Positions 1 to 64,000 of a DNA stretch of 64,000 nucleotides are shown here, one piece after another (position 1 is the first letter of the stretch; each line of letters opens with the position of its first letter). The translations under genes and the position numbers were made by a program. This DNA comes from an uncultured Gammaproteobacteria bacterium. GTDB lineage: Bacteria > Pseudomonadota > Gammaproteobacteria > UBA9214. Below the pieces are notes generated by a model. That model searched no databases. It was not told the origin of the DNA and saw only the letters and a program-made list of their open reading frames with translations. The stretch covers positions 928,001-992,000 of the forward strand of contig CAVVHS010000006.1 in assembly GCA_963748215.1 (NCBI GenBank), given 5' to 3'.

Positions 1-151
1 GATCGATCACGCCGAGGGCGACGGCCTGCTGCAGGTTTTCCGCGCTGCGACCGGCGCCGACGATCTCCCGCACCTGCCCGGCCGCGCGCAAGGCGCGCGC
101 CAGCGAACCGCCGATCAGCCCGACACCGATGATGCACAGCCGCTTGATCAT
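1..151 (-). CDS. tyrA: Prephenate/cyclohexadienyl dehydrogenase, N-terminal part (runs off window)
   Basis: Manual translation MIKRLCIIGVGLIGGSLARALRAAG (Rossmann GxGxxG); ATG overlaps hisC stop (ATGA); standard pheA-hisC-tyrA order. Confidence 0.88.
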   Translation of the reverse strand, partial: MIKRLCIIGVGLIGGSLARALRAAGQVREIVGAGRSAENLQQAVALGVID

Positions 152-1275
152 GACAGTACCTTTTCCAGCGCTGCCAGGAAGCGCGTGTTTTCCGCGGTGC
201 TGCCGACCGTGACACGCAGGTGATTCGGCATGGCGTAGTTGGCCACCGGGCGCACGATCACGCCTTCGTGCAACAACGCCTGGTAGACCTCCGGACCCGG
301 ACGCCCCACATCAACGGCGACAAAATTGCCCGCCGATTCGATATACGGCAGCTGTTGCGCCGTGAAGCCGGCGACCAGCTGTTGCATGCCTTCGCGGTTA
401 CGGCGCACGCAAACCTGCAGGTGTTCGGTATCGTCCAGCGCGGCGAGCGCGGCGGCCTGCGCAATCATGTTGACGTTGAAGGGCTGACGCACGCGGTTGA
501 GCAGGCCGGCGACCGCGGGATGCGAGAGTGCATAACCCACGCGCAGGCCGGCGAGGCCATAGGCCTTGGAAAAGGTGCGCGTCACGATCAGGTTCGGATA
601 GCGGTCCAGCCAGCGCGAGGTGTCCGGATAGGCCGGCGTATCGACGTATTCGAAGTAGGCCTCGTCGACCACCACCAGCACGTGGTCGGGCAGCGATGCA
701 ATGAAGTCTTCCAGCTCCGCGGCGGGAAGCCAGGTGCCGGTCGGGTTGTTCGGGTTGGCGATGAAGATCACGCGCGTCCGCGCGCTGACCAGGGCGTGCA
801 TGGCCGCCAGGTCATGGCCGTAGGCCGGCCCGCGGCTGCCGTCGTGCGCCGCGGCGACGCGCGCCACGCCCCCCGCCGCCTGCACCGAGATCGGGTAGAC
901 CGCGAAGGCGAACTGTGAATAAACCGCCTCGTGCTCCGGTGTCAGGAACACCCGCGCGACCAGGTCGAGGACGTCGTTGGAACCGTTGCCCAGCGTGATA
1001 CTGCCTGGCGCGACATCGTGCAACCTCGCCAGCCGCGCGACCAGCGCGTGACCGCTGCCCTCCGGGTAGCGCGCGATACCCTGCATGGCCGCACTGCCCG
1101 CGGCAAGCGCTTTCGGGCTGGGTCCGAACGGGTTCTCGTTGGATGCCAGCTTGATGGCGTGCCGGATACCGAATTCACGCTCCAGCTCGGCGACCGGTTT
1201 GCCGGGCAGGTAGGGCTGCAGCGCGCGCACGCCGGGGGCGGCAAGGTCGATAAATTGTGTATCTGAACGTGGCAT
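148..1275 (-). CDS. hisC: Histidinol-phosphate aminotransferase (start may be 1302)
   Basis: KLASNENPFG, NPNNPTG, DEAY, RTFSKAYGLAGLRVGY motifs. Confidence 0.93.
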   Translation of the reverse strand: MPRSDTQFIDLAAPGVRALQPYLPGKPVAELEREFGIRHAIKLASNENPFGPSPKALAAGSAAMQGIARYPEGSGHALVARLARLHDVAPGSITLGNGSNDVLDLVARVFLTPEHEAVYSQFAFAVYPISVQAAGGVARVAAAHDGSRGPAYGHDLAAMHALVSARTRVIFIANPNNPTGTWLPAAELEDFIASLPDHVLVVVDEAYFEYVDTPAYPDTSRWLDRYPNLIVTRTFSKAYGLAGLRVGYALSHPAVAGLLNRVRQPFNVNMIAQAAALAALDDTEHLQVCVRRNREGMQQLVAGFTAQQLPYIESAGNFVAVDVGRPGPEVYQALLHEGVIVRPVANYAMPNHLRVTVGSTAENTRFLAALEKVLS

Positions 1276-1337
1276 TGAGTACCGCTGTTTGTTTTCAGAC
1301 ATACGCCGGGTACGTAACACGCCCCGTTGTATCGATC

Positions 1338-1447
1338 GGTGCGCAGAGCGCACCCTACTGTTAAATTAACCTGGGCAGCCGGGTGCGTTTCACGCACCAA
1401 TCTCCCAGACCGGAGACCTACCAAGCGCAGGGTGCGTTTTACGCACC
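1338..1447. repeat. Cluster of three GTAG-type REP hairpins (GGTGCG-N4-5-CGCACC)
   Basis: ggtgcgcagagcgcaccctac (1338-1358), gggtgcgtttcacgcacc (about 1381-1398), gcagggtgcgttttacgcacc (1427-1447). Confidence 0.75.
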
Positions 1448-1470
1448 ATTACTGCATGAACGGAGGCACC

Positions 1471-2553
1471 CTAGATAACCGCCCTCGGGTAGGAACCCAG
1501 CACCCTGACGGCAAACCCTTCTTTCTCCAGCGCGGTCAATGCAGCGGCCACCGGCGCCTCGTCACGGTGTCCTTCCACGTCGATGAAGAACACGTAGTCC
1601 CAGACACCCTTGCGCGACGGGCGTGACTCGATGCGCGTCATGCTGACACCGTTGCGCGCGATATGCTCCAGCATGGTGTAGAGCATGCCCGGCCTGTTCA
1701 CCACCGAGACCAGCAGCGAGGTCAGGTCATTGCCGCTTGGCAGTGCCTGCTGCTTGCCGATCACCAGGAAGCGCGTGGTGTTGTCCGGTTCGTCCTCGAT
1801 ATTGCGTGCCTGGATAGCGAGTCCGTAGAGTTCCGCCGCGGTCTCGCCGGCGATGGCCGCCACGCCCGGCTCGATGCTCGCGCGCCGCGCCGCCTCGGCA
1901 TTGCTCGCCACGGCAACGTGCTCTGCATGCGGCAGGTTGGCTTCCAGCCAGGCACGGCACTGCGCCAGCGCCTGCTGGTGCGCCATCACGCACGCGATGT
2001 CGGCAGCCGGGTCTTTCACCAGCAGGTGGTGATGGATACGCAGCTGCACCTCGCCGCAGATGTGCAGGCGCGAGGTCTGGAACAGATCGAGGGTGTGGCG
2101 CACCACGCCCTCGGTGGAATTCTCCACCGGCACCACGCCGTAATCGGCCGCACCCGACTCGACATCGCGGAACACGTCGTCGATGCCGTCCAGCGCCAGT
2201 GTGTTCACGGAATGGCCGAACTGTTTGAGTGCCGCCGCCTGGGTAAACGTCCCTTCCGGCCCGAGATAGGCGATGGTCAGCGGCTTTTCCAGCGCCAGGC
2301 AGGCGGACATGATCTCGCGGAACAGGCGCACCATCTCCTCGGCCGGCATCGGACCGGTGTTGCGCTCGCTGACGCGACGCAGCACGGCCACCTCGCGCTC
2401 CGGACGGTAGAAGTGCGTGTCAGCACCCTCGGCCACCTTCACGGCAGCGACCGCCTTGGCACAGGCAGCACGCTCGTTGATCAACAGCTGGATCTCCTCG
2501 TCCAGCACGTCGATACGCTTGCGCAGCTGCTCCAGCTTGCCGTCGGCATTCAT
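1471..2553 (-). CDS. pheA: Chorismate mutase/prephenate dehydratase (P-protein)
   Basis: LRKRIDVLD CM domain, YLGPEGTF, VPVENSTEG, NTTRF, C-terminal ACT domain (IESRP). Confidence 0.95.
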   Translation of the reverse strand: MNADGKLEQLRKRIDVLDEEIQLLINERAACAKAVAAVKVAEGADTHFYRPEREVAVLRRVSERNTGPMPAEEMVRLFREIMSACLALEKPLTIAYLGPEGTFTQAAALKQFGHSVNTLALDGIDDVFRDVESGAADYGVVPVENSTEGVVRHTLDLFQTSRLHICGEVQLRIHHHLLVKDPAADIACVMAHQQALAQCRAWLEANLPHAEHVAVASNAEAARRASIEPGVAAIAGETAAELYGLAIQARNIEDEPDNTTRFLVIGKQQALPSGNDLTSLLVSVVNRPGMLYTMLEHIARNGVSMTRIESRPSRKGVWDYVFFIDVEGHRDEAPVAAALTALEKEGFAVRVLGSYPRAVI

Positions 2554-2590
2554 GGCGTCGATAGTACCGGATCAGGCGCTGATTGGCAGC

Positions 2591-3757
2591 CTAGAGCGCG
2601 CGCACATTCAGCACACCCTTGATCGCGGAAATTTTATCCAGGCAGCCCGGCTGCGGCGCGGAATCGACATCCACCAGCGTATAGGCCAGTTCGCCTCGCG
2701 ACTTGTTGAGCATGTCGAGGATGTTGAGGCCGGACTCGGCCATGCAGGTGGAGATCTGGCCGAGCATGTTGGGCACGTTCTCGTTGACGATCGCCACACG
2801 GAAGCCCTCGCTGCGCGGCATCATCATCTCGGGAAAATTGACCGAGTTGCGTACATTGCCGTTTTCCAGGTACTCGCGCACCTCCTCGGCGACCATGACG
2901 GCGCAGTTTTCCTCCGCCTGCAGCGTGGAAGCGCCGAGGTGCGGCAACGTAATCACACGCGGATGATTCTTCAGTCAGGTTGCTCGGGAAATCGCACACG
3001 TAGGCATAGAGCTTCCCGGCATCGATGGCCTCGACCACCGCCGCGTCGTCGACCACGCCGTCACGCGAGAAATTCAGCACCACGAGGTTTTTGCGAACAC
3101 GCCGGAGCCGCTCGCGCGTTGATCAGCTTGCGGGTCTCGTCGATCAGCGGCACGTGGAAGGTGACGAAATCGACATTGGCCAGCAGGTCCTCGATGCTGG
3201 TCGCCTGGCGTACCTGCGCGGACATCTCCCAGGCGCGCTGCACCGTGATGTCCGGATCGAAACCGATCACGTTCATGCCCAGCGCCAGCGCCCCGTTGGC
3301 GACCTGCACGCCGATCGCACCCAGGCCGACGACGCCCAGCGTCTTGCCGGGCAGCTCGAAACCGACGAACTGTTTCTTGCCGGCCTCGACCGCCTTGTGA
3401 ATGCCGGCGTCATCGCCGTCCAGCGTACGCGCGAAATCCCACGCCTGGCAGATGTTGCGCGAGGCCAGCAGCATGCCGGCGATCACCAGTTCCTTGACGG
3501 CGTTGGCGTTGGCGCCGGGCGCATTGAACACCGGGATGCCGGCTCCGCTCATGCGTTCCACGGGGATGTTGTTGACACCGGCACCGGCGCGGCCGACCGC
3601 CTTCACCGACGGCGGTATCTCCATGTCGTGCATGTTGAAGGAGCGCAGCAGGATGGCGTCCGGGTGCTGGATTTCCGAGGCGACCTCATAGCGACTCGCG
3701 CGGCAGACGTTCCAGACCGAGCGGGGAAATATTGTTGAGTGTGAGAATCTTGTACAT
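2591..3757 (-). CDS. serA: D-3-phosphoglycerate dehydrogenase, frameshifted in this sequence (about 3 shifts)
   Basis: Pieces in different frames: MYKILTLNNISPLGLERLP; RAGAGVNNIP..PGANANAVKEL..GLGAIG..FHVPL; NFSRDG..YVCDFP; LPHLGASTLQAEENCA plus ACT domain. Confidence 0.88.
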
Positions 3758-3809
3758 GCGGTGCATGTTCTGTCACTAGCGATCGTGGCTGAAACGCATC
3801 CGGCAATGC

Positions 3810-4892
3810 TCAGCCGTGGCTGCGCTCGAATTCCTCCATGAAGCCGATCAGCGCATCGACGCCGGCTTCCGGCATGGCATTGTAGATGCTGGCGCGCATG
3901 CCGCCGACCGAGCGGTGACCCTTGAGGTTGAGCAGTCCGGCTTCCCTGGCAGCGGACAGGAAATCGCCGTCCAGGTCGGGGTTGGCCAGCGTGAACGGCA
4001 CATTCATCCACGAACGGCAGGCCGGGTCGACCGGGCTGCGGTAGAAATCCGAGGCATCGATCGCGTCGTAGAGACGTTGCGCCTTGCGCCGGTTGATCTC
4101 CGCCATGGCCGCGAGGCCGCCCTGCCCCTTCAGCCACTCGAACACCAGGCCGGCCAGGTACCAGGCGAAGGTCGGCGGCGTGTTGAACATGGAGCCATTG
4201 TCGGCATGCGCCTGGTAATCGAACATCGACGGCGTGCCGGGCAGCGTGGTCCCGATCAGGTCGTCGCGCACGATCACCACCGTCAGGCCGGCCGGGCCGA
4301 TGTTCTTCTGCGCGCCGGCGTAGATCAGGCCGTAACGTGACACATCGACGGCCGCGAGAGGATGGTCGAAGACATGTCCGCGACCAGCGGCACATCACCG
4401 GTATCCGGGATTTCGTGAAACTCGACACCGCCGATGGTCTCGTTCGGCGTGTAGTGCACGTAGGCCGCCCGGGCATTCAGCTGCCAGCTGTCGAACGCCG
4501 GGATGGTGGTGAACTTGCTGTCCGCCGAACTGGCCGCAACGTTCACCTCGCAAAAGCGCTGCGCCTCGGCGATCGCCTTCTTCGACCAGGCGCCGGTATT
4601 GATATAGTCCGCCTGCGTTGCTCCGCGCAGCAGGTTCATCGGCACCATGGCAAACTGGCTGGTCGCGCCACCCTGCAGGAACAGCACCTTGTAGTTGTCG
4701 GGAATCGCCAGCAGCTCGCGCAGATCTGCCTCGGCCTGCGCGGCGATCGACAGGAATTCCTTGCTGCGGTGACTCATCTCCATCACCGACATGCCGGTAC
4801 CGTGCCAGTCCAGCAACTCGTCGCGCGCCTGGTGCAGCACGGTCTTGCGGCAGCACTGCCGGCCCGGCGCTGAAATTGAATACGTCAGACAT
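3810..4892 (-). CDS. serC: Phosphoserine aminotransferase, frameshifted (2 shifts)
   Basis: [15 protein letters not shown]; [25 protein letters not shown]; [31 protein letters not shown] across three frames. Confidence 0.92.
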
Positions 4893-4927
4893 GTGAACCC
4901 TGCTGGATGTAAATGTGGCTGTTGAAA

Positions 4928-7516
<2,589 letters not shown>

Positions 7517-7696
7517 TCAGACGGGTTCCGTACGCCCCTGCTGCGGTGGTTCAGGGCGGGTTATTCTGCCTGACGGCAGCTACAGCGTTAAAGCCGGACA
7601 TTTTAGCATAGCCGTCTCCCCCACTACACCTGGAGAATGTCGATTTCTGGAGCGACTGGGGCGGTTTGCGGCCCGCGCCGGCAGCAGGGCCGAATT

Positions 7697-8749
7697 TCAG
7701 CCGGCCGAGTGCCGTGCGGCGAAGCTGCGCAGCTGTTCGCGGTCCGGGGCCGCAATCACCCCGGCCTCGGTGACCAGGTAGTCGACCAGCCCGGCCGGCG
7801 TCACGTCGAACACGGGGTTCCAGGCCGCCGCCCCGCTCGCCGCCACCGGCTGGCCGGCCAGAGTCAGGATTTCGCTGGCCGGCCGCTCCTCGATCACCAC
7901 CTGCTGCCCGTCCGGCATGGCCATGTCCAGTGTCGACAGCGGCGCCGCGACCATCATTTTCACGCCGTGGAAGCGGCACGCCACTGCCAGCTGGTAGGTA
8001 CCGATCTTGTTGATGACATCGCCGTTCGCCGCGACACGGTCGGCGCCGGTGATGACCCATTGCACCTTGCCGCGCTGCATGAGAAAGGCCGCGGCATTGT
8101 CCGTGATCAGCGTGACCGGGATACCGTCGCGGACCAGCTCCCAGGCCGTCAACCGCGCCCCCTGCAGCCACGGGCGTGTCTCGCCGGCATAGACCGCGGC
8201 CAGCTTCCCCGCCGCCCAGGCACTGCGCACCACGCCCAGTGCGGTACCGTAGCCGCCGGTGGCAAGCGACCCGGTATTACAGTAGGTCAGCACGGCATCG
8301 CCCGCGTTGATCAACGCCGCGCCGGCATCCCCCATGCGGCGGTTGGCCTGGACATCCTCGTCGTGGATGGCCCGGGCAGCCGCCAGCAGCGACGGCACCG
8401 GCCGCTCGCCGGCCGCCTCCAGTGCCGCCTGCATGCGCTGCAGCGCCCACACCAGGTTGACGGCAGTCGGGCGCGCCGCCGCCAGGGCCTGGATATCCCG
8501 CGCCACCTCCGCACGCCAGTCGGCCGGCGACGACTGCAGGTGCTGCTGCACCGACAGCACCACGGCATAGGCGGCCGTGATGCCGATCGCGGGCGCGCCG
8601 CGCACCACCAGGTCACGGATCGCCTGTGCGACAGCGGGGGCGTCGGTGAGCAACAGGTATTCTTCACGCGCCGGCAACAGGCGCTGGTCGAGCAGGCGCA
8701 GACCGGCATCGGTCCACTCAATGGCATGGAATTCTGGCTGTACGGACAT
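7697..8749 (-). CDS. mtnA: S-methyl-5-thioribose-1-phosphate isomerase
   Basis: [57 protein letters not shown]. Confidence 0.94.
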
Positions 8750-9133
8750 GTGGCTGGAAAACTCGCTGGCGATGGCGGGGCATCATTGTACTGATTTAAT
8801 CCGGGAATGGAGATCCGGGCAGAGCTGGCAGCGGGACACAAAGGCGTCTAGAATTGCCATGACTAAAACAGGGTTGGTGATACCGGTCATTGCTAGCGGA
8901 TTTAACGATTGTTGCATGCCCGCAACACATCGATCGATATGTGGTTTTTTTGAAAATTGCTGTTGCATTTTTGCATTTCCGTGTTGTAAAGTGCGCACCA
9001 GCAATGGCAAGACCTAGGTTTTCAACCATTCTTCCTTGAATGAGGCAATCAGATCCACGAGAATGCCGGACCGATTTTAAATTCTTTCAAAACCAGATTT
9101 TTTTATTATCAAAACCACAGGAGTGGCTATCCA

Positions 9134-9760
9134 ATGAACAACAACCTGAAACTCGGCGGAGTGATTACGGCAATTGCAGCCGGCGTGCTTTTCGCAAGCA
9201 CCGCCACGGCACATGAGGCCGGCCAGGCCAACGCCGGTTATGTCGGCGACAACAGCGGTCACTACATCACGGACAGCAACGGCAACTGCGTGAAGACCGG
9301 TTCCTGGAACGAGGACATGATGACGGTCGATTGCGGCGCCCCGGCACCGGTTGAGGCCAAGGCCCCGCCACCACCGCCGGCCCCGCCACCTGCACCGACC
9401 TACGAGACGGTGACGCTGTCGTCCAAGGCCCTGTTTGCCCATGACAAGTCCAACCTGCGGCCGGAAGGCATGGCGCAGCTGGACGACCTGGCCGACAAGA
9501 TCAAACGTGACGACCGCGTCGTCGACGTGAAGGTCGTCGGCCACACCGACAGCTCCGGCAGCGAGGCCTACAACCAGGCTCTGTCGGTACGTCGCGCCAC
9601 TACCGTGCGTGACTACCTGGCCACCAAGGGTGTGGACCCCAACCTGATGTCGGTCAGCGGCATGGGTGAATCCAGCCCGGTTACCAGCAACGCGACCAAG
9701 GCAGGCCGCGCCGAGAACCGCCGCGTGGAAGTCAGCATCGGCGTACAACGCAAGCAGTAA
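9134..9760 (+). CDS. OmpA/RmpM-like peptidoglycan-binding protein
   Basis: Signal peptide, Pro-rich linker, GHTDSSGSEAYNQALSVRRA, NRRVEV. Confidence 0.9.
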   Translation: MNNNLKLGGVITAIAAGVLFASTATAHEAGQANAGYVGDNSGHYITDSNGNCVKTGSWNEDMMTVDCGAPAPVEAKAPPPPPAPPPAPTYETVTLSSKALFAHDKSNLRPEGMAQLDDLADKIKRDDRVVDVKVVGHTDSSGSEAYNQALSVRRATTVRDYLATKGVDPNLMSVSGMGESSPVTSNATKAGRAENRRVEVSIGVQRKQ

Positions 9761-9778
9761 TTCTATTGTCGCAACACC

Positions 9779-9811
9779 AACCCATCGCCCGCAAGGGCGA
9801 TGGGTTTTTTA
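9779..9811 (+). terminator. Rho-independent terminator
   Basis: aacccatcgccc-gcaa-gggcgatgggtt followed by T run. Confidence 0.85.
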
Positions 9812-9816
9812 TTGTC

Positions 9817-9982
9817 CAGGAGTCTGTCGGACTTGGGTGATCGTAGCGAGCATGATGGGCGAGTGAGTACAGATTTTCACGATTTCAAGGCGCATAGTCA
9901 TTCTACGCAACGAGAAATCGGGGGAATATGGGCCGCTCTCCCATCAGCGCAGTAGATTAATCCCAAGTCCGACAGACTCCTG
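9817..9982. mobile_element. 166-bp MITE-like element with perfect 21-bp terminal inverted repeats
   Basis: caggagtctgtcggacttggg (9817-9837) and cccaagtccgacagactcctg (9962-9982); non-coding interior with partial self-complementarity. Confidence 0.8.
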
Positions 9983-10001
9983 ATAACGGGGGAGTTAACG
10001 T

Positions 10002-10823
10002 ATGGACCTGCAGAAATTCGTGGACCCGGAGATGGTCAACACCTATCTCGTTCCCTGGAGCCTGCGCATCATCATGGCGCTGGTCGTCTTTGTCATCGGA
10101 CGCTGGGTCGCGAAAGTGGTGGTACGCATTATCGAACGCATGATGAAGAAGGCGCGCATGGACGACATGCTGACCGCGTTCCTCGGCAATATCCTCTACA
10201 CCGTACTGCTGCTGGTGGTGGTGATCGCCGCGCTCGACCAGCTCGGCGTACAGACCACTTCGCTGCTGGCTGTCTTCGGCGCCGCCGGCCTGGCCATCGG
10301 TCTTGCCCTCAAGGACTCGCTGGCGAACTTCTCCTCCGGCGTGCTGCTCATCATCTTCCGCCCCTTCAAGGTCGGCGACTTCATCGAGGCCGCAGGCCAG
10401 TCCGGCGTGGTGGAGGAAGTGCGCATCTTCAGCACCGTCTTGCGTACCGGCGACAACCGCGAAATCATCGTACCCAACGGCCACATCTACGGCGGCCCGA
10501 TCGTGAATTACTCCGCACGCGCCACACGGCGTATCGACCTGGTCATGGGCATTGGCTACGATGATGATATCCGCAAGGCAAAACAGCTGATCGTAGAGGC
10601 CTTCGCCGCAGATGACCGTATACTCAAGGACCCGGCACCGGCGGTATCGGTGGCCGAGCTGGCCGACAGCAGCATCAACCTGAACGTCCGCCCGTGGGTC
10701 AACTCGGCGGAGTACTGGAATGTGCGCTCCGACCTGCTGCAGAACATCAAGCAGTCGTTCGACGCCAATGGCATCAGCATCCCCTACCCGCAGCGGGATG
10801 TGCACATGCACAACGTTGCCTGA
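10002..10823 (+). CDS. mscS: Small-conductance mechanosensitive channel
   Basis: Three TM segments, GAAGLAIGLALKDSLANFSSG, RPFKVGDFIE, IPYPQRDVH. Confidence 0.93.
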   Translation: MDLQKFVDPEMVNTYLVPWSLRIIMALVVFVIGRWVAKVVVRIIERMMKKARMDDMLTAFLGNILYTVLLLVVVIAALDQLGVQTTSLLAVFGAAGLAIGLALKDSLANFSSGVLLIIFRPFKVGDFIEAAGQSGVVEEVRIFSTVLRTGDNREIIVPNGHIYGGPIVNYSARATRRIDLVMGIGYDDDIRKAKQLIVEAFAADDRILKDPAPAVSVAELADSSINLNVRPWVNSAEYWNVRSDLLQNIKQSFDANGISIPYPQRDVHMHNVA

Positions 10824-10924
10824 ACGGCAGGCGGCCGGCGACACGCCCGCGTGTCGCCGGCTATCTGCGCCCTGCCCGTCTCCGTTATACTCGGCCTTCC
10901 TGAAGCTGTTTCCGGAACCCGGGC

Positions 10925-12244
10925 ATGACTACAGTCGACACCCTCATCCACGGCCGCTGGATCGCACCGGTCGAGCCGGACAACACGCTGCACGAACACC
11001 ACAGCCTGGTCGTGCATGAAGGTCGCATCGTCGACCTGCTGCCAACCGACCAGGCACGCACCCGCTACACGGCCGACAACGAACATGAACGCGACCGGCA
11101 CCTGCTGATACCGGGCCTGGTAAACGCACACACCCATGCCGCCATGTCGCTGCTGCGCGGGCTCGCCGATGACCTGCCGCTCCACGACTGGCTCAACAAC
11201 CATATCTGGCCGGCGGAATCGCGCTGGGTCAACGAGGAATTCGTGCACGACGGCGTGCAGCTCGCCATCGCCGAGATGCTGCGCTGCGGCACCACCTGCT
11301 TCAACGACATGTACTATTTTCCCGACGTCACCGCACGTGTCGCCGTCAGTTGCGGGATGCGCGCCTGCGTCGGGCTGATCGTGCTCGACTTCCCCACCGT
11401 GTGGGCGGGTGACGCCAACGAGTACATTTCCAAGGGACTTGCGGTGCACGATCACTACCGCAGCGACCCGCTGATCCGGACGCTGTTCGCGCCGCATGCG
11501 CCGTACACGGTGTCCGATGCACCGCTGCAGCATATCCGCGTGCTCACCGACGAACTGGACATCGGCATACACATGCACGTACACGAAACGGCCGAGGAAA
11601 TCGACAAGGCCGTGGAGCTCACGGGCAAACGGCCGCTGGCCCGCCTGCACGAGCTCGGGCTGATCGCACCCAACATGATGGCCGTGCACATGACCCGGCT
11701 GTCGACACGGGAAATCGCCGACTTCGCCGTCGCCGGCGGGCACGTCGTGCACTGCCCGGAATCGAATCTCAAGCTCGCCAGCGGTCTGGCGCCGGTGCAG
11801 GCGCTGCTTGCGGCGGGCGTCAACGTCGCGCTGGGCACGGACGGCGCCGCCAGCAACAACGACCTCGACATGATCGGCGAAATGCGCACCGCCGCCCTGC
11901 TCGGCAAGATGGTGGCGAACGACGCCAGCGCGCTGCCGGCGCACGCCGTGCTGCGCATGGCGACGCTGAATGGCGCCCGGGCGCTGGGGCTGGGTAACGA
12001 GACCGGCTCGCTGGTCAGGGGCAAGTGGGCTGACGTTGCCGCCGTCAACCTGGACACGCTCGAGGCCCGGCCGCTGTATGACCCGGTATCCCAGCTGGTC
12101 TATACCTGCGGACGCGAACAGGTCACCGACGTGTGGGTGGCCGGCCAGCAACTGCTGAAAAGCCGGCGCCTCACGACGCTGGACGATAATGATATCCTTG
12201 CACGCACGCTTGAATGGCAGGCACGGATCGGATCAAACGCATGA
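10925..12244 (+). CDS. mtaD: TRZ/ATZ-family amidohydrolase (MTA/SAH deaminase-like)
   Basis: PGLVNAHTH, PHAPYT, HMHVHET, HCPESNLKLASG, GTDGAASNNDLD; conserved position near mtnA and ubiG. Confidence 0.85.
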   Translation: MTTVDTLIHGRWIAPVEPDNTLHEHHSLVVHEGRIVDLLPTDQARTRYTADNEHERDRHLLIPGLVNAHTHAAMSLLRGLADDLPLHDWLNNHIWPAESRWVNEEFVHDGVQLAIAEMLRCGTTCFNDMYYFPDVTARVAVSCGMRACVGLIVLDFPTVWAGDANEYISKGLAVHDHYRSDPLIRTLFAPHAPYTVSDAPLQHIRVLTDELDIGIHMHVHETAEEIDKAVELTGKRPLARLHELGLIAPNMMAVHMTRLSTREIADFAVAGGHVVHCPESNLKLASGLAPVQALLAAGVNVALGTDGAASNNDLDMIGEMRTAALLGKMVANDASALPAHAVLRMATLNGARALGLGNETGSLVRGKWADVAAVNLDTLEARPLYDPVSQLVYTCGREQVTDVWVAGQQLLKSRRLTTLDDNDILARTLEWQARIGSNA

Positions 12245-12948
12245 ACGAGGCAGTACACAACGTCGATCCCGACGAGATCGGGAAATTCGAGAAACTGGCC
12301 AGCCGCTGGTGGGACCCGCACAGCGAATTCAAGCCTCTGCACGACATCAACCCCTTGCGGCTCGATTATATCGATGCGCTGGTGCCGCTGGCCGGCAAGC
12401 GCGTGATCGACGTCGGCTGCGGCGGCGGCCTGCTCACCGAGGGCATGGCGGCACGCGGCGCCGAGGTCACCGGCATCGACATGGGCGAGGCACCGCTCAG
12501 CGTGGCGCGTCTGCACCAGCACGAGTCCGGCCTGGCAATCGACTACCAGCAGGCCACCGCCGAGCACATGGCCACCCGGCATGCCGGCGAATTCGATGTC
12601 GTCACCTGCCTGGAAATGCTCGAGCATGTACCCGACCCGGCCGCGACCATCGCTGCCTGCGCAGCGCTGCTGAAGGACGATGGCCTTATCGTGCTGTCGA
12701 CCATCAACCGCAACCCCAAGTCCTACCTGTTCGCCGTGATCGGTGCGGAATATCTGCTGCGGCTGCTGCCGAAAGGCACGCACGACTATGCGAAATTCAT
12801 CCGTCCCTCCGAGATGGAGGCCTGGGCGCGCGCAGCCGGCCTGCAACTGACGGACCTCACCGGCATGAGCTACAACCCGCTCACGCAGGAATACCGGCTC
12901 GGCAGCGATGTCTCGGTAAATTACCTCGCCGCGTTCCGCAAGGCCTGA
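12241..12948 (+). CDS. ubiG: Ubiquinone biosynthesis O-methyltransferase
   Basis: WWDPHSEFKPLHDINPLR, DVGCGGGLL, CLEMLEHVPDP, LPKGTH. Confidence 0.95.
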   Translation: MNEAVHNVDPDEIGKFEKLASRWWDPHSEFKPLHDINPLRLDYIDALVPLAGKRVIDVGCGGGLLTEGMAARGAEVTGIDMGEAPLSVARLHQHESGLAIDYQQATAEHMATRHAGEFDVVTCLEMLEHVPDPAATIAACAALLKDDGLIVLSTINRNPKSYLFAVIGAEYLLRLLPKGTHDYAKFIRPSEMEAWARAAGLQLTDLTGMSYNPLTQEYRLGSDVSVNYLAAFRKA

Positions 12949-13661
12949 TGTCCGGCACCGCGTTCACCCCCGCCGCGGGCACCGGGCCGGTATGCATTCG
13001 TACCGTGCTGTTCGACCTCGACGGCACCCTGCTCGACACCGCGCCCGACCTGGCCGATGCGCTGAACACGGTACTGGTCGAACAAAACCATCCGCCGCTG
13101 CCCTTCGATGCCATCCGGCCGGTGGTCTCGCACGGCGGCATCGCCCTCATCGAGCTGGGTTTCCGGCTGGCGCGCAGCGATCCGGCCTTCGAGCCGCTGC
13201 GGCAGCGACTGCTGGAGGTCTACCGCGCCAACCTGTCCGGCAAGACGCGGCCCTTCGCGGGTACGGAGACCCTGCTCGATGCACTGGAGGCACGCGGACT
13301 GAACTGGGGCGTGGTGACCAACAAGCCGGGCTGGCTGACTGAGCCGCTACTGCAGGATCTCGGACTGTTCGAGCGCGCCGCCTGCGTGGTCAGCGGTGAC
13401 ACCCTCGCGGAACGCAAGCCGAACCCGGCACCCATGCTGCTGGCCTGCCGGCAGGCCGGATCGGAACCGGCGCAATGCGTCTACATCGGTGACGCACAGC
13501 GCGATGTCGAAGCCGGCAGGAATGCCGGCATGCACACACTGGTTGCGCTGTTCGGTTATCTCCAGGCGCAGGACGACCCGCACGCCTGGCAGGCCAGCGG
13601 CATGATCAACACCCCCGCCGAGGTGCTCGACTGGCTCGATCGGGTCGCGCAACAGGACTAG
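12948..13661 (+). CDS. gph: HAD-IA phosphatase (Gph/MupP-like)
   Basis: LFDLDGTLLDTAPDL, VVTNKP, KPNPAP, YIGDAQRD; ATG overlaps ubiG TGA; same slot as Pseudomonas mupP. Confidence 0.8.
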   Translation: MSGTAFTPAAGTGPVCIRTVLFDLDGTLLDTAPDLADALNTVLVEQNHPPLPFDAIRPVVSHGGIALIELGFRLARSDPAFEPLRQRLLEVYRANLSGKTRPFAGTETLLDALEARGLNWGVVTNKPGWLTEPLLQDLGLFERAACVVSGDTLAERKPNPAPMLLACRQAGSEPAQCVYIGDAQRDVEAGRNAGMHTLVALFGYLQAQDDPHAWQASGMINTPAEVLDWLDRVAQQD

Positions 13662-13718
13662 CCATGGCGCCGGCCGCGTAGCCGGCCTGTTAGGTGGTAT
13701 CATTCATGTCCATGCACG

Positions 13719-15008
13719 ATGAACGAGCTCACGTTCCTGATCCTGGTGATCGTCATTTCGCTGGAGATCGGTGCCGTCACCGCCTACCTGATGGAGAACC
13801 GCAAGTACGACAAGCTGCGGTACAGGTACGCGCGCCTGATCGAGGCCTACCGCTACGCACGCAAGTCATCCGCACAGCAGACGGCAATGTTCGAGCAGAC
13901 CACTGCCACGCTCAAGGACACCTTCAGCTCGCTGGCCGGCAATGCGCTGAAGAACAACACCACGCAGTTCCTGCAGCTGGCCAACGAGAACATGCAACAG
14001 CACCGCATCCGCGCACGGGATGAACTCGCGCAGCGCGAACAGGCCATAGAAAGCCTGGTCAAGCCGATCCGCGAGGCGCTCGGCAAGACCGAGGCGGAAA
14101 TCCGCCGCATGGAAAACGAGCGCAAGCAGGCACAGGGTTCGTTGACCGCCCATCTCGAGACCATGGCCGAATCCCACCGCCTGCTGCAGAACGAGACCCG
14201 CAACCTGGTGCAGGCACTGCGCCGGCCCGAGGTTCGCGGCCAGTGGGGCGAGCTGACGCTGAAACGGCTGGCCGAGCTGGCCGGCATGGTCGAGCACTGC
14301 GATTTCGTCGAACAGGAAACCCTGCAAAGCGACAAGGGCCCGCAGCGACCGGACATGGTGATCCGCATGCCCGACAAGCGCGAGGTCGTGGTCGATGCCA
14401 AAACACCGCTCGACGCCTACCTGTCCGCCATCGAGACCACCGATGACAGCGAGCGCAAGGCACACCTGACCCGGCATGCCCGTAACGTGCGAGCGCGCAT
14501 CAAGGAGCTGTCGAACAAGGCCTACTGGCAGCAACTGCGCTACAGCCCGGAGTTTGTGGTGCTGTTCATACCCGGCGACCAGTTCCTCAGTGCAGCGCTG
14601 GAAATCGACCGCAGCCTGATCGAGGACGCACTGACCCAGCATGTCATACTCGCCACGCCGACCAGCTTTGTCGCGCTGCTGCGTGCCATCGCCTACGGCT
14701 GGCGCCAGGAGGCACTGGCCGAGAATGCGGACCTCATTCGCGAGGTCGGCCAGGAGATGTTCATGCGCCTGAGCACCTTTGCCGAACACCTGGCAAAACT
14801 CGGGCGCAACCTGGACAGCAGCGTGCACGCCTTCAACAAGGCGGTCGCCTCCTATGACTCGCGGGTCATGCCCGGTGCACGCAAGTTCACCGAGCTCGGC
14901 GTCACGGCCCGGAAGGAACCGCCCCGGGTGGACCAGGTCGAGCGCATGGCACGCAGCGTCGCTTCATGCGAGGAAAACGACCAAGAGGCGAGCCTGGCGG
15001 AAACATGA
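13719..15008 (+). CDS. rmuC: DNA recombination protein RmuC
   Basis: N-terminal TM and coiled coil, RGQWGELTL, RPDMVIRMP, VVDAKTPL, ATPTS. Confidence 0.9.
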   Translation: MNELTFLILVIVISLEIGAVTAYLMENRKYDKLRYRYARLIEAYRYARKSSAQQTAMFEQTTATLKDTFSSLAGNALKNNTTQFLQLANENMQQHRIRARDELAQREQAIESLVKPIREALGKTEAEIRRMENERKQAQGSLTAHLETMAESHRLLQNETRNLVQALRRPEVRGQWGELTLKRLAELAGMVEHCDFVEQETLQSDKGPQRPDMVIRMPDKREVVVDAKTPLDAYLSAIETTDDSERKAHLTRHARNVRARIKELSNKAYWQQLRYSPEFVVLFIPGDQFLSAALEIDRSLIEDALTQHVILATPTSFVALLRAIAYGWRQEALAENADLIREVGQEMFMRLSTFAEHLAKLGRNLDSSVHAFNKAVASYDSRVMPGARKFTELGVTARKEPPRVDQVERMARSVASCEENDQEASLAET

Positions 15009-15781
15009 CCGATACTTCACCCATGCCGGCCGACTGGCAGCCGGCCACCGACCTGCTGCGGGATCGCATCATCCTGCTGACCGGCGCCGCCAACGGCATC
15101 GGCCGCGCGCTGGCGGATGCACTGGCCGCGCACGGTGCCACGCTGGTGCTGCTCGACAAGGACGTCCACGGCCTGGAACTGGCCTATGACGACATCGTGG
15201 CCGCCGGCCACCCGGAACCCGCGCTCTATCCCATGGACCTGGCGGGTGCCGGACCGGACGACTACACCGCGCTGGCGGCAACGCTGCAGCAGGAATTCGG
15301 GCGGCTCGACGGACTCATTCACAACGCCGCCGAACTCGGCGCACTGATCCCGCTCGGCAATTTCGAAACGGAGCTGTGGTTCAGGACGCTGCAAACCGAT
15401 CTCAATGCCCCGTGCCTGCTTACCATGGCCTGCCTGGGCCTGCTGAATGCAAGCACCGACGCCTCGGTGATCTTCACCAGCGACAGTGTCGGCCGGCACG
15501 GCAAGGCCTACTGGGGCGCCTATGGTGTGGCCAAGGCCGGGCTCGAGGGTTTCATGCAGATCCTCGCCGACGAGCTGGAAGCCAACACGCCGGTACGCGC
15601 CAACAGCATCGATCCCGGCCCGGTGCTCACCGGCCTGCGGCGGATCGCCTACCCGGGTGAAAACAGCGCGAACCTGAACAAGCCGGCGGACGTGGTGAAG
15701 CCGTTCCTGTTCCTCGCCAGCACGGCGAGCAAGGGCATCACCGGACAGCAGTTGAGCGTGGCCGCACTCCTGGCCACCTGA
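15005..15781 (+). CDS. yciK: YciK-family short-chain dehydrogenase
   Basis: TGAANGIG, YWGAYGVAK, SIDPGP; synteny after ubiG-gph. Confidence 0.8.
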   Translation: MTDTSPMPADWQPATDLLRDRIILLTGAANGIGRALADALAAHGATLVLLDKDVHGLELAYDDIVAAGHPEPALYPMDLAGAGPDDYTALAATLQQEFGRLDGLIHNAAELGALIPLGNFETELWFRTLQTDLNAPCLLTMACLGLLNASTDASVIFTSDSVGRHGKAYWGAYGVAKAGLEGFMQILADELEANTPVRANSIDPGPVLTGLRRIAYPGENSANLNKPADVVKPFLFLASTASKGITGQQLSVAALLAT

Positions 15782-15789
15782 CACACGCC

Positions 15790-16416
15790 CTACCAGTAGA
15801 CCTGCAGGGTCTCTCCTTCAATCCGGTGTTCGAACTCGGTCAGCGGACGGTTGCCGATGTCGACACACGCCCCCGTGGTAACATCGAAGGCCCAGTGGTG
15901 CTTGGGGCAGGTCAGCCGCGTGCCCTCCAGCGCAAGATGCGGAATGTTGGTGACCTGGTGCGGACAGCGGCTGTCGTAGACACGCAGGGTATCGGCGTCC
16001 CGGTAGACAAACAGGCTGCGCCCGTCGCAGTCCAGGTAGGTCACATCGCCCGACGCCAGCTGGTCGAGTTTCGCGACGTCGTGCCAGCGCGATTCCGCGA
16101 ACAGGTTTTCGGGCCGGAACTCGGGAATATCCATGTCGAGCAGGATGTCGATGGCCCAGACAATCTTGGCCAGGCCCAGCGTAGGAAAGGCCATCAGCAG
16201 CGCGTCCAGCACCTCGTTCGGCGTCGCGCCGTTGCGCAGCGCGCGGGTCAGGTACTGGCGGAAACCGCCCTCGGTCTGGGCATCCACCTTGGTGATCACC
16301 GAAATCAGGTCGCGCGTGCGGACATCGAGATGCTTGCCGGCCTCCTTCAAAAACTTGAAATAGTGCGTAATGGCATCGGGGCGCGCGCCCACCAGATAAT
16401 TCAGTGCGTCACTCAT
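15790..16416 (-). CDS. CMD/AhpD-like domain fused to Rieske [2Fe-2S] ferredoxin
   Basis: N-terminal LDVRTRDLISV..RALRNGATPNEVLDAL (CMD fold); C-terminal CPHQ..LTCPKHHWAFD Rieske ligands. Confidence 0.8.
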   Translation of the reverse strand: MSDALNYLVGARPDAITHYFKFLKEAGKHLDVRTRDLISVITKVDAQTEGGFRQYLTRALRNGATPNEVLDALLMAFPTLGLAKIVWAIDILLDMDIPEFRPENLFAESRWHDVAKLDQLASGDVTYLDCDGRSLFVYRDADTLRVYDSRCPHQVTNIPHLALEGTRLTCPKHHWAFDVTTGACVDIGNRPLTEFEHRIEGETLQVYW

Positions 16417-16648
16417 GGGTAACTCCGTTCAGGGAATCAAGAGGATTCCAATACTAGTGGGTATTGACCCGGTGGCCAATAACCCGGCCCCGCCCTGATT
16501 CGAACAGGCAGGTCCGGGATGCCTTTTTCTGCGCATGGTATAGTCGCGTGGAACTGACGCTGCAGCTGCAGTCAGGGATGAAAACCAGGCAGCCGGGGTG
16601 CCGCGTGAACGGTTCCGGAAAAGGGCTTCAGACCCGCTGCCGAGAGAA

Positions 16649-18211
16649 TCAGGGCAGCATCATGCCGCGGATGGTGAAATAGATGATGGCGGCCAGTACA
16701 CCCGACACGGGCACGGTAATCAGCCAGGCGGCGGCTATCTTCATCAGTGCCGAGCGCTTCACCAGTTCGCTGCGGTAGATTTTCTTCAGCGCCTTGCGCT
16801 CCTTCTTGCTCAATTCGGTGGCGGCCTTGTGCCGCTTGAGCTGTTCCAGCAGGTCACCCTTCTCGGCCAGCGGCGCCGCCTCGAAGCGCGTCATAAAGGC
16901 CTCGACCTCGCCGCGGTCTGCACCCTGGTGGTGGTGTTCGATCTCCACCACCATGCCCGCGTAGGAGGCCTTGATGTACTCGCGCAGGAAACCGACGCCG
17001 AACACGGCGCCCACCGCTATGTGCGTGGAACTCACCGGCAGGCCCAGATGGGTGGCAACGATGACGGTAATGGCGGCACTCAGGGCAATACAGAAGGCAC
17101 GCATCTGGTTCAGTTCGGTAATCTCGCTGCCAACGGTACGGATGAGCTTGGGCCCGTACAGTGCCAGGCCGATGGAAATACCCACGGCGCCGACCATCAT
17201 CACCCACAGGGGAATCGATGCCTTCGTCACGATCAGACCCGAGACAACAGCGTCGTTGATGGCCGCCAGTGGCCCGACGGCGTTGGCCACGTCGTTGGCA
17301 CCATGCGCAAAACTCAGCAGCGCAGCGGCAAAAATCAGCGGCACGATGAACAGCCGGTTGACGCCCTGCTTGGAGTTCTCCAGGCTGACAGCGGCGCGCC
17401 CTACCAGCCACCTGGCGAGCAGAAAGACGGCGGCGGCGACACCGAAACCGATACCCATGGCGGTCGCCATATCCACCTTCCAGATATGCTTCAGGCCCTT
17501 CATCACCAGGTAGGTGCCGAATGCCCAGGCCATGATGGCCACCAGCACGGGCACCATGCGCTTTGCCGCCGTGACCATGTCGGTCTGGTAGGTGATGGTG
17601 CGCTTGATGAGATACAGGAATGCCGCCGCGATGACCCCGCCCAGCACCGGCGAAATCACCCAGCTGGCGGCAATCTGCCCCATCTTCGGCCAGTCCGCGA
17701 TGCCCCAGCCACCGGCCGCGATACCCGCACCCAGCACCCCGCCGACAATGGCATGGGTGGTGGACACCGGCGCGCCGAGCAGCGTCGCGATATTCAGCCA
17801 CAGCGCGCCGGCCAGCAACGCGGCCATCATCAACCAGATGAAGATATCGGCACTGGCGATCAGGTCCGGGGAAATGATGCCACTCTTGATGGTTCCGACC
17901 ACGTCACCGCCGGCGATCAGCGCGCCGGCCGCCTCGAAGATCGCGGCAATCAGGATGGCTCCCGTCAGGGTCAGGGCACGCGACCCGACCGCGGGTCCCA
18001 CGTTGTTGGCGACATCGTTGGCGCCGATGTTCATGGCCATGTAACCGCCGATCATGCCCGCGATCACCAGCATGTAGCTGACCTCGCCGGCACGCGACCC
18101 CACGAACAGCATGATGGCAATGATGAACAGCATCGCCACACCCAGGCGGAAAAATTCTTTACGGCCCACCCAGGTGGCATGTTCAATTTCAGCGAGCTTC
18201 TCGAGTTTCAT
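16649..18211 (-). CDS. pit: PiT-family inorganic phosphate transporter
   Basis: Duplicated GANDVAN motif, PVSTTH and PVSSTH, multiple TM helices. Confidence 0.92.
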   Translation of the reverse strand: MKLEKLAEIEHATWVGRKEFFRLGVAMLFIIAIMLFVGSRAGEVSYMLVIAGMIGGYMAMNIGANDVANNVGPAVGSRALTLTGAILIAAIFEAAGALIAGGDVVGTIKSGIISPDLIASADIFIWLMMAALLAGALWLNIATLLGAPVSTTHAIVGGVLGAGIAAGGWGIADWPKMGQIAASWVISPVLGGVIAAAFLYLIKRTITYQTDMVTAAKRMVPVLVAIMAWAFGTYLVMKGLKHIWKVDMATAMGIGFGVAAAVFLLARWLVGRAAVSLENSKQGVNRLFIVPLIFAAALLSFAHGANDVANAVGPLAAINDAVVSGLIVTKASIPLWVMMVGAVGISIGLALYGPKLIRTVGSEITELNQMRAFCIALSAAITVIVATHLGLPVSSTHIAVGAVFGVGFLREYIKASYAGMVVEIEHHHQGADRGEVEAFMTRFEAAPLAEKGDLLEQLKRHKAATELSKKERKALKKIYRSELVKRSALMKIAAAWLITVPVSGVLAAIIYFTIRGMMLP

Positions 18212-18277
18212 AGCCTGTGCTCCGGTTTATTAAAGAAAAATTCATGGCCTGCCGCGACTGGCCAACCCAACCTTCGA

Positions 18278-18295
18278 TTGTCACAAATCTGTCAT
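18278..18295 (+). promoter_or_regulatory. Putative Pho box (PhoB site) upstream of pit, opposite orientation
   Basis: TTGTCAC-AAAT-CTGTCAT versus consensus CTGTCAT-A(A/T)A(A/T)-CTGTCA(C/T). Confidence 0.6.
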
Positions 18296-18713
18296 CGTTA
18301 CGCTAACTAAATAAACGGCTGCGGCCATCCTGCATCCTTGCAACACCATGACGCGCAGTGACACAAGCGTTGCCACGGACGCTTGCCCGAGATCAGCGCC
18401 TGACGCCCGTGCCGTCAAGCGGCCGCATTCATCGTCAAGCCGTCCGTCAGCCGAGCCATGCGGGCGACTGTGCTCAGGCACGGGCGGGGCCCCTGCCGTC
18501 ATTTGATCGTAGCGTTGGCTGCGACCGGCCGCGCGATTCCGGCGCGTCTGACAACCGTGGAAATCACAGGCCATGGCATCGCGCCACCGACGCCCTTGCG
18601 AGCTTCTACCCGCCCTGCCATGCCTGTCGCCAGCTGATGGCTGCCCCCTGAATTATCCGGACTAATAACATAGTTATTTCTGTTAGTTACATACCATTTC
18701 TAAAGTTGAACTA

Positions 18714-18745
18714 ATCTTGACTAAAATGGTCAGTTTCTATAGATT
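18714..18745 (+). promoter_or_regulatory. Putative sigma70 promoter overlapped by an Rrf2/IscR-like operator
   Basis: TTGACT-17 bp-TAGATT; TGAC-TAAAATG-GTCA dyad over the -35; AT-rich upstream; AGGAGG RBS follows. Confidence 0.5.
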
Positions 18746-18779
18746 AGTAATTAATTGTATACCCATATAGGAGGTTGTT

Positions 18780-19229
18780 ATGTCCAGTTTGATTACCGGC
18801 TTTCCGCTGGATGGCGTAGTGACCGTGAACCGGGTGATTCTGAAGGACGGTTATACGGTCGATGATCTGCAGGAACGGGTCGCGTTGCTGTGCGAGAACG
18901 TGAAGACCTATCACTCCGATACCGGCTTCGTGGGCGGCTTCGTGGCCCTGAACAGCGGTGACGTTTCCAACGAAGGCTCCACCGTCGGCCAGGCCGTGCA
19001 GAGTCCGCTGGCCAGCCGCGAGGCCCTGATCATCACCTTCTGGCGGTCCTTTGCCGACCACGAGCGTTCACATCGCAGCGCGACCTTCCAGCCGCTGTTT
19101 CGCGACGTACTGGAATTGTGTGAAAACGGCAACGAGGAAATCGCCTACGAAATGCTCTGGTCCGGCAAGGCCTACAGCCCGGCACAGGCGAAGGCGGCCC
19201 GCCAGGCCAAGGAAAAATACGCGGCCTGA
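18780..19229 (+). CDS. Conserved hypothetical protein, probable dimeric alpha/beta-barrel (ABM/SOR-like) fold
   Basis: Strong RBS, host-like codon usage, IITFWRSFADHERSH resembles ABM-type W-x-S-x-x-x-H motif. Confidence 0.65.
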   Translation: MSSLITGFPLDGVVTVNRVILKDGYTVDDLQERVALLCENVKTYHSDTGFVGGFVALNSGDVSNEGSTVGQAVQSPLASREALIITFWRSFADHERSHRSATFQPLFRDVLELCENGNEEIAYEMLWSGKAYSPAQAKAARQAKEKYAA

Positions 19230-19474
19230 TACCCCGCGGTTTGTATCCGGCTGCCAGGTTGATGTGCGGCAGCCGGGCGGGACCGGAGGGGAATTGCCGG
19301 ACCACAACCCGGCAGAAACCGTGTGCCGGATCGACACATTGAATATCCTCGCGGGAATTATCGACTGTTTTTGTCAGGAATTCCCGCGGGATCGGGCTTC
19401 CTGACCATCGGGCGGCAGGTCCCGGCGAGCCGCCCTTGCCTGCCTCCAACCGCGCCCGGAGAGGAGATTTCGGC

Positions 19475-19818
19475 ATGCCATAGCAGCGGTTGCAGGTGAA
19501 GGGGGACCCGTCGGTCAGGGCGTTCCTGTTCCAGCAGTCCAGGGTGGAAAGCCTGTTCGACAGCAAGCTGGACCATCTGCAACCGGTGATCGATGCAGAA
19601 GACACCCGCACGATCCTGATGAATTTAGTCGACTGCGCACCACCGACAAAACCATCTACCTGCGCAACGGCACGATCTACCGCATCAATGGCATGATCGG
19701 CATGATCTTCTCCTGCGACGGTGCACATTATATCGACCACTAGACCTTCTTCGAGAAGCTCGAGACGTTCGCAACGACAACGCACAAGGATGCATTGATG
19801 ATCGCTGCGGATATCTAG
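19475..19818 (+). pseudogene. Degraded hypothetical gene (two in-frame TAG stops and a frame change)
   Basis: GAGGAG RBS, ATG CCA TAG then QRLQVKGDPSVRAFLFQQSRVESLFD; second frame TIYLRNGTIYRINGMIGMIFSCDGAHYIDH*TFFEKLETF. Confidence 0.55.
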
Positions 19819-19930
19819 GGAACCCCATATCAATTCACTCATCGTCATCCCGGCGCATGCCGGGATCCAGTGCTTTCAATAGCCGGGATGCCGGCTTGCG
19901 CCGGCATGACGAATGAATCAGCGATTCCCT
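19817..19930. repeat. GTCATCCC-type palindromic REP pair inside degenerate inverted ends
   Basis: cgtcatcccggcgcatgccgggatcca ... ggatgccggcttgcgccggcatgacg (19843-19911), flanked by agggaaccc.. and ..tcagcgattccct. Confidence 0.7.
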
Positions 19931-19988
19931 GGACAACCGCTTGCGGAAGCTGGGGGCCGGTGTTTTCCAGTGCAACACCCGCCCGCCA

Positions 19989-22628
19989 TCAGGCGGAATC
20001 GTCCTGTCCTTCGCGGTAGATCAGGTTGCGGCGTATCAGCAGCTTCTCGATTTCCACCGCGAACAGCACCAGTGAAGACACCGCAAGGCACATAGCAAGC
20101 TCGGACAGCGGCAGGGGCCGGGTATGGAACACGCCATTCAGGGCCGGCACGTAAATCACTGCCAGCTGCAACAGGAGTGTCACCGCAATCGCGCCCAGCA
20201 TGGGCAGGTTGCTGAACAGGCCGATCGTGAACAGCGATTCGGATTCGCTGCGAACCGCGAGTGAATGAAACAGCTGCGAGACGGTGAGCACCGTGAACAC
20301 GATGGTCTGCCAGTATTCAACGCCGCGTGCTATTGCCCAGGCCTGTGAGGCAATCGAGATTCCGCCGACGAACAGACCCATCCAGAGTATATGCTGCCAC
20401 ATACCGTGCGCGAAGATACTTTCCCCCGGCGCTCGCGGCGGCCGCTTCATCACACCCGGTTCAGCGGGCTCGGCGGAGAAGGCCAGTCCCGGCAGACCGT
20501 CGGTCACCAGGTTGATCCACAGAATATGGATGGGCAACAGCGGTATCGGCAGTCCCAGAAACGGGGCGAGAAACAGCGTCCATATCTCGCCCGAGTTGGA
20601 GCTCATGGTGTCCTTGATGAACTTGCGGATGTTGTCGAAGATACGGCGGCCGGTCTGTACGGCGTTGACGATGGTGGCGAAGTTGTCGTCCAGCAGCACC
20701 ATGTCGGCCGCCTCGCGCGCCACGTCAGTGCCTTTCTGCCCCATCGCCACGCCGATACCCGCACGCTTCAGCGCCGGTGCATCGTTGACGCCGTCACCGG
20801 TCATGGCAACGAATTCGCCATGGACCTGCAGGGCTCCGACGATACGCACCTTCTGCTCCGGACTGACGCGGGCGTAGACACGCACCGTTTCCACCACGTC
20901 GGCAAACGCCGTGTCGGACAGTTGCGCCAGCTCGGTTCCGGTCAGCAACCGCGTATCGTCCGTCATGATGCCGAGCCGTTCCGCAATCGCCCGCGCCGTA
21001 CCGGGATGGTCACCGGTAATCATCACCGGTGTGATGCCCGCCGTCAGACAATCCGCCACGGCCTGCGCCGCTTCCGGCCGTGGCGGATCGATCAGCGCGA
21101 CCAGACCGAGCAGGGTCAGTTGCCGCTCGATCGATTCGGGAAGCGGCTGCGGCGGCGCTTCCGTCAGTTCACGCCGCGCCAGCGCCAGCACGCGATAGCC
21201 CTCCGCGGCCAGTTGCGCAGCGATGGCCAGCATCGCGTCCGCGTCCAGGGGCTGCGTTCCGGTTTCCTGCTGCACATCGACACACTGCGCCAGGACGGTC
21301 TCCGGGGCGCCCTTGACGTAGGCCACCATGCCGGCACCGGCGCGGTGCAGGGTCGTCATGAGCTTGCGCTCGCTGTCAAACGCAATGACCGCCAGGCGTG
21401 GCTGCTCCCGCTCGAGCCGTTGTTTGTCATACCCGGCGGCATGCGCCGCCTGGTACAGGGCCAGCTCGGTCGGCTCGCCGGCGGCCCGGCCATCGACCTC
21501 GACAATGTCGTTGTTCAAGGCCAGGGCCCGGCCCAGTTCCGTCCATGGCAGACCGGCCTCAGGCCCGGGCAGGCTGTCGCTGCGCTGCCCCGCCGCCTCG
21601 ATCAGCTCGACCGTCATGCGGTTTTCCGTCAGCGTACCGGTCTTGTCGGAACAGATATAGGTGACCGAACCGAGCGTCTCGACGGCCGGCAGGTTGCGCA
21701 CCAGCGCGTTGTGCCGGATCAGCTTGCGCGCCCCGAGCGCAAGCGAAATCGTCACCACGGCCGGCAACGCCTCCGGGATGGCGGCCACCGCCAGGCTCAC
21801 CGCGGTCAGAAACATCAACAGCAGTGGCTGCTCCTGCAGCAGCCCCGCCACGAACACGACGGCACAGATCGCCAGTACGGCCAGCGCCAGGTGGCGGCCG
21901 AAACGCGACAACCGCCGTTGCAGCGGCGTCAGGACGCCCTTCTCGCCCTGCAGCAGCTGCGCAATACGCCCGATCTCGGTGCGCTGGCCGGTAGCGATGA
22001 CACTGCCCCGCCCCTGCCCGTGCGTGACCAGGCTGCTCCTGTACACCAGGTTGACCCGGTCCCCGAGCGGCAACCCGGCCTCCGGCAGGCGCTGCACCTG
22101 CTTGCCGATTGCGCCCGATTCTCCGGTCAGCGCGGACTCGTCGGCCTGCAGCTCGCCGGCCTCGAGCAGCCGCAGGTCCGCCGGCACCACGTTACCGGCT
22201 TCCAGTAGCACGATATCACCCGGAACGAGTTGCGACGCATCCAGCGTAATGGCCTTGCCATCGCGCAACACCCTGGCCTCCGGCGCCGCCATGGCACGCA
22301 GCGCCGCGACGGCGCGCTCGGCACGGTATTCCTGCACCGTGCCGATGACGGCATTGAGCAGCACAATCACCAGGATGACAATCGAGTCCTGTGGTTCACC
22401 GATGACACCGGCAATCAGCGCGGCAGCCAGCAGCACGAGAATCATGAAATCGGTGAACTGGCCTGCGAACATGGCCGGCAGGGAACGCCGCCGGGCCTCG
22501 GGCAGGGTATTGGGTCCGTGCTCGATCAGACGCTGCTGCGCCTCTGCACCCGTCAGCCCCCCGGCCGTGACCTCGAGGAGCCGCAGTACCTCGTCGTTAT
22601 CGAGCGTGTGCCACACCGGGTCCGGCAC
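19989..22628 (-). CDS. Type IIA cation-translocating P-type ATPase (Ca2+/Mn2+-like)
   Basis: [55 protein letters not shown]. Confidence 0.95.
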
Positions 22629-22629
22629 G

Positions 22630-23214
22630 CTAGCCCCCGGTAACGAGATAGATCAGCGCCGCCGTCAGCAACGCGATGAGCAGCGTCTGCAGGCCGCTGC
22701 GCAACCATGCAACACCCGAAATGCGGCCAAGGAACACGCCCAGCAGGAACACCAGCACCAGGGCAGTCATGACCGCCGCATGCAGGGGATCGACCGGCAG
22801 CGGCAGGCCGGCATGCGCAAGCCACAGCGGCAGGATGATGAGCAGCGACAGGAGCAGCGGCGCCGAGCCGTTGACCAGTGCGATCAGCAACGGCACCACG
22901 CGCGCCGCCTTGCCATGGGCACTATCCAGCAGGTCGGTCGCCATGGCCGCCTCCAGGTCACCGAGCGCCCGCCGTCGCTCTGCGGTTTCGCTCACGTAGG
23001 CACTGCTCATGCCGCTCACGCCCAGCGCGATGGCGGCGCCCAGGCAGGCATTGATGGTTACCGACAGGTCGGCGGGCGCGCCGAACAGGAACCCGGTGAT
23101 GATCCCCAGCATGGTAAGCGCACCGTCGAAGCCATTGACCACGAAATAGCGGCGCACGATTCCGTGCGTGCGGGTAATGCGTAGCAGGTACCTTGCCTTG
23201 CCAAGCAGATTCAC
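22630..23214 (-). CDS. VIT1/CCC1-like membrane protein
   Basis: [17 protein letters not shown] and [12 protein letters not shown] motifs, about 5 TM helices. Confidence 0.7.
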
Positions 23215-23486
23215 AATACCCGGGAGCTCGCCGCGCTCTGTACCTCGACTTCGTCGATGCTGTGTATCGAACCGCCCATGTCGCTGATGGCAGACTGTAC
23301 GGCCTCAAAATCGATGGCATCCCCCGCCACCACGACCTGCAGGGTTTCGGTATTCTCGTCCACCTCGAGAACCGTCAGGGTTACAAGGTAGTCATTGCCG
23401 ACGGACGCAATGGCGCGGGAAAACTCCAGCGCATTCGGCTGGTGAGGCTTGAGTACATCCAGGATGATACGCTTGACAAACACCAT
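23211..23486 (-). CDS. DUF211-family protein
   Basis: KRIILDVLKPHQP ... GGSIHSIDEV signature; RBS before ATG at 23486. Confidence 0.8.
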   Translation of the reverse strand: MVFVKRIILDVLKPHQPNALEFSRAIASVGNDYLVTLTVLEVDENTETLQVVVAGDAIDFEAVQSAISDMGGSIHSIDEVEVQSAASSRVL

Positions 23487-23683
23487 CGCTTTTTCTCCCG
23501 TAACCGGAAATACCACATGCGGAAATCCCGGCACAGCCTGACACTTCTTCACGGGAAAAGTATATCTGTTTGACCTGCTGTTTGCTGCAGCCCGTGGCAG
23601 GCGCGCCCGCCTTGCCCGGCCATGCCTCCTGCTCCGACATGACGAATCCCTTCAGTTGCTGGCCGACGGGCGCCGGCCCTGAG

Positions 23684-24550
23684 TTATCTGCGCCTGGATC
23701 TGCCGCTGGCTGAGCGTTTTTTCGTGCTCGTCTTCTTCCGGGTTGCCGGCAGTGATTTTTTCTTCGCCGCAACCTTCTTCCGGCTGTTAGCAGTGACGGC
23801 TTTCCCTGTGGCTGCGCTGCGGCCGGGTGAAGATTTTTTCTTTACCGCCGCTTTCTTTGCAGTCTTCTTCGTTGGCGGTTTCGCTGCCGCGGCATTCTTC
23901 GCCGCCGATCCCTTTTCCGGGGTTTTTCTGATCGCCTTTTTCTTCTTTGGCTTGCTTTCGACCGCCCCTGCTGCGCGTGAAGCAGCACCGGCGGTTCGAC
24001 TCCGCGAGCCTGCCTTGCGGGCTGCCGGCTGCTTTCGCCCGGCAGCCTTGCGGGTCGGGAATTTCCTGTCCAGCCAGCGGGTCACGACCTGCTTGCTGCT
24101 GGCAAGCTCCTTTTCCATGGTCGCTACAACCGCGGCCAGTGCCCTGCCGCCCTTCGCCACCAGGCTCTCGCCCTGTGCCAGGCGCGTGTCGACCTCATAT
24201 TCGGCGTCGAGCCAGTCCTGTTCCGCTGACCCCCCGTAAAAACCGCGCCGCTCGGCGCGCAGATACGCCGCCTCGCGAATCATGCGCTCGCGTTCCTCGC
24301 TGCTCACCGTGTGGGCGGACAAGGCCGCCCGCGCGGAACGGGAAAGCCCCTTGACGACAATACGCCCGTGACCGACTTCGTGCAGGAATTGCCGCAGGTA
24401 AGGCAGAAAGTCGGCACCGAATTTTTCCACCGCGAATTCACTGAGTTCACGCACACTGCGACCGGTCTCGAGCATATGCTCCAGCGCCGCCTTGAGGTAT
24501 ATCCGTGACGAGTCATAGGTAGTCTTGTCAAGGCGGGAATTGTCATTCAT
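23684..24550 (-). CDS. DUF2934-domain protein with long Lys/Ala/Arg-rich histone-like tail
   Basis: IREAAYLRAERRGF..DWLDAE (DUF2934); about 120 aa basic C-terminus; AGGAGG RBS. Confidence 0.75.
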   Translation of the reverse strand: MNDNSRLDKTTYDSSRIYLKAALEHMLETGRSVRELSEFAVEKFGADFLPYLRQFLHEVGHGRIVVKGLSRSARAALSAHTVSSEERERMIREAAYLRAERRGFYGGSAEQDWLDAEYEVDTRLAQGESLVAKGGRALAAVVATMEKELASSKQVVTRWLDRKFPTRKAAGRKQPAARKAGSRSRTAGAASRAAGAVESKPKKKKAIRKTPEKGSAAKNAAAAKPPTKKTAKKAAVKKKSSPGRSAATGKAVTANSRKKVAAKKKSLPATRKKTSTKKRSASGRSRRR

Positions 24551-24780
24551 GCCGGGCGTCCTCCTGGTAATCCTTGCCTCACTGGCAAAAGGTGCGGCTA
24601 TTCTAGATCGTGCAAAAAACTGGAACAATCGAATTGTGCCGCACGCGGTTATGTAATTGTCAGCCCCGTCGCTCATCGCCAGTCCCTGCAAGGCTGCTGC
24701 CCTGCACAAGGCCTTGCATGACAATGCCGGGCGTGGCGGCACACATGGCCGCCGCGGCCATGCTGCGGCTACAATAGGGC

Positions 24781-25938
24781 ATGCAGCTACCGGACTATCA
24801 GGGCGGGAGTCTCGTCAATCTCATGGCATCCCTGCAGACGGGCCTGGGCGGAGCCGCGCACACCGCTCCGCCGCTGGACCTGCTGGGCCCCACAGAGATT
24901 TACGCCCGCCGCCAGGTGTTGCTGTGGATCATCGACGGGCTGGGCTTCGATTACCTGCGCGCACACCCTCAGGCCGTGCACCTCAATCGCAATCTGCGCG
25001 GCAGCATGACCTCGGTCTATCCGCCCACCACGACGTCAGCGATTACCACCCTGCTCACCGGCATGGCGCCACAGCAGCACGGACTGACCGGCTGGCATAT
25101 GTATTTCAGGGAGCTGGGCAGCATCCTGGCAATCCTGCCGGGCAAGCCGCGCTACGGCGGCGTCGGACTCGGCGCGGCCGGCATCGACACAGCAAAGCTG
25201 CTCGGCCACGTGGCATTTGCCGACCGCATCGGCGTCGAAACCTGCACCATCTCGCCCGCCGGCATCGCCGGTTCCGATTTCAACCTCGCCCATCTCGGGC
25301 GTGCCCGGCTGACGGGCTACCGGGGTCTGGACGGCCTGCTGGACGCGATCGACGCCGTGCTGCACGAGGACGGGCGCCGCTTCGTCCACGCCTACTGGCC
25401 CGAGCTCGACAGCATCGGCCACCGCGAGGGCATCGGCAGCGAAGCCGCCCGCAGCCACCTGCAGGAACTTGACCGGGCCTTCAAGACATTACTGGAAAGG
25501 ATCCGGGGCACCGACACGCTGGTCATCGTGTGCGCCGATCACGGCCAGGTCGACAGTACGCCGGCGAGCCGCCTCAGCCTCGATGGGCATCCCGAACTGC
25601 ACGAGATGCTTGCCCTGCCACTGTGCGGCGAACCACGCTCTGTCTATTGCTACCTGCGACCCGGTTGCGAACAGGACTTCGACAGCTACGTGGAATCCAG
25701 GCTGGCCGGAATAGCGCGCAGCTTTACCGCGTCACACCTGCTCGATCATCACTGGTTCGGGCCCGGGGCACCGCACCCGGAACTGGCGCGGCGGATCGGT
25801 GACCGCATCCTGCTGATGCAGTCGAATTACACCCTGAAGGACTGGCTGCCGCAGGAAAAACGCGTTGAACTGGTCGGTGTGCACGGCGGACTGACGGCCG
25901 ACGAACTGCTGGTCCCGCTGGTCATCGCCGGGGTGTGA
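24781..25938 (+). CDS. Alkaline phosphatase superfamily (nucleotide pyrophosphatase/phosphodiesterase-like) protein
   Basis: IIDGLG, YPPTTTSA (catalytic Thr), LDSIGH, ADHG, GVHGGLT. Confidence 0.85.
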   Translation: MQLPDYQGGSLVNLMASLQTGLGGAAHTAPPLDLLGPTEIYARRQVLLWIIDGLGFDYLRAHPQAVHLNRNLRGSMTSVYPPTTTSAITTLLTGMAPQQHGLTGWHMYFRELGSILAILPGKPRYGGVGLGAAGIDTAKLLGHVAFADRIGVETCTISPAGIAGSDFNLAHLGRARLTGYRGLDGLLDAIDAVLHEDGRRFVHAYWPELDSIGHREGIGSEAARSHLQELDRAFKTLLERIRGTDTLVIVCADHGQVDSTPASRLSLDGHPELHEMLALPLCGEPRSVYCYLRPGCEQDFDSYVESRLAGIARSFTASHLLDHHWFGPGAPHPELARRIGDRILLMQSNYTLKDWLPQEKRVELVGVHGGLTADELLVPLVIAGV

Positions 25939-25965
25939 GCCGGACGCACGGCACTGCCGCCGTGT

Positions 25966-26502
25966 TCAGGGCGCGAGATCGCAACCGCCCGGCCCGGTGG
26001 CTATTTGCTCGCGATACTCGTAGGCCTTTCCTTCCCGGCGCCATACGACATCGCAGGCACCGGCACCGCTCAGTCGCAGATCCGGATAAGCAGAATCACC
26101 CCGCGCCTGCAGGCTATAGGATGTGGCCGGAATACCGAGATTCATTTGCCAGTCGCCGTCCGGCGCCGGGCGGGTGAACAGCCAGACTGAACTGCCGGTC
26201 TCGCCGGACAGGAAAGTATTGCCACCGATGACGAACACCTCGACGCGACCGTCCGCATTGATATCTTCCGGCTGCACGGTAAAGCGGGCCGGCCCGGCAT
26301 CCTCGCCGCCCATCACCAGCAGCTCCTTGCCGTCAGCGCTGCGCGTCAGGCCGAGATAACGATAGATTGCCAGCTGATCGGACTCCGAGAGACCCTGTAC
26401 ATTCGTGGCAAACAGCAGCTTCCAGCCATCGTCGGCATGCACTGTGGATCCGCAGCAGAACAGGACAACAGGGAAAAAGTATCGGCGCAGGTTTTGGTTC
26501 AT
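25966..26502 (-). CDS. Exported hypothetical protein
   Basis: Signal-peptide-like N-terminus, DINADGRVE Ca-binding-like motif, Cys pair. Confidence 0.65.
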   Translation of the reverse strand: MNQNLRRYFFPVVLFCCGSTVHADDGWKLLFATNVQGLSESDQLAIYRYLGLTRSADGKELLVMGGEDAGPARFTVQPEDINADGRVEVFVIGGNTFLSGETGSSVWLFTRPAPDGDWQMNLGIPATSYSLQARGDSAYPDLRLSGAGACDVVWRREGKAYEYREQIATGPGGCDLAP

Positions 26503-26703
26503 TTCGGTCGGTCACACTCCCTGTTTGGCTGACTTGCAGCGGACATTGTCCGTTGCCCGTTCACCGGCCGTCAAGCCGGACAGACTGACGGCGAATCTGC
26601 ATGACACCCGGCGAAATCCGATGGTAGCACGGCTGCGTTCAGCGAGACCTTCAGAAAAAATGTCACGCTCGACCGGGGCGCGGGATTACCGCAGGGACCA
26701 CCC

Positions 26704-27099
26704 TCAGCCTTGCCCTGTCCGGTGCAGCCGCGCCTCGATCTGTTTGCGAGTGAGGGTACCGGGAATGTGCCGGTTGCCCCAGTCGATGATCGCCGACAGC
26801 ACCGGGTAGAGATCCCTGCCCTTTCCAGTCAGCAAGTAACGATAGCGCGGCGGGTGGTCCTGATAGCGATCCTTCACCACAAGCCCGGCGGCCTGCAGGC
26901 GCTTCAGGCGCTCCGCGAGGATGTTGGTGGGAATCCGTTCCGGCGACTGCCGGAACTCGCTGTAGATCGTCTTGCCCAGCAGCAGGTCGCGCACCACCAG
27001 CAAGGTCCACTTGTCGCCGAGCAGATCCAGCGTGCATGCCACCGGGCACGGCGAGCGGCTGCATGCCGTCATCTTCGCGGATTTGCCAATTTTATTCAT
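26704..27099 (-). CDS. HxlR-family winged-helix regulator (start may be 27072)
   Basis: CPVACTLDLLGDKWTLLVVRDL, LAERLKRL, YLLTGKG. Confidence 0.92.
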   Translation of the reverse strand: MNKIGKSAKMTACSRSPCPVACTLDLLGDKWTLLVVRDLLLGKTIYSEFRQSPERIPTNILAERLKRLQAAGLVVKDRYQDHPPRYRYLLTGKGRDLYPVLSAIIDWGNRHIPGTLTRKQIEARLHRTGQG

Positions 27100-27123
27100 G
27101 CAGTTAGCCTAGCATCGGGCAAG

Positions 27124-27181
27124 TGACTTGTAAATTGCAAGTTACTGGGCTAGGCTTTAGTCACTTGCTTTTTGCAAGTCA
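27124..27181. promoter_or_regulatory. Two palindromic operator sites, probably for the HxlR regulator
   Basis: tgACTTGtaaattGCAAGTta (27124-27144) and tcACTTGCtttttGCAAGTca (27161-27181) in the divergent promoter. Confidence 0.7.
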
Positions 27182-27209
27182 TAGGCCATATGGCCCGGGA
27201 GATTCCGTC

Positions 27210-27572
27210 ATGGATATCGAGCTCTACTACACGCCGAACACGCACTCGTCCGGCCACGCTGGAACCGCCGGCATTCGAAATCCTGCTGCAAACGCAAATC
27301 CTGCCGGAAAAACACCGTGTCGGTGCCATTGTCGGCTTCGCGCAGAAAGCTCGCCGGTGCGTGCTGCGCATGCTGGACAGGAAACCGCGCACGGCGGACA
27401 TCTCCTCGGCAAGTCGTTCTGCTGTGCCGACGTCATGTTCGGTACCACCCTGGCCTGGCTGCCCGACAGCCTCGCGCCCTTTGCGGCGCTGCAGGATTAC
27501 GTCGCGCGTGTCACCGCGCGCCCTGCGAACCGCCGCGCCTTGCAACCCGTCCCTGACAACAACAGGAGGTGA
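27210..27572 (+). pseudogene. Glutathione S-transferase remnant (internal deletion and frameshifts)
   Basis: MDIELYYTPNT N-terminus; PATLEPPAFEILLQT in another frame; HLLGKSFCCADVMFG..YVARVTARPANRRA C-terminus; only about 120 codons. Confidence 0.75.
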
Positions 27573-27575
27573 CCC

Positions 27576-28196
27576 ATGACTGCATTCTCCGTTTCGCGCT
27601 ATGAATACTGTCTGCGCAGCAGTGCCCTGCTGGCACTGGTCTGGCTGACCGGCGCTGTAGCCATCAGTGCCAGTGGCCTGCTGGCAGGCACCGAGGGCCC
27701 GCAGCGCCTGCTGATGCCGGGCCTGATCGTTCTACCGGTCGCCGTGTTCGCACTGGCATGGAAATCCAGCACAGACTTCCGCAGCTGGATGACAGGCATC
27801 GATACCGGCCTGCTGGTGATCCTGCACAGCTGGCGCATGGTCGGACTTGGTTTCCTGTTTCTGTATGCGCACGACGTGCTGCCGGGCCTGTTTGCATGGC
27901 TGGCCGGTGTCGGTGACATGCTGGCCGCGTTCGGTGCCATGCTCATCGGCAGCGCGTTACTCAGGGGCAGGCCGGTGCCACGTTCCACCCTGCTGGCCTG
28001 GAACAGTTTCGGCCTGCTGGACTTCGTGATCGCTGTGAGTGTCGGTACGGCCCTGCGCAGCAGCTATTTCGGTGGAGCCGTCTCAACCGACGCCATGGCG
28101 CAGTTACCGCTCAGCCTGGTGCCAACCGTCATCGTGCCGCTGTATGTCATCACGCACCTGGTGATCTTTTTGCAGCTGAGGGAAAGGAAAGCGTAA
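27576..28196 (+). CDS. Conserved inner-membrane hypothetical protein
   Basis: AGGAGG RBS; about 6 TM helices; HSWRMVG, AGVGD, WNSFGLLDF, PLSLVP motifs. Confidence 0.75.
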   Translation: MTAFSVSRYEYCLRSSALLALVWLTGAVAISASGLLAGTEGPQRLLMPGLIVLPVAVFALAWKSSTDFRSWMTGIDTGLLVILHSWRMVGLGFLFLYAHDVLPGLFAWLAGVGDMLAAFGAMLIGSALLRGRPVPRSTLLAWNSFGLLDFVIAVSVGTALRSSYFGGAVSTDAMAQLPLSLVPTVIVPLYVITHLVIFLQLRERKA

Positions 28197-28543
28197 TCTC
28201 GCGCACGACTACAAGGAGAAGGTGAGACCGGGAACCGGTCGAGAAGCTGGCCTGGGCCATGCAGGAGATACGAGTCCATGGATGGACTCGATAGAGCGAA
28301 GCAGGAGAAGGTGAGATCGCGCAACGATCGAGAGACTGGCCTGGGCCAGGCCGGAGCCGAGAGCAATGCAGGGAGCAATTGCCGAGAGACGCAGAGAAAG
28401 AAACGCCACAGAAGGCACAGAGCACACAGAGAAGGTCATTGTCATTCCCGTGCAGGCGGGGATTACATGTATACGTTCTGCGCCTGCCGTGATCCCTGTG
28501 GCAACAATTTGATTTATTTTGCGAGCTCTGCGACTCGCGCGAG
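28197..28543. repeat. Concentric nest of palindromic repeats containing four tiny inserts (2 x 48 nt, 2 x 42 nt)
   Basis: Outer IR tctcgcgca^gagacgcagag / ctctgcgactcgcgcgag; inner IR gccacag / ctgtggc; central gtcattccc hairpin; 180-nt insert block 28206-28385. Confidence 0.8.
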
Positions 28544-28576
28544 TGTCTTTTTCCGGATGTAGCACGCGCGTGATCG

Positions 28577-29722
28577 CTACTCCATCAGGTCGACATGAAT
28601 ACCTCGCGCCTCCAGGGCGTCGGCACGCGCAGCGATATAGCGCTGGAAGTCGGGCTGCTCCAGGTAGGCGCGAGAGGCAACATAGTCCATGGCGGACTGG
28701 GTGTGGAAGGCCTTCAGGTAGGCCTCGGTACGAAATACCTCCCGGTTGTCCGCATCGAAGAACAGCAGTGACGGCGCATACTGCACCTTCAGGTCCCTGG
28801 CCCACTCCGCGATGCTGCTTTTCCGGCCGTCCGTGCGCGACACCGGCGCATTCGACCACATGTCGAGCAGCACCACGTCGAAGCGCGCCAATTGCACGCG
28901 GCTTGCCGGGCGCTGCAGGATGTCCTGGTGCAGCTCATCGCAGGGTGCGCAGTCCGCCTGTTCGAACAGCACCAGCAGCGGCTTGCCGCTGTCACGAGCG
29001 GCCAGGTCGGTGGCGGCCGACAGGAAGGATGCATCGGTGTACAGCTTGCCGCTGGCCGGGGCCGGATCGACCTGTGCCAGATAGCCACGGAAGTCCGGCG
29101 CATCGCCGCTGTATTGCGCGCCATAGTCGAGCGCGGCATTGAACTTGTGCGGCGGGTAGTAGCCATTCAGTCGCAGCACAATCCTGCCCTGTTCGTCCAG
29201 GAACAGCAGGGTCGGCGTGAACATGACGCGCAACTGTTTTGCGAATTCCTTCTCGGTGGTGTGCATTCCCGCCAGATCGGTGACCTCGCGGTCACCCCAC
29301 ATGTTGATGGCGATCACGTCGAAATTGTCGCGCGTGCGCTGCACGGTATCGGCGAGGGCGAAATTGGTATCGAGCAGTTTTTTACAGTAGGGACAGCCGT
29401 CCTGGTAGAAATACAGCAGCACCCGCTTGCCCTGCGCCTGTGCCTCGGCGATGTCCTCGCGGATGTCGAGGAAGGAATTGGCGAACCATTCCGGCTTGTC
29501 CTCGTAACCGGGATTGACCATGCCGGCGGCCAGTTCCGCGACCGGCGGGTTCGCGGTCGAGGCCTCATGCACCGCGGCCTGCATCTCCGGTTCAGCGACG
29601 GCCGGGACCGGCGGCTTGCTGTCGCAGCCGGTCAGCAGCATGACCGCCAGCAACCATCCGGCAACGCCGCGCGCGACCGACACACCCGGCATGCGGACCG
29701 GACCAACCCCTGTTCTGTTCAT
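28577..29722 (-). CDS. SoxW-like tandem thioredoxin-fold lipoprotein
   Basis: Lipobox LLTGC, PEWFANSFLDIREDI, DGCPYC, FTPTLLF, second CAPC domain; start uncertain. Confidence 0.8.
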   Translation of the reverse strand: MNRTGVGPVRMPGVSVARGVAGWLLAVMLLTGCDSKPPVPAVAEPEMQAAVHEASTANPPVAELAAGMVNPGYEDKPEWFANSFLDIREDIAEAQAQGKRVLLYFYQDGCPYCKKLLDTNFALADTVQRTRDNFDVIAINMWGDREVTDLAGMHTTEKEFAKQLRVMFTPTLLFLDEQGRIVLRLNGYYPPHKFNAALDYGAQYSGDAPDFRGYLAQVDPAPASGKLYTDASFLSAATDLAARDSGKPLLVLFEQADCAPCDELHQDILQRPASRVQLARFDVVLLDMWSNAPVSRTDGRKSSIAEWARDLKVQYAPSLLFFDADNREVFRTEAYLKAFHTQSAMDYVASRAYLEQPDFQRYIAARADALEARGIHVDLME

Positions 29723-29816
29723 GGCATGCCTCCACGTGTGCCCTGGCTGATTCTAGCACCTGCCGTCACGGCCGGAAAAAAACGCGCGCCGGCTGCTGAA
29801 CCCTGTCAGCCTGCAT

Positions 29817-30473
29817 TCAGCCTGCCGCCGGGCAGGCAGCGCGCAATACGCACGCCGTGCACGCCGGCCTGACCCGGCAGTGGTCCTTGGCATGACGCAC
29901 GATCAGTGCATGGTATTCCTGGTACAGGCCGACGTCCCGTCCCAGCCTGCGCTCGATGGTCTGCCGCAGCGCGTCATAAGGCTCGTCGCCCGCGCACAAT
30001 GCCAGCCTGGCAAACAGCCGGCGGGTGTAGGCGTCGATCACGAACACCGGCCGGTCGAAGGCATACAGCAGGATGTCGTCCGCCGTCTCGTGACCGATAC
30101 CGTTTACATCCAGCAGCGCGGCACGCAGCGTCCCGGTCTCGAGGCGCGCCAACGCATTGAAGCCGCCGCTGTCCAGATACCAGCGGCAGAAATTCTTCAG
30201 CCGCGCGGCCTTGATATTGAAATACCCGGACGGCCGCAGCCAGCCGGCGAGGTGGTCGCGGCGCGCCGCGACAATGCGGTGCGCGTCAAGCCGGTCGCGT
30301 GTCCGCAGGTTGGCGATGGCCCGCTCGACGTTGCTCCACGCGGTATTCTGCGTCAGCACCGCGCCGACCATGACTTCGAAGGGTGTCTGTGCCGGCCACC
30401 AGTGCTGCGGGCCGTAGGCAGCGAACAGCCGCCGGTAAACCGCGGGCAGCGTCCAGCGCCTGCGCGCGGTCAT
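29817..30473 (-). CDS. Endonuclease III-like HhH-GPD DNA glycosylase
   Basis: GPQHWWP, GAVLTQNTAW, GIGHETAD, VIDAYTRR, C-terminal 4-Cys Fe-S motif. Confidence 0.88.
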   Translation of the reverse strand: MTARRRWTLPAVYRRLFAAYGPQHWWPAQTPFEVMVGAVLTQNTAWSNVERAIANLRTRDRLDAHRIVAARRDHLAGWLRPSGYFNIKAARLKNFCRWYLDSGGFNALARLETGTLRAALLDVNGIGHETADDILLYAFDRPVFVIDAYTRRLFARLALCAGDEPYDALRQTIERRLGRDVGLYQEYHALIVRHAKDHCRVRPACTACVLRAACPAAG

Positions 30474-31264
30474 CTCCGCGTGCGTTGTCCGCGCCGTGCC
30501 GGCGCGCGGCGCGGCGGTGGCGGCCTGGGAGCCGGCAGTCGCACGGCGGCGTACAGGGCCTCGACCTCCTGCCGGGCAAGATCGCGGAACCGGCCGGCGC
30601 GCAATTCCGGTGGCAGGCCGATGGGGCCGAAACGCACCCGGATCAGGCGGCTGACCTGCACGCCCTGGGATTCCCAAAGCCGGCGCACCTCGCGGTTGCG
30701 GCCTTCGCGGACGGTCACGTGGTACCAGTGGTTCGCGCCCTGCCCACCCGCATCCCGGATGGTGCCGAAGGCGGCCATGCCATCATCGAGCATCACGCCT
30801 TCCATCAGGTTCAGCAGCACCTGCTCGCCCACGTTACCCAGCACACGCACCGCGTACTCGCGCTCGATCTCATAGGACGGGTGCATGAGGCGGTGCGCGA
30901 GTTCGCCGTCTGTGGTCACCAGCAGCAGGCCGGCGGTGTTGAAATCGAGGCGGCCGATGGTGATCCAGCGACTGTTCCTGATCTTCGGCAGGCTGTCGAA
31001 TACCGTGGGGCGTCCGGCCTCGTCCTTGCGCGTGGTGATTTCGCCGGCCGGTTTGTGATAGATCATCGTGCGCGGCTCCGGCGCGGTCGCCGCCAGCGTT
31101 ACCAGTCGACCGTCGACCTGGATGCGGTCGCGGTCGGTGACGCTGATGCCGAGCTCCGCCGGCTGGTCGTTTACCGTGATCCTGCCGGCACGGATCCAGT
31201 CCTCGATCTCACGCCGGGAGCCGAGGCCGGCGCGGGCCAGCACTTTTTGCAGACGTTCAGCCAT
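30470..31264 (-). CDS. rluB: 23S rRNA pseudouridine synthase B
   Basis: S4 domain ERLQKVLA..GSRRE, GRLDFNTAGLLL, EGRNREVRRLWE. Confidence 0.92.
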   Translation of the reverse strand: MAERLQKVLARAGLGSRREIEDWIRAGRITVNDQPAELGISVTDRDRIQVDGRLVTLAATAPEPRTMIYHKPAGEITTRKDEAGRPTVFDSLPKIRNSRWITIGRLDFNTAGLLLVTTDGELAHRLMHPSYEIEREYAVRVLGNVGEQVLLNLMEGVMLDDGMAAFGTIRDAGGQGANHWYHVTVREGRNREVRRLWESQGVQVSRLIRVRFGPIGLPPELRAGRFRDLARQEVEALYAAVRLPAPRPPPPRRAPARRGQRTRR

Positions 31265-31298
31265 GGGATTTTACGGGCACCCCGCAACGGGGCGGGAG

Positions 31299-31997
31299 TC
31301 AGTGCAGGGTGGCGCCGCTTTCGCCTTCAGACGCCTCGTTGACCGGCGCCGGTTCCGCCGCTTCCGCATCATTGACGGCATCGGCTTCCGTGCCTTCCCC
31401 GGCATCGGCCGACTCGACCAGCAGCCCGGGTATCTCACTGAGATCGAGCTGCAGTTCCTTGCCGATGGCATTCAGGTCGCGCAGTTCGGCCAGCGAAGGC
31501 AATTCGTCCAGGTTTTTCAGGCTGAAGTAGTTGAGGAACTGCCGGGTGGTACCGTACATCGCCGGACGGCCCGGCACGTCTCGGTGACCGACCACCTGCA
31601 CCCATTCGCGTTCCTGCAGGGTCTTCATGATGTTGGTGCTGACGGTGACACCGCGCACCTCCTCGATCTCGCCGCGCGTGATCGGCTGCCGGTAGGCGAT
31701 CAGGGCGAGTGTCTCCAGCAGCGCGCGCGAATAGCGCGCCGGTTTCTCTTCCCACAGCCGCCCGACCCAGGCCTGCATGGTCTCGCGCACCTGGATACGG
31801 TAGCCGCCGCCGACCTCGACCAGCGCAATGCCGCGGCCCTCGTAGTCGGCAGCGAGCAACGCGACCGCCTCGCGGATGGCGTCGCGCCCGGGTTTTTCGT
31901 GCTCCTCGAACATGACCAGTAACTGGTCGATGTTCAGTGGACGTCCGGCGGCCAGCAGCATGGCCTCGATGATCAGTTTCAGTTGTTCGTTTTCCAT
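31299..31997 (-). CDS. scpB: SMC-ScpAB subunit ScpB
   Basis: YSRALLETLALIAYRQPITRGEIEEVRGV, PGRPAMYGTT. Confidence 0.95.
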   Translation of the reverse strand: MENEQLKLIIEAMLLAAGRPLNIDQLLVMFEEHEKPGRDAIREAVALLAADYEGRGIALVEVGGGYRIQVRETMQAWVGRLWEEKPARYSRALLETLALIAYRQPITRGEIEEVRGVTVSTNIMKTLQEREWVQVVGHRDVPGRPAMYGTTRQFLNYFSLKNLDELPSLAELRDLNAIGKELQLDLSEIPGLLVESADAGEGTEADAVNDAEAAEPAPVNEASEGESGATLH

Positions 31998-32008
31998 GAT
32001 GTTCCGGA

Positions 32009-32890
32009 TCAGGCGGTAGCCGGCTCGTCGGCGGCCGCTTCGGCTGGTGATTCCTCGGGTTGTTCGACACGCGTGGCGGCCTTGACGTAAATCGGTGCAA
32101 ACGGCTCCGCCTGCGCCAGCTCGATGAGCGATTCCTTGACCAGTTCCAGGACTGCCAGGAACGACACCACCACACCCATGCGCCCTTCCTCGATGGTGAA
32201 CAGGTCGGTAAAGCTGGTGAAGCGATTGGCACTGACCATGCTCAGCACATTCGACATGCGCTCGCGCACCGACAGCGCCTCCATCTGCACGTGGTGGTGG
32301 TTATACAACGAGGCGCGTTGCATGACCTCCCGGAAGGCCGCGATCAGGTCATTCAGATCCACCTCCGGCGGCAACCTGACCACCTTCTGTTCGGGCGCTT
32401 CGGCCTCGGCCTGGAACACGTCGCGGCCCAGCCGCGGCAGTGCATCGATATCCTCCGCCGCCTGCTTGTAGCGTTCGTATTCCTGCAGGCGCCGGATCAG
32501 CTCGGCGCGCGGATCTTCCTCGTCCTCCTCCACGCCGGCCGGGCGCGGCAGCAGCATGCGCGACTTGATCTCGGCGAGCATGGCGGACATGACCAGGTAC
32601 TCGCCGGCCAGCTCGAGCTGCATTTCCTGCATGAGTTCAATATATTCAACATATTGGCGCGTGATTTCGGCGACCGGGATATCGATGATATCGATGTTTT
32701 CCTTGCGGATCAGGTACAGCAACAGGTCCAGCGGACCCTCGAAGGCCTCGAGGAACACCTGCAGCGCATCGGGCGGAATGTAGAGATCGTGCGGCAGGGA
32801 GTCGAGACTTCGGCCCTTGACGATTGCGAGGGGCAGTTCTTCCTGGCGCTGGATATCGGGGGATACTTCTTGTCCTGGATGTTCGCTCAT
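32009..32890 (-). CDS. scpA: SMC-ScpAB kleisin ScpA
   Basis: FEGPLDLLLYLI, AEIKSRMLLP, FLAVLELVK. Confidence 0.95.
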   Translation of the reverse strand: MSEHPGQEVSPDIQRQEELPLAIVKGRSLDSLPHDLYIPPDALQVFLEAFEGPLDLLLYLIRKENIDIIDIPVAEITRQYVEYIELMQEMQLELAGEYLVMSAMLAEIKSRMLLPRPAGVEEDEEDPRAELIRRLQEYERYKQAAEDIDALPRLGRDVFQAEAEAPEQKVVRLPPEVDLNDLIAAFREVMQRASLYNHHHVQMEALSVRERMSNVLSMVSANRFTSFTDLFTIEEGRMGVVVSFLAVLELVKESLIELAQAEPFAPIYVKAATRVEQPEESPAEAAADEPATA

Positions 32891-32994
32891 TGACTACCCT
32901 GTGTCGGGATTCGAGTGAACGACCGCAGCCGTTCGCGGAATACTACCCCATCCCCGCTTGAATGTCGCGTTTACCGGCGGCTTTTCCGCACCGT

Positions 32995-34209
32995 TCAGTA
33001 ATATTTGAGGCCCATCACCTCGCGCACTTCCGCGAGCGTCTGGCGTGCCACGTCGCGGGCGGCCTCCGAGCCGTCGTGGATGATGGACCGTACCCGCCCC
33101 GGGTCCTGCTCGAACTCGTGCGCGCGTTCCTGGATCGGCCTGAGTTCAGTCAGGATGCCGTCGATGACCGGCTGCTTGCAGTCCAGGCAGCCGATGCCGG
33201 CACTCGTGCAGCCGCTGCGCACCCAGTCCTTCACCTCGTCGTTCGAGTACACCTGATGCAGCTGCCACACCGGGCAGATGTCCGGGTTGCCCGGATCGGT
33301 GCGGCGAACGCGCGCCGGATCGGTGGGCATGGTGCGCAGCTTTTCCCGCACCGTCTCCGGGCTCTCGCGCAGGCTGATGGTGTTGTGGTACGACTTCGAC
33401 ATCTTCTGGCCGTCCAGTCCCGGCATCTTCGAGGCCGGCGTGAGCAGCGCGGACGGCTCGGTCAGGATCATGCGCCCGCCACCTTCCAGGTAACCGAGCA
33501 GGCGTTCGCGGTCGGCGAGCGCCAGGTTCTGCTGCTCGGCGAGCAGGGCTCGCGCCACCTCCACGGCCGAGTGGTCGCCCTGTTCCTGGTAGCGCTTCAG
33601 GAGCTGCCGGTACAGTTTCGCGTTTTTCTTGCCCATCTTCCTGATGGCGGCCTCGGCGGCATCCTCGTAACCCTCGCCACGCCCGAAGATGTGGTTGAAA
33701 CGCCGCGCCACTTCGCGCGTCAGCTCCACGTGCGCGACCTGGTCCTCGCCCACCGGCACCTTGTCGGCGCCGTAGATGAGGATGTCGGCGCTCTGCAGCA
33801 GCGGGTAACCGAGAAAACCGTAGGTGGCGAGATCGCGCTCGCGCAGCTTTTCCTGCTGGTCCTTGTAGCTCGGCACGCGTTCCAGCCAGCCGAGCGGCGT
33901 CACCATCGACAGCAACAGGTGCAGCTCGGCATGCTCCGGCACCTGCGACTGGATGAACAGCCGCGCCTGCCCGGGATTGACACCCGCGGCCAGCCAGTCG
34001 ATGACCATGTCCCAGACATGCTCGGCGATGACGTGCGAGTCCTCGTAGTGCGTGGTGAGCGCATGCCAGTCGGCCACGAAAAAGAAGCAGTCGAACTGCT
34101 GCTGCAGCCGCACCCAGTTTTTCAGCACGCCGTGATAGTGTCCCAGGTGCAGGCGACCGGTGGGACGCATGCCGGACAAAACCCGCCCGCCGGTATTCGG
34201 ACTGACCAA
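32995..34209 (-). CDS. trpS: Tryptophan--tRNA ligase
   Basis: SGMRPTGRLHLGH, VPVGEDQ, KMSKS. Confidence 0.95.
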   Translation of the reverse strand: MVSPNTGGRVLSGMRPTGRLHLGHYHGVLKNWVRLQQQFDCFFFVADWHALTTHYEDSHVIAEHVWDMVIDWLAAGVNPGQARLFIQSQVPEHAELHLLLSMVTPLGWLERVPSYKDQQEKLRERDLATYGFLGYPLLQSADILIYGADKVPVGEDQVAHVELTREVARRFNHIFGRGEGYEDAAEAAIRKMGKKNAKLYRQLLKRYQEQGDHSAVEVARALLAEQQNLALADRERLLGYLEGGGRMILTEPSALLTPASKMPGLDGQKMSKSYHNTISLRESPETVREKLRTMPTDPARVRRTDPGNPDICPVWQLHQVYSNDEVKDWVRSGCTSAGIGCLDCKQPVIDGILTELRPIQERAHEFEQDPGRVRSIIHDGSEAARDVARQTLAEVREVMGLKYY

Positions 34210-34224
34210 GCCGTTCTCCCCTGT

Positions 34225-34908
34225 TTATGTTAAAGAATTCAGCACCAGCCGGAAATCGGCGCCGGGCATGCCCGACACCGGCAGCAGCGCGCTCCAGACC
34301 AGATTGATCAGCGGCCACAGGATCATCCCCAGGACGCCGGTCACCAGCAGACCGATCAGGATAAAGAAGCCATAGGGCTCGATGCGGCTGTAGTACCAGG
34401 CCCAGCGCCCCGGCAACAGTCCGGTCAGCACACGCCCGCCATCCAGCGGCGGTAACGGCAACAGGTTCAGCACCATCAGCACGGTGTTGATGAAAATGCC
34501 GGCCACGCCCATGAACACCAGCGCCATGCCCGTCTCGCCCAGCAGGTAGCCCGCGCGAATCAGCAGCGCCCAGCCGATGGCCATTACCAGGTTGATCCCA
34601 GGCCCTGCGGCAGCGACTATCGCCATGTCGCGCTTGGGATGATGCAGGTTGCGCCAGTCCACCGGCACCGGCTTCGCATAGCCGAAGATGAAGCCGGCCT
34701 GCAACAGCAGCAGCATCCCGGGTATCAGGATGGTCCCGACCGGGTCGACATGCTTGAACGGGTTCAGCGTCAGGCGCCCCAGCATGAGGGCGGTACGGTC
34801 GCCCAGCTTGCTCGCCATCCAGCCATGCGCCACTTCGTGCACGGTAATGGCCAGCAGCACCGGTACGATCCAGACGGCTATCTTTTGCACCAGGCTGATA
34901 TCGAGCAT
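34225..34908 (-). CDS. Site-2 protease (M50) family protein
   Basis: HEVAHG, AGP, NLLPLPPLDGG. Confidence 0.9.
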   Translation of the reverse strand: MLDISLVQKIAVWIVPVLLAITVHEVAHGWMASKLGDRTALMLGRLTLNPFKHVDPVGTILIPGMLLLLQAGFIFGYAKPVPVDWRNLHHPKRDMAIVAAAGPGINLVMAIGWALLIRAGYLLGETGMALVFMGVAGIFINTVLMVLNLLPLPPLDGGRVLTGLLPGRWAWYYSRIEPYGFFILIGLLVTGVLGMILWPLINLVWSALLPVSGMPGADFRLVLNSLT

Positions 34909-35031
34909 CGGCGGATTATACCAAGGCGAACCGAAATAGCCCGCCATCATGGCCTGCGTCCCCGTCCGCTTCGAAGGGGGCGGCACAGGGTGAGGGTAAT
35001 ACATCAAGCCCGGTGACTGACGGCGATTGCA

Positions 35032-35655
35032 TTACTGCACCAGGGCCTCGACCGGGCCCAGGCCAACACGCACCACCTCGGGCACGCCGCTGACCATGTC
35101 GACCACCGTGGTCGGTTCCAGGCTGCAGTTGCCGCCGTCGATGACCAGGTCGAGTTCGCGCTCGAGCCGGTCGCGGATCTCGTGGGCATCGGTCTCCGGC
35201 ACCTCGCTTCCCGGCAGGATCAGCGTGGAACTCATCAACGGTTCGCCGAGCTCGGTCAGCAGCGCCTGGCAGATCGGGTGCTCGGGCACGCGAATGCCGA
35301 TGGTCTTGCGCTTCGGATTCTGCAGCCTGCGCGGCACTTCGCTGGTGGCGCGCAGGATGAAGGTATAGGGGCCCGGCGTCAGCGACCTCAGCAGGCGGTA
35401 GGCGCTGTTTTCCACCCGGGCAAACGTCGCAATCTCGGACAGGTCGCGACAGACCAGCGAAAAGTCATGCGAGTCATCCAGTCCGCGAATGCGGCGTATG
35501 CGTTCGATGCCGCGCTTGTCACCGATGCGGCAACCCAGCGCATAACTGGAATCGGTCGGGTACGCGATCACCCCGTCGTTGCGGATGATGTCCACGGCCT
35601 GCCGGATCAGCCGCAGCTGCGGGGTGACCGCGTGTATCTGGAAGAACTGGCTCAT
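35032..35655 (-). CDS. yciO: YciO (Sua5/YrdC family) protein
   Basis: YPTDSSYALGC, TPGPYTFIL, KRKTIGIRVP. Confidence 0.88.
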   Translation of the reverse strand: MSQFFQIHAVTPQLRLIRQAVDIIRNDGVIAYPTDSSYALGCRIGDKRGIERIRRIRGLDDSHDFSLVCRDLSEIATFARVENSAYRLLRSLTPGPYTFILRATSEVPRRLQNPKRKTIGIRVPEHPICQALLTELGEPLMSSTLILPGSEVPETDAHEIRDRLERELDLVIDGGNCSLEPTTVVDMVSGVPEVVRVGLGPVEALVQ

Positions 35656-35665
35656 AAAAAAACTG

Positions 35666-35961
35666 TCTCGCGCAAAGACGCCAAGGCACAAAGAATGGAA
35701 AAGATTTTAGCAACGAAACGGGGCAATCCTGGCCACTGCCACACAGGCAAGCCGGTGAAAATCAGGTGCAAACCGTTACTTGCAAAGGCCTTATATTACC
35801 GCAACGACGGCATGCACAAGCAAGCAGTCAATACCGCATGAACATTCCGGTCACGGATTATAATCAAGCTGCGTCTCTGATGTTTCGACTGGATTCCCGC
35901 CTGCCTGGGAATGACATGATTTTGTTTGTGTTCTCTGCGAACTCCGCGTCTCTGCGCGAGA
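35666..35961. repeat. Inverted-repeat-bounded element (TCTCGCGCA-AGACGC family) enclosing a GTCATTCCC REP arm
   Basis: tctcgcgcaaagacgc ... gcgtctctgcgcgaga; ggattcccgcctgcctgggaatgac at about 35891-35915; same family as the 28197 host repeat. Confidence 0.7.
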
Positions 35962-36001
35962 AAGGTTTTCTTGGCGCCTATACGACCTGGCGCGAACCTG
36001 T

Positions 36002-36847
36002 TTATTGCAACCGCCACTGCTCGCTCTGCCATACCGGCTTGCAGCCCTCCGGCAGGTCCGGCAGTTCGCCGAGTCTTATCCAGCAGTTTTCAGGACCGTG
36101 ATAATCCGAACCGCACGAGGCCAGCAAGCGCTCGTTGCGGCACAGCGCCGCCATCGTGTCGATGTTATCGCGGGTGTGGCTGCCGGAAACGACCTCCATG
36201 CCGATTCCGCCCAGCTCCCGGAACTCGCCGATCAGTCGGCGCAACTTGCTGGCTGTCATGCCATAACGCGCCGGGTGCGCGATCACCGCGATGCCGCCGG
36301 CCGCCCGGATCCACGCCAGCGCGTCTTCCAATGACGCCCACTGCCCGGACACATAGCCCGGCTTGTTGTTGACCAGGAAGCGGCGGAATACGTCGCGCAC
36401 GCTGGCCGCATGTCCCTGCGCAACCAGGAAATGCGCAAAATGCGTGCGGCTGACGATCCGTCCCTGCGCCAGGGCGCGCGCGCCGGTCCACGCCCCGCCG
36501 ATACCGGCCCGCGCCAGCCGGCGCCCGATCTCCTCGGCGCGCAAATCGCGGGAATCGCGCAATTGCGCCAGCCCGGCCTGCAGCGCCGCGTTTTCGGTAT
36601 CGAGGCCGAGGCCGAGGACATGCACGGTCTGCGCCTGCCAGGTGACCGAGAGTTCCGCGCCCTGCACCAGCCGCAAGCCCAGCGCCTGCGCCGCATCGGC
36701 CGCCTCGCGGATGCCGTCGGTCGTGTCGTGGTCGGTCAGTGCCAGCACCCCGATGCCGGCCGCATGCGCGGCCTGCACCAGCGCGGCAGGCGTCAGGGTT
36801 CCGTCCGAGGCAAGGGAATGGCTGTGCAGGTCATAGCGTGCGGTCAT
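36002..36847 (-). CDS. yciV: PHP-domain phosphoesterase (YciV/TrpH, RNase AM-like)
   Basis: DLHSHSLASDG, LTDHDT, AHPARY, GSDYHG; synteny with yciO. Confidence 0.85.
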   Translation of the reverse strand: MTARYDLHSHSLASDGTLTPAALVQAAHAAGIGVLALTDHDTTDGIREAADAAQALGLRLVQGAELSVTWQAQTVHVLGLGLDTENAALQAGLAQLRDSRDLRAEEIGRRLARAGIGGAWTGARALAQGRIVSRTHFAHFLVAQGHAASVRDVFRRFLVNNKPGYVSGQWASLEDALAWIRAAGGIAVIAHPARYGMTASKLRRLIGEFRELGGIGMEVVSGSHTRDNIDTMAALCRNERLLASCGSDYHGPENCWIRLGELPDLPEGCKPVWQSEQWRLQ

Positions 36848-36967
36848 CCGGCCATTCTACAGGAGCCTCCCGCCGATTGCGTTTATTTGGCACATAACGG
36901 GCAGGGTTTGGGTATCGCACGCATCCCGGCAAGGCTGGTACCATTGGCCGCACATCCGGTGATTCAC

Positions 36968-37687
36968 ATGCAGATACCTTCAGGACAACTCGACACCATA
37001 CAGGCACTGGCCGGCACGCTGCTCGAGGCGTGCGACATGGCGGACAACAGCGCGGACGAGCCGGATCTGCCTGGACTGGCGGAGGCCTTCGAACAACTGG
37101 CGGACGTCATGACCCGGGTCGAAGCCGATGCCGGCGGCACGACGACGGCCGCGGACGTCACCGAAATCGGCGAGTATGCCCTGCGCCTGTGCGAGGGTCT
37201 GGCGAGCTGCGCGGAACGCCTCAGTCCGGGTGAGCAGCGCGAAAACACGGCGTCACTGATCGTCAACATGGCGCTGTGGGTCGCCCGACACGATGGACAG
37301 ATCGACACCCTGGAACCGGTCGTCGATGCCCTGGCGCTGCTGGCGAATACCCTTCGCACGCCGCAGACGCTCGAAACGCTGAGCGCGGAGATCGGCCAGA
37401 TCGTGGCCGCGATAGCGCCGGTCATCACCCGCGACCTGGAAAAAATCAACCCGGGCCGACCCTGGCGCGTGCTGCTGCTCAACTACAGCATCGTCGCCAC
37501 GCGCAGTCACAATACCGCCATGATGGAACAGGCCTTTGCCGTCCTGACCCGCCACCTGCCGGAGGATGCCGGGCGTTTCTTCAGCGAGGGTATGCAGCAG
37601 ATGGATGCTCTGGATTATCCCGAGCCGGTGCGCAAGGTCATGGCGAAATATCACCGGCAATGGTCAATGGACCGGTCATTGCATTGA
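36968..37687 (+). CDS. Conserved hypothetical all-helical protein
   Basis: Host-like codon usage, PGRPWRVLLLNYSIVATRSH block; start at ATG 36968 assumed. Confidence 0.7.
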   Translation: MQIPSGQLDTIQALAGTLLEACDMADNSADEPDLPGLAEAFEQLADVMTRVEADAGGTTTAADVTEIGEYALRLCEGLASCAERLSPGEQRENTASLIVNMALWVARHDGQIDTLEPVVDALALLANTLRTPQTLETLSAEIGQIVAAIAPVITRDLEKINPGRPWRVLLLNYSIVATRSHNTAMMEQAFAVLTRHLPEDAGRFFSEGMQQMDALDYPEPVRKVMAKYHRQWSMDRSLH

Positions 37688-37803
37688 CATGGCCTGCCCG
37701 GCAAACCGTTCCATACGGTTCAATCCGGCCGGCAAACAGTCTATGATTCGGCCCCTTGACGCCGGCTGCACCCGAACCCCCTGACAACAGCGAAGCACCC
37801 GAT

Positions 37804-38346
37804 ATGAAGTTTCTGTTCGACCTGTTCCCGATCATCCTGTTTTTCGGGGCGTACAAGCTGTACGACATCTATGTCGCCACCGCCGTCGCCATCGGGGCCG
37901 CCTTTGTGCAGACCGGGCTGTTCTGGATCAGGCACCGCCGCTTCGAAAAGATGCACCTGATCACCCTGGGTATCCTGGTCGTGTTCGGCGGGCTGACGCT
38001 GATACTCCGGGACCCGGTGTTCATCAAGTGGAAACCGACCGTCGTGAACTGGATGTTCGGCGCGGCCTTCCTCGGCAGCCGGCTGTTCAGCAAGACCACC
38101 CTTATCGAGCGCATGATGAGCCATGCCATCACGGTACCGACTGCCGTCTGGTCCCGGCTCAACTGGGCCTGGATCGTGTTTTTCCTCGGTATCGGCCTGC
38201 TCAATCTGTACGTCGCCTTCAACTACAGCGAGGCGACCTGGGTCAACTTCAAGCTGTTCGGCATGATGGGCCTGACGCTGGTGTTCGTGTTCGGCCAGGC
38301 CTTCTATCTCAGCCGCTACATGGAAACCGCGGAGGACGGCGAGTAA
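37804..38346 (+). CDS. yciB: Inner-membrane protein YciB/IspZ
   Basis: [30 protein letters not shown]. Confidence 0.93.
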
Positions 38347-38645
38347 TGCTCTATGCCGTCATCAGCCAGGACCGCGACGGCAGTCTCGATGCCCGGCTCC
38401 AGGCGCGCCCCGCCCACCTGGCGCGGCTCGAGGCACTGAAACAGGAAGGCCGGCTGGTGCTGGCCGGCCCGCATCCGGCCATCGACAGTGACGATCCCGG
38501 CGCGGCCGGCTTCACCGGCAGCCTCGTGGTCGCCGAATTCGATTCCCTGCAGGACGCGCGCGCATGGGCCGATACCGATCCCTACCTGGCCGCCGGCGTT
38601 TACGCCCAGGTCACCGTGAAACCCTTCCGCAAGGTACTGCCCTGA
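38346..38645 (+). CDS. yciI: YciI family protein
   Basis: [22 protein letters not shown]. Confidence 0.9.
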
Positions 38646-38646
38646 C

Positions 38647-38934
38647 ATGTCCGAAACCCGAATCGAGGAACTGCGCACACGCCTGACACGGCACCTGCAG
38701 CCCGTCGCCCTCGAGATCATCGATGAAAGCGCGAAGCATGCCGGCCACGCCGGGGCCGCCAGCGGCGGCGGCCACTTCATTGTGCAGATCACCGCCGCCG
38801 CCTTCCGGGACAAGAGTCTGATCCAGCGCCACCGGCTGGTCTACGATGCCATCGGTGATATGATGCAGCGTGACATCCATGCCCTCAGCATCGACGCCAG
38901 AACCCCGGAAGAAAACCAGTCCACCCACCCATAA
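38647..38934 (+). CDS. bolA: BolA family protein
   Basis: DESAKHAGH, RHRLVY, IHALSI. Confidence 0.92.
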   Translation: MSETRIEELRTRLTRHLQPVALEIIDESAKHAGHAGAASGGGHFIVQITAAAFRDKSLIQRHRLVYDAIGDMMQRDIHALSIDARTPEENQSTHP

Positions 38935-38946
38935 AAGGTATTACAG

Positions 38947-39789
38947 ATGAATTACCGTCCTTCGTTATTGTTCCTTGCATCCCTGTTGCTGGTAACCGGA
39001 TGTGACCAGATGCAGACCGCACTGCCGACCAACCAGGCCACCTCCGGCAGCAACGCGCCCGCCCTCAGCGGCGAAGTCGTCGCCACCGTCAATGGCAGCC
39101 CCATCACCGAGGAGGTCTTCGAGGTCTATAGCGGTCAGCGCGCCGCGAAGACCCAGAACTCGGAGGCCACCCGCGAGTCCATCCTGAACGAGCTGGTCGC
39201 ACTGGAACTCATGCGCCAGGAAGCCGCGACCAAGGGTCTGGCCTCGACACCGCTGGTGGCAGCGACGATTAACCAGCTGGAACGCAGCACCATGGCCGGC
39301 GCGGCGATCAAGAGCTTCATGGAGAGCAACCCGGTGACCGACGAGGACGCGAGGAAATTCTACGACGAGCAGATCGGCGTCCCCGGCAAGGAGTACAAGG
39401 CCCGCCACATCCTGCTCGAAAACGAGGACGAGGCGAAGAACGTCATCTCGATGCTGGATACCGGCAGTGATTTCTCCGAACTGGCGAAGGAAAAATCCAC
39501 CGGTCCGTCCGGCCCCTCCGGTGGCGAGCTGGGCTGGTTTGGTGCCGGCCAGATGGTCAAGCCATTCGCGGATGCCGCGGCCAGCATGGACAAGGGCAGC
39601 TACAGCAAGAGCCCGGTAAAGACCGAGTTCGGCTGGCATGTGATCATGCTCGACGACGTGCGCGACAGCACGCCGCCGCCCTTCGAGGATGTCAAGGATC
39701 GCCTGAAGATGCTGATCGCCAACCAGGGCCTGCAGAAGCACATCAACACGCTGCGGGAATCCGCCACCATCGAGCTGAAGGCGGAATAA
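38947..39789 (+). CDS. Parvulin-type peptidyl-prolyl isomerase lipoprotein
   Basis: Lipobox LVTGC, ARHIL, GGELGWF, MVKPF, TEFGWHVI. Confidence 0.9.
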   Translation: MNYRPSLLFLASLLLVTGCDQMQTALPTNQATSGSNAPALSGEVVATVNGSPITEEVFEVYSGQRAAKTQNSEATRESILNELVALELMRQEAATKGLASTPLVAATINQLERSTMAGAAIKSFMESNPVTDEDARKFYDEQIGVPGKEYKARHILLENEDEAKNVISMLDTGSDFSELAKEKSTGPSGPSGGELGWFGAGQMVKPFADAAASMDKGSYSKSPVKTEFGWHVIMLDDVRDSTPPPFEDVKDRLKMLIANQGLQKHINTLRESATIELKAE

Positions 39790-39821
39790 CACAGCCGCCG
39801 GCTGCGCCAGCGAGGGCAGAA

Positions 39822-39857
39822 TGCGCCCGGCCGGTTTACCGGCCGGGCGTTTTTATT
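39822..39857 (+). terminator. Rho-independent terminator
   Basis: gcgcccggccgg-ttta-ccggccgggcgt followed by T run. Confidence 0.8.
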
Positions 39858-39904
39858 TAAGCCGCGATCCGTGCGAGGCCTGCGCCCCTGCTGCGAACAG
39901 GCTC

Positions 39905-41365
39905 CTAGTGCTTCCTGACCGCCGCTGCCGGTGCGTCAGCCGCGGTACCGGCCTCCTTGCGACCCGGCACCCACAGGACCAGGTGCAGCTCGTCCGGCGG
40001 GCTGATGCTCACCCCGAGCGATACGGTACGCGCCGTGTTCATCCGTTCCCAGAGTACCTCGCTGTCCTGCAGCGGCGTACGCAACGGCAGCCGCAGGCGT
40101 GCAAACACCGCCTGCAACCGTTCCATCAACCCGCCTTGCGTACCGACACGGAACGAAAATCGCATATAGTCACCACCCTGCAGCCAGTTGTCGGTATCAG
40201 CCGCCAGGCGGCATTCGGTGACCTGCAGGTGCACATGTTCGCGTTGCGTCGCGGTTTCGCACACCCCGTTGAGGATGGCTGCCGCGAGCTGCAGGCATTC
40301 CCGCTCGGTGCAAACACCATCGTCCGGCACCGCGCGCACTGTCTTTGCGCTGGCCAGCGCCGCGACCAGATCTGACATGTCGTGCGCCAGCACACCGAGC
40401 GTCTCGGGCAGCGTCACCAGGGTATCGCACAGCAGGGCCAGGCTGCCGTCGAACTGGACCAGGCCGGTTTCCGCCGCCGCATCTTCTGCCTGGCCTTGCA
40501 GGGCGTCGTTACCGGCCTGCTCCGGCACCTCCGACAGTGTCCGTTTGCCGGGAAGTTGCAGTGGCGCGCGCACCTTTTCCAGGTATGTCTTCCAGAAGCG
40601 CGTCACGGTTTGCCGCGCGGGCGTCGCGCCGCTGTCGATGGCATCGAGGGCATCGGCAATAGCGACCACGGCCGCTGCCGCGTCGGAGTCCGGGTAGACC
40701 GAGCTGAATGCCTGGCGCGTGCGCTGCGCGGCGGCGACATTTTCATCCTCTGGCATCCCGCCAAGCAGCGGCATCTCCAGGCCGAGATGCTCCCTGACCT
40801 GGGCGTTGAGCCGGTCACGCGTATCAGCGGCCTGCTGCGCGTCGTGCAACCGGTTCACCAGCAAATGCAATGCACCGTCGAACCCGTTCAGCCGCAAAAT
40901 CCTGAGCAGGGCGAAGGCCTCGGCCTGCGAACGCGCATCCGGCGTAACCACCAGTACAACCACGGCAGCCGCGAGACAGCATCCCAGGATGGCCGCCGGC
41001 TCCATGCCGGAGCTGTCGATCAGCAGGTCGTCGTAGCCGTCATGCGTATCCATGTCGTGGATGCAGACCTTGAGCCGGTCCGCGTCGCTGTCCGCCCACT
41101 CCTCGAGGCGCAGCCGGCAGGTCAGAAAATCCACGCCCTGGTAACCCCGCCGCACGACATCGCCGGCCGGCAGGTCGGTGGTTCGCCGGTGCGGAGTCGT
41201 GCTGTGGTTCAGGTCGAGCTGGCTGTCCAGCGCACGCGAGGCCGGCATGTTCTGGTACACACCAGCCTGGTGACCGCGCCGGACCAGCTCCAGCGCGAGA
41301 TTGATCGACAGCTGGGTCTTCCCCGCGTCAGGTGAACCACTGGTAATCATGATTATTCTGGTCAT
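39905..41365 (-). CDS. Degenerate MinD/FlhG-like ATPase with C-terminal extension
   Basis: ITSGSPDAGKT..NLA, LIDSSG, VVTPD, LLVNR, MPEDENV. Confidence 0.7.
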   Translation of the reverse strand: MTRIIMITSGSPDAGKTQLSINLALELVRRGHQAGVYQNMPASRALDSQLDLNHSTTPHRRTTDLPAGDVVRRGYQGVDFLTCRLRLEEWADSDADRLKVCIHDMDTHDGYDDLLIDSSGMEPAAILGCCLAAAVVVLVVTPDARSQAEAFALLRILRLNGFDGALHLLVNRLHDAQQAADTRDRLNAQVREHLGLEMPLLGGMPEDENVAAAQRTRQAFSSVYPDSDAAAAVVAIADALDAIDSGATPARQTVTRFWKTYLEKVRAPLQLPGKRTLSEVPEQAGNDALQGQAEDAAAETGLVQFDGSLALLCDTLVTLPETLGVLAHDMSDLVAALASAKTVRAVPDDGVCTERECLQLAAAILNGVCETATQREHVHLQVTECRLAADTDNWLQGGDYMRFSFRVGTQGGLMERLQAVFARLRLPLRTPLQDSEVLWERMNTARTVSLGVSISPPDELHLVLWVPGRKEAGTAADAPAAAVRKH

Positions 41366-41446
41366 TGCCACACGCCGCGTCCGGCCGCGGTTGCTTGCCG
41401 GATATGCCGGGACACGCCGCATCCGGCGGCGTCTGCCCGCATGGTA

Positions 41447-41638
41447 TTACTGTGCCTGTTGATCGATCTGCTGGCGCTGCCGTGCGCTGATGTCACCGAT
41501 CATACCCTCGAGTTCCTTCGCCTGTTCGATCTTGTCCGTCTGCGCCTTCCAGGCAGATTCGCCCGGTTGCGCAGGCGGCTGATGATCACCACAGGCGACC
41601 AATGTAAGCAAAACAGCCATTACCGTATATTGCCTCAA
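41447..41638 (-). CDS. Small lipoprotein (about 63 aa, TTG start)
   Basis: GGGAGG RBS, LLTLVAC lipobox, helical KAQTDKIEQAKELE tail. Confidence 0.65.
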   Translation of the reverse strand: MRQYTVMAVLLTLVACGDHQPPAQPGESAWKAQTDKIEQAKELEGMIGDISARQRQQIDQQAQ

Positions 41639-41664
41639 ATCAATTCCCTCCCTGTTCCAACCCG

Positions 41665-43977
41665 TCACCATGACCGGCGCCGGCTGTCCAGCCACAGCAG
41701 CACATCCTTCAGCGCCATGGGTCTGCCCGTATAATACCCCTGATAACAGTCGCACCCCATACCCTTGAGCCGGTCGTATACCGCGCGCGACTCCACGCCT
41801 TCCGCGGTCACGGTCAGCCCCAGGTTGTGCGCCAGGTCGATGGTGGCCCGCACGATGGAGGCATTTTCCTCGTCGGAATCCATATCCGCGACGAACGACT
41901 TGTCGACCTTGAGCGTGTGTACCGGGAGACGCTTGAGGTAGACCAGCGAGGAGTGACCGGTACCGAAATCGTCGATCGACAGCCGCAGGCCGAGCGCCGC
42001 CAGCTGGCGCAGCATCTCGCTTACCTGCTCCGGATCGAGCATCACCCCGGTCTCGGTGATTTCCAGCAGCAGGGACTCCGGCATGATGTGGTGGCGCTGC
42101 AGCGCATTGCGGATGCGGTCCAGCAGGTTGAAATCGTGCAGGTTGTGCATGGACAGGTTGATGCCGGTGCACAGCTCGGGGTTGTCCTGCTGCAGCAGGG
42201 CCAGCTCGCGGCAGGCCGTCTCGATCACCCACTCCGACAGTTGCCGGATCAGGCCGCTTTGTTCGGCGGCGCGGATGAAGGCATCCGGCAGCAAAATCTT
42301 CCCGTCCGGCTTGCGCCAGCGCAGCAGGGCCTCCAGGTAGCTGACCCGACCGGTATCGAACTCGATCACCGGCTGGTAGACCAGGAACAGGTCGTTGCGG
42401 CCGATGTCCTCGTTCAGCACGCCGTCCAGCGTCATGCGCGCGACGTCGATGTCTGCCGTGGTTGCCGGATCATAGACGGCGCAGCCCTGCTTGAGCGCCT
42501 TGGCCGAGTACATGGCGTAGTCCGCGTTGCGCAGCAGGGCCTCCACCTCCGTGCCATGCTGCGGCGTCAGCGCGATGCCGATGGTGACCGAGGCAAAGAT
42601 CTTGTGCTCCTTGACCTCGAAGTGATGCTTCATGGACTTGATGATCTTGTGCGCCACCTGCATGGCCTTCTCGGCGTCGGTGCCCGGCAGCACGATCACG
42701 AACTCGTCGCCGCCCAGCCGCGCCAGCGTGTCCGACTCGCGCAGCACGTCGGCCATGCGCCCGACCACGTCCTTGAGCAGGATGTCGCCGATATGGTGTC
42801 CGAGCATGTCGTTGACGTACTTGAAGCGCACCATGTCGATCAGCAACACGGCGGCAACGCCGGGCGTGCGGCGATGCTCGGCGATCACCTGCAGCAGGCG
42901 ATCCTCGAGCAGCGCGCGATTGTAGATGCCGGTCAGCGGGTCGCGAATGGCCAGGTCATGCAGCGTTTCATACAGCTCGCCCAGCGCATGAAAGGTCGTC
43001 GGACCCGTCATGCTGGACGAGACCTGCGGGTCCTGCAGGTCGACGCTGCGGCCCCACTCCTCGCGCAGACGCTGGCGCAGGTTTTGCAATGGTTTGAATA
43101 TCGAGTAGTTCACCAACAGCAGGGCCAGCATCACGGTGGTCAGCAGCACCATCACCACGGTGATCAGCAGGCCGCGATTGGTACGATCGATCTGCAGCAC
43201 CAGCGCATCGGCGTTGCGTGCCGACACGATGCCAAGCGCAGGCCGGGAATTGTCGGTGGTCAGCGTGTAGGCCGATTGAACGTTGTTGACGGAGGTGTCG
43301 TCACTCCAGCCGCTGGCGGCATACAGCACCGTACCGTCCGTGCGGCTGATTCTGACCGGCATTTTCAGGTGCGCATCGAGCTGCTCCAGTGCCGGTACCG
43401 GATCGGCGACAATCTGCAGGTAACCGGCGGGCACCAGGCCGCCGACCGGCGCGATCGCCGCCTGGTAGGGAATGCCGTCCTGCAGACAGAGCTCGAACAG
43501 CGGTTTGAGCCGGCGCGCCCCTTCGCGGATACGCGCCTTGGTGATGAGGTCCGGGCAGATGATCGTGTCAGCCTGCAGGTCACTGTCGCTGCGCATGGCG
43601 ACCGCCAGCAGGTTGAAATCCGCGTCATAGGCATAGATGCCGACGGCGTTGACCAGGTTCGAGGTGACTGGTGCGCGGTAGTACTGAGCCTCCAGCGCGC
43701 TGGCCAGCGCCGCCGCCTCGCGTGAGGCGAAGGCGGCGCGGAAGGTTTCGTCCATCTGGATGCTCAGACCCATGCGCCGGGCCTGTTCGGCGTTGTCGGC
43801 CAGCAGCATGTTGGTCTCGGCGGCGACAAGTTGCGTCATGTACTGGCGCTGGAAATTGAATGCCAGCTCGCGGTAGGTACGCGCGTTCATGACCACCGTC
43901 ACCACGCTGATGAGACCCAGCAGGATAATGGCGACGACCAGGCCACTCAGCAGGTTGATGTTCTGTGGTGTGCGCAT
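41665..43977 (-). CDS. Membrane-bound GGDEF-EAL diguanylate cyclase/phosphodiesterase with periplasmic sensor
   Basis: Two TM helices, DPLTGIYNR, RLGGDEF, EALLRW, DDFGTGHSSL, KVDKSF, AEGVE. Confidence 0.93.
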   Translation of the reverse strand: MRTPQNINLLSGLVVAIILLGLISVVTVVMNARTYRELAFNFQRQYMTQLVAAETNMLLADNAEQARRMGLSIQMDETFRAAFASREAAALASALEAQYYRAPVTSNLVNAVGIYAYDADFNLLAVAMRSDSDLQADTIICPDLITKARIREGARRLKPLFELCLQDGIPYQAAIAPVGGLVPAGYLQIVADPVPALEQLDAHLKMPVRISRTDGTVLYAASGWSDDTSVNNVQSAYTLTTDNSRPALGIVSARNADALVLQIDRTNRGLLITVVMVLLTTVMLALLLVNYSIFKPLQNLRQRLREEWGRSVDLQDPQVSSSMTGPTTFHALGELYETLHDLAIRDPLTGIYNRALLEDRLLQVIAEHRRTPGVAAVLLIDMVRFKYVNDMLGHHIGDILLKDVVGRMADVLRESDTLARLGGDEFVIVLPGTDAEKAMQVAHKIIKSMKHHFEVKEHKIFASVTIGIALTPQHGTEVEALLRNADYAMYSAKALKQGCAVYDPATTADIDVARMTLDGVLNEDIGRNDLFLVYQPVIEFDTGRVSYLEALLRWRKPDGKILLPDAFIRAAEQSGLIRQLSEWVIETACRELALLQQDNPELCTGINLSMHNLHDFNLLDRIRNALQRHHIMPESLLLEITETGVMLDPEQVSEMLRQLAALGLRLSIDDFGTGHSSLVYLKRLPVHTLKVDKSFVADMDSDEENASIVRATIDLAHNLGLTVTAEGVESRAVYDRLKGMGCDCYQGYYTGRPMALKDVLLWLDSRRRSW

Positions 43978-44540
43978 GCAGATCCAGGCCGTTACGGGTG
44001 ATGCCCTAATATAGCCTGATTCGGCGCGGCGCGTCTTTAACAAGCCACTGATTTTCCGGAAAAAGCGGCGAAAAACACAGCATTCCCCGACTGACGGCCG
44101 CACAGGCATCCCGGCAGCCGCAGCCGCACGGCAATCCCGGGATACCCATCAGCGCCGCGCGCCAGTCCGGCGCGGCGGCACATTGCAGCCCCTGTGTGCA
44201 CGGTGTAACAGCCAGCCGGGGCGCCGGCAACGGCGCCAACAGCGGTTCCAGGACGTACGACCCCGAGCAAATACCGCGCTGCGCCATGCCGGAACGTTGA
44301 TAAGCCTGGAAATTGAGCCTGGTCATTTTTCCGCTCAGGGGGCAGCAGGATAATCGGGTTTTTCAGCTTGAGCCGCAACGGCATTGCCAGGGCATGGCCG
44401 GACACACGGTCACGAATTTACCACCCCCAGCGCCTGCGGGTGGAAGGCTGGACAGCGAACGGGTTATGCTTGGGCAACGCAAGTCGCGATACCGCTAACA
44501 TCAACAGCCTCTAACGGGGGGCGAGTGAAGGATTCAGATC

Positions 44541-44990
44541 ATGATTACCTACGACGAGCTGCATAGCGAAAATCACAGTATCACGGAACTCTCCAACGTC
44601 CTGCTCTACCTGTTCAGGGAGCGGTCGATGTGCGACACGGGTACCTGCTGCGAGCTGTTCCACCGCTACACCGACAAGGTCAAGCAGCATATCGACCTGG
44701 TCGACGAGAACCTCTACAGCAAGCTGCTGACGCACGATGACCATGAAATCCAGAAACTGGCGCGGAATTTCATGTCCGGGTCGCAGGAGATCAAGCGCAT
44801 CATCGCCTCCTACATGAAGGACTGGTGCCCGAAGAAAAAGTCGGAAACCCTCGCGATTGCCGATTATGAGCGTTTCCTGAAGGAATCCGAGGAAATGTTC
44901 GAGCTGATCCTCGAACGCATCCAGAACGAGACGGAGCGGCTCTACCCGCTGGTGCGGGAACTCAGCGGCGACATCAAAAAGGCAGGCTGA
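44541..44990 (+). CDS. Hemerythrin/HHE-like four-helix protein
   Basis: ELHSENH..HIDLVDENLY..RIQNETERLYP pattern; Cys cluster CDTGTCC. Confidence 0.65.
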   Translation: MITYDELHSENHSITELSNVLLYLFRERSMCDTGTCCELFHRYTDKVKQHIDLVDENLYSKLLTHDDHEIQKLARNFMSGSQEIKRIIASYMKDWCPKKKSETLAIADYERFLKESEEMFELILERIQNETERLYPLVRELSGDIKKAG

Positions 44991-45008
44991 AATATACAAA
45001 CCCCAAAA

Positions 45009-45155
45009 GGGGGACAGGCCACGTTTTTCGGTTTCAAACAAACGTGGCCTGCCCTCTATTTCCTTTCTCCGCGATTTTCGGGGTCAGACCCGATCGATCG
45101 ATGTACAACCAGCGACACCGTCCTCATATTGCGGATCAATCGAGTCTGACCCCCG
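45009..45155. repeat. Two GGGG(A/T)CAG-type REP hairpins
   Basis: ggggacaggccacgttt..aaacgtggcctgccc (45009-45054); ggggtcagac..gtctgacccc (45080-45153). Confidence 0.75.
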
Positions 45156-45161
45156 AGCACG

Positions 45162-46868
45162 ATGAACCTCGCCTACCTGACGGACATCATCATCATGCTG
45201 ACGGCAGCCGTGATCGCCGTGCCGCTGGCGCGCATCGCCGGGCTCGGTACCGTGCCCGGCTTCCTCATCGCCGGCATGGTGGTGGGGCCATCGGTGTTGA
45301 GCCTGATCGACAACCGTGCAGAGATCGGCCACCTGGCCGAACTCGGCGTGGTCCTGCTGCTGTTCGTCATCGGCATCGAACTCAAGCCCGCGCGCCTGTG
45401 GCGGATGCGGCGCATGGTGTTCGGGCTGGGTACCCTGCAGGTGATCACCACCGGTGTATTCATCACCGCCGTGCTGCACCTCGTGTTTGGCATCGGGCTG
45501 CGCGCGGCCATCCTGATCGGACCGGCCCTGGCGCTCTCCTCTACCGCCTTCGTACTGCAGTTGCTGACCGAGCAGAAAATGCTGACCAGCGAGTACGGGC
45601 GCACCTCCTTTGCCGTCCTGCTGTTCCAGGACCTGGCCGTGGTACCGCTGCTTGCCCTCGCCTCGCTGTTGACGGTCACGGATCTGAGTGTCGAGGAAAA
45701 TATCGGCCTGGCATTGCTCGAATCCCTGGCCATCCTGGCGCTGATCATTCTCGGTGGCCGCTACCTGCTGCGACCCGCGCTGCAGCGCGTGGCCAGCCAT
45801 GGAACGCCGGAAATATTCACCGCCTCCGCGGTGCTGCTGGTACTTGGCGTCGCCGTGCTGATGGCAAAGATCGGACTGTCCATGGCCATGGGCGCTTTCG
45901 TGGCGGGACTGCTGATTGCCGATTCGGAATTCCGCCACCAGGTCATGGCGGAGATCCAGCCCTTCCGCGGTCTGCTGCTCGGGCTGTTCTTCATGTCGAT
46001 CGGCATGTCCCTGGAACTCAGGGAGGTGTTCGCACAACCCCTGCTCTGCATAGGACTGGTCGCGCTGCTGATGCTGGCCAAGGCCGCGCTGCTGTGGCCG
46101 CTGGCCAGGCTGTTCGGTCACGGCGCCAGAACAGGGCTTGCGATCGCACTGCTGCTGGCACAGAGCGGCGAGTTCGCGCTGGTGCTGTTCGCGGTCGCCT
46201 TCGACGCCGCCCTGCTGGACACGGTGCTGTACCAGCAACTGCTCGTCGCGGTCGTACTCAGCATGCTGGCGACACCACCGCTGGCCGGCTGGGCGTACCG
46301 GCTGGCCCGCACACGCAGCGGGGTAAGCGACACGCCGGCAATCGACGAGACTGCGGCCTCGCCCGCACCGATCATGATCGTCGGCTTCGGCCGGGTCGGA
46401 CGCCGCATCGGGCAGATACTCGACATGCGTCAGGTACCTTATCTGGCCATCGATAACAACGCCGGTGTCGTGCGGCACGAACGCGACGCCGGCCGCTCCG
46501 TGTTCTACGGCGATGCCCGTGCGCCCGATGTCCTGAAAAGCCTGGGTGTGGGCGAGGCACGGCTGATTATAGTTACGGTCGATGATTTCCAGGTCACGGA
46601 AGAACTGGTCACGTCCCTGCACCGCACCTTCCCCGGACTGGAGATTCTGGCACGCGGGCAGGATCAGGAACGCTGCCAGCGCCTGCTCGCGCAGGGCGCG
46701 CGGCTGGCCGTTTCCGAAAACCTGGAGGCCAGTATCGCGCTGGCCCAGGCGGCCCTGCAGAAGACAGGCAACGACGGCACAGCGGACAACGACGCCATCG
46801 AGCACTACCGCAAGGCCTACTACGACGGCACCCGGATGAAGACCACGCGGCACGAACCGCCAGCCTAG
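45162..46868 (+). CDS. CPA2/Kef-family K+/H+ antiporter with TrkA-N domain
   Basis: AELGVVLLLFVIGIEL, LSSTA, LLFQDLAVVP, GFGRVG, YGDA. Confidence 0.92.
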   Translation: MNLAYLTDIIIMLTAAVIAVPLARIAGLGTVPGFLIAGMVVGPSVLSLIDNRAEIGHLAELGVVLLLFVIGIELKPARLWRMRRMVFGLGTLQVITTGVFITAVLHLVFGIGLRAAILIGPALALSSTAFVLQLLTEQKMLTSEYGRTSFAVLLFQDLAVVPLLALASLLTVTDLSVEENIGLALLESLAILALIILGGRYLLRPALQRVASHGTPEIFTASAVLLVLGVAVLMAKIGLSMAMGAFVAGLLIADSEFRHQVMAEIQPFRGLLLGLFFMSIGMSLELREVFAQPLLCIGLVALLMLAKAALLWPLARLFGHGARTGLAIALLLAQSGEFALVLFAVAFDAALLDTVLYQQLLVAVVLSMLATPPLAGWAYRLARTRSGVSDTPAIDETAASPAPIMIVGFGRVGRRIGQILDMRQVPYLAIDNNAGVVRHERDAGRSVFYGDARAPDVLKSLGVGEARLIIVTVDDFQVTEELVTSLHRTFPGLEILARGQDQERCQRLLAQGARLAVSENLEASIALAQAALQKTGNDGTADNDAIEHYRKAYYDGTRMKTTRHEPPA

Positions 46869-46926
46869 CAGCCAGGTGAACGAAGTAAACGGGAACAGCA
46901 CAGGTTTTTTCCGGCAGAAATAAAAA

Positions 46927-46962
46927 GGGGACAGAACCAACCCGGCATACGGTTCTGTCCCC
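46927..46962. repeat. GGGGACAG REP hairpin (possible terminator)
   Basis: ggggacagaacc-N12-ggttctgtcccc. Confidence 0.7.
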
Positions 46963-47165
46963 CAAAGCTGTAAGCACTCTATAATCGCTTTGTGCTGTGT
47001 CGGTCAGGTTAATCAATACTTTAAAGTACTCTAAAGGGGACGTAGGGATTTTTATCGGACTACCTCGCACGATTTACCTGATGGCCGTCCTCGACGCATC
47101 TGTCCCGAAGCAATACCCTGCCCGGGAAGAAATGTGTTGATAACCAGTAGCGAGGTCGTTTCTGC

Positions 47166-48635
47166 ATGAACCTGTTCCTGACATCAGCCCGGCGAAGCAC
47201 CTGGATCGCAGTTGCGATTCTCGCCCAGACGCTTCTCAGTGCCTGCGGCGGAGGCGGTAGTGGTGTAGCGCCACCGGGCGTGCCACTGGGTGTCACCGTT
47301 AACCCGGGCGACGGTGCACTCAGTCTCGGCTGGAAGCCGCCTGCCAGTAACGGCGGTGCCGCGATCCAGGCTTACAGCGTCGAGTTGACCCCTGCGGTCC
47401 CGCCTGCCGACGTCACGGCAACCGGCACCGTGGCACTGGTTCGCAATCTGACCAACGGCATCGGCTACCAGGTCAGCGTGCGCGCCAGCAATGCCGCCGG
47501 TACCGGCCCGGCCAGCACACCGGTCACCGTGCAGCCCGCGGCCGCCGTGAACAGCGGCTACACGCCCATCACCATCCAGGGCGATAACAGCCCCAGCGGC
47601 ATCTACGACCCGTCAATTTTGCGTGCGAACAACGGTGTGCTGTGGCTGTCCTATTCCAGTGTTGACTATCACAACAATGGCAGCGGACAGCTCGTGCAGG
47701 ATGTCGGCACCCGTATTGCACGCAGCAATGATAACGGCAACACCTTCAGCCATGTCGCGACCATCGCCACACCAACCCCCGCCACGGTGACCGATACCGA
47801 TCCGGCCCTGAGCGCCTGCGGCGCACCGACCTGCACCGGGCGCTGGGTCTATGAGACGTCCTGGCTGATTGAAGACAGTACCGACCCCGACCCCAACCGG
47901 CGCTTCAAGTTATTTGCGCACAAGTATTTCCTGTATCCGCCCGGCACGACGAATCGCACGCTGTATCACCTTGGCGTCATCGTGATGTGGACGGCCGCCG
48001 CGCCCGACGGTGCCTGGTCAATTGAGACGCCACTCATCGGCTGGAACCTGAGCCCGCCGGAGCTGACGCCGCTGCACGTGGTGAACGCGGCCCTGCATCC
48101 CGATCTGGGGGAATGCCTGCTGGTGGCCGAAGGCAGCGCCACGGTGCGCGCCAGTGTGATCGACTTCGTCTTCGCCTGTCCTTTCATCGACACGACGGCG
48201 GGCAACGCCGTGCGGCAGAAGATCGTGCGCCTGCGCAGCACCGACCACCTCAGCACACTGGACTACGTAACCACCCTGCTGGAGGCAGACGACGCGGCCC
48301 CGTACGGCGGCGCAGGCCATTTCAGCGCCCCGGCGCTGATCGTGCGGGAGGACAACGCGCCGCTGCTGCTGGTCACGCCGGTGGTCAACAATGTCTACGC
48401 CGGCAGTCTGGTGTTCCCCTTCGCCGACGATGGCAGCGCGGGCGTGTTCCGCACCGGCGGCCTGCCCGAGACCATCCTGTTCGCGCCGGTCGCCGGCGCC
48501 GGCCATATCGGCGGCGCCAGCACCTACGATGGCAGCCTGGGCGCGCAGGGCATCCTGCAATCCGACGCCACGCTGGGCGCTACCCTGCTCGACACCCGGT
48601 TTGATATAGTCGCGACGCATGCCATGCAGCGTTAA
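47166..48635 (+). CDS. Lipoprotein with fibronectin type III domain and probable beta-propeller (sialidase-like) domain
   Basis: LSAC lipobox, WKPPASNGG..LTNGIGYQVSVRASNAAGTG Fn3, Asp-box-like SNDNGNTF, YDPS. Confidence 0.75.
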   Translation: MNLFLTSARRSTWIAVAILAQTLLSACGGGGSGVAPPGVPLGVTVNPGDGALSLGWKPPASNGGAAIQAYSVELTPAVPPADVTATGTVALVRNLTNGIGYQVSVRASNAAGTGPASTPVTVQPAAAVNSGYTPITIQGDNSPSGIYDPSILRANNGVLWLSYSSVDYHNNGSGQLVQDVGTRIARSNDNGNTFSHVATIATPTPATVTDTDPALSACGAPTCTGRWVYETSWLIEDSTDPDPNRRFKLFAHKYFLYPPGTTNRTLYHLGVIVMWTAAAPDGAWSIETPLIGWNLSPPELTPLHVVNAALHPDLGECLLVAEGSATVRASVIDFVFACPFIDTTAGNAVRQKIVRLRSTDHLSTLDYVTTLLEADDAAPYGGAGHFSAPALIVREDNAPLLLVTPVVNNVYAGSLVFPFADDGSAGVFRTGGLPETILFAPVAGAGHIGGASTYDGSLGAQGILQSDATLGATLLDTRFDIVATHAMQR

Positions 48636-48721
48636 GAGCGATGAGATATCAGAGGCCGATTTCAAATATTAGAAAGAAATGCGCTCTGACACCTTTCTAT
48701 CTTTCTGAGCACAAAATTACG

Positions 48722-48795
48722 AAGGTAGCCTTGATTAATACGTCATTCCGGGCCTGCGCCGGAATGACAAGCATTGAATCAATCAGAGTTTTCCT
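48722..48795. repeat. GTCATTCC REP hairpin inside degenerate inverted ends
   Basis: gtcattccgg..ccggaatgac (48742-48768) flanked by aggtagccttgatt and aatcagagttttcct. Confidence 0.6.
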
Positions 48796-48822
48796 GGTAT
48801 TTGAAGTAATTTTGATCTGACC

Positions 48823-51584
<2,762 letters not shown>

Positions 51585-51674
51585 CGAGCCACCTGCTGAC
51601 CAAATCAAGGGATCAGCGCTTTTCTTACCCGAACTCCGTGCGATGCGCAATCGTTATTACAGGAGGACAATAAC

Positions 51675-51965
51675 GGGGTCAGCACCCTTTACTCACTCGG
51701 CCGTCTATTGCAGTCCAGGTTTCGGTAAATATAAAAAGGTACTGACCACATCTGTCCAAAATACCCCCTCTCCCTCCGGGAGAGGTCTGGGGAGAGGGGA
51801 TCAAATCAAGCCAACCGCCTGATTTTCCATCGCCTCATCCTGGTCGCTCACGGCATCCTGCCTCCCGCGACACTTGTACATCCCTGTACATCGTCCTTCT
51901 CCCGGAGGGACGCCGACAGGGATGTCGGCGGTAGAGCAACGCATGGAGCATTTGCCGAGAAGGGA
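51675..51965. repeat. REP cluster: GGGGTCAG hairpin plus CCCTCTCCC-type pair, the second arm carrying two tiny inserts
   Basis: 51675-51749; 51764-51799; 51833-51965 with inserts at 51844-51893/4 (minus) and 51911-51958 (plus). Confidence 0.8.
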
Positions 51966-52111
51966 CGCGCTGTTCATGTAATGATGTATAGCTTTCATGT
52001 CCTGTCGCTATCAACCGCTCCGTACAATGCGTTCATTCATGGACTTACTGTACCTCAGTCAATGTATGCGGCACAGCCATGGGTGCTGACCCATTTCCAG
52101 GCCACCGATCC

Positions 52112-55100
52112 CTACACTGCCGCCAGCTGTACCGCCTCGTCGATATCCACCGCGACCAGGCGCGACACGCCCGGCTCGTGCATGGTCACACCGGTCAGCT
52201 GCTGCGCCATTTCCATGGTGACCTTGTTATGCGTGATGAAGATGAATTGCACCTGTTCCGACATCTTGCGCACCATGTCGCAATAGCGGCTGACGTTGGC
52301 GTCGTCGAGCGGCGCATCCACCTCGTCGAGCATGCAGAACGGCGACGGGTTGAGGCGGAAAATCGCGAACACCAGCGCGATCGCGGTGAGCGCCTTCTCG
52401 CCGCCGGACAGCAGGTGAATGGTGCTGTTGCGCTTGCCCGGCGGGCGCGCCATGACGGTCACGCCGGTGTCGAGCAGGTCTTCGCCGGTCAGTTCCAGGT
52501 AGGCATGGCCGCCGCCGAACAGGGTCGGGAAATTTTCCTGCATGCCCTGGTTGACGCTGTCGAAGGTATCCTTGAAGCGGCTGCGGGTCTCGCGGTCGAT
52601 CTTGGCGATGGCGTTTTCCAGCGTCTGCAGCGCCTCGATGAGGTCGGCATGCTGCGCATCCAGGTAGATCTTGCGCTTGGACTCTTCCTCGTATTCCTCG
52701 ATGGCGGCCAGGTTGATCGGCCCCAGGCGCTGGATGCGCTGTTCCATCTTTTCGGCCTGCTCGGCCCACAGTTCGACCGTCGCCTCGGCGTCCATGTGCT
52801 CTAGCAGCAACTGGTATTCGAAGCCGGAGGCATTGATCTGCTCCAGCAGCGTGTCGGCACGCGTCTTGATTTCCTGCCAGGCCATGCGGTCCTGGGCCAG
52901 CTGTTCGCGCTGGCTGCCGATGGCGCGTTCCTTGCGGATGCGTTCCTGGTCCAGCTCGCGGGTGCCGTGCTCGATGTCCTCCACCTGCTTGCGCGCCGTA
53001 CCCAGTTCGGCCTCGGACGCGGAGCGCCGCGACAGCAGCCCCTCGAGCTCCTGTTCCAGCTCGACGATCGGGGTATCGCCCTGCCCCAGCACCACGGCCA
53101 GTTCATCGCGCCGCGTGACCAGCTGCTTGCTCTGCTCATGCATGCGCAGCAGGGCCTGGTCGGTCGAGGCCTGCGCGGTTCGTGTCGACTCGGCGCGGAT
53201 GGCGAGTTCGTGCGCGGCCTGCTGGTCGGCGCGGGCCCGTTCGCGCGCCGCGTCCAGCACGCCGGCCAGCTGTTGCTGTTCGCCGATGCGCTGCTCGCGT
53301 TCGTGGGTCAGGGCCTCGGTGGCGGCCAGCGCCTCGTCGAGCCGGTTGCGCGCCTCGGCCTGTTCCTGTTCTTCCTTTTCCTTTTCGGCGCGCAGCGCTT
53401 CCGATTCCATCAGCACATGGTCACGGCGGTGCTGCTGCTGTTCCAGGCGCGAGCGGTTGGCGGCAAGGCTGCCACGCAGGTCGCTGGCCTCGCGGTGCGC
53501 GGCATTGTATTCGTTCTGCAACTGGTCGCGTTCGGCCTCGGCGCTGCGCAGGCTTTCGCGCGCGGCGTCCACGGCCTCGCGCAGGGTCTCGATTTGCCCG
53601 GCCTGCTGCTCGCTGCGTTTGGTCAGCGCAGCGATGTCACGCTCGCGTTCCAGCACGCCGGCCTTTTCATCGGTGTCGCGCGCCACGCGCAGCCACTGCC
53701 GGCCGACCCAGATGCCCTCGCGCGTGATAACGGACTCGTGCGCAGCCAGCCGGTCACGCAGTGCCAGCGCATCGGCCAGCGAATCGGCGGCATAGATACC
53801 ATCCAGCAGACTGGCCATCGACCACGGTGCAGTGATCCTGTCGGCCAGCAGCACGCCCTTGCCGCGGTCGGCCGTGGCATCATTCTGGCCGGCGGTCTCG
53901 AACAGGGCCACGTTGCCCTGGTCCAGCCCACCCAGCACCCGCTCGGCGTCGTTCAGGCCGTCGACGCAGATCGCCTCCAGGTAGAAACCCAGCGCCGTCT
54001 CGATGGCGTGCTCCCAGCCGGCATCGACCTTGATGGATTGCGCCAGGCGCGGTGCGGACTGCAGGCCGTTGGCCTTCAGCCAGCCGCTGACCTGCTCGGA
54101 ACGCTGCCCGAGTGCGGCGCGCTGCAGTGTCTCCAGCGAGGCCAGCTGGCCTCGCGTGGCATGCTGTTCGCTCTGCAGCGCATCGACTTCCTGTTCCTGC
54201 TGGTAGATCCGGGTGCGCAGGTCGCTGATATGACGCACCGCGTTTTCCAGCTTTACCTGGATGCCGGAGACCACGGTTTCGCGACCTTCCAGCCGTTCTG
54301 CCGTCTGCCGGATCTCGTCCATCAGCGACTGGCCGCCCAGCGTCTGCTGCTCCTCGCCCATGCGCTGCAGCCGGGTATCCAGCTGCTGCACGTGGCGCTC
54401 GAGGTGATCGAGACGGGTGCGCTCGACCTGCGCCGACTGCGTACGCTCCGCGGTACGGCGGTTGAATTCGTCCCATTCCGACTGCCAGGCGCGCATCGAC
54501 TGCTCGGCCTCGGCCAGTTCGCCGGCCGAACGCTCGACGCGCTCGCGTGCCGCAAGCAGGTCCGGCTCGATGGTCGCGATGTTCTGTGCCAGTTCCTGCA
54601 GCCGCGCACTGTCCAGCCGGATGTGCGTCTCGATCTCGCCCAGGGTCTGCTCGACGCGGCCCAGTTCCTGCTGCTGTTGCTGTCGGGATTCGCGGTTGTG
54701 CTGGATCGCCTGCTCGATGCGCGCGACATCGGCACCCAGCTTGTAGTAGTGTCCCTGCACCTCGCTGAAGGCATCGTTGGCGTCGGCCAGCCCCTCGCGC
54801 AGTTTTTCCAGTTCCGCCTCGATACCGCGCTGTGCGGCCACCTCGGCTTCCAGTCCCAGCTCGCACTCCTGGATCGTGCGCTGGCGTTCGCTGCTCTGCT
54901 CGTGCATGGCGTGATAACGCAGCGTCAGCAGTTCCGCCTTGACCTGGCGTTCCTCTTCCTTGAGTTCCTTGTAGCGTTCCGCCGCGCGCGACTGGCGCTT
55001 GAGCTTGTCGAGCTGTTTGTCGATCTCTTCCAGCAGGTCGTTCAGGCGGTCGAGATTCTCGCGCGTGTGGCGGATGCGGTTTTCGGTCTCGCGGCGGCGC

Positions 55101-55624
55101 TCCTTGTACTTGGAGATGCCGGCGGCCTCTTCCAGGAAGGCGCGCAGATCGTCCGGCTTGGCCTCGATCAGGCGCGAGATGGTGCCTTGCTCGATAATGG
55201 AGTAGCTGCGCGGCCCGAGGCCGGTGCCGAGGAAGATATCGGTGATATCGCGGCGCCGGCAGCGCGTGTTGTTCAGGAAATAGTTCGAGGTACCGTCGCG
55301 CGACACCTGGCGCCGAATGGAAAGCTCGTTGAAACCCGCGTACTGGCCGCCGATGGTGCCATCACTGTTGTCGAAGGACAGCTCGATGCTGGCGTGACCG
55401 ACCGGCTTGCGGCCGTTGGAGCCGTTGAAGATGACATCCGTCATCGAATCGCCGCGCAGGTTCTTGGCAGATGACTCGCCCATCACCCAGCGCACGGCAT
55501 CTATAATATTGGACTTGCCGCAGCCGTTCGGACCGATGACGCCGACCAGGTTGCTGGGCAGGTGGATGGTGGTCGGATCGACGAAGGACTTGAATCCGGC
55601 CAGCTTGATTTTGGTCAAGCGCAT
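52112..55624 (-). CDS. smc: Chromosome segregation protein SMC
   Basis: GFKSF, GPNGCGKSN, long coiled coils with hinge, LSGGEK, LDEVDAPLD. Confidence 0.97.
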   Translation of the reverse strand: MRLTKIKLAGFKSFVDPTTIHLPSNLVGVIGPNGCGKSNIIDAVRWVMGESSAKNLRGDSMTDVIFNGSNGRKPVGHASIELSFDNSDGTIGGQYAGFNELSIRRQVSRDGTSNYFLNNTRCRRRDITDIFLGTGLGPRSYSIIEQGTISRLIEAKPDDLRAFLEEAAGISKYKERRRETENRIRHTRENLDRLNDLLEEIDKQLDKLKRQSRAAERYKELKEEERQVKAELLTLRYHAMHEQSSERQRTIQECELGLEAEVAAQRGIEAELEKLREGLADANDAFSEVQGHYYKLGADVARIEQAIQHNRESRQQQQQELGRVEQTLGEIETHIRLDSARLQELAQNIATIEPDLLAARERVERSAGELAEAEQSMRAWQSEWDEFNRRTAERTQSAQVERTRLDHLERHVQQLDTRLQRMGEEQQTLGGQSLMDEIRQTAERLEGRETVVSGIQVKLENAVRHISDLRTRIYQQEQEVDALQSEQHATRGQLASLETLQRAALGQRSEQVSGWLKANGLQSAPRLAQSIKVDAGWEHAIETALGFYLEAICVDGLNDAERVLGGLDQGNVALFETAGQNDATADRGKGVLLADRITAPWSMASLLDGIYAADSLADALALRDRLAAHESVITREGIWVGRQWLRVARDTDEKAGVLERERDIAALTKRSEQQAGQIETLREAVDAARESLRSAEAERDQLQNEYNAAHREASDLRGSLAANRSRLEQQQHRRDHVLMESEALRAEKEKEEQEQAEARNRLDEALAATEALTHEREQRIGEQQQLAGVLDAARERARADQQAAHELAIRAESTRTAQASTDQALLRMHEQSKQLVTRRDELAVVLGQGDTPIVELEQELEGLLSRRSASEAELGTARKQVEDIEHGTRELDQERIRKERAIGSQREQLAQDRMAWQEIKTRADTLLEQINASGFEYQLLLEHMDAEATVELWAEQAEKMEQRIQRLGPINLAAIEEYEEESKRKIYLDAQHADLIEALQTLENAIAKIDRETRSRFKDTFDSVNQGMQENFPTLFGGGHAYLELTGEDLLDTGVTVMARPPGKRNSTIHLLSGGEKALTAIALVFAIFRLNPSPFCMLDEVDAPLDDANVSRYCDMVRKMSEQVQFIFITHNKVTMEMAQQLTGVTMHEPGVSRLVAVDIDEAVQLAAV

Positions 55625-55631
55625 GGATGGT

Positions 55632-55823
55632 TAGCCCGCATATTGCACCAGCCGGCTGCTGGCCTGCTGAAAATGACTGAGAAGATAAGTGCAACCATCC
55701 AATGACCCGACATATCTCCAAGCAAACGAAGTGTAATCTGAACGCCGCCGGTCCGGGCCCTGACTGCTCCAGTCACACCTGTACTGGGTCAGCATCCCGG
55801 ATGCTGGTTCAACATGCGGGCTA
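55632..55823. mobile_element. 192-bp MITE-like element with 21-bp imperfect terminal inverted repeats
   Basis: tagcccgcatattgcaccagc / gctggttcaacatgcgggcta (19/21 match). Confidence 0.6.
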
Positions 55824-55910
55824 GGGTACCCATAGCCGGTCCCGTGCACAAGTATTAGTTAGCTGCCAGGGGGCTTGCACCCATCATCTTGTGTCTTGTA
55901 TCGTCGCGCC

Positions 55911-56300
55911 ATGTCGACCCAGCCCAGCAAGGATCTCGAGACCTTCCCCAATCCGCAGCCGGACCGGGACTACAGCATTCGCATCCGGGTGCCCGAATTC
56001 ACGTGCCTGTGCCCCAAAACGGGCCAGCCGGATTTCGCCACCCTGCACCTGGAATACGTGCCGGATGCGCGCTGTGTCGAGCTCAAGTCACTGAAATTAT
56101 ACGTCTGGTCGTTCCGGGACGAGGGGGCCTTCCACGAAGCGGTCACCAATCGCATGCTGGCCGACCTTGTCGCTGCCTGCCAGCCCCGCTATATGCGCCT
56201 GCGCGCCGAGTTCATGGTGCGCGGTGGCATCTACACCGACGTCGTGGTCGAGCACCGCCAGGACGGCTGGCAGCCGCCCGCGCCGGTGAGCCTGCCCTGA
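55911..56300 (+). CDS. queF: PreQ0 reductase, short unimodular form
   Basis: [32 protein letters not shown]. Confidence 0.93.
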
Positions 56301-56337
56301 GCTGACGGACGACCCCGGCCCGCCGCCGGCAGCACCC

Positions 56338-57609
56338 GTGGCACATTTCCTCGGCATCGACTTCGGCACCTCCGGCTGCCGCGCCTGCGTCATCGACGCC
56401 ACGGGAGCGACACTCGCTGAGACCCGCACCCCGCTGACGGCACCGCACCGCGCCGGTAGCGCGATCGAACAGGACCCGGCCCGGTGGTGGCAGGCGCTCA
56501 CCGACACCCTCGACGGGCTGGGCCGGCAGTTCCCGCTGGGCGGTATCGCGGCGCTGTGCATCGACGGCACCTCCGCCACCCTGCTGGGCTGCGCCGCGGA
56601 CGGCACACCGCTGACGCCGGCCCTGATGTACAACGACTCCCGCGCCATCGCCGCGGCACAGCGCATCCACACCCACGCCCCGGCCGCGAGCGCCGCACAC
56701 GGCGCCAGCTCCAGCCTGGCGAAGGCGCTCTGGCTGCTGGAGATGGACCACGGCACGGCCATTCACCGCGTCCTGCACCAGGCCGACTGGCTGCTGGGCC
56801 GGCTGTGCGGACGTTTCGAGTGCAGTGACGAGAACAACGCCCTCAAGCTCGGCTACGACATCCTCGAACGCCGCTGGCCCGACTGGCTGGACGCGCTCGA
56901 CATGCCGCGCGCAGTGCTGCCGCGGGTCGTGCCGGCCGGCCGGCCGATCGGCACCCTGCTGCCCGAATGGTGCGCACGCTGGGGCATGCCGGCCGGCACC
57001 GTCATCGCCAGCGGTACCACCGACAGCACGGCCAGCTTCATCGCCACCGGCGCCGGCCCGGGCGAGGCGGTCACGGCGCTGGGCAGCACGCTGGTGCTGA
57101 AGGTGCTGGCCGAGTCGCCGCTATTCGCACCGCGACTCGGCATCTACAGCCACCGGCTCGGTGATCACTGGCTGGCCGGCGGCGCCTCCAACAGCGGCGG
57201 TGCCGTACTGGCGCAGTACTTCACGGCGGATGAGATCGCACGCCACACGCGCAGCCTGCGACCGGACCAGCCGACCGGGCTCGACTACTACCCGCTGCCC
57301 GCGCCCGGCGAGCGCTTCCCGGTCAGCGATCCGCAACTGGCGCCGCGCCTGACACCGCGCCCGGCGAGTGATGCCGTGTTCTTCCAGGCTATCCTGGAAG
57401 GGATCGCGGCCATCGAGGCCGAAGGCTACCGCCAGCTGGCCGCGCTGGGTGCGCCCTACCCATCGCGCGTCCTCAGCACCGGTGGCGGCGCCGTGAATCC
57501 AGGCTGGACCCGGATTCGGGAACGCCGCCTGGGTGTCCCGGTGGCCGCGGCCGAACACCAGGAGGCCGCCTACGGCGCGGCGTTGCTGGCGATGCGGGCG
57601 GTGGCCTGA
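56338..57609 (+). CDS. FGGY carbohydrate kinase (D-ribulokinase-like)
   Basis: GIDFGTSG, DGTSAT, SDENNALKLGYD, GTTDS, LGSTL, GGASNSGG. Confidence 0.85.
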   Translation: MAHFLGIDFGTSGCRACVIDATGATLAETRTPLTAPHRAGSAIEQDPARWWQALTDTLDGLGRQFPLGGIAALCIDGTSATLLGCAADGTPLTPALMYNDSRAIAAAQRIHTHAPAASAAHGASSSLAKALWLLEMDHGTAIHRVLHQADWLLGRLCGRFECSDENNALKLGYDILERRWPDWLDALDMPRAVLPRVVPAGRPIGTLLPEWCARWGMPAGTVIASGTTDSTASFIATGAGPGEAVTALGSTLVLKVLAESPLFAPRLGIYSHRLGDHWLAGGASNSGGAVLAQYFTADEIARHTRSLRPDQPTGLDYYPLPAPGERFPVSDPQLAPRLTPRPASDAVFFQAILEGIAAIEAEGYRQLAALGAPYPSRVLSTGGGAVNPGWTRIRERRLGVPVAAAEHQEAAYGAALLAMRAVA

Positions 57610-57674
57610 ATAAACATTTATCATGCGTGAAGCTGTCAGATGACTTCACGCATTGAAATACATGTTGTATTGCT

Positions 57675-58193
57675 GGTTTCGCCCGTCGGGCGAGATACTT
57701 TTCTTTGCTTCGCCAAAGAAAAGTACCCAAAAGAAAGGCGATCCCGGAGGCTTGCCCGAAAAGACATCTTCGATGACTTTTCGGGTTCCCTGCGCTTCTC
57801 GCCGGTTTGGGCGCTCGCCGAACTCGCAGGATTTGCCGCGCCTTCCGGCTAGCAAATCCAGCTCGACACGGCGGCTCGCTCAATCCCAAACCGGCTGCGA
57901 TGCTCGGCAGCGCCTGACGGGGCTTGATGCGGCCACCCCCGGTCCCGTTGCCCGCGCCGAGTACCGCAGCCAGGCCGGGATACAGGCGCGCACCTTGTCC
58001 GAGGCAAGCCTGAGCGGGATTTCAATCCCGCTCAGGCTCCGAGTTGTGCGCGCCCCCGGCTTGGCGAGGAACGCAGGGCAAGGCTGCGTAGCGGCCTTGT
58101 AGTACAACCCGGCGCGAGCATCGGGTGCCCTTCTCTTTGGGTACTTTCTCTTGGGCACACAAGAGAAAGTACCTCGCCCTTCAGGGCGAAACC
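57675..58193. mobile_element. About 520-bp highly structured non-coding MITE-like element
   Basis: About 75-bp imperfect inverted arms ggtttcgccc..gggcgag.tacttttctttg..aaagtacccaaa / tttgggtactttctcttg..aaagtacctcgccc..gggcgaaacc; internal palindrome agcctgagcgggatttcaatcccgctcaggct. Confidence 0.75.
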
Positions 58194-58317
58194 TGACAGG
58201 CATCCCGATTAAAACCAGGATCACGCTCGCGGAACGCTACAGACACGCCAAAGCCTACAATGCTTGATTCACAGATAAAGACTACACCCGGTATGATCCA
58301 GTTAAGGTAATCGACAT

Positions 58318-59058
58318 ATGGCCAGCAAACACTCCGGAATGCATTACCTGCTGCAGGGACTCGGGCTGATACGCCAGACCGGGCTGCGCGCCTATGTGAT
58401 CGTACCGGTACTGGTCAGTGTGCTCTGCTTCGGCGGCGCGATTTTCGGCCTGTTCTACTGGCTGGACAGTCTGCTTGGTCCCCTGCTCGGCAAGCTGCCG
58501 GCGTGGCTCGACTGGCTGCGCTACCTGCTCTGGCCGCTGTTTGCGCTGACCTGCGTGCTGGTCGTGTTCTACGGTTTTTCGATCCTCACCAACCTGCTGG
58601 CGGCGCCGTTCAACGGCATGCTGGCCGAGGCCGTCGAACAGCATCTCACCGGGCAGCCGATCGACACCGGCGGCTGGCGTGCGCTGGTGCGGGACATCGC
58701 GCCCAGCCTGTTCTCGGAACTGCGCAAGCTGCTGTATTTCGTGCTGCGCGCCCTGCCGCTGGGACTGCTGTTCCTGATCCCCGGCATCAATGTCGCGGCG
58801 CCGTTTCTCTGGGCGCTGTTCAGCGCCTGGATGCTCGCCATCGAATACCTCGACTACCCGATGGCGAATCACTCGCTGCACTTCGCCGCGCAGCGCAAGC
58901 TGTTGCGCGGCAACCGCCTGCTGGCCTACGGCTTCGGCGGCAGCACGCTGTTGCTGACCATGATCCCGGTGCTGAACTTCATCGCCATGCCCGCCGCGGT
59001 GGCCGGCGCAACCGCGCTGTGGGTAGAGGAATTCCGGGACCGGTCACCGGATTTGTAG
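58318..59058 (+). CDS. cysZ: Sulfate transporter CysZ (EI24 family)
   Basis: NLLAAPFNGMLAEAVE, WMLAIEYLDYP, PAAVAGAT. Confidence 0.9.
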   Translation: MASKHSGMHYLLQGLGLIRQTGLRAYVIVPVLVSVLCFGGAIFGLFYWLDSLLGPLLGKLPAWLDWLRYLLWPLFALTCVLVVFYGFSILTNLLAAPFNGMLAEAVEQHLTGQPIDTGGWRALVRDIAPSLFSELRKLLYFVLRALPLGLLFLIPGINVAAPFLWALFSAWMLAIEYLDYPMANHSLHFAAQRKLLRGNRLLAYGFGGSTLLLTMIPVLNFIAMPAAVAGATALWVEEFRDRSPDL

Positions 59059-59120
59059 GAGCGCTTCGCAAGTTCGAGCTTTTCCGGACAGAAAGATCGC
59101 GGACGCGGTCCGCTCCTACA
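59053..59120. repeat. GTAG REP pair supplying the stop codons of both convergent genes
   Basis: tgtaggagcg ... cgctcctaca; TAG at 59056-59058 and CTA at 59116-59118. Confidence 0.8.
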
Positions 59121-60270
59121 ACAGATATGCCTGCAGGCGTCGCACGCCTTCCTGCAGGTTTTCCATCGAAGTCGTGTAGGCGAAGCGCACATGCCGCTCC
59201 GGGCTGTTGGTGCCGAAGTCGATACCGGGCGTGATCGCCACGCCCGCCTCTTCCAGCAACTGCTGCGAGAAGGCAAAGCTGTCCGCGGTAAAACGGCTGC
59301 AATCGGCATACAGGTAGAAGGCCCCGGCCGGCGTCACAGGGATGTCGAAACCGAGTTCGCGCAAGGCCGGCAACAGGAAATCGCGGCGCTGCCGGAATTC
59401 CTCGCGGCGCTGTTCCAGGATCGCGAGGGTATCCGGCTCGAACGCGCGCAGTGCGGCGTGCTGTGACAGCGTCGGCGCGGCGAGAAACAGGTTCTGCGCC
59501 AGCTTGTCGAGTTCCGGCACCAGCGCCTGCGGCGCCACCAGCCAGCCCAGCCGCCAGCCGGTCATGCCGAAATACTTGGAGAAACTGTTGATCACGACAA
59601 TCTCCTCGGACACGGCCAGCGCCGTGGGGTTGGCCGCATCGTAGACCAGGCCGTGATAGATCTCGTCGACGATCAGACTGCCGCCCTGTGTCTGCGCGAT
59701 CGCCAGGTACTCGCGCAGCGTGGTGGCATCGAGGAGGCTGCCGGTCGGATTCGAGGGCGAAGCCACCAGCAGGGCTGCGGTCTGCGCGTTCCAGTTATCG
59801 CGCACCTGCCGCACGGTCGGCTGGTAGCTGGATGCGGCATCGACCGGCAGGCTGACCGGTTCGCCGCCTAACAGGTGGACGAAAGTACGATTGCAGGGAT
59901 AACCCGGGTCGGCCAGCAATACACCATCGCCCGGGTTGACCAGCGCCGCCAGCACCAGTTGCAGCGCCGCCGAGGCGCCGGGTGTCACGACGATGCGCAC
60001 CGGGTCGACCTCGACGCCGTAGCGCGTGCCATAGAACGCGGCGATGCGCCGGCGCAACCCGGGCAGACCGGTCGCCGGGGTGTAGTGCGTGTGCCCTGCC
60101 GTCAGCGCGGCATGCCCGGCATCGATGACCGGTTGCGGCGTGACGAAATCCGGCTCGCCGATCTCCATATGGATAATTGAGCGCCCTGCCGCTTCCAGTT
60201 CGCGTGCGCGCGCCAGCAGTGCCATGACGTGAAACGGCTGGATGACCTGCATGCGACGTGCGATCTTCAT
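59116..60270 (-). CDS. PLP-dependent aminotransferase class I/II
   Basis: IGEPDF, SPSNPTG, DEIYHGL, NSFSKYFGMTGWRLGW. Confidence 0.92.
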   Translation of the reverse strand: MKIARRMQVIQPFHVMALLARARELEAAGRSIIHMEIGEPDFVTPQPVIDAGHAALTAGHTHYTPATGLPGLRRRIAAFYGTRYGVEVDPVRIVVTPGASAALQLVLAALVNPGDGVLLADPGYPCNRTFVHLLGGEPVSLPVDAASSYQPTVRQVRDNWNAQTAALLVASPSNPTGSLLDATTLREYLAIAQTQGGSLIVDEIYHGLVYDAANPTALAVSEEIVVINSFSKYFGMTGWRLGWLVAPQALVPELDKLAQNLFLAAPTLSQHAALRAFEPDTLAILEQRREEFRQRRDFLLPALRELGFDIPVTPAGAFYLYADCSRFTADSFAFSQQLLEEAGVAITPGIDFGTNSPERHVRFAYTTSMENLQEGVRRLQAYLL

Positions 60271-60283
60271 CTCTCGCACTCCA

Positions 60284-61057
60284 TCAGTCGTGCACGGCCC
60301 GTGCGTGCAGTCGCTTGAGAAACGCGGCATCGACCATGCCGTCCGGCTGTGGCCCGCCCGCCAGCACCGAGCAAGGCATGCCGGGCTCGCCCAGGTGATC
60401 GAGCACCAGTGCTGCCCCGGTAAAATCCTGTTGCGCGGTATAGGGATTGACGGTCACCAGCGTGACCACCCCGGCGGCCAGCGCGGACTGCAGACCGTTG
60501 AGCGAGTCCTCGATAGCGATGCAGGCCTGCGCCGGCAGGTCCAGTTGCGCCAGTGCGTAGTCATAGATATCCGGGGCCGGCTTTTTGCTCGGCACGACGC
60601 TGCCGGCGGCAATCACCTCGAACCAGTCGTGCGCCGCCTCGCTGAACGAATGCTCGAGCAGGGCGGTGATATTGTCCGGCGTCGTGGTCGTGACAATGGC
60701 CAGGCGCAGCCCGGCGGCACGGATGTCCCGCAACAGGCGCTCCACGCCTGGCCGCAGCGGCACCTTGCCGCTGGCCAGCGCCCCGACGTAATAGCCGGTC
60801 TTGCTCTGGTGCAGACCGGCAATGAAGCCATCGGCGTCATCAGGAAAAACGAACCCGGGCCTTTCGCGCTGCAGGTAGTAGCGGATGCGCTCCTTGCCGC
60901 CGGTCACGGCCAGCAACTCGTGATACAGCTCACGATCCCATTCCCAGTCGAGCCCTGCCGCGGCAAACGCCGCATTGAAGGACTGGCGGTGAATCTCCTC
61001 GGTGTCTGCCAGCGTCCCGTCCACGTCCAGCAGCACGGCTTGCAATTCATGTTTCAT
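60284..61057 (-). CDS. cbbY: CbbY-like HAD phosphatase
   Basis: DVDGTLADTEEIHRQSFNAAF, LLAVTGGKERI, LRPGV, KKPAPDIY, IEDS. Confidence 0.82.
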   Translation of the reverse strand: MKHELQAVLLDVDGTLADTEEIHRQSFNAAFAAAGLDWEWDRELYHELLAVTGGKERIRYYLQRERPGFVFPDDADGFIAGLHQSKTGYYVGALASGKVPLRPGVERLLRDIRAAGLRLAIVTTTTPDNITALLEHSFSEAAHDWFEVIAAGSVVPSKKPAPDIYDYALAQLDLPAQACIAIEDSLNGLQSALAAGVVTLVTVNPYTAQQDFTGAALVLDHLGEPGMPCSVLAGGPQPDGMVDAAFLKRLHARAVHD

Positions 61058-61143
61058 CGATTACCCCACTTTGTAGTGCTCCGGCACGACCCGTTCACGG
61101 CAAATACCGGCAAACAGGCCGTTTTTACAGCCTGCCCGTATCC

Positions 61144-61171
61144 TTGACTAATGGTAAAAGTGGCGTATAAA
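61144..61171 (+). promoter_or_regulatory. Putative sigma70 promoter of dksA
   Basis: TTGACT-16 bp-TATAAA. Confidence 0.45.
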
Positions 61172-61283
61172 TAACGCCCCTGTAATGGTTCCCCGCCGGA
61201 TATGATACCTGAGCGCGGCAATAATTGAATCGAAATATCAACTCAAACAGTGAGTTAAAAAGCACCACGCGGAGAGCTTCCAG

Positions 61284-62024
61284 ATGGCTGTTAAAAAGAA
61301 GGCAGTAAAGTCAAAGGCAACGAAGAAGAAGACCGTCTCCAGGGCAAAGCCGGCCAGGAAAACAACAGCAAAGAAAGCCGCCCCTGCCAGGAAAGCCGCA
61401 CCGAAAAAAGCCGCATCGAAAAAAGCCGCACCTGTAAAAAAAGCCGCGCCGAAAAAAGCTGCCCCTGCAAAGAAAGCCGCACCGAAAAAGGCCGCACCTG
61501 TAAAGAAAGCCGCGCCGAAAAAGGCCGCCCCTGCCAGAAAAGCCGCGCCGAAAAAGGTCGCCACATCCACCCGTGCAGTCACGACGGCACGGAAGAAAGC
61601 CAGCGGGCAGATCGGACCCGTGCCCGGCATCGCGGCGTATGCCGAAAAAAGGGGCGAGGAATACATGAATGACAAACAGGTCGCGCACTTCCGCAATATC
61701 CTCCAGGCCTGGAAGCGCAGCCTGATGGAAGAAGTCGACCGTACCGTGCACCACATGCAGGACGATGCCGCGAATTTCCCGGACCCGAACGACCGTGCAA
61801 CCCAGGAATCCGAATTCAGCATGGAACTTCGCGCACGTGACCGCGAGCGCAAGCTGATCAAAAAGATCGAAGAATCGATTCGACATCTCGACAACGACGA
61901 CTTTGGTTACTGCGAGGCCTGCGGCGTGGAAATCGGCGTCAAGCGGCTCGAGGCACGTCCGACCGCGACACTGTGCATCGACTGCAAGATCCTCGACGAG
62001 ATCCGCGAAAAGCAGATGGGCTGA
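61284..62024 (+). CDS. dksA: RNA polymerase-binding protein DksA with N-terminal histone H1-like repeats
   Basis: EEYMND, FPDPNDRATQE, CEACG..CIDC Zn finger; KKAAP repeats. Confidence 0.95.
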   Translation: MAVKKKAVKSKATKKKTVSRAKPARKTTAKKAAPARKAAPKKAASKKAAPVKKAAPKKAAPAKKAAPKKAAPVKKAAPKKAAPARKAAPKKVATSTRAVTTARKKASGQIGPVPGIAAYAEKRGEEYMNDKQVAHFRNILQAWKRSLMEEVDRTVHHMQDDAANFPDPNDRATQESEFSMELRARDRERKLIKKIEESIRHLDNDDFGYCEACGVEIGVKRLEARPTATLCIDCKILDEIREKQMG

Positions 62025-62050
62025 CGGCCCCGTCGCTGTGCCACATGGAC

Positions 62051-62076
62051 AAAGCCGGCCCGCGCCGGCTTTTTCA
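62051..62076 (+). terminator. Rho-independent terminator after dksA
   Basis: aaagccggc-ccgc-gccggcttttt. Confidence 0.7.
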
Positions 62077-62105
62077 TTGATCGAGGACATGGCTCCGATT
62101 CGCAC

Positions 62106-63041
62106 ATGACATTTACCCCGGACTACCGCGGCCGTTTCGCGCCTTCACCGACCGGCCCCCTGCATTTCGGGTCGCTGGTCGCCGCCGTTGGCAGTTACCT
62201 CGATGCGCGCCATTACCAGGGGCGCTGGCTGGTTCGCATGGAAGACCTCGACCCGCCGCGCGAGATGCCCGGCGCCGGGGACCTGATTCTGCGCACACTG
62301 GAAGCGTTCGGACTCGAATGGGACGAAACCGTCGACTATCAAAGCCGGCGCGGCACGCTGTACGATGCGGCGCTTGACCGGCTGGAGCGGGACGGTCACC
62401 TCTACCACTGTGCCTGCACGCGACGGGAAATCGCGGACAGCATGACAGGGCCGGACCGCAGCTCCGTCTATCCCGGCACCTGCCGCAACGGCCTGCCACC
62501 CGGCAGGCAGGCACGCGCCGTGCGAGTGCGCGTGTACGACTCGGCCATCAGCATGACAGATTTGCTGCAGGGTGGCATGACCCAGGCACTCGGAACGGCA
62601 GTTGGCGATTTCGTATTGCGCCGCGCCGACGGCCTCTATGCCTACCAGCTTGCCGTGGTGGTCGACGATGCCGAGCAGGGCATTACTCACGTCGTGCGCG
62701 GCGCCGACCTGCTCGGCTCGACGCCACGGCAGGTTTACCTGCAGCAACTGCTTGGCTACACCAGCCCCGCCTACCTGCATCTGCCGGTCGCCGTGAACGC
62801 CGGCGGCGAGAAACTCGGCAAACAGACCTTCGCACCGGCCATCCCGTCCACGCACGCGATCGACACCCTGCAGCAGGCACTGGCGTTCCTCAACCAGCCG
62901 TTGCCCGATGGCGCCCGGGATGCCACGGTGGCCGAATTGCTCGCGTGGGCCGCAACGCACTGGGACAGGCATGCCCTGCCCGGCCGGCGGCAGCTGGTGG
63001 CACCGGGAGTATTTCAACAAGTCACACCGGCAAGGCTATAA
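62106..63041 (+). CDS. gluQ: Glutamyl-queuosine tRNA(Asp) synthetase
   Basis: GRFAPSPTGPLHFGS, EDLDPPRE, YQLAVVVDD, RGADL; follows dksA. Confidence 0.93.
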   Translation: MTFTPDYRGRFAPSPTGPLHFGSLVAAVGSYLDARHYQGRWLVRMEDLDPPREMPGAGDLILRTLEAFGLEWDETVDYQSRRGTLYDAALDRLERDGHLYHCACTRREIADSMTGPDRSSVYPGTCRNGLPPGRQARAVRVRVYDSAISMTDLLQGGMTQALGTAVGDFVLRRADGLYAYQLAVVVDDAEQGITHVVRGADLLGSTPRQVYLQQLLGYTSPAYLHLPVAVNAGGEKLGKQTFAPAIPSTHAIDTLQQALAFLNQPLPDGARDATVAELLAWAATHWDRHALPGRRQLVAPGVFQQVTPARL

Positions 63042-63083
63042 TCGGCCCCTGTCAACCCGACACCAGCCCCAGCGGAGCAGAGT

Positions 63084-64000
63084 ATGTCCGAGAGCAAGAT
63101 CTACGATGTACCGGAATCATTCGCAAGAACAGCACACCTCGACGCAGCGCAATACCAGGCCATGTACCGGCAATCCGTCGAGGACCCTGACGGATTCTGG
63201 GCAGAGCAGGCCGGGAAATTCCTGACCTGGGAGCAGCGCTGGGACAAGGTGGTGGACGCGGATTTCAGCAAGGGCGACATCCGCTGGTTCGAGGGCGGCA
63301 AGCTGAATGCCTGCTTCAACTGCGTCGACCGGCACCTGGAAAAGCGCTCCACGCAGACCGCACTGATCTGGGAGGGCGACGACCCCGCCGACGACGCACA
63401 CATCAGCTACGGCGAACTGTATGAGCACGTCTGCCGCCTGGCCAATGCACTGAAGGCGCGCAACGTCGGCAAGGGCGACCGCGTCTGCATCTACATGCCG
63501 ATGATTCCGGAAGCGGTCTACGCCATGCTGGCCTGCGCGCGTATCGGCGCCGTTCACTCGGTGGTATTCGGCGGCTTTTCACCGGATTCGCTCAAGGGCC
63601 GCATTCTCGACTCGGACTGCCGGACCGTCATCACCGCCGATGAAGGCCTGCGCGGCGGCAAGACCGTACCGCTCAAGGCCAACGTCGACAAGGCGCTGCA
63701 GGGCTGCCCCGATGTACACAGCGTGATTGTCGTACGCCGCACCGGCAGCAGCGACGTGGGCTGGCACGAGGAACGTGATATCTGGTATCACGACGCGATA
63801 GCGGCCACGGAGGTCGAATGTCCGGTCGAATGGATGGATGCCGAGGATCCTCTGTTCATCCTCTACACCTCGGGCTCCACCGGCAAGCCGAAGGGTGTGC
63901 TGCACACCACGGGCGGCTACCTGCTGTACGCGGCCATGACGCACAAGTACGTGTTCGACTACCACGACGGCGATATCTACTGGTGTACCGCGGATGTCGG
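63084..64000 (+). CDS. acs: Acetyl-CoA synthetase, 5' part (runs off window)
   Basis: Manual translation [66 protein letters not shown]. Confidence 0.95.

What the first reader, a model, noticed from the sequence alone, without database searches (positions are those of the whole stretch)
28197..28400. Russian-doll nest of tiny fixed-length insertion elements (48 nt and 42 nt)
Seen: 28206-28385 (180 nt) splits the repeat tctcgcgca^gagacgcagag, an uninterrupted relative of which lies at 35666 and 35944. The block parses exactly as 48+48+42+42. A1 = 28206-28217 + 28260-28270 + 28361-28385 (cgactacaaggatgcaggagatagagcaatgcagggagcaattgccga). A2 sits inside A1 = 28271-28306 + 28349-28360 (cgagtccatggatggactcgatagagcgaagcaggaggccggagccga). 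C1 (28218-28259) sits inside A1 and C2 (28307-28348) inside A2. There are no terminal inverted repeats or clear target duplications. Inference: at least two families of ultra-small, site-specific non-autonomous elements that insert into REP hairpins and into each other. They would be moved in trans by an enzyme not encoded here (an HUH/RAYT nuclease, IS110/IS1111 recombinase or reverse transcriptase are candidates). I know of no description of such a hierarchy.
Basis: partly seen in the sequence, partly recalled or inferred. Interest (0 to 1): 0.9.

Follow-up and report, generated by a model that had tools for sequence, protein, structure and literature searches.

The report
Nested tiny hairpin insertion modules
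A 180-base stretch between two genes is built from four tiny repeat modules (48, 48, 42 and 42 bases) that sit exactly inside one another, and the same modules are present or absent, to the base, at matching sites elsewhere in this genome and in related bacteria, which points to an unusually small kind of mobile DNA.

Summary
Window 28206-28385 parses as A1(48) containing C1(42) and A2(48), with A2 containing C2(42), all inside a repeat that also occurs uninterrupted.

- **Families.** The genome has 71 full-length C copies, 36 A1, 11 A2 and 21 copies of a third host unit, B (51-52 nt).
- **Filled and empty sites.** Paralogous copies of one MITE differ only by exact presence or absence of A1, C, A2 or B. 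Two orthologous sites in a sister species differ by exactly one C (42 nt) or one A2 (48 nt).
- **Target.** In this genome C lies after CA-N-GGA and before TG. Forty of 799 such sites are filled, and none of the CA-N-GGA sites followed by another dinucleotide.
- **Structure.** The C hairpin covaries.
- **Distribution.** C occurs in 33 of 37 genomes of the genus and patchily in other gammaproteobacterial families.
- **Mechanism: not shown.** I found no autonomous parent, no replication-strand or transcription bias, and no link to Y1/RAYT genes. Two C-rich genomes show no Y1 gene.

Best reading: ultra-small, non-autonomous, site-specific insertion modules moved in trans. Repeat-driven template switching or gene conversion is the main rival. 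Precedents are cyanobacterial SDRs and REPs inserted in palindromes, so I call this a new variant of a known kind.

The parts
28197..28205 (+). Left part of the host repeat (tctcgcgca). It is the end repeat of a MITE-like intergenic element, and A1 is inserted right after it.
   Evidence: The genome has 46 uninterrupted copies and 19 copies followed by an A1 start.
28206..28217 (+). A1 segment 1 (cgactacaagga): the 5' arm and NGGA loop of A1's first hairpin.
   Evidence: There are 36 A1 copies, 13 with C and 23 without.
28218..28259 (+). C1, a 42-nt module: GAAGGTGAG, then hairpin GACCGG-GAA-CCGGTC, then GAGAAGCTGGCCTGGGCCA.
28260..28270 (+). A1 segment 2 (tgcaggagata): the 3' arm of A1's first hairpin plus linker.
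28271..28306 (+). A2 segment 1: hairpin cgagtcca-tgga-tggactcg, a linker (gATAGagc here; gGTAGagc in most other copies), and the 5' arm and GGA loop of A2's second hairpin.
   Evidence: (I6, 9-bp perfect hairpin). All 11 of 11 A2 copies are 48 nt and lie at the same place in an A-type unit.
28307..28348 (+). C2, a 42-nt module of the subtype with hairpin GATCG-CGCAA-CGATC.
   Evidence: This subtype is the one found in A2 hosts.
28349..28360 (+). A2 segment 2 (ggccggagccga).
28361..28385 (+). A1 segment 3 (gagcaatgcagggagcaattgccga): the GTAG-tagged second hairpin. Its GGA loop is followed by GC and is never filled.
   Evidence: In one search, 18 such loops are empty and 0 are filled.
28386..28396 (+). 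Right part of the host repeat (gagacgcagag). Related sequence runs on to about 28440.
28526..28539 (-). Weak inverted partner of the host repeat at the far end of the same intergenic region (14 nt, 86% complementary).
   Evidence: I2.
28444..28463 (+). Hairpin ATTCCCGTGCAGGCGGGGAT, empty here. In another genome (L057) the same kind of hairpin carries A1+C after GCGCA.
35666..35685 (+). Uninterrupted copy of the host repeat, at the left end of a ~296-nt intergenic element.
35942..35961 (-). Uninterrupted inverted copy of the host repeat, at the right end of the same element.
51843..51893 (-). B unit (51 nt, two GGA-loop hairpins) with both C sites empty.
51911..51958 (+). A third A-type unit (48 nt, first stem CCGACA/TGTCGG), empty of C and A2.

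Best explanation
The block is a four-level nest of non-coding repeat modules. A MITE-like intergenic element carries a 48-nt A1 unit in its end repeat. A1 carries a 42-nt C module in the GGA loop of its first hairpin and a second 48-nt A-type unit (A2) in its linker. A2 carries another C in the loop of its second hairpin.

I read the modules as ultra-small, non-autonomous, orientation-specific insertion elements without terminal inverted repeats or target duplications.
- In this genome C lands immediately 3' of CA-N-GGA and 5' of TG, usually at the 3' edge of a hairpin loop.
- A-type units land after ...GCA or ...GTA and before GRG.
- Once a module is inside a host unit, the composite is copied further as one piece.

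Shown: the anatomy, the families, the exact filled and empty sites, the site preference, and the conserved, covarying hairpin.

Inferred: the modules are moved, probably as single strands, by a trans-acting protein that recognises the hairpin and the conserved single-stranded ends. An HUH-type cut-and-join like that of IS200/IS605 or RAYT is the nearest known chemistry. The enzyme is not identified, and the tests I could make do not favour the resident Y1 genes.
For: **Families and fixed junctions**
- There are 71 full-length C copies in the genome.
- The base before C is A in 68 of 71 copies. GG precedes that A in 67 of 71. T follows C in 69 of 71, and G follows that T in 67 of 71.

**Site preference**
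- Of 799 CA-N-GGA sites followed by TG, 40 are filled. None of the CA-N-GGA sites followed by one of the other 15 dinucleotides is filled (328-939 empty sites for each dinucleotide).
- The GGA loop of A's second hairpin, which is followed by GC, is empty in 18 of 18 cases.

**Exact presence or absence among paralogues**
- Four copies of one MITE (22-bp inverted ends) were compared: A1 without C, A1+C, and A1+C+A2; one copy also has an extra 51-nt B unit.
- The same MITE in other genomes has no A1 at all (L028, L076, L111, L119).

**Exact presence or absence at orthologous sites in a sister species (flanks about 95% identical)**
- One 42-nt C differs (L171 against C4:62426-62431).
- One 48-nt A2 differs (L189 against C8 at about 281.4 kb).

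**Independent occupancy**
- All four combinations of C in A1 and C in A2 occur among the A1-A2 composites.
- All four combinations also occur in B (14 none, 3 second site only, 2 first only, 2 both, of 21).

**Many hosts**
- The 184 distinct copies with flanks from G000 and 160 loci fall into at least 27 context clusters. Taking one copy per cluster, the base before C is A in 27 of 27, G is at -2 and at -3 in 22 of 27 each, and T follows in 23 of 27.

**Constraint on the module itself**
- The hairpin pairs in 76-81 of 82 distinct 42-mers, with compensatory changes. Pair 14-18 is G-C 39 times and C-G 33 times. Pair 11-21 is C-G 66, T-A 8 and G-C 2.
- A-type units keep 48 nt while their first stem changes on both sides: ACTACA/TGTAGG 11, ACTGCA/TGCAGG 7, AGTCCA/TGGACT 5, CCGACA/TGTCGG 1.

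**Hairpin context**
- The flanks pair beyond shuffled partners, for example 83 of 138 against a shuffled mean of 48.9 at the fourth pair.
- 35 of 71 copies have at least 4 contiguous flank pairs, against 281 of 2000 random positions.

**Distribution**
- The C tail, with at most 1 mismatch, is in 33 of 37 genus genomes at 0 to 65 copies each. The reversed control pattern gives 0 or 1.
- Exact C is in 7 of 401 evenly drawn genomes of the class, in 5 families. Copies within a genome are near-identical, and each lineage has its own length.
Against: - **No enzyme or autonomous parent.** No long element in G000 has C ends, and none appears in the loci scanned, 192 in all. No head-to-tail C junction was found apart from one chance hit in coding sequence.
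- **No replication-strand bias.** 38 copies lie with the local GC skew and 33 against it. IS200/IS605-type single-strand transposition is known to show such a bias (recalled).
- **No bias relative to neighbouring genes.** 18 copies are co-oriented and 21 anti-oriented.
- **Y1/HUH genes do not follow C.**
  - The 240-aa type is present in all four C-free genomes (G010, G023, G050, G052) and was not found in the C-rich G044, G048 and G019.
  - The 154-aa RAYT was not found in G044, G019, G006 or G022.
  - A Pfam Y1_Tnp search finds nothing in G044 (96% complete, 54 C tails) or G019 (83% complete, 22 tails). These are draft genomes, so absence is not proven.
- **The RAYT's own flanking REPs are a different sequence**.
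- **C subtypes go with host type.** All 6 C copies in A2 hosts have the GATCGC-type hairpin, and 9 of 10 in A1 hosts have the GACCGG/GGCCGG-type. Much of the copy number is therefore amplification of composites or conversion between like hosts, not separate insertions.
- **Direction of change is unknown.** The orthologous differences do not say whether a module was gained or lost.
- **The site preference fits the rival too.** CANGGA|TG is also what microhomology-guided template switching would give.
Confidence: 0.55

Rival explanations
1. There is no dedicated transposition. The modules spread and disappear by replication template switching or gene conversion between the hundreds of similar GGA-loop hairpins. 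The shared CA-N-GGA / TG loop edges and similar stems give the microhomology. The nest is then a mosaic like a BIME, built by the host's own replication and repair.
For: - C subtypes are specific to the host type.
- Only sites with TG after CA-N-GGA are filled in G000, which is what shared flanks would give.
- Chimeric units occur, such as B-left + C + B-right at C8:344934. This shows recombination between C copies.
- No enzyme, parent element, strand bias or link to Y1 genes was found.
- The host hairpin motifs are very abundant: GCAGGATGC 252 times against 13 for its reversed control, and CANGGATG 760 against 129.
Against: - C sits in at least 27 unrelated flank contexts. Some share little more than GGA with the others, and their right flanks differ, for example ..ctggaa|tccag.. 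and ..ggaa|taacgg.. in L016, L021, L025 and L094.
- The single-stranded parts of C are the same in 5 families of the class while the hairpin changes by compensatory pairs. This argues for recognition of the module itself. The retrieval pattern fixed 22 of those bases, so this point is partly circular.
- A-type units land in unrelated hosts (a MITE end repeat, the interior of another MITE, the ATTCCCGCGCAGGCGGGAAT hairpin) with only about 5+3 nt in common.
Confidence: 0.28
2. The units are functional RNA or DNA signals kept by selection. One example would be arrays of CsrA/RsmA-binding GGA-loop hairpins acting as decoys or UTR regulators. C would then be a conserved structured domain, and the nesting a by-product of helices growing.
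For: - Host hairpins fit the CsrA SELEX consensus RUACARGGAUGU with GGA in a hairpin loop (PMC4347634, passages). In G000 there are 10 exact matches against 1 for the reversed control, and all 10 are intergenic.
- The genome has one csrA gene.
- The hairpins covary.
- A conserved island holding C lies at matching places in MAGs of two genera, between poorly conserved flanks (L031 and L092).
Against: - Orientation is random relative to flanking genes (18 against 21).
- Copy number runs from 0 to 65 among species of one genus. Intergenic regions that hold the modules are replaced wholesale between species whose flanks are about 95% identical.
- There is no Rfam match, and the simple scan finds no promoter or terminator around the units.
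- Selection for a function does not explain base-exact insertion into other units.
Confidence: 0.1
3. The block is only a diverged tandem duplication of an ~89-nt unit, a chance pattern, or an assembly artefact.
For: C1 and C2 lie 89 nt apart, and the 54-nt stretches around them are 83% identical.
Against: - Tandem Repeats Finder reports nothing here.
- The sequences between the two C copies belong to two different units, each found elsewhere alone.
- All junctions are bridged by contigs of two studies.
- There are dozens of copies with the same junctions.
Confidence: 0.02

Closest known systems
Small dispersed repeats (SDR1-8) of Nostocaceae (Elhai et al. 2008, Genome Res 18:1484). I could not read the paper and know it from memory and from one passage in PMC5861425.
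   Same: They are very small, non-coding, dispersed repeats taken to be mobile. [quoted passage not shown] As I recall, they are found inside one another and lack classical transposon ends.
   Different: SDRs are 21-27 nt (recalled) and are reported only in Nostocaceae (PMC5861425 passage). The modules here are 42-55 nt, have a conserved covarying hairpin, sit at GGA hairpin loops, occur in Gammaproteobacteria, and are unrelated in sequence.
REP / BIME repeats and their RAYT (TnpA-REP) nuclease; GTAG- and CGTC-tagged REPs
   Same: - They are high-copy intergenic hairpin repeats of 20-40 nt.
- A-type units carry GTAG just 5' of their second hairpin, as REPs do.
- REPs of some species lie inside larger 'target' palindromes (PMC3733652 passages).
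- TnpA-REP cuts single-stranded DNA and can transfer strands (PMC3479197 passages).
- G000 has a RAYT flanked by REPs.
   Different: - C has no GTAG or CGTC tag.
- The modules are nested in one orientation, not arranged as alternating REP/iREP with linkers.
- The RAYT's own flanking REPs are another sequence.
- Y1 genes do not follow C copy number.
- TnpA-REP cuts at C|T, which fits only one possible reading of the B junction and not those of C or A.
IS200/IS605 insertion sequences and their small derivatives (PATEs)
   Same: They have no inverted ends and no target duplication, insert in one orientation directly 3' of a short conserved sequence, carry hairpins near the ends, and leave and enter seamlessly. 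This is general knowledge of the family, partly restated in PMC3479197.
   Different: - The modules here are several-fold smaller than any derivative I know of.
- There is one clear hairpin plus a 4-bp terminal one, not two like hairpins.
- No element with a TnpA gene and the same ends was found.
- There is no TnpB in the genome and no lagging-strand bias.
MITEs
   Same: They are short, non-autonomous, intergenic and multi-copy, and can nest. The outermost hosts here are MITE-like: CTAGCCCGCATTTCTCACCGGG inverted ends and TCTCGCGCA... inverted pairs.
   Different: C, A and B have no terminal inverted repeats and make no target duplication.
CsrB/RsmZ-type decoy RNAs (arrays of GGA-loop hairpins)
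   Same: The host units are strings of hairpins with A/C-A-N-GGA-U-G loops that fit the CsrA consensus.
   Different: The units are dispersed in up to hundreds of copies on both strands relative to genes. They are not one or a few dedicated genes. I have no evidence of transcription or binding.

Membership tests
MITE (DDE-transposase derived) | Terminal inverted repeats | tested here: not met
   C starts GAAGGTGAG and ends CTGGGCCA. A1 starts CGACT and ends TGCCGA. Neither pair of ends is complementary.
MITE (DDE-transposase derived) | Target-site duplication | tested here: not met
   Filled/empty pairs differ by exactly 42, 48 or 51 nt with no duplicated flank. Only a 1-nt ambiguity remains.
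REP/REPIN-RAYT system | GTAG (or CGTC) tag at the 5' foot of the hairpin | tested here: inconclusive
   It is met for the second hairpin of most A-type units (gGTAGagc..; A2 of the window reads gATAGagc). It is not met for C or B.
REP/REPIN-RAYT system | A RAYT gene flanked by its own REPs | tested here: not met
   The 154-aa RAYT of G000 is flanked by GTAGGAGCG-type REPs. The 245-aa Y1 genes are flanked by AAAACGTGGTCTGTCCCC repeats. None is flanked by C or A. Among 130 foreign loci only one RAYT was found, 3.3 kb from a C.
REP/REPIN-RAYT system | Repeats and RAYT occur together across genomes | tested here: not met
   C-rich G044 and G019 have no Y1_Tnp match, while the C-free genomes have the 240-aa type. 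These are draft genomes, so the test is weak.
IS200/IS605 derivatives | Insertion 3' of a conserved tetra- or pentanucleotide, in one orientation, with no duplication | tested here: met
   NGGA precedes C in 67 of 71 copies, and the base before C is A in 68 of 71. One copy per context cluster gives A in 27 of 27.
IS200/IS605 derivatives | An autonomous element with TnpA and the same ends | tested here: not met
   There is no TnpB in G000.
IS200/IS605 derivatives | Orientation bias relative to replication | tested here: not met
   38 against 33 relative to the local GC skew.
BIME | REPs in alternating orientation separated by set linkers | tested here: not met
   All four modules of the nest are on one strand and lie one inside another.
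SDR (Nostocaceae) | 21-27-nt units of the eight published families | not testable with these tools
   The paper is not held. Sizes are recalled, and no SDR sequences were to hand.
Known RNA families (Rfam 15) | A match to a covariance model | tested here: not met
   Nothing in 28197-28400 at E up to 1, and nothing in L031 or L092.

The most novel reading that the evidence does not exclude
C, A and B are a so far undescribed class of 'micro-transposons' of Gammaproteobacteria. They are 42-55-nt single-strand modules that home to the 3' edge of CsrA-type GGA hairpin loops, or to short sites in one another. They build multi-level nests and are moved by a conserved, still unknown enzyme that is not a resident Y1 transposase. 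By splitting or adding GGA hairpins they would also reshape the cell's pool of CsrA-binding sites.
Probability: 0.3. Interest if true: 0.9.

Novelty: new variant of a known kind. Interest (0 to 1): 0.75.

Why it matters
If these modules really move, they are close to the smallest site-specific mobile DNA known in bacteria. They would also be a clean system for asking how hairpin repeats such as REPs spread, which the RAYT papers still call unclear (PMC3479197 and the abstract of PMC8266576 as listed).

- **Ready-made substrates.** The exact filled/empty pairs and the sharp target (CA-N-GGA|TG) give oligonucleotide substrates for biochemical tests.
- **A comparative route to the enzyme.** Copy number runs from 0 to 65 among species of one genus, which allows a hunt for genes that follow it.
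- **Assembly and annotation.** These repeats break draft assemblies. Many relatives' contigs end in them.
- **A possible regulatory side.** The host hairpins fit the CsrA binding consensus. This is untested.

Tried and rejected
- **Tandem repeat.** TRF finds no array here. A diverged 89-nt tandem duplication is rejected because the two halves are different units found alone elsewhere.
- **Known RNA.** There is no Rfam match in 27000-37000 beyond three weak chance hits elsewhere, and none in L031 or L092.
- **Coding.** The lengths 42, 48 and 51 are multiples of three, but the 53-55-nt variant is not.
  - 65 of 71 copies lie outside my rough ORF calls.
  - Of the 6 inside, 5 lie in short or over-extended ORFs.
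  - One is a 64-nt pattern match in an RHS-repeat gene that I take for a false positive.
- **Autonomous parent.** No head and tail lie 80-4000 nt apart around a gene.
- **Circle or tandem junction.** None was found.
- **Other collections.** Plasmids gave no match. Viral contigs gave one stretch, which looks like an ordinary host-type context.
- **Enzymes.**
  - Y1/RAYT genes show no link.
  - The two IS110 genes and the single RT have no modules beside them.
  - There is no TnpB.
- **Fold.** Folding the 204 nt as DNA gives only the local hairpins, with z -3.0 and -3.5. This adds little.
- **Reads.**
  - Joints, such as a skip of 43 with T between, or of 92 with GT between, match the empty forms of paralogues. 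I do not count them as excision at this locus.
  - The RNA run X20 held a small share of the words and a few short contigs over C-like pieces. This is no evidence of transcription.
  - A part without cover at 28397-28437 in X1 means nothing.
- **sRNA idea.** The conserved island with C in L031 and L092 looked like a small RNA gene with a terminator, but the scan called no promoter or plus-strand terminator. I left it as a note.
- **CsrA idea.** The fit to the consensus is real but untested.
- **Literature.**
  - Searches found no description of such nests in Gammaproteobacteria.
  - These searches cover only the held library.
  - The Elhai 2008 paper was not readable.
  - No supplements were opened.
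Full report
**What is at the site**

The region 28197-28576 lies between a 206-aa ORF of no known family (27576-28196, +) and a thioredoxin-like gene (28577-29722, -).

- A 48-nt unit A1 lies in three pieces: 28206-28217, 28260-28270 and 28361-28385.
- A 42-nt module C1 (28218-28259) sits in it.
- A second 48-nt unit A2 (28271-28306 and 28349-28360) also sits in it.
- A2 in turn holds a second 42-nt module C2 (28307-28348).

The bases on either side, tctcgcgca and gagacgcagag, form one repeat. It occurs uninterrupted at 35666 (+) and 35942-35961 (-). Shuffles give 0.01 matches on average.

There are no inverted ends and no duplicated flanks.

Contigs from two independent metagenome studies tile the region without a single difference and bridge every junction. 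The block is therefore not an assembly artefact, though one of the runs may be the assembly's own source.

**The modules are families**

*C modules*
- With one mismatch allowed in head and tail, 37 of 37 C matches in the 3.52-Mb genome are 42 nt long.
- A looser pattern gives 71 full-length copies. Their lengths are 42 nt (41 copies), 53-55 nt (26), 44 nt (2), and 64 and 66 nt (1 each).
- The 53-55-nt form has a longer, branched hairpin.

*A1, A2 and B*
- A1 has 36 copies: 13 with C in the first hairpin loop and 23 without.
- A2 has 11 copies. All are 48 nt once C is removed, and all lie at the same place in an A-type unit (..aggaggta|A2|gagc..). Five carry C and six do not.
- A third host, B (51-52 nt, two GGA-loop hairpins), has 21 copies. 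Of these 14 are empty, 3 have C in the second loop, 2 in the first and 2 in both.

*The outermost host*
- It is the end repeat of a MITE-like intergenic element.
- There are 46 uninterrupted copies, 11 of them as inverted pairs 100-700 nt apart, and 19 copies followed directly by an A1 start.
- The nest therefore has four levels.

**Filled and empty sites**

Four copies of another MITE (22-bp inverted ends CTAGCCCGCATTTCTCACCGGG) align base for base except for whole modules.
- One has A1 without C.
- One has A1 with C.
- One has A1 with C and with A2; this copy also has an extra 51-nt B unit.
- The fourth is internally deleted.

In other genomes the same MITE reads ..ggcgca|gggctcg.. with no A1 at all (L028, L076, L111, L119).

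A sister species (G044) gives two orthologous single-module differences, with unique flanks about 95% identical.
- One MITE copy has C where G000 has none, a 42-nt difference.
- The orthologue of the C8 MITE copy has A2 where G000 has none, a 48-nt difference with the rest nearly identical.

A second sister species (G045) has, next to the thioredoxin gene, an A1+A2 composite with no C at all, in the opposite orientation.

All four combinations of C occupancy occur in the A1-A2 composites and in B.

**Where the modules sit**

*C modules*
- In G000 the base before C is A in 68 of 71 copies. It is preceded by GG in 67 of 71. C is followed by T in 69 of 71, and by G after that in 67 of 71.
- Of 799 CA-N-GGA sites followed by TG, 40 are filled. 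None of the sites followed by any other dinucleotide is filled.
- The GGA loop of A's second hairpin, followed by GC, is empty in 18 of 18 cases.
- The flanks tend to pair with each other, so C usually sits at the 3' edge of a hairpin loop. 35 of 71 copies have at least 4 contiguous pairs, against 281 of 2000 random positions. At the fourth pair, 83 of 138 flank pairs match against a mean of 48.9 with shuffled partners.
- Across G000 and 160 loci of other genomes, 184 distinct copies fall into at least 27 flank contexts. A before the module is kept in 27 of 27 of these. In some other lineages the right flank is CG or TCC instead of TG.

*A-type units*
- They follow ..GCGCA..GGTA or ..TGCA and precede GRG.
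- In one foreign genome, A1+C lies in the loop of an ATTCCCGCGCAGGCGGGAAT hairpin. That hairpin is empty in the window at 28444-28463.

**Constraint on the modules**
- The C hairpin pairs in 76-81 of 82 distinct 42-mers and changes by compensating pairs. Pair 14-18 is G-C 39 times and C-G 33 times. Pair 11-21 is C-G 66, T-A 8 and G-C 2.
- A-type units keep 48 nt while their first stem is replaced on both sides.
- The conservation of C's head and tail is partly a product of how I retrieved the copies.

**Distribution**
- The C tail is in 33 of 37 genomes of the genus, at 0 to 65 copies. The reversed control gives 0 or 1.
Nearly all are uncultured Gammaproteobacteria under various labels.
- In an even draw of 401 genomes of the class, 7 have C, in 5 families. 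Copies within a genome are near-identical, and each lineage has its own hairpin length of 38, 40 or 42 nt.
- A1 with C inside also occurs in other families (L001, L040, L072 among others).

**Tests of mechanism**
- *Placement.* The copies are intergenic: 65 of 71 by rough ORF calls, and the rest are explained.
- *Orientation.* There is no bias relative to neighbouring genes (18 same, 21 opposite) or relative to GC skew (38 against 33).
- *Parent element.* No long element with C ends exists in G000 or in the fetched loci, and there is no head-to-tail junction.
- *Genes present in G000.* Five Y1 (HUH) genes of four kinds, two IS110-type genes, one reverse transcriptase, no TnpB and one csrA.
- *Flanks of the Y1 genes.* They are flanked by other repeats.
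- *Spread of the Y1 genes in the genus.* It does not follow C.
  - Two C-rich draft genomes show no Y1 domain at all.
  - These negative results weaken the RAYT and IS200-like candidates.
  - They cannot exclude them, because the genomes are drafts and copy number reflects past activity.
- *Subtypes.* C subtypes go with host types. Many copies therefore arose by copying of composites or by conversion between like hosts.

**Reading**

What is shown:
- a set of tiny structured modules with exact, orientation-specific junctions at a short target;
- their gain or loss as whole units at paralogous and orthologous sites;
- structural constraint on the modules.

The most economical account is that they are non-autonomous insertion elements moved in trans, probably as single strands. 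The known chemistry that gives seamless, duplication-free, oriented insertion next to a short motif and uses hairpins is that of HUH enzymes (PMC3479197, passages).

The main rival is template switching or gene conversion among the very abundant GGA-loop hairpins. GCAGGATGC occurs 252 times against 13 for its reversed control. That rival explains the host-specific subtypes and the missing enzyme. It explains less well the unrelated contexts and the conserved module.

A functional reading is open but untested. The host loops fit the CsrA consensus RUACARGGAUGU (PMC4347634, passages).

**Known relatives of the idea**
- REPs lying inside larger palindromes are reported for several species (PMC3733652, passages).
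- I recall the cyanobacterial SDRs as very small nested mobile repeats, but I could not read that paper. A later paper says they were found only in Nostocaceae.
- My searches of the held library found nothing like this nest in Gammaproteobacteria.
- I therefore file it as a new variant of a known kind, and not as a member of the MITE, REPIN, BIME or IS200/IS605-derivative families. In each of these a defining feature was tested and not met.

**Verdict**
- Observation: confirmed.
- Interpretation: partly supported.
- Mechanism: open.
- Interest: 0.75.

Noticed in passing
window 51843-51893 (-) and 51911-51958 (+): Two more members lie in the same window: an empty 51-nt B unit and, 17 nt further on, an empty 48-nt A-type unit with a different first stem (CCGACA/TGTCGG).
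   Followed up: partly
window 35666-35961: A whole ~296-nt intergenic region is bounded by an inverted pair of the TCTCGCGCA.. repeat. Comparison with a sister species shows such intergenic blocks replaced wholesale while the flanking genes stay about 95% identical (L172, L180).
   Followed up: partly
G000 C6:~221315-222100, C8:~281334, C9:~19883, C7:~324557 (outside the window): A MITE family with 22-bp inverted ends CTAGCCCGCATTTCTCACCGGG carries a C module a few bases inside its left end in all four copies aligned. The orthologue in G000 of a G044 copy lacks this C and reads CGAA instead of CGGA at the site.
   Followed up: partly
G000, 26 copies, e.g. C1:18876-18930: A 53-55-nt C variant replaces the simple hairpin with GACC-ATTTTTA-CGGGC-ATA-GCCCG-GGTC. 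One copy (C7, near 440746 in minus-strand coordinates as printed by the script) has the inner 19-nt piece three times in tandem.
   Followed up: no
L031:1484-1600 and L092:453-570: In MAGs of two genera, labelled Luminiphilus and Chromatocurvus, C lies in a ~110-nt island that is conserved between them while the surroundings are not. This could be a small RNA gene or an old fixed copy. There is no Rfam hit, and the simple scan calls no promoter or terminator.
   Followed up: partly
G000 C9:316002-316682 and C9:333335-334015: Two identical copies of a 245-aa Y1 (HUH) gene lie 17 kb apart. Each is bracketed by inverted GGGGACAGACCACGTTTT repeats, and one is followed by three tandem copies of the repeat.
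   Followed up: no
G000 genome-wide: GCAGGATGC occurs 252 times against 13 for its reversed control. By my rough ORF calls only 63 of the 252 are intergenic, so many of these GGA hairpin motifs may lie in coding sequence or in ORFs that I called wrongly.
   Followed up: no
loci L043, L057, L069: A record labelled as a Halobacteria archaeon MAG carries C in typical gammaproteobacterial host units. The label or the bin looks wrong.
   Followed up: no

Follow-up and report, generated by a model that had tools for sequence, protein, structure and literature searches.

The intergenic spacer at positions 28197-28576 of the 64,000-nucleotide stretch analysed here (hereafter the window), from an uncultured gammaproteobacterium (assembly GCA_963748215.1, contig CAVVHS010000006.1), separates two convergent open reading frames (ORFs), 27576..28196 on the forward strand and 28577..29722 on the reverse strand, and carries two 42-nt segments, C1 and C2, each set inside a hairpin of a longer repeat. 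Their presence raises the question of whether such small segments are inserts in their own right, how they came to lie within another repeat, and whether they act as DNA or as RNA. We consider it reasonably probable that C1 and C2 belong to a miniature insertion element that is both non-coding and non-autonomous, and we present here the evidence for its anatomy, its target, its distribution and its possible mode of movement.

Two inserts in one host repeat and their copies in the genome

C1 (28218-28259, forward strand) is a 42-nt insert of the commonest subtype, with the inner hairpin GACCGG-GAA-CCGGTC, and lies in the loop of the first hairpin of the host repeat. C2 (28307-28348, forward strand), also of 42 nt, is of the GATCGC..GCGATC subtype and lies in host hairpin 3; one G-to-A stem change relative to its subfamily consensus, GATCGCGCAGCGATC, opens the sixth pair, and its downstream flank is GG where TG is usual. 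The first-pass annotation of this DNA had described two 42-nt units with identical ends, directly 3' of AGGA with a boundary ambiguous by one A, and with a compensatory change in the inner stem, and each of these points holds. The first 10 and last 12 bases are the same in both units, and the pattern they define occurs twice in the window for 0.00 expected from window shuffles; ACAAGGA precedes C1 and GCAGGA precedes C2, the boundary sliding by one A because the base preceding the insert and its final base are both A; and GACCGG/CCGGTC in C1 is replaced by GATCG/CGATC in C2.

Without the two inserts, the host repeat (28197-28396) is about 115 nt long and comprises four GGA hairpins. Its 5' part (28197..28217, forward strand) begins directly after the stop codon of ORF 27576..28196 and contains the 5' arm and the AGGA loop of hairpin 1 (CTACA-AGGA). 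The middle part (28260..28306, forward strand) contains the 3' arm of hairpin 1 (TGCAG), the unoccupied hairpin 2 (28271-28290, forward strand, CGAGTCCA-TGGA-TGGACTCG) and the 5' arm of hairpin 3 with its GGA (GCGAAGCA-GGA). The 3' part (28349..28396, forward strand) consists of the 3' arm of hairpin 3 followed by hairpin 4 (28364-28383, forward strand, GCAAT-GCAGGGAGC-AATTGC), in which GGA is followed by GC and which is never occupied in the source genome. A host repeat of another family at 51838..51900 on the reverse strand offers an unoccupied comparison, with two empty GGA hairpins, GATGTACA-GGGA-TGTACA and GGCA-GGA-TGCC.

The genome-wide search that the annotation had called for was run on the source genome (3.52 Mb, 9 contigs, about 60% G+C), and the strict pattern retrieved 41 copies, each of 42 nt, distributed across all 9 contigs. 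A looser search gave 77 candidates, 76 of which had enough flank to be scored; four (32, 52, 74 and 116 nt) were dropped as chance matches, leaving 72 curated copies. The lengths among the 76 candidates were 42 nt (40 copies), 41 nt (2), 52-55 nt (30) and 93 nt (1), plus the four dropped, and forms of 31-45 nt are present in other genomes. The second common form, of 53-55 nt, was revealed by searching each end separately; the tip of its inner hairpin is swapped for ATTTTTA followed by CGGGC-ATA-GCCCG. This inner motif occurs 28 times in its proper context and elsewhere only as degenerate copies or chance matches, so that it is not an independent element.

From these copies a discrete unit can be defined, composed of a conserved 5' module, GAAGGTGAGA, a covarying hairpin and a conserved 3' module, TCGAGARRCTGGCCTGGGCCA. 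The right module, TCGAGARR-C-TGGCC-TG-GGCCA, forms a second small hairpin. The inner hairpin is free in both sequence and length, from none in units of 31 nt to at least 28 nt, and the unit encodes no gene.

Target site and independent insertions

GGA, which occurs at 1.5% of genome positions, directly precedes 64 of the 72 copies, and TG directly follows 67 of them. Among 71 mutually dissimilar contexts, drawn from the source genome and other genomes, the bases flanking the unit were C in 45, A in 43, any base, G in 61, G in 61 and A in 64 on the upstream side, and T in 58 and G in 63 on the downstream side, giving the target consensus CA-N-GGA/TG, in which the slash marks the insertion point. 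In some lineages, TTGA is found upstream of the unit instead of GGA. The flanks usually pair with each other, which places the insert within the loop of a short hairpin, as in cgaCTGCA-ggga-[insert]-TGCAGgagg and gaTGTACA-ggga-[insert]-TGTACAag. In the combined non-redundant set of 133 contexts, all preceded by GGA, the flanks form a stem of at least 4 contiguous pairs in 72 contexts and of 0 or 1 pair in 30.

The corresponding empty sites were searched by joining 15 + 15 flank bases and comparing them by BLAST with the genome (ungapped, with no more than 3 mismatches and with 8 or more bases either side of the junction). This identified 111 distinct empty paralogous sites, with at least one for 50 of the 76 candidates. 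A filled site differs from its empty counterpart by exactly the unit, and no target-site duplication is present. Occupancy varies among the hairpins: hairpin 1 of the host repeat was found empty 22 times and with an insert start 21 times, hairpin 2 11 times and once, and hairpin 3 8 times each, while in the other repeat families the respective numbers were 24 and 17 for B1, 15 and 15 for B2, and 14 and 7 for C. Hairpin 4, with GGA followed by GC and a 9-nt loop, had 40 empty copies and no insert; being empty in 40/40 copies, unlike hairpin 1, it indicates that GGA alone is insufficient as a target. A preference for hairpins is apparent, CA(N)GGATG sites being occupied in 35 of 191 cases when they lie in hairpins and in 19 of 440 when they are intergenic and outside hairpins, the empty sites including about 1,840 genic ones (from crude gene calls) and 421 non-hairpin intergenic ones.

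The description of the unit as a hyperparasite is supported by these data, a discrete unit being nested in repeats exactly after GGA, mostly in hairpin loops, with many hairpin copies left empty. The wider range of targets that had been suggested has to be narrowed. The longer consensus and hairpin 4 do not support a preference for any GGA loop, and neither are Shine-Dalgarno sequences supported as a target, a single copy out of 72 ending in the 20 nt that precede a gene start in the crude gene calls. No match to CsrB or RsmZ (RF00018, RF00166) was obtained in the whole genome at E values up to 1.

Insertion has occurred repeatedly and independently. When flanks were clustered at up to 5 differences in 22 bases, 27 host contexts were distinguished, 16 of which contain the 55-nt form and 6 the commonest 42-nt subtype; reciprocally, the single context gactgcaggga/tgcaggaggta holds at least 5 inner-hairpin subtypes. 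The subtype of C2 is nearly confined to host hairpin 3, which indicates that amplification of the host repeat accounts for some of the copies. Chimeric flanks, in which the 5' arm of hairpin 1 is joined to the 3' arm of hairpin 3, are seen at several loci and are what would be expected if a pair of inserts placed like C1 and C2 had recombined. In truncated copies, fold-back copies and tandem partial copies, the break falls at the tip of the hairpin. In G045, the closest relative, a copy of the host repeat aligns with both inserts missing as clean 42-nt gaps; this copy is inverted and lies beside the right-hand gene, and therefore counts as a separate insertion of the host repeat rather than as the orthologous site in its empty state. 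In the closest relatives, 94-95% identical in the neighbouring gene, the contigs end at the repeats and no orthologous pair of filled and empty sites could be demonstrated; the more distant long-read relatives have no host repeats at the syntenic spacer.

Two explanations compete with that of an insertion element. The pair could result from one local tandem duplication, or from chance similarity, given that C1 and C2 are directly oriented, 89 nt apart, in a single host repeat; the annotation had named tandem duplication as the result that would refute its reading. The 41 strict and 72 curated copies rule it out as the source of the pair, being spread over 9 contigs with further copies in dozens of other genomes, and C1 and C2 belong moreover to different subfamilies, so that the probability left to chance or to such a duplication is practically nil. 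The unit could also be an optional module of mosaic repeats of the BIME or BOX type, shuffled by recombination or template switching at CA-N-GGA/TG without any dedicated insertion reaction. The host repeats are indeed modular and highly recombinogenic, as seen from the chimeric flanks, the fold-back or truncated copies and the tandem partials; they are recent, a 700-nt repeat-filled spacer being only 10-200 nt long in five relatives; and the search for a transposase was negative. This explanation has however to account for one subtype occurring in up to 16 contexts with only 6-8 bases in common, which is too little homology for ordinary recombination, and for base-exact junctions in unrelated hosts, including the coding sequence of a transposase. 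We regard the mosaic module as unlikely, and a mobile DNA insert with the target CA-N-GGA/TG as highly probable.

Distribution, related units and hairpin structure

Of the 24 other genomes examined in the genus, 22 carry the 3' module with up to 1 mismatch, the source genome having the highest number of matches (63); so does 1 of 16 genomes from other families, and the reversed-pattern control gave 0 in both sets. When one genome per species was scanned, the loci retrieved numbered at least 120, nearly all from uncultured Gammaproteobacteria with various order-level labels, and the 5' module lay at the expected distance in 125 of 128 matches among the matches listed. An even draw of 400 genomes of the class contained exact matches in 5 genomes belonging to four families, one of them with 15 copies, the reversed-pattern controls being again 0. 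The unit is accordingly present in several families of the Gammaproteobacteria, with a patchy occurrence outside the genus. The five loci retrieved from viral contigs correspond to one real copy and four chance matches in coding sequence.

A sister unit of 44 nt was found on the contig of the window, at G000:C6:837143-837186 and 844860-844903 (the window itself being G000:C6:928001-992000). It interrupts two broken IS91-type transposase genes in the part that encodes the C-terminus and adds a stop codon to both. It is composed, in order, of AAGGTGAAT, GATGC-GCA-GCATC, AAGAGAGG and G-TGCCC-TG-GGGCA, and shares the architecture of the 42-nt unit; its second hairpin, TGCCC-TG-GGGCA in place of TGGCC-TG-GGCCA, constitutes a compensatory change. 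At the insertion site, intact homologues in relatives read ...KRVFGIDIETC... without interruption, and G045 carries the sister insert at the identical place. In three other genomes the 42-nt unit is itself nested within the sister unit, at AATTGA/TGC, and in a fourth it lies in frame and antisense in an IS91-type transposase gene. These locations within transposase genes reveal that the element family also invades insertion sequences.

The conservation of the structure was assessed on 93 distinct units, each taken with 14 nt of flank; two belong to the window and 91 to other genomes, and all were retrieved only via the 3' module; the second hairpin is invariant in this alignment because the search was built on that module. 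The 5' module is conserved in at least 90% of the units at 9 of its 10 positions, and the inner hairpin is 97% paired, with changes on both sides in 4 of 6 pairs. The flank stem shows changes on both sides in 6 of 6 pairs, 64.7% of the cells being paired. The covariation score was 0.199, for 0.075 ± 0.007 in 500 shuffled alignments, none of which scored as high, and no more than 0.073 with slid partners. The hairpin is under selection across the subfamilies.

Several observations bear on whether this selection acts on DNA or on RNA. The unit folds into two small hairpins as DNA and RNA alike, and folding only modestly beats that of shuffles, with z from -1.1 to -2.2 for DNA and of -0.65 and -0.47 for RNA. 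The 50 distinct inner hairpins of 15 nt comprise 269 Watson-Crick, 8 G-T, 8 A-C and 15 other pairs. Whereas tetraloops are usual in RNA, 35 of these 50 hairpins have G-N-A triloops (GAA in 23, GCA in 6 and GTA in 6), which are especially stable in DNA. The orientation of the units relative to genes is even (16 tandem sense, 20 tandem antisense, 16 convergent, 13 divergent and 11 within called ORFs, n = 76), and those inside coding sequence occur in either orientation. No Rfam match was obtained among 4227 families at E values up to 10 for the window and 20 other loci, the best overlap in the window being Transposase-2 RNA at 13.6 bits (gathering threshold 42.7, E = 7.3), and nothing recurs in the 20 loci. 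The even orientation, the lack of G-U excess, the triloops, the coding copies on either strand and the Rfam result together lead us to favour a unit that acts at the DNA level rather than as RNA.

This evidence also weighs on two explanations in which RNA plays the main part. The unit might be a structured RNA domain organised as a three-way junction in which host stem, variable hairpin and conserved hairpin meet, for instance with a protein-binding or catalytic role, its spread being secondary. Such a domain would fit with junction strands that are invariant across several families around a variable hairpin, with the tandem G-A/A-G juxtapositions that can be drawn from the sequence at the hairpin base, and with contigs from an RNA library that carry units in various other flanks, suggesting that transcription is possible, these contigs being without strand information. 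The absence of gene-orientation bias, G-U mismatches no commoner than A-C, triloops instead of tetraloops, the negative Rfam search, the weak z scores of the RNA fold and the antisense copies within a coding sequence all argue against it, and we hold it to be quite unlikely. Alternatively, the host GGA hairpins could be putative decoys for CsrA/RsmA, the insert, as regulator or parasite, splitting the loop and so altering the titration of CsrA. The binding consensus of CsrA is a GGA within a hairpin loop, which the empty host hairpins ACAGGGATGT, CATGGATG and GCAGGATGC fit, and the genome has one csrA gene with no CsrB or RsmZ detected. Host repeats are however found in either gene orientation, as measured on the inserts, and the window shows no enrichment in the 8-mer CANGGATG (14 occurrences vs 12.35 expected); we consider a decoy function improbable.

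Other structural and functional resemblances were considered separately. Hammerhead and kink-turn readings were rejected by eye against their motif consensuses. Bypass ('hop') inserts have matching take-off and landing codons at both edges of the insert; a bypass insert like that of T4 gene 60 or the mitochondrial byps was set aside, the take-off GGA of the unit facing an insert end CCA followed by TG, and most copies being intergenic.

Proposed mode of movement and comparison with known elements

No autonomous element with the same ends was found in the source genome, in which no end modules lie more than 130 nt and less than 6 kb apart. This genome contains 5 Y1 transposase genes (PF01797) of three types, all more than 6 kb from every copy and flanked by other inverted repeats, 2 IS110-type genes and 3 fragments of IS91-type Y2 genes, and no TnpB-type domain. 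Among 37 genomes of the genus, neither the presence of Y1 (33 genomes) nor that of Y2 (24 genomes) follows the copy number of the unit: copies are present without Y1 in G019 (19 copies) and without Y2 in G018 (32 copies), and G010 and G023 have Y1 genes and zero copies. Three candidate segments were rejected, namely C8:462357, which is another repeat with GTGAGAC heptamers, a 9.3-kb stretch of contig 4 bounded by inverted double-insert copies, which contains housekeeping genes only, and, from a relative, an intact 2574-bp element of IS91 type with an integrase and a Y2 transposase, whose ends are unrelated to the unit. IS200/IS605 elements show an orientation bias relative to the replication fork (lagging-strand template); for the unit, no such bias was detected by local GC skew over the 76 candidates (top strand leading in 42 and lagging in 34, p = 0.42), which counts against the classic mode of these elements.

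The closest comparisons are with REPs and REPINs, with IS200/IS605 elements and their gene-less derivatives (palindrome-associated elements), and with full-size insertion sequences that target REP hairpins. REPs have a conserved GTAG tetranucleotide at the 5' foot of their hairpin and, to our knowledge, no defined insertion site inside other repeats has been described for them. The unit is without a 5' GTAG, starting with GAAGGTGAGA and having GGTGA before its hairpin; it flanks no cognate RAYT (TnpA-REP, a Y1 transposase), and its copies are single while REPINs are inverted doublets. REPs are 21-65 bp long (PMC3184786), and REPs and REPINs are thought to be mobilised in trans by a single-strand HUH enzyme (PMC3333891). 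The unit resembles them in being very small, GC-rich, hairpin-forming, non-coding and of high copy number; with 72 copies in the range of 42-55 nt and a pair of small hairpins in each, it corresponds to a short GC-rich imperfect palindrome present in many copies.

The known IS200/IS605 members need ends several-fold larger than the unit, whose right cleavage point would moreover fall at the very foot of a hairpin. The unit also differs from them in its lack of strand bias and, in the source genome, of a tnpA carrier with the same ends and of a TnpB-type domain. Elements of this family (PMC3333891, PMC10055086) insert 3' of a short specific sequence without target duplication and have hairpins near both ends in place of terminal inverted repeats; the unit is similarly found 3' of a fixed target, with no duplication and with hairpins instead of terminal inverted repeats. 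With no GTAG, cognate RAYT or strand bias, and no autonomous relative in the source genome, the unit lacks features that define the REP/RAYT and IS200/IS605 systems.

Two further groups resemble the unit in part. IS1397 targets REP hairpins. The same is reported for ISPpu9, ISPpu10, ISPa11, ISPsy8 and ISRm22 (PMC1525189, PMC12288879), which are, like the unit, mobile elements that specifically hit other repeated palindromes, but they are 1-2 kb long and possess their own transposase, whereas the unit has 31-55 nt and no gene. Bacterial MITEs (Correia, Nezha, Chunjie, RUP and BOX; PMC3184786) are short, non-autonomous and dispersed, sometimes within genes, all of which applies to the unit; unlike them, it has neither target-site duplication nor terminal inverted repeats, its ends GAAGGTGAGA and CTGGCCTGGGCCA not being inverted copies, and it is far smaller. 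The papers searched contain no match for three motif strings of the insert and host and nothing combining CsrA, repetitive extragenic, GGA and hairpin. On balance, we lean towards a miniature non-autonomous element with site-specific nested insertion.

In the mechanism that we propose, the unit would enter as DNA between the A and the T of CA-N-GGA/TG, precisely and without target duplication. Since this target is most often the loop of a short hairpin in dispersed repeats, the element can be seen as a parasite of repeats. A trans-acting enzyme that reads both end modules would move it, and might work on single-stranded, hairpin-extruded DNA as do the HUH transposases (IS200/IS605, RAYT and IS91-type). 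A fixed short target, the absence of duplication and hairpins replacing inverted repeats are hallmarks of HUH single-strand transposition, and suggest a route of this type, which we put forward tentatively, as a possibility with clearly less than even chances. Once inserted, copies also multiply passively along with the host repeat, and two inserts in one host can recombine and delete the intervening DNA. A bolder reading, to which we give a rather small chance, is that of a new class of mobile DNA, the smallest known, homing into the loops of extruded hairpins without any protein encoded by the element. A conserved host enzyme or a hairpin-loop integrase would then act, and repeats and insertion-sequence genes would have been colonised across families; as the preferred loops resemble CsrA-binding sites, the unit may in addition rewire a genome-wide pool of such sites.

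If confirmed, the element would set a new lower size bound for site-specific mobile elements and would provide a natural, sequence-defined hairpin-loop insertion system, in which a cargo of some 40 bases enters a target of about 8. It would add a second tier of parasitism, a mini-element within the repeats and insertion-sequence genes of uncultured sediment and marine Gammaproteobacteria, and the enzyme reading both end modules could prove to be a new or repurposed recombinase. In practical terms, the inserts risk being miscalled as small ORFs or RNA, and they break short-read assemblies at repeats. At the present locus, contigs assembled from public runs are interrupted between 28239 and 28364, and one contig joint from a public run, possibly originating from a paralogue, omits exactly 42 nt at C2 (28305 to 28348).

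Sister element and IS91-type transposases

Two copies of a 44-nt sister element of the insert, the only ones in the source genome, are located outside the window on the plus strand of contig C6 (837143-837186 and 844860-844903). They display the architecture of the insert but a different second hairpin, TGCCC/GGGCA, and each splits a broken IS91-type transposase gene between KRVF and DVETC. The sister element is present at the identical position in G045, the closest relative, and is absent from intact homologues in relatives. An intact IS91-type element of 2574 bp occurs in the relative G050 in three near-identical copies (loci L185-L187), encoding a tyrosine recombinase (306 codons) and a Y2 transposase (410 codons), its right end being formed by the hairpin ACCGC-GCGA-GCGGT followed by TTAGTCC. 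In other genomes, 42-nt units sit within the sister element at AATTGA|TGC (L024, L097 and L104), and an IS91-type transposase gene holds a unit in antisense orientation and in frame, as 14 codons (L107).

RAYT-like (Y1) genes of the source genome, about 255-270 codons long, are found on contigs C9 (316317-316643, 333650-333976 and 71705-72025) and C3 (109441-109764), each bordered by its own set of inverted repeats that follow the pattern GGGG(A/T)C(A/G)GAC... These genes and their repeats probably constitute separate REP systems.

Host repeats: GGA hairpins and genomic context

Within the window and genome-wide, each host repeat, i.e. a dispersed repeat receiving the insert, carries one to four GGA-loop hairpins, including ACAGGGATGT, CATGGATG and GCAGGATGC; examples in the window lie at 28271-28290 and 51838-51900 (minus strand). 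Judged by the CsrA consensus, these hairpins look like putative CsrA-binding sites. The genome encodes one csrA gene (C5, 13308-13463), and CsrB and RsmZ gave no Rfam match in it.

A spacer on contig C6 (221297-221997) measures 700 nt and is packed with host repeats and two inserts, but in five relatives the same two genes are just 10-200 nt apart; the host repeats are thus recent insertions in their own right. On contig C4, inverted host-repeat copies with two inserts in each (81264-81372, minus strand; 90703-90811, plus strand) flank a 9.3-kb housekeeping block (argB-like kinase, phosphomannomutase, dut, coaBC and TauE) and could form a substrate for inversion.

Other repeats and partial copies

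The small repeat GTCATTGTCATTCCCGTGCAGGCGGGGATT (window 28432-28553, plus strand), with the hairpin CCCG-TGCAGG-CGGG, has a weak FtrB-like Rfam match far under threshold; the related TCATTCCCGCGCACGAC was found upstream of host repeats in other genomes. A further family (C8, 462354-462440; similar at C8 474436, C8 421231 and C6 201517) opens with GGAGAAGGTGAGAC, identical to the 5' module of the insert, followed by GTGAGAC heptamers and CACGGAAGAACACGG motifs. Partial copies of the insert also occur in tandem. L055 has three repeats of 32 nt that start in the inner hairpin and reach the 3' end of the insert, and in a 93-nt insert copy (C7, 56947-57039, minus strand) the inner hairpin of the long form is repeated three times in units of 19 nt.

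Follow-up and report, generated by a model that had tools for sequence, protein, structure and literature searches.

The 48-nt sequence considered here lies at positions 51911-51958 of the window, by which we mean the whole 64,000-nt stretch of gammaproteobacterial DNA that was analysed. It is located between two minus-strand genes, one encoding an SMC protein (52112-55624) and the other a protein with a ZipA C-terminal domain (50841-51650), and is antisense to both (the smc-zipA spacer). The features of the spacer are listed below, together with a related array elsewhere in the window; those on the plus strand are marked so, and those given by coordinates only have no assigned strand.

28206-28385, plus strand: nested array made of A1 with a 42-mer (28218-28259) and A2 (28271-28360), A2 containing a second 42-mer (28307-28348); from the decoded sequence and a covariance model.
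51675-51747: separate small repeat with inverted ends (ggggtcagcaccc...ggtactgacc); from sequence.
51749-52078: MITE-like host repeat of about 330 nt that bears the interrupted hairpin; from paralogues.
51764-51799: uninterrupted double hairpin, ccccctctccc-tcc-gggagagg...ggggagagggg, the type of site that holds the 48-mer in relatives; from relatives' loci.
51840-51894: 55-nt dispersed repeat, a component of the pile-up, with many 91-98% matches in genomes of the genus.
51895-51910: 5' portion of the interrupted host hairpin (ccttctccc gga ggga); the empty paralogue C8:55217 (genome G000) reads ccttctcccggcgggagaagggacgc.
51911-51958, plus strand: 48-nt two-hairpin insertion element; exact sequence, and the best covariance-model match in the window (73.2 bits, E 1.4e-14).
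51911-51930, plus strand: hairpin 1, CGCCGACA-GGGA-TGTCGGCG, with a perfect 8-bp stem and loop NGGA; from fold and covariation.
51931-51934, plus strand: GTAG tag, located after hairpin 1 and 5' of hairpin 2; from 38 aligned copies.
51936-51955, plus strand: hairpin 2, GCAAC GC-ATGGA-GC A(T)TTGC; A40 is unpaired and the stem of this copy contains one C.T mismatch; from fold.
51959-51963: 3' remainder of the host hairpin arm (gaagg); from sequence and empty paralogues.

An earlier, sequence-only reading of this DNA had proposed an exact 48-nt unit at 51911-51958, and its letters are present there as quoted. Removal of the unit joins the flanks ccttctcccggaggga and gaagg into a perfect 9-bp hairpin, ccttctccc-gga-gggagaagg, just as that reading had stated. 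Allowing for up to three mismatches, a search of the window recovers the 48-mer a single time (expectation from 100 shuffles, 0). As single-stranded DNA it is predicted to fold into two hairpins with an energy of -13.4 kcal/mol, compared with -6.3±1.8 kcal/mol in 200 shuffled sequences, none of which folded as well. Two further 48-nt units, A1 and A2, had been proposed, and both can be reconstructed from 28206-28385. A1 (28206-28217, 28260-28270 and 28361-28385, 48 nt in all, at the site ctcgcgca^gagacgcagag) is interrupted twice, by the 42-mer at 28218-28259 and by A2, and A2 (28271-28306 and 28349-28360, also 48 nt, at GATA^GAG) is itself split by the 42-mer at 28307-28348. A hand count gave 10 differences between the 51911-51958 copy and A1, in agreement with the 38/48 identity reported before, and all three units do begin with CG, finish with GCCGA and sit at A^GA. 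The sequence at 51911-51958 represents a family of miniature insertion elements, non-coding and 47 or 48 nt long.

The unit is laid out as CGA followed by hairpin 1 (loop NGGA), a GG-GTAG-A linker, hairpin 2 (loop A(N)GGA, with one unpaired A) and a CGA tail. Across 38 aligned copies the GGA of the hairpin 1 loop, the GGTAG of the linker, the GGA of the hairpin 2 loop and the GCCGA end are invariant or nearly so; GTAG occupies unit positions 21-24, with T22 and G24 invariant and A23 at least 90% conserved, and hairpin 2 retains the unpaired A40, as it also does in the fold. The stems, by comparison, vary in a compensated manner. Pairs 5-16 and 6-15 of hairpin 1 covary across copies (both sides of pair 5-16 are changed in the 51911-51958 copy), while pairs 2-19 and 3-18, which are G.A/A.G mismatches in most copies (the main subfamily), are Watson-Crick in the 51911-51958 copy. 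Covarying pairs of hairpin 2, among the public matches listed, include 27-44 (CG 60, UA 12) and 30-41 (CG 48, UA 23). In the seed alignment of 38 copies, 5 of the 15 pairs are altered on both sides, with 25 compensatory cells against 6.4±1.8 after shuffling, a value reached in 0/500 shuffles. For the public covariation alignment, 100 of the 120 loci listed supplied 107 matches, 73 of them distinct, and among these 7/15 pairs are altered on both sides, with 63 compensatory cells against 12.6±2.8 (again 0/500 shuffles reach this); this alignment was fitted to the covariance model, which favours the structure, yet hairpin 1 lay outside the pattern by which the loci were fetched. In slid controls of the public test the signal collapses. 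The claim that the 5' stem keeps its pairing while its sequence differs is therefore borne out, both stems covarying well above shuffled expectation. Structure-based recognition of the unit, which had been put forward on the same grounds, is plausible from the covariation, but none of the Y1 genes that we examined could be tied to the unit.

The host of the 51911-51958 copy is itself repetitive. Four paralogues of the host repeat were compared, of which those at C8:55050-55400 and C7:212250-212520 are empty (at C8:55217, which reads as given above without the unit, and at C7:212412), and those at C9:414050-414560 and C3:139700-140100 are filled with longer composites. In its 3' part, the host repeat matches the C9:414050-414560 copy at 89% identity, as against 61% and 74% for the empty paralogues, and the composite insert of the C9 copy occupies the same site and has the same rare ...GCATTTGCCGA end, with its rare T at position 41. 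From this likeness and the common rare end, the insertion is probably older than the duplication of the host repeat, and the 51911-51958 copy probably reached the smc-zipA spacer as a passenger of that repeat. The copy had been called independent; this holds with respect to A1 and A2, but a filled ancestor was common to it and the C9 copy. The three hosts had been called unrelated; they are repeats themselves. The ends of the separate repeat at 51675-51747 fit the GGGGWSAS motif of repeats flanking TIRYT-type Y1 genes (PMC3733652).

The spacer as a whole appears to have grown by such additions. The gap between the blocks aligned to smc and zipA is 459 nt in the window and 27 nt in the nearest relative (G002), the spacer is also short in G004 and G021, and contigs from two sequencing runs link 51664 to 52111 via 28 other letters. 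The short spacers of the relatives and this joint indicate that the spacer consists of piled-up repeats throughout. The filled site is spanned without difference by contigs of runs X1, X2 and X4, and no allele lacking exactly 51911-51958 was present in the contigs of four runs, in which rare variants are dropped. The joints seen in the run contigs correspond to the short spacer of a relative and to paralogues.

Insertion of the unit is precise, as the sequence-only reading had inferred; the evidence lies in the empty paralogous sites of the host repeat, in the nesting of one 48-mer within another, and in a protein-coding gene. Of 20 loci examined in relatives, 17 contain a copy and 3 do not, and all 17 copies are located at GGGA^GA(G/A)G within ccctctccc-loop-gggagaggg hairpins, in both orientations of the host. 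Self-nesting occurs at GGTA^GAG (A2 in A1; locus L123) and at AGGA^GGTAG (locus L075), and units are also found in the loops of other hairpin repeats, including a REP that flanks a RAYT gene in G104. The protein-coding case is a 48-nt variant within the BREX methyltransferase gene pglX on one Moellerella plasmid and one Salmonella plasmid, where exactly 48 nt are missing from 64 of 66 plasmid homologues at the insertion point, the alleles being otherwise collinear and the empty site reading TTCAATGCA^GACAAC in the alignment. The insertion is in frame and adds 16 residues, DDCMDAGGRATQDAKA in translation. In E. coli the 48-mer was present in 2/5,426 complete genomes, both times in pglX.

The flanks of the unit are not random, a point on which the sequence-only reading had staked its claim together with the covariation described above. 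Among the matches listed, which provide 108 distinct flank pairs, A occupies position -1 at 89% of sites (T at 10%), G occupies position +1 at 88%, and a purine is found at +2 in 90% (G 57%, A 33%). The A^GA target that had been proposed is correct as to A^G and the following purine, but the rule is better written A^GR, with GG commoner than GA and GCA^GGA the most frequent junction among the matches listed. On the opposite strand the target reads YC^T, and the nested site GGTA^GAG reads C^TAC. Perfect host stems of at least 6 bp are present at the junction in 8/108 sites among these matches, against 0.95 expected (maximum 4 in 200 permutations); given both this excess and the small number of such sites, hairpins are favoured as hosts and are not a requirement. 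The boundary of the unit is ambiguous by one A, and comparison of the sequences is consistent with what may be a 1-nt target duplication (A) at insertion. A 2-nt duplication of GA was also considered and is not general, because G is found at -2 in just 30% of sites among the matches listed.

It had also been suggested that, as 48 and 42 are multiples of 3, insertion into genes would keep the frame. This is what happened in pglX, but 49 of the 114 public copies listed (43%) are 47 nt long, the remaining 65/114 being 48 nt, and with 47-nt copies so frequent the length of the unit is not tuned to codons. A search for in-gene copies in the genome containing the window found 10 ORFs that overlap copies, none with a Pfam match, and 0/45 copies in a supported gene.

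That genome (3.52 Mb, 9 contigs, GC-rich) contains 21 full two-hairpin units of 47-48 nt by nhmmer profile search, and 45 copies of the 3' module (E≤0.05) combined with several 5' modules; all 45 are intergenic or in ORFs without a Pfam match (0/10 such ORFs matched). The covariance model, which was built from the 38 copies, has 31 matches in the same genome; of 37 genomes sampled from the genus, 36 contain matches, the range per genome being 0-35 copies. Beyond the genus it finds matches in 27 of 151 Gammaproteobacteria genomes, one per family, many of them near full score, and one such genome from another family, G100, contains tandem arrays of seven 47-nt units. A pattern scan of public named genomes gave at least 120 loci. 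The hosts among the matches listed include Shewanella, Methylobacter, Methylovulum, Methylomarinum, Sedimenticola and Thiohalomonas, as well as metagenome-assembled genomes of Lysobacterales, Acidiferrobacterales and Arenicellales, and second replicons of Pseudoalteromonas also carry the unit. The unit is absent from 50,697 phage records and was found at 8 loci in 2.9 million viral contigs, counts which give no sign of wide carriage by phages.

We are highly confident that this is a family of mobile elements with precise insertion, active now or in the recent past. What moves it is a separate question, and our current working hypothesis is that precise insertion is combined with movement in trans by a Y1 transposase of the RAYT or TIRYT kind; as a whole we consider this the best explanation, with belief and doubt evenly balanced. 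In this scheme, units insert precisely at A^GR, with no duplication or at most that of one A, and favour as targets the purine-rich arms or loops of intergenic hairpin repeats, those of their own family included. At 51911-51958, a unit lies in the 3' arm of a hairpin inside a MITE-like repeat, within the pile-up that inflated the smc-zipA spacer. The units would travel as single-stranded hairpin DNA and would be cut and rejoined in trans by the HUH enzyme, of which they would be parasites and not the cognate REP.

That the mover is a Y1/HUH enzyme, a hijacked RAYT-like protein, is a narrower proposition to which we give slightly less than even credence. According to PMC3333891, GTAG placed 5' of an imperfect palindrome is a hallmark of REPs, E. 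coli TnpA-REP requires GTAG and a stem mismatch, and it cleaves at C^T, at CC^T in inverted REPs, with one site inside CTAC. The YC^T target of the unit and its C^TAC nesting site match this cleavage, and a RAYT match (E≤1e-10) was found in 21/26 element-positive genomes of the class and in 65/124 element-negative ones (odds ratio 3.8, Fisher p 0.009); two unpublished genomes, G075 and G177, are among the negatives. Each of these observations tells against the alternative that the units are mobile by way of some other enzyme, either an unrecognised recombinase or a housekeeping enzyme of single-strand DNA, as does the lack of another known reader of GTAG with an imperfect hairpin. The ORFs bracketed by inverted pairs of units are unrelated and, read by eye, offer no alternative enzyme. 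They include a 138-aa ORF that by eye looks GxxExxY-like, and the same kind of reading suggests that others are DksA/TraR-like and ParA-like.

The alternative of another enzyme is nevertheless a serious, if lesser, possibility, since several observations fit it. A set of 16 Y1 genes (L011-L015, L200-L209 and L233, comprising six from the genome of the window, one TIRYT and nine classical RAYTs from other families) contains no gene with the unit at its flanks. In the genome of the window, the two classical RAYTs stand next to REPs of their own, of GTAGGGTGCG... and GTAGGAGCGG... types, and the four longer RAYT-like genes have GGGG(T/A)CAGAC-type ends, which fit the TIRYT class of PMC3733652; each of the nine classical RAYTs from elsewhere likewise has its particular GTAGG-REP. 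Similarly, 0/22 Y1 genes of G100 lie within 13 kb of the units listed there, by comparison of coordinates. A TIRYT-like gene near a unit in G104 was considered as a mover and set aside, as it has GGGGTCAAA ends of its own. RAYT was not detected at E≤1e-10 in 5 of the 26 element-positive class genomes, two of which are 97-98% complete, and no Y1_Tnp match was obtained in G173, a 73% complete genome with 21 copies. Among genomes of the genus, the number of copies is unrelated to the presence of RAYT (means of 14.0 where it is present and 10.2 where it is not; Mann-Whitney p 0.21), and as many as 23 copies occur in genomes that lack a classical RAYT. Replication-strand bias has been shown for IS608-type elements; no such bias was found for the copies in the genome of the window (26 leading and 19 lagging by local GC skew, p 0.37), and the unit, unlike IS608-type elements, has target information on both sides of the cut. 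Near-identical units are moreover found in 27/151 families, in which the cognate REPs of the RAYTs differ from one case to the next. The same question of the moving enzyme has reportedly been left open for very small dispersed repeats in cyanobacteria.

The match with the E. coli enzyme is also incomplete. On the strand with the C^T target, the unit has G^T at its opposite end, and no GTAG-oriented REP lies on this strand, so that the rules of E. coli TnpA-REP fit only partly. The 42-mer and a 22/23-mer are nested in the same arrays with junctions that differ from those of the 48-mer, and the C^T fit may therefore be coincidence. A gene between the two hairpins was sought in the genome of the window and none was found, all 22 matches to hairpin 1 being known units or nested arrays, although this search was weak, as the hairpin 2 pattern matched nothing. 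Because the flanks of the Y1 genes, the copy numbers and the lack of strand bias oppose it, we hold the Y1 mechanism as the best available reading and not as a finding.

It is quite improbable that the unit serves a cellular function instead of being mobile, for example as a portable CsrA/RsmA-binding module whose tandem arrays would act as CsrB-like sponges. The idea is prompted by the GGA in both hairpin loops and the AGGAGG in the linker, by which seven-unit arrays would hold about 21 GGA motifs. PMC4347634 gives a CsrA SELEX consensus of RUACARGGAUGU and the rule of a GGA in a hairpin loop. Hairpin 1 agrees with this consensus at 11/12 positions in the genus consensus and at 10/12 in the 51911-51958 copy (hand counts), and loop 1 is NGGA in 112/114 copies among the matches listed; loop 2 has GGA in 114/114 listed copies, but the scan pattern demanded GGAGCA, which leaves loop 1 as the sole free observation. 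However, most public copies listed agree with the SELEX consensus at 8-9/12 positions only and do not have the ACA core. The orientation of units shows no bias relative to neighbouring genes (14 same, 10 opposite), and the 51911-51958 copy is antisense to smc-zipA. Rfam gave no CsrB or Rsm match on the tandem arrays of G100 and G152 (E≤1), nor anything relevant around 51911-51958 at E≤10, and a binding module would leave the precise insertions unexplained.

Least probable of all, and only barely credible to us, is that the 48-mer does not move itself and is carried by larger repeats, its mosaics arising by recombination, gene conversion and slippage, as might be argued from the filled ancestor common to the 51911-51958 and C9 copies (89% alike, with the rare T at 41), the 69-nt composite of hairpin and unit that recurs in relatives at 84-93% identity, the reshuffling of modules between arrays and the tandem arrays such as the 7 units of 47 nt in G100, but this is contradicted by the exact 48-nt indel in the unique coding sequence of pglX between otherwise collinear alleles, by the 108 distinct flank pairs (among the matches listed) that are alike just in A^GR, by units at single-copy contexts in many families, and by self-nesting at defined sites.

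Returning to a mobile unit moved in trans, it is interesting to consider what such a family may mean. That REP-type miniature mobile repeats nest, target palindromes and sometimes enter genes is already known (PMC3733652; PMC3116915). New within the literature searched are the fixed 47/48-nt pair of unlike hairpins, the internal GTAG, the A^GR target, the lack of a link to RAYT genes and the near identity across families; searches of that literature with 13-17-nt words of the unit gave no description of it, the two matches being human studies. It is tempting, albeit rather doubtful, to go further and regard the unit as a new class of mobile DNA, the smallest sequence-conserved transposable unit and an enzyme-less generalist hyper-parasite and the cognate repeat of no RAYT, with GGA-loop hairpins that may seed CsrA/RsmA sites and arrays that may give sponge-like RNAs. 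Were this true, the unit would offer only GTAG and an imperfect hairpin, to be read by many HUH enzymes or housekeeping enzymes of single-strand DNA, which would account both for the insertions into resident REPs and for the near identity of copies across more than 25 families of Gammaproteobacteria. Movement of REP-type repeats has so far been argued mostly indirectly, and the family provides unusually clean material, with fixed ends, a short target rule, self-nesting and a recent exact insertion into a plasmid gene. Mobility could be tested in cultured Shewanella, Pseudoalteromonas and Methylobacter, which have near-identical copies. If one enzyme family moves the unit across lineages, it would constitute a simple system for single-strand hairpin transposition and a marker of horizontal exchange among Gammaproteobacteria. 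The smc-zipA spacer, at 459 nt as against 27 nt in the relative, illustrates how intergenic spacers grow.

The unit may be compared with several known systems. A MITE was considered as its identity and rejected, since no inverted repeat is formed by the ends CGAC... and ...GCCGA, and duplication of the target amounts to one A at most. The small dispersed repeats (SDR) of cyanobacteria, said to have been described by Elhai et al. in 2008, are reportedly tens of bases long (sequences of 21-27 nt), form hairpins, are nested and have no known transposase; they belong to another phylum, and their sequences are probably unrelated to the 47/48-mer. Rickettsia palindromic elements (RPE) can lie in frame within protein-coding genes, as summarized in PMC3733652, and the 48-mer is likewise palindromic and in frame in pglX. 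RPEs, however, are longer and restricted in lineage, whereas the 48-mer was found to interrupt only one gene (pglX), and the share of 47-nt copies among those listed, 43%, further sets the family apart.

The IS200/IS605 family, the mechanism of which is set out in PMC3333891, resembles the unit in carrying a hairpin at each end while lacking terminal inverted repeats, in orientation-specific insertion beside a short target, and in the head-to-tail tandems that are expected if the end of an element mimics its target; empty and filled pairs of sites show 0 or at most 1 nt (A) of target duplication for the unit. In contrast to IS200/IS605 elements, no autonomous copy of the unit was found in the weak search of its own genome, its target is informative on both sides of the cut, and its copies lack replication-strand bias (26 and 19). 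In addition, hairpin 1 begins 3 nt from the end of the unit, which leaves no room for a guide like that of IS608.

The closest likeness is to the REP/REPIN/BIME repeats with their RAYTs, which in PMC3333891, PMC3733652 and PMC3116915 are, like the unit, short extragenic hairpin repeats of gamma-proteobacteria with covarying stems and mosaic clusters. As in GTAG-REPs, the unit has GTAG at the foot of an imperfect palindrome and is extragenic and high in copy number (31 model matches in its own genome), and as for TnpA-REP, its target is C^T on one strand. REPs are described in PMC3733652 as having occasional in-frame copies in genes and as inserting within palindromic targets, and the unit also inserts in palindromes and has a rare in-frame genic copy; hairpin 2 may even be one of the Shewanella GTAG families of that paper. 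The unit is, however, a fixed 47/48-nt pair of unlike hairpins, whereas a REP is a single palindrome or an inverted doublet, and unlike the two REPs of REPINs and BIMEs, which are inverted and make up one long hairpin, its hairpins stand in direct order, in copies that are single, nested or head-to-tail. It adjoins none of the 16 Y1 genes examined, it inserts into the REPs of resident RAYTs, and it is nearly the same in 27/151 families, whereas cognate REPs vary by lineage. Finally, in further distinction from REPs, its ends are defined by clean filled and empty sites.

Insertion within insertion recurs around the 48-nt two-hairpin element. The 48-nt units A1 and A2 of the window each harbour a copy of a distinct 42-nt two-hairpin element. 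This 42-mer lacks GTAG, has junctions unlike those of the 48-mer and is inserted in hairpin loops, 3' of GGA. It is also present in many arrays of the window's own genome (G000), and in another family (L061). A third insert, a mini-element of 22–23 nt (CCAAMAGTAGGCGCC...GGCG) with a GTAG of its own and a small palindrome, lies within hairpin 2 of seven units of the 48-mer family in G000, at GAG(C/T)A^A(C/T)GC, and is a nested insert of even smaller size.

Window 28218-28259 and 28307-28348: 42-nt element (GAAGGTGAGA..CTGGCCTGGGCCA)
G000 C6:418066-418118, C5:142872-142941, C3:166343-166390 and four more: units with the mini-element

Palindromic repeats of the aaagaaagtacc kind occupy two stretches of the window. 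In Methylovulum and Methylobacter, palindromes of this kind have 47-mers inserted in them (L084, L111, L133, L185), and there position -1 is T, not A. In the 4.3-Mb genome G100, of another family, 47-nt units stand head-to-tail, up to seven per array; an Rfam search of these arrays gave no match.

Window 57696-57731 and 58105-58179: aaagaaagtacc-type palindromic repeats
G100:C1:4134696-4135024 (L192) and six more loci (L193-L198): tandem arrays

Units of the family also lie inside or beside reading frames. An in-frame 48-nt unit adds 16 residues to the product of the BREX-1 methyltransferase gene pglX, and the Salmonella plasmid allele in addition lacks 30 nt a short way upstream. Elsewhere, two inverted 48-mers 555 nt apart hold exactly between them an ORF of 138 aa, which we take to be a candidate member of a GxxExxY/PD-(D/E)XK-type family of small nucleases.

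Moellerella plasmid (L210), Salmonella plasmid (L213), E. coli ZF31 and ZF34 chromosomes: pglX with the 48-nt unit
L188 659-1075 = G000 C2:264558-264974, minus strand: 138-aa ORF

A coding repeat at window 61347-61559 (15/18-nt period, ten overlapping copies) specifies a Lys/Ala/Pro-rich, AAPKK-like run, presumably akin to histone-H1-like or AlgP-like proteins.

The REPs of the window have counterparts at RAYT genes, Y1 transposase genes with flanking REPs of their own. Those of the GTAGGAGCG type recur on the flanks of the matching RAYT gene at G000 C2:111848-112264, and those of the second type flank C9:60138-60590, the top-scoring RAYT gene of G000 (174.8 bits).

Window 59039-59159: classical REPs, GTAGGAGCG type
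Window 1381-1449: REPs, type gggtgcgt(t/a)..acgcaccc

Y1_Tnp matches number 22 in G100. Longer Y1 genes, of about 250–370 aa, score under the RAYT cut-off in G000 (L011-L014) and in G104 (L233); with inverted flanking ends of GGGG(T/A)CA type, they fit the TIRYT class, Y1 genes flanked by GGGGWSAS-motif repeats.

Follow-up and report, generated by a model that had tools for sequence, protein, structure and literature searches.

Two kinds of described system are close to the locus considered here. The Rickettsia palindromic elements (RPEs) are short palindromes that have spread genome-wide and often lie in frame within housekeeping genes, where they add a peptide to the product (PMC10969869, in its excerpted text). 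The second kind is defined at the level of RNA. According to excerpts of PMC4347634, the SELEX consensus of the regulator CsrA is RUACARGGAUGU, in which ACA and GGA are invariant and the GGA is presented in a hairpin loop; the consensus derived from RsmE reads A/U-CANGGANG-U/A (excerpts of PMC6849547). The spacer between smc and zipA of an uncultured gammaproteobacterium carries a 51-nt segment whose family resembles both. Its surroundings are listed below in coordinates of the window, i.e., the whole stretch of 64,000 nt that was analysed.

52112..55624, minus strand: smc (1170 aa; ORF with Pfam matches to SMC_N, 6.9e-66, and SMC_hinge), with the element in its 3' region
51958..51968, minus strand: left part of the host repeat (GCGTCCCTTCT), split by the 48-mer (paralogue comparison)
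51910..51957, plus strand: 48-nt (16-codon) relative of the mini-element, in opposite orientation and 16 nt from the 51-mer (clean insert relative to the C8 paralogue)
51894..51909, minus strand: right arm of the host-repeat palindrome (CCCTCCGGGAGAAGGA), with the 51-mer directly 3' (paralogue comparison)
51843..51893, minus strand: 51-nt copy of the mini-element, CGATG...GAGCGAC (sequence; empty paralogous site)
51875..51890, minus strand: hairpin 1 of the 51-mer, TGTACA-GGGA-TGTACA, which contains GTACAGGGATGT (predicted folds; stem covariation)
51843..51871, minus strand: hairpin 2 of the 51-mer, with outer stem GTCGC/GCGAC, internal loops GGGA and GTGA, and inner hairpin GGCA-GGA-TGCC (predicted folds)
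51733..51842, minus strand: remainder of the host intergenic repeat, which begins right after the 51-mer (paralogue comparison)
51757..51785, minus strand: terminator-like hairpin CCTCTCCC-GGA-GGGAGAGG, then GGGTATTTTG, downstream of the 51-mer on the smc strand
50841..51650, minus strand: zipA ORF (Pfam ZipA_C, 3.8e-38), with the likely ATG at 51584 and the longest start, a TTG, at 51650

An earlier, sequence-only reading of this DNA had placed a mini-insert between smc and zipA, and the neighbours assigned by Pfam (SMC, ZipA and LigA, all on the minus strand) bear this out; the N-terminus of ZipA is kept in a genus relative. The insert sequence given at the time is exact to the letter for 51893..51844 of the minus strand, and the C at 51843 brings the unit to 51 nt (51893..51843, minus strand, CGATGTACAGGGATGTACAAGTGTCGCGGGAGGCAGGATGCCGTGAGCGAC). 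The CG...CGA ends described for it are those of a unit that starts with CGA and finishes with GCGA(C). That the unit is a true insert is shown by a paralogue of the host repeat in the same genome (G000 C8:55300-55080, reverse strand), in which GGGAGAAGGA runs uninterrupted into CAGGAAGAGG (that is, GCGTCCCTTCTCCCGCCGGGAGAAGGACAGGAAGAGG), whereas in the window exactly 51 nt separate GGAGAAGGA from CAGGATGAGG. Relative to this paralogue, the host repeat of the window contains two clean inserts: one of 48 nt (51957..51910), which interrupts the CTTCTCCC/GGGAGAAG palindrome within its left arm, and the 51-nt unit right after the right arm. The remainder of the host repeat (51733..51842) is 84% identical over 114 nt to C8:55212-55099. 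The 48-mer carries its GGA loops on the plus strand, with an ACAGGGAUGU-loop hairpin and a second hairpin (fold z = -3.7); it has at least 24 BLAST matches in the genome and is present also as a clean 48-nt insert in some copies of the MITE family described below.

The smc-zipA spacer of this genome measures about 460 nt and is composed of a repeat mosaic. Only 28 nt separate the smc stop from the conserved zipA leader in G002, the closest genus relative (smc 91% identical), and the spacer of another genome (G008) contains a different repeat, which indicates that the mosaic is recent. The terminator-like site (stem 51785-51767) is the only one in 51550-52200 (shuffle mean, 0.3), and the 51-mer would belong to the 3' UTR of smc if this predicted site is used. 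The placement of the copy between the smc stop and the terminator-like hairpin would suit a generic REP-like role, in which the unit stabilises the 3' end of the smc mRNA or contributes to a terminator, and in which nothing specific attaches to the GGA loops; the hairpins are stable, and both are retained in the predicted fold of 261 nt (window 51740-52000). We consider such a role improbable, since it leaves unexplained the strict loop letters on freely covarying stems, the in-frame copies in genes and the unbiased orientation, all documented below, and the orthologous spacer of G002 does without the whole mosaic.

The two GGA-loop hairpins that had been claimed for the unit are recovered in the predicted folds of both RNA and DNA. 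In both predictions, hairpin 1 of the window copy has a 6-bp stem and a GGGA loop; hairpin 2 is predicted to have a 5-bp outer stem, an internal loop, a 4-bp inner stem and a GGA loop. The RNA fold of the 51-mer reaches -19 kcal/mol (z = -3.4; none of 200 shuffles was as stable), and its DNA fold has a z of -4.2. The match to the CsrA SELEX consensus proposed for hairpin 1 is complete, with GTACAGGGATGT agreeing with RUACARGGAUGU at 12 of 12 positions, and a 16-mer of the insert occurs once in the window against an expectation of 0.01. The GGA motifs at element positions 11-13 and 36-38 are spaced by 25 nt. A CsrA dimer can bridge paired GGA sites over a range of roughly 10-63 nt, within which this spacing falls. 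The window copy also carries a G>T exchange at element position 44 (CCGTGAGCG), which the sequence-only reading had not noticed; it removes one of the four GGA motifs of the family and introduces a TGA into the reading frame of the in-gene copies.

Such agreement with the SELEX consensus, together with the spacing of the two sites, favours an explanation of the family as a mobile CsrA-binding module, in which RNA binding of the two GGA hairpins is the selected property and copies persist by wiring transcripts into the Csr network or by jointly titrating CsrA in the manner of a sponge. At this locus, the 3' UTR of smc would come under the influence of CsrA, for which the window copy has the appropriate arrangement (sense to smc and upstream of the terminator-like hairpin). 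We regard this explanation as possible but doubtful in view of the tests described further below.

For an nhmmer search of this genome (E up to 1), 73 copies from other genomes were combined into a profile, which gave 48 matches, about 20 of them full length, with the window copy as the top-scoring match (60.4 bits). Perfect 12-mer matches to the SELEX consensus occur ten times in the genome, against 0.88 expected under an order-0 model, and all ten lie within the element family, which is a further point in favour of selected CsrA binding. Many of the family matches sit in a MITE family with the ends TAGCCCGCATTTCTCACCGGG (G000:C6:112247-112746 and about 45 other places). The basic form of this MITE has 126 nt between its ends, and nested mini-inserts extend it to 246, 296, 350, 460, 500 and 650-690 nt. 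The 246-nt form reads from GTACTTG directly into CTCTTCA; in the 296-nt form, the 51 nt lie in between. The 51-mers themselves also receive inserts: a second 51-nt subfamily is nested in reverse within the 51-mer, between AAGTG and TCGCG, and other mini-inserts are nested inside hairpin 2. According to ad hoc ORF calls (3019 genes, 80% coverage), none of the 48 matches is a convincing in-gene copy; the borderline cases are two in tiny, low-scoring ORFs and two that lie right at the 5' end of a called ORF.

Several other repeats were encountered in this genome. A third family of mini-inserts (GGAGAAGGTGAGACC..GGTCGAGAG.CTGGCCTGGGCC) is represented in the window at 28214-28267 and 28303-28356, 89 nt apart, and nests also in the MITE and in hairpin 2 of the 51-mers of other genomes. 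A tandem array directly after a gene end (L254, G000:C7:66066-67047) comprises 8.2 copies of a 120-nt unit with 95% matches; each unit contains three GGA motifs (CACGGAAG, CACGGAAA and GCAGGATGC) and a GTAG-type palindrome and has no Rfam match. It may represent an array of REPs or, alternatively, a candidate sponge for CsrA. Window positions 61347-61559 consist of 15/18-nt periodic repeats (AAAGCCGCACCGAAAAAAGCC and similar; repeat family D1), which would encode a lysine/alanine/proline-rich repeat protein if they are coding.

Copies in other genomes were collected in two sets, one with the exact hairpin-1 pattern from species-representative genomes (genome set; at least 114 stretches) and one with the hairpin-2 pattern from metagenomes (metagenome set; at least 121 stretches). 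The labels among the matches listed include Ectothiorhodospiraceae, Thiohalophilus, Sedimenticola, Acidiferrobacteraceae, Sulfuricaulis, 'Muproteobacteria', Chromatiaceae and others. When up to 3 mismatches were allowed, 39 of 401 genomes from across the class contained the hairpin-2 pattern, against 3 matches for the reversed control pattern. A genome of 2.1 Mb (G417) has 57 pattern matches, and G419 has 10 (unpublished data). Among the matches listed, three copies (L007, L012 and L029) are on MAG contigs labelled Halobacteria or Phycisphaerae, which may be mis-binned, given the otherwise gammaproteobacterial range. The metagenome contigs also contain tandem head-to-tail arrays of two to three units of 50-51 nt (L138, L139, L145, L165, L181, L186, L187, L194, L251 and L253). 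At seven loci (L138, L145, L146, L165, L173, L196 and L231), a unit directly follows a T-run that resembles a terminator end.

Because the metagenome copies were gathered via hairpin 2 alone, they provide an unbiased view of hairpin 1. Among the matches listed, GGA is present at positions 11-13 in 116 of 131 metagenome copies, and the covariation set consists of the 101 distinct sequences among these 116 copies, which were chosen for that GGA. In this set, again among the matches listed, the pairs of hairpin 1 are distributed as follows.

Pair 5-18: GC 83, CG 5
Pair 6-17: UA 49, CG 36, AU 4, UG 3, GC 2
Pair 7-16: AU 72, GC 17, CG 3, UA 1
Pair 8-15: CG 93, with no other pair type
Pair 9-14: paired in 48, effectively unpaired
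Pair 4-19: paired in 40, effectively unpaired

On these counts, hairpin 1 of the family is a 4-bp variable stem with a C-G closing pair and the hexaloop A-N-G-G-A-N. Covariation scores 0.191, compared with 0.088 for shuffled data (none of 500 as high), and the score drops to 0.02-0.09 when the partners are slid. Hairpin 2 covaries likewise at pair 24-50, with UA in 61 and CG in 30 of the 101 distinct sequences among the matches listed. Fixed in hairpin 1 are C8 (94 of 101), A9 (94) and G15 (100), whereas the two N positions differ widely among the same distinct copies listed (N10: A 11, C 8, G 58, T 24; N14: A 24, C 18, G 10, T 49). The core CANGGANG is found in 90 of the 101 distinct copies listed and is bordered by A/U and U/A in 72. 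The fixed letters of the family are thus the letters of the CsrA/RsmE consensus, and the positions that are N in the consensus vary freely. The same applies to the second hairpin in the genome set, where 76 of 113 copies are in register and 55 of these distinct: C34, A35, GGA and G40 are kept in 53-55 of the 55 distinct copies among the matches listed, N39 is variable, and pair 33-41 switches from G-C to A-T. Fixed loop letters with free N10 and N14 on a covarying stem, and a second CA-GGA-N-G 25 nt away, speak for selected binding of CsrA; for a signal read in DNA, the letter-for-letter match in 90 of the 101 copies listed would be a striking coincidence.

Insertion of the family in frame within genes had escaped the sequence-only reading, and the window copy itself is intergenic. 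The in-gene scan against Pfam covered frames without a stop over 150 nt or more to the left and to the right of the copy (75 in the genome set and 116 in the metagenome set) and relied on Pfam because GC3 frame calling is unreliable for the metagenome loci. Pfam matches were obtained for 25 frames of the genome set and 39 of the metagenome set, among the matches listed, and the copies in them are distributed over the following frames.

Genome set, sense frame ..C GAT GTA CAG GGA .. (peptide DVQGSTSVAGGRMPGAT): 25 of 25 copies, 14 with domains on both sides
Metagenome set, same sense frame: 30 copies, 11 with domains on both sides
Metagenome set, antisense, two frames: 12 copies, 5 with domains on both sides
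Metagenome set, another sense frame: 1 copy, with a domain on one side only and none with domains on both sides

These counts are for the matches listed, with 43 copy rows in total for the metagenome set. Hosts in the genome set comprise Lpd, RecG, ValRS, IleRS, PBP1A, E2, TopA, ClpB, MetH, ferrochelatase and others among the matches listed; one of the three Lpd rows (L005) is from unpublished data. The five antisense hosts with domains on both sides, among the matches listed, are DUF489, RsmB, GloB, a Mur ligase and GcvT. Over both sets, the 30 listed copies that have a Pfam domain on each side divide into 25 sense and 5 antisense, although several hosts form orthologous pairs and the independent events are therefore fewer, an estimated 20 or so sense versus 5 antisense; in the metagenome set, 11 of the 16 such copies listed are sense and 5 antisense. 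Stop codons do not explain the choice of frame, given that the used frame is open in 98 of 101 distinct copies and a sense frame that is never used in 100 of 101. The excess of sense copies in genes argues for selected CsrA binding and against a purely selfish element, but it may reflect only the tolerance of the host proteins for the peptide. A 36-nt variant that lacks the inner part of hairpin 2 (CGATG..TCGCGGGAGCGAC; L030:300-335) lies in frame in a ferrochelatase gene and is likewise a multiple of three.

In the host repeat, the MITE copies and recG alike, a filled site is longer than its empty counterpart by exactly 51 nt, and none of these three shows a target duplication beyond one ambiguous C. 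The features of classical MITEs are absent, as the ends are direct (CGA...CGAC) and no target-site duplication is present. Among the matches listed, the base after the unit is a C in 54 of 72 copies of the genome set and in 78 of 112 of the metagenome set; a one-base target duplication of C was rejected because copies that start with T still have a C after them. A fixed target word of 4-5 nt on the 5' side, as used by elements derived from IS200/IS605, is absent among the matches listed, the most frequent 3-nt left flanks being GGA (11 of 72) and CGG (9 of 112). Insertion into palindrome loops was discarded as a general rule because the effect is weak: flanks pair over at least 6 bp in 8.3% of the 72 genome-set copies listed against 2.3% of controls, and in 5.4% of the 112 metagenome-set copies listed against 3.1%. 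Judged by local GC skew at 45 loci, a replication-strand bias is absent as well (19 leading versus 25 lagging, 1 unclear).

Orthologous presence and absence could be followed in the recG genes of 12 genomes of one order. The insert is present in two (G417 and G418), the site is empty in seven by alignment and in one by length, and two are not resolvable. The recG flanks of non-carriers are 84% and 83% identical to those of G417, against 80% in the carrier G418; this patchy pattern implies that the insert was precisely lost more than once or that this one site gained it repeatedly. Both inserts are identical at 51 of 51 positions, in flanks whose third codon positions are about 52% identical. 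This identity could reflect constraint or recent movement; subject to ascertainment bias, it hints at constraint on resident copies and thereby counts to some degree against a purely selfish element. The view that resident orthologous copies prove purifying selection was given up, as it is weakened by the ascertainment through a pattern that both copies had to match and by the patchiness at recG. In the recG loci of this order (L259-L270), the empty sites read GAAGAGTC followed directly by CGAGATG, and the insert is bordered by the 4-nt direct repeat CCGA, which would allow precise loss by slippage.

Candidate mobilising enzymes are encoded in the carriers. This genome has five Y1_Tnp genes, and Y1_Tnp is present in all five high-copy carriers tested; no TnpB was found in this genome. 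Around the six Y1_Tnp loci examined, there was one partial element within about 0.9 kb of the gene and no pair of elements flanking it.

Whether the similarity to CsrA ligands has consequences at the level of RNA was addressed in several ways. The csrA gene, which the sequence-only reading needed for its regulatory proposal, is present (PF02599, 91.6 bits, C5:13308-13463), and residues 1-51 of its product are nearly identical to the solved CsrA structure 7yr6_E (E = 2e-27), in keeping with selected CsrA binding. Co-occurrence with csrA is uninformative because the gene occurs almost throughout the class (it is present in 36 of 39 genomes with the element versus 348 of 400 overall; the tallies take in the unpublished genomes G057, G159, G313 and G325), and three carriers, which are 82%, 73% and 95% complete, have no csrA match. 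The strand bias relative to transcription that such sites should show did not appear: intergenic copies between co-directional genes are sense at 8 loci and antisense at 11. Nor is the tolerance of G·U pairs expected of a one-strand RNA seen, with 11 G·T versus 9 A·C stem mismatches in 606 cells, which are small counts. Together with the antisense 48-nt relative at a distance of 16 nt and the antisense copies in genes, the unbiased intergenic orientation leaves the proposal that the elements serve to spread paired CsrA sites unsupported. What stands of the sequence-only reading is a discrete, dispersed and nesting mini-insert with two GGA hairpins in a genome with csrA; what does not is CsrA binding as the purpose of the element. 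The alternative that it had offered, a GGA loop that serves as a mobilisation signal, fits the negative results at the RNA level at least as well.

A search for related RNAs gave equally little. The Rfam scan of 51000-52600 with E up to 10 returned only two chance-level matches to unrelated families and none to TwoAYGGAY or a sponge sRNA, and five GGA-rich intergenic regions had no Rfam match at E up to 1. The attempt to locate native Rsm sRNA genes by a GacA-box motif yielded 18 weak intergenic matches, none of them convincing. Seven RNA runs matched the genome with word shares of 0.05-0.09; short contigs from four of them comprised smc pieces of relatives and copies of the 51-mer or of nearby repeats with foreign sequence around them. 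None of these contigs spans the spacer, and they are uninformative on transcription of this locus. The letters of the unit make it likely that CsrA binds element RNA in vitro, but the tests give no sign that binding at the RNA level is what selection maintains.

Two related ideas combine mobility with the Csr system. According to the first, which we consider very improbable, mobilisation or maintenance of the element involves an RNA step with CsrA as a host factor. The one point in its favour is the coincidence of mobility with a CsrA-type RNA motif; against it, the intergenic orientation is unbiased, and we know of no precedent. A broader version, which we put forward only tentatively, holds that the cassettes of 48-51 nt evolved to spread paired, near-optimal CsrA hairpins or to use CsrA as a host factor. 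They might then, with the same reservation, reach 3' UTRs, intergenic transcripts and housekeeping coding regions in many orders of Gammaproteobacteria, and could conceivably, though we doubt it, act as a transposable 'plug' into the Csr/Rsm network or as a dispersed CsrA sponge.

We favour, as an evenly balanced judgement, the explanation that the family is a selfish mini-element whose hairpins are the signals of its own propagation. The element is real and mobile; the data show its discrete 51-nt gain without target duplication, its nesting, its multiple copies and its broad range, and also that one orthologous site carries it in some genomes and lacks it in others. The flagged segment would be a resident intergenic copy of a non-autonomous mobile mini-element of 51 nt (17 codons) that appears to spread within and between genomes of many gammaproteobacterial lineages and to enter other repeats, intergenic DNA and genes, the latter with the frame intact. 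The features conserved in the family, i.e., two hairpins with changeable stems and loops that keep C-A-(N)-GGA-N-G, may be cis-signals for a host or transposon protein that acts in trans during mobilisation, probably on single-stranded DNA. By analogy, the candidate enzyme is a Y1/HUH transposase. The smc copy would be a recent arrival in the repeat mosaic of the smc 3' region and would have no dedicated regulatory job; if it is co-transcribed with smc, the RNA would present two nearly ideal sites to CsrA and would probably be bound by it, as a side effect.

Selfish propagation is supported by the exact 51-nt differences between empty and filled sites, the nesting, the 28-nt spacer of G002 and the patchy occurrence in recG. 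It is in line with the absence of orientation effects (8 versus 11 intergenic loci; 19 versus 25 replication strands), with the equal frequencies of G·T and A·C mismatches (11 versus 9) and with the 5 antisense copies among the 16 in-gene copies listed for the metagenome set. Also the lost GGA and the in-frame stop of the window copy are as in a decaying resident copy, and Y1_Tnp genes are present in this genome and in 5 of 5 high-copy carriers tested. Against it, only one of the six Y1_Tnp loci examined has a partial element nearby, and the analogy with IS200/IS605 fails several tests because there is no target word, no strand bias and no TnpB.

The significance of the family depends on whether CsrA binds it. 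If CsrA binds in vivo, the connections of a global post-transcriptional regulator would be changed by a mobile element in many lineages, even within essential genes, which would represent a new route by which regulatory sites spread. If it does not, the family is still notable: for an in-frame mobile element its 51 nt are unusually few, it inserts cleanly and its loss is apparently clean as well, and it would extend the 'selfish DNA inside genes' of Rickettsia to free-living Gammaproteobacteria. The carriers include sulfur oxidisers (Sedimenticola, Thiohalophilus and Sulfuricaulis). For annotation, the 51-nt units account for odd inserts of 17 residues in conserved proteins and for intergenic repeat mosaics. 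No published description of the 51-nt element was found in the literature on CsrA repeats, the 16-mer and RPE-type in-frame elements outside subscription journals.

Each of the known systems shares part of this picture. TwoAYGGAY RNAs (RF01731) also have two hairpins with GGA-containing loops, but 51000-52600 has no match to them at E up to 10. Like REP/REPIN-RAYT and elements derived from IS200/IS605, the family consists of small hairpin repeats that cause no target duplication and are presumably mobilised in trans; unlike REP/RAYT and IS200/IS605, it has no GTAG-type head, no pair flanking any of the Y1_Tnp genes examined, no fixed 5' target word, no replication-strand bias and no TnpB. The sponge RNA CsrB is composed of many CAGGA(U/C/A)G repeats. 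With the ligands of CsrA and RsmE and the sponges CsrB and RsmZ, the 51-nt unit shares the GGA hairpin loop closed by C-G and at least two GGA motifs per unit; unlike the sponge sRNAs, it is a dispersed DNA repeat with unbiased orientation to transcription and not an sRNA gene. The resemblance of the family to RPEs is one of behaviour: its length of 51 nt is a multiple of three, and copies lie in frame within unrelated protein genes. By contrast, RPEs measure about 150 bp and belong to Rickettsia, whereas the present unit is shorter, occurs in many gammaproteobacterial lineages, nests in other repeats and conserves CsrA-type hairpin loops. The nearest known systems are the RPEs with respect to behaviour and the CsrA ligands with respect to the form of the RNA.
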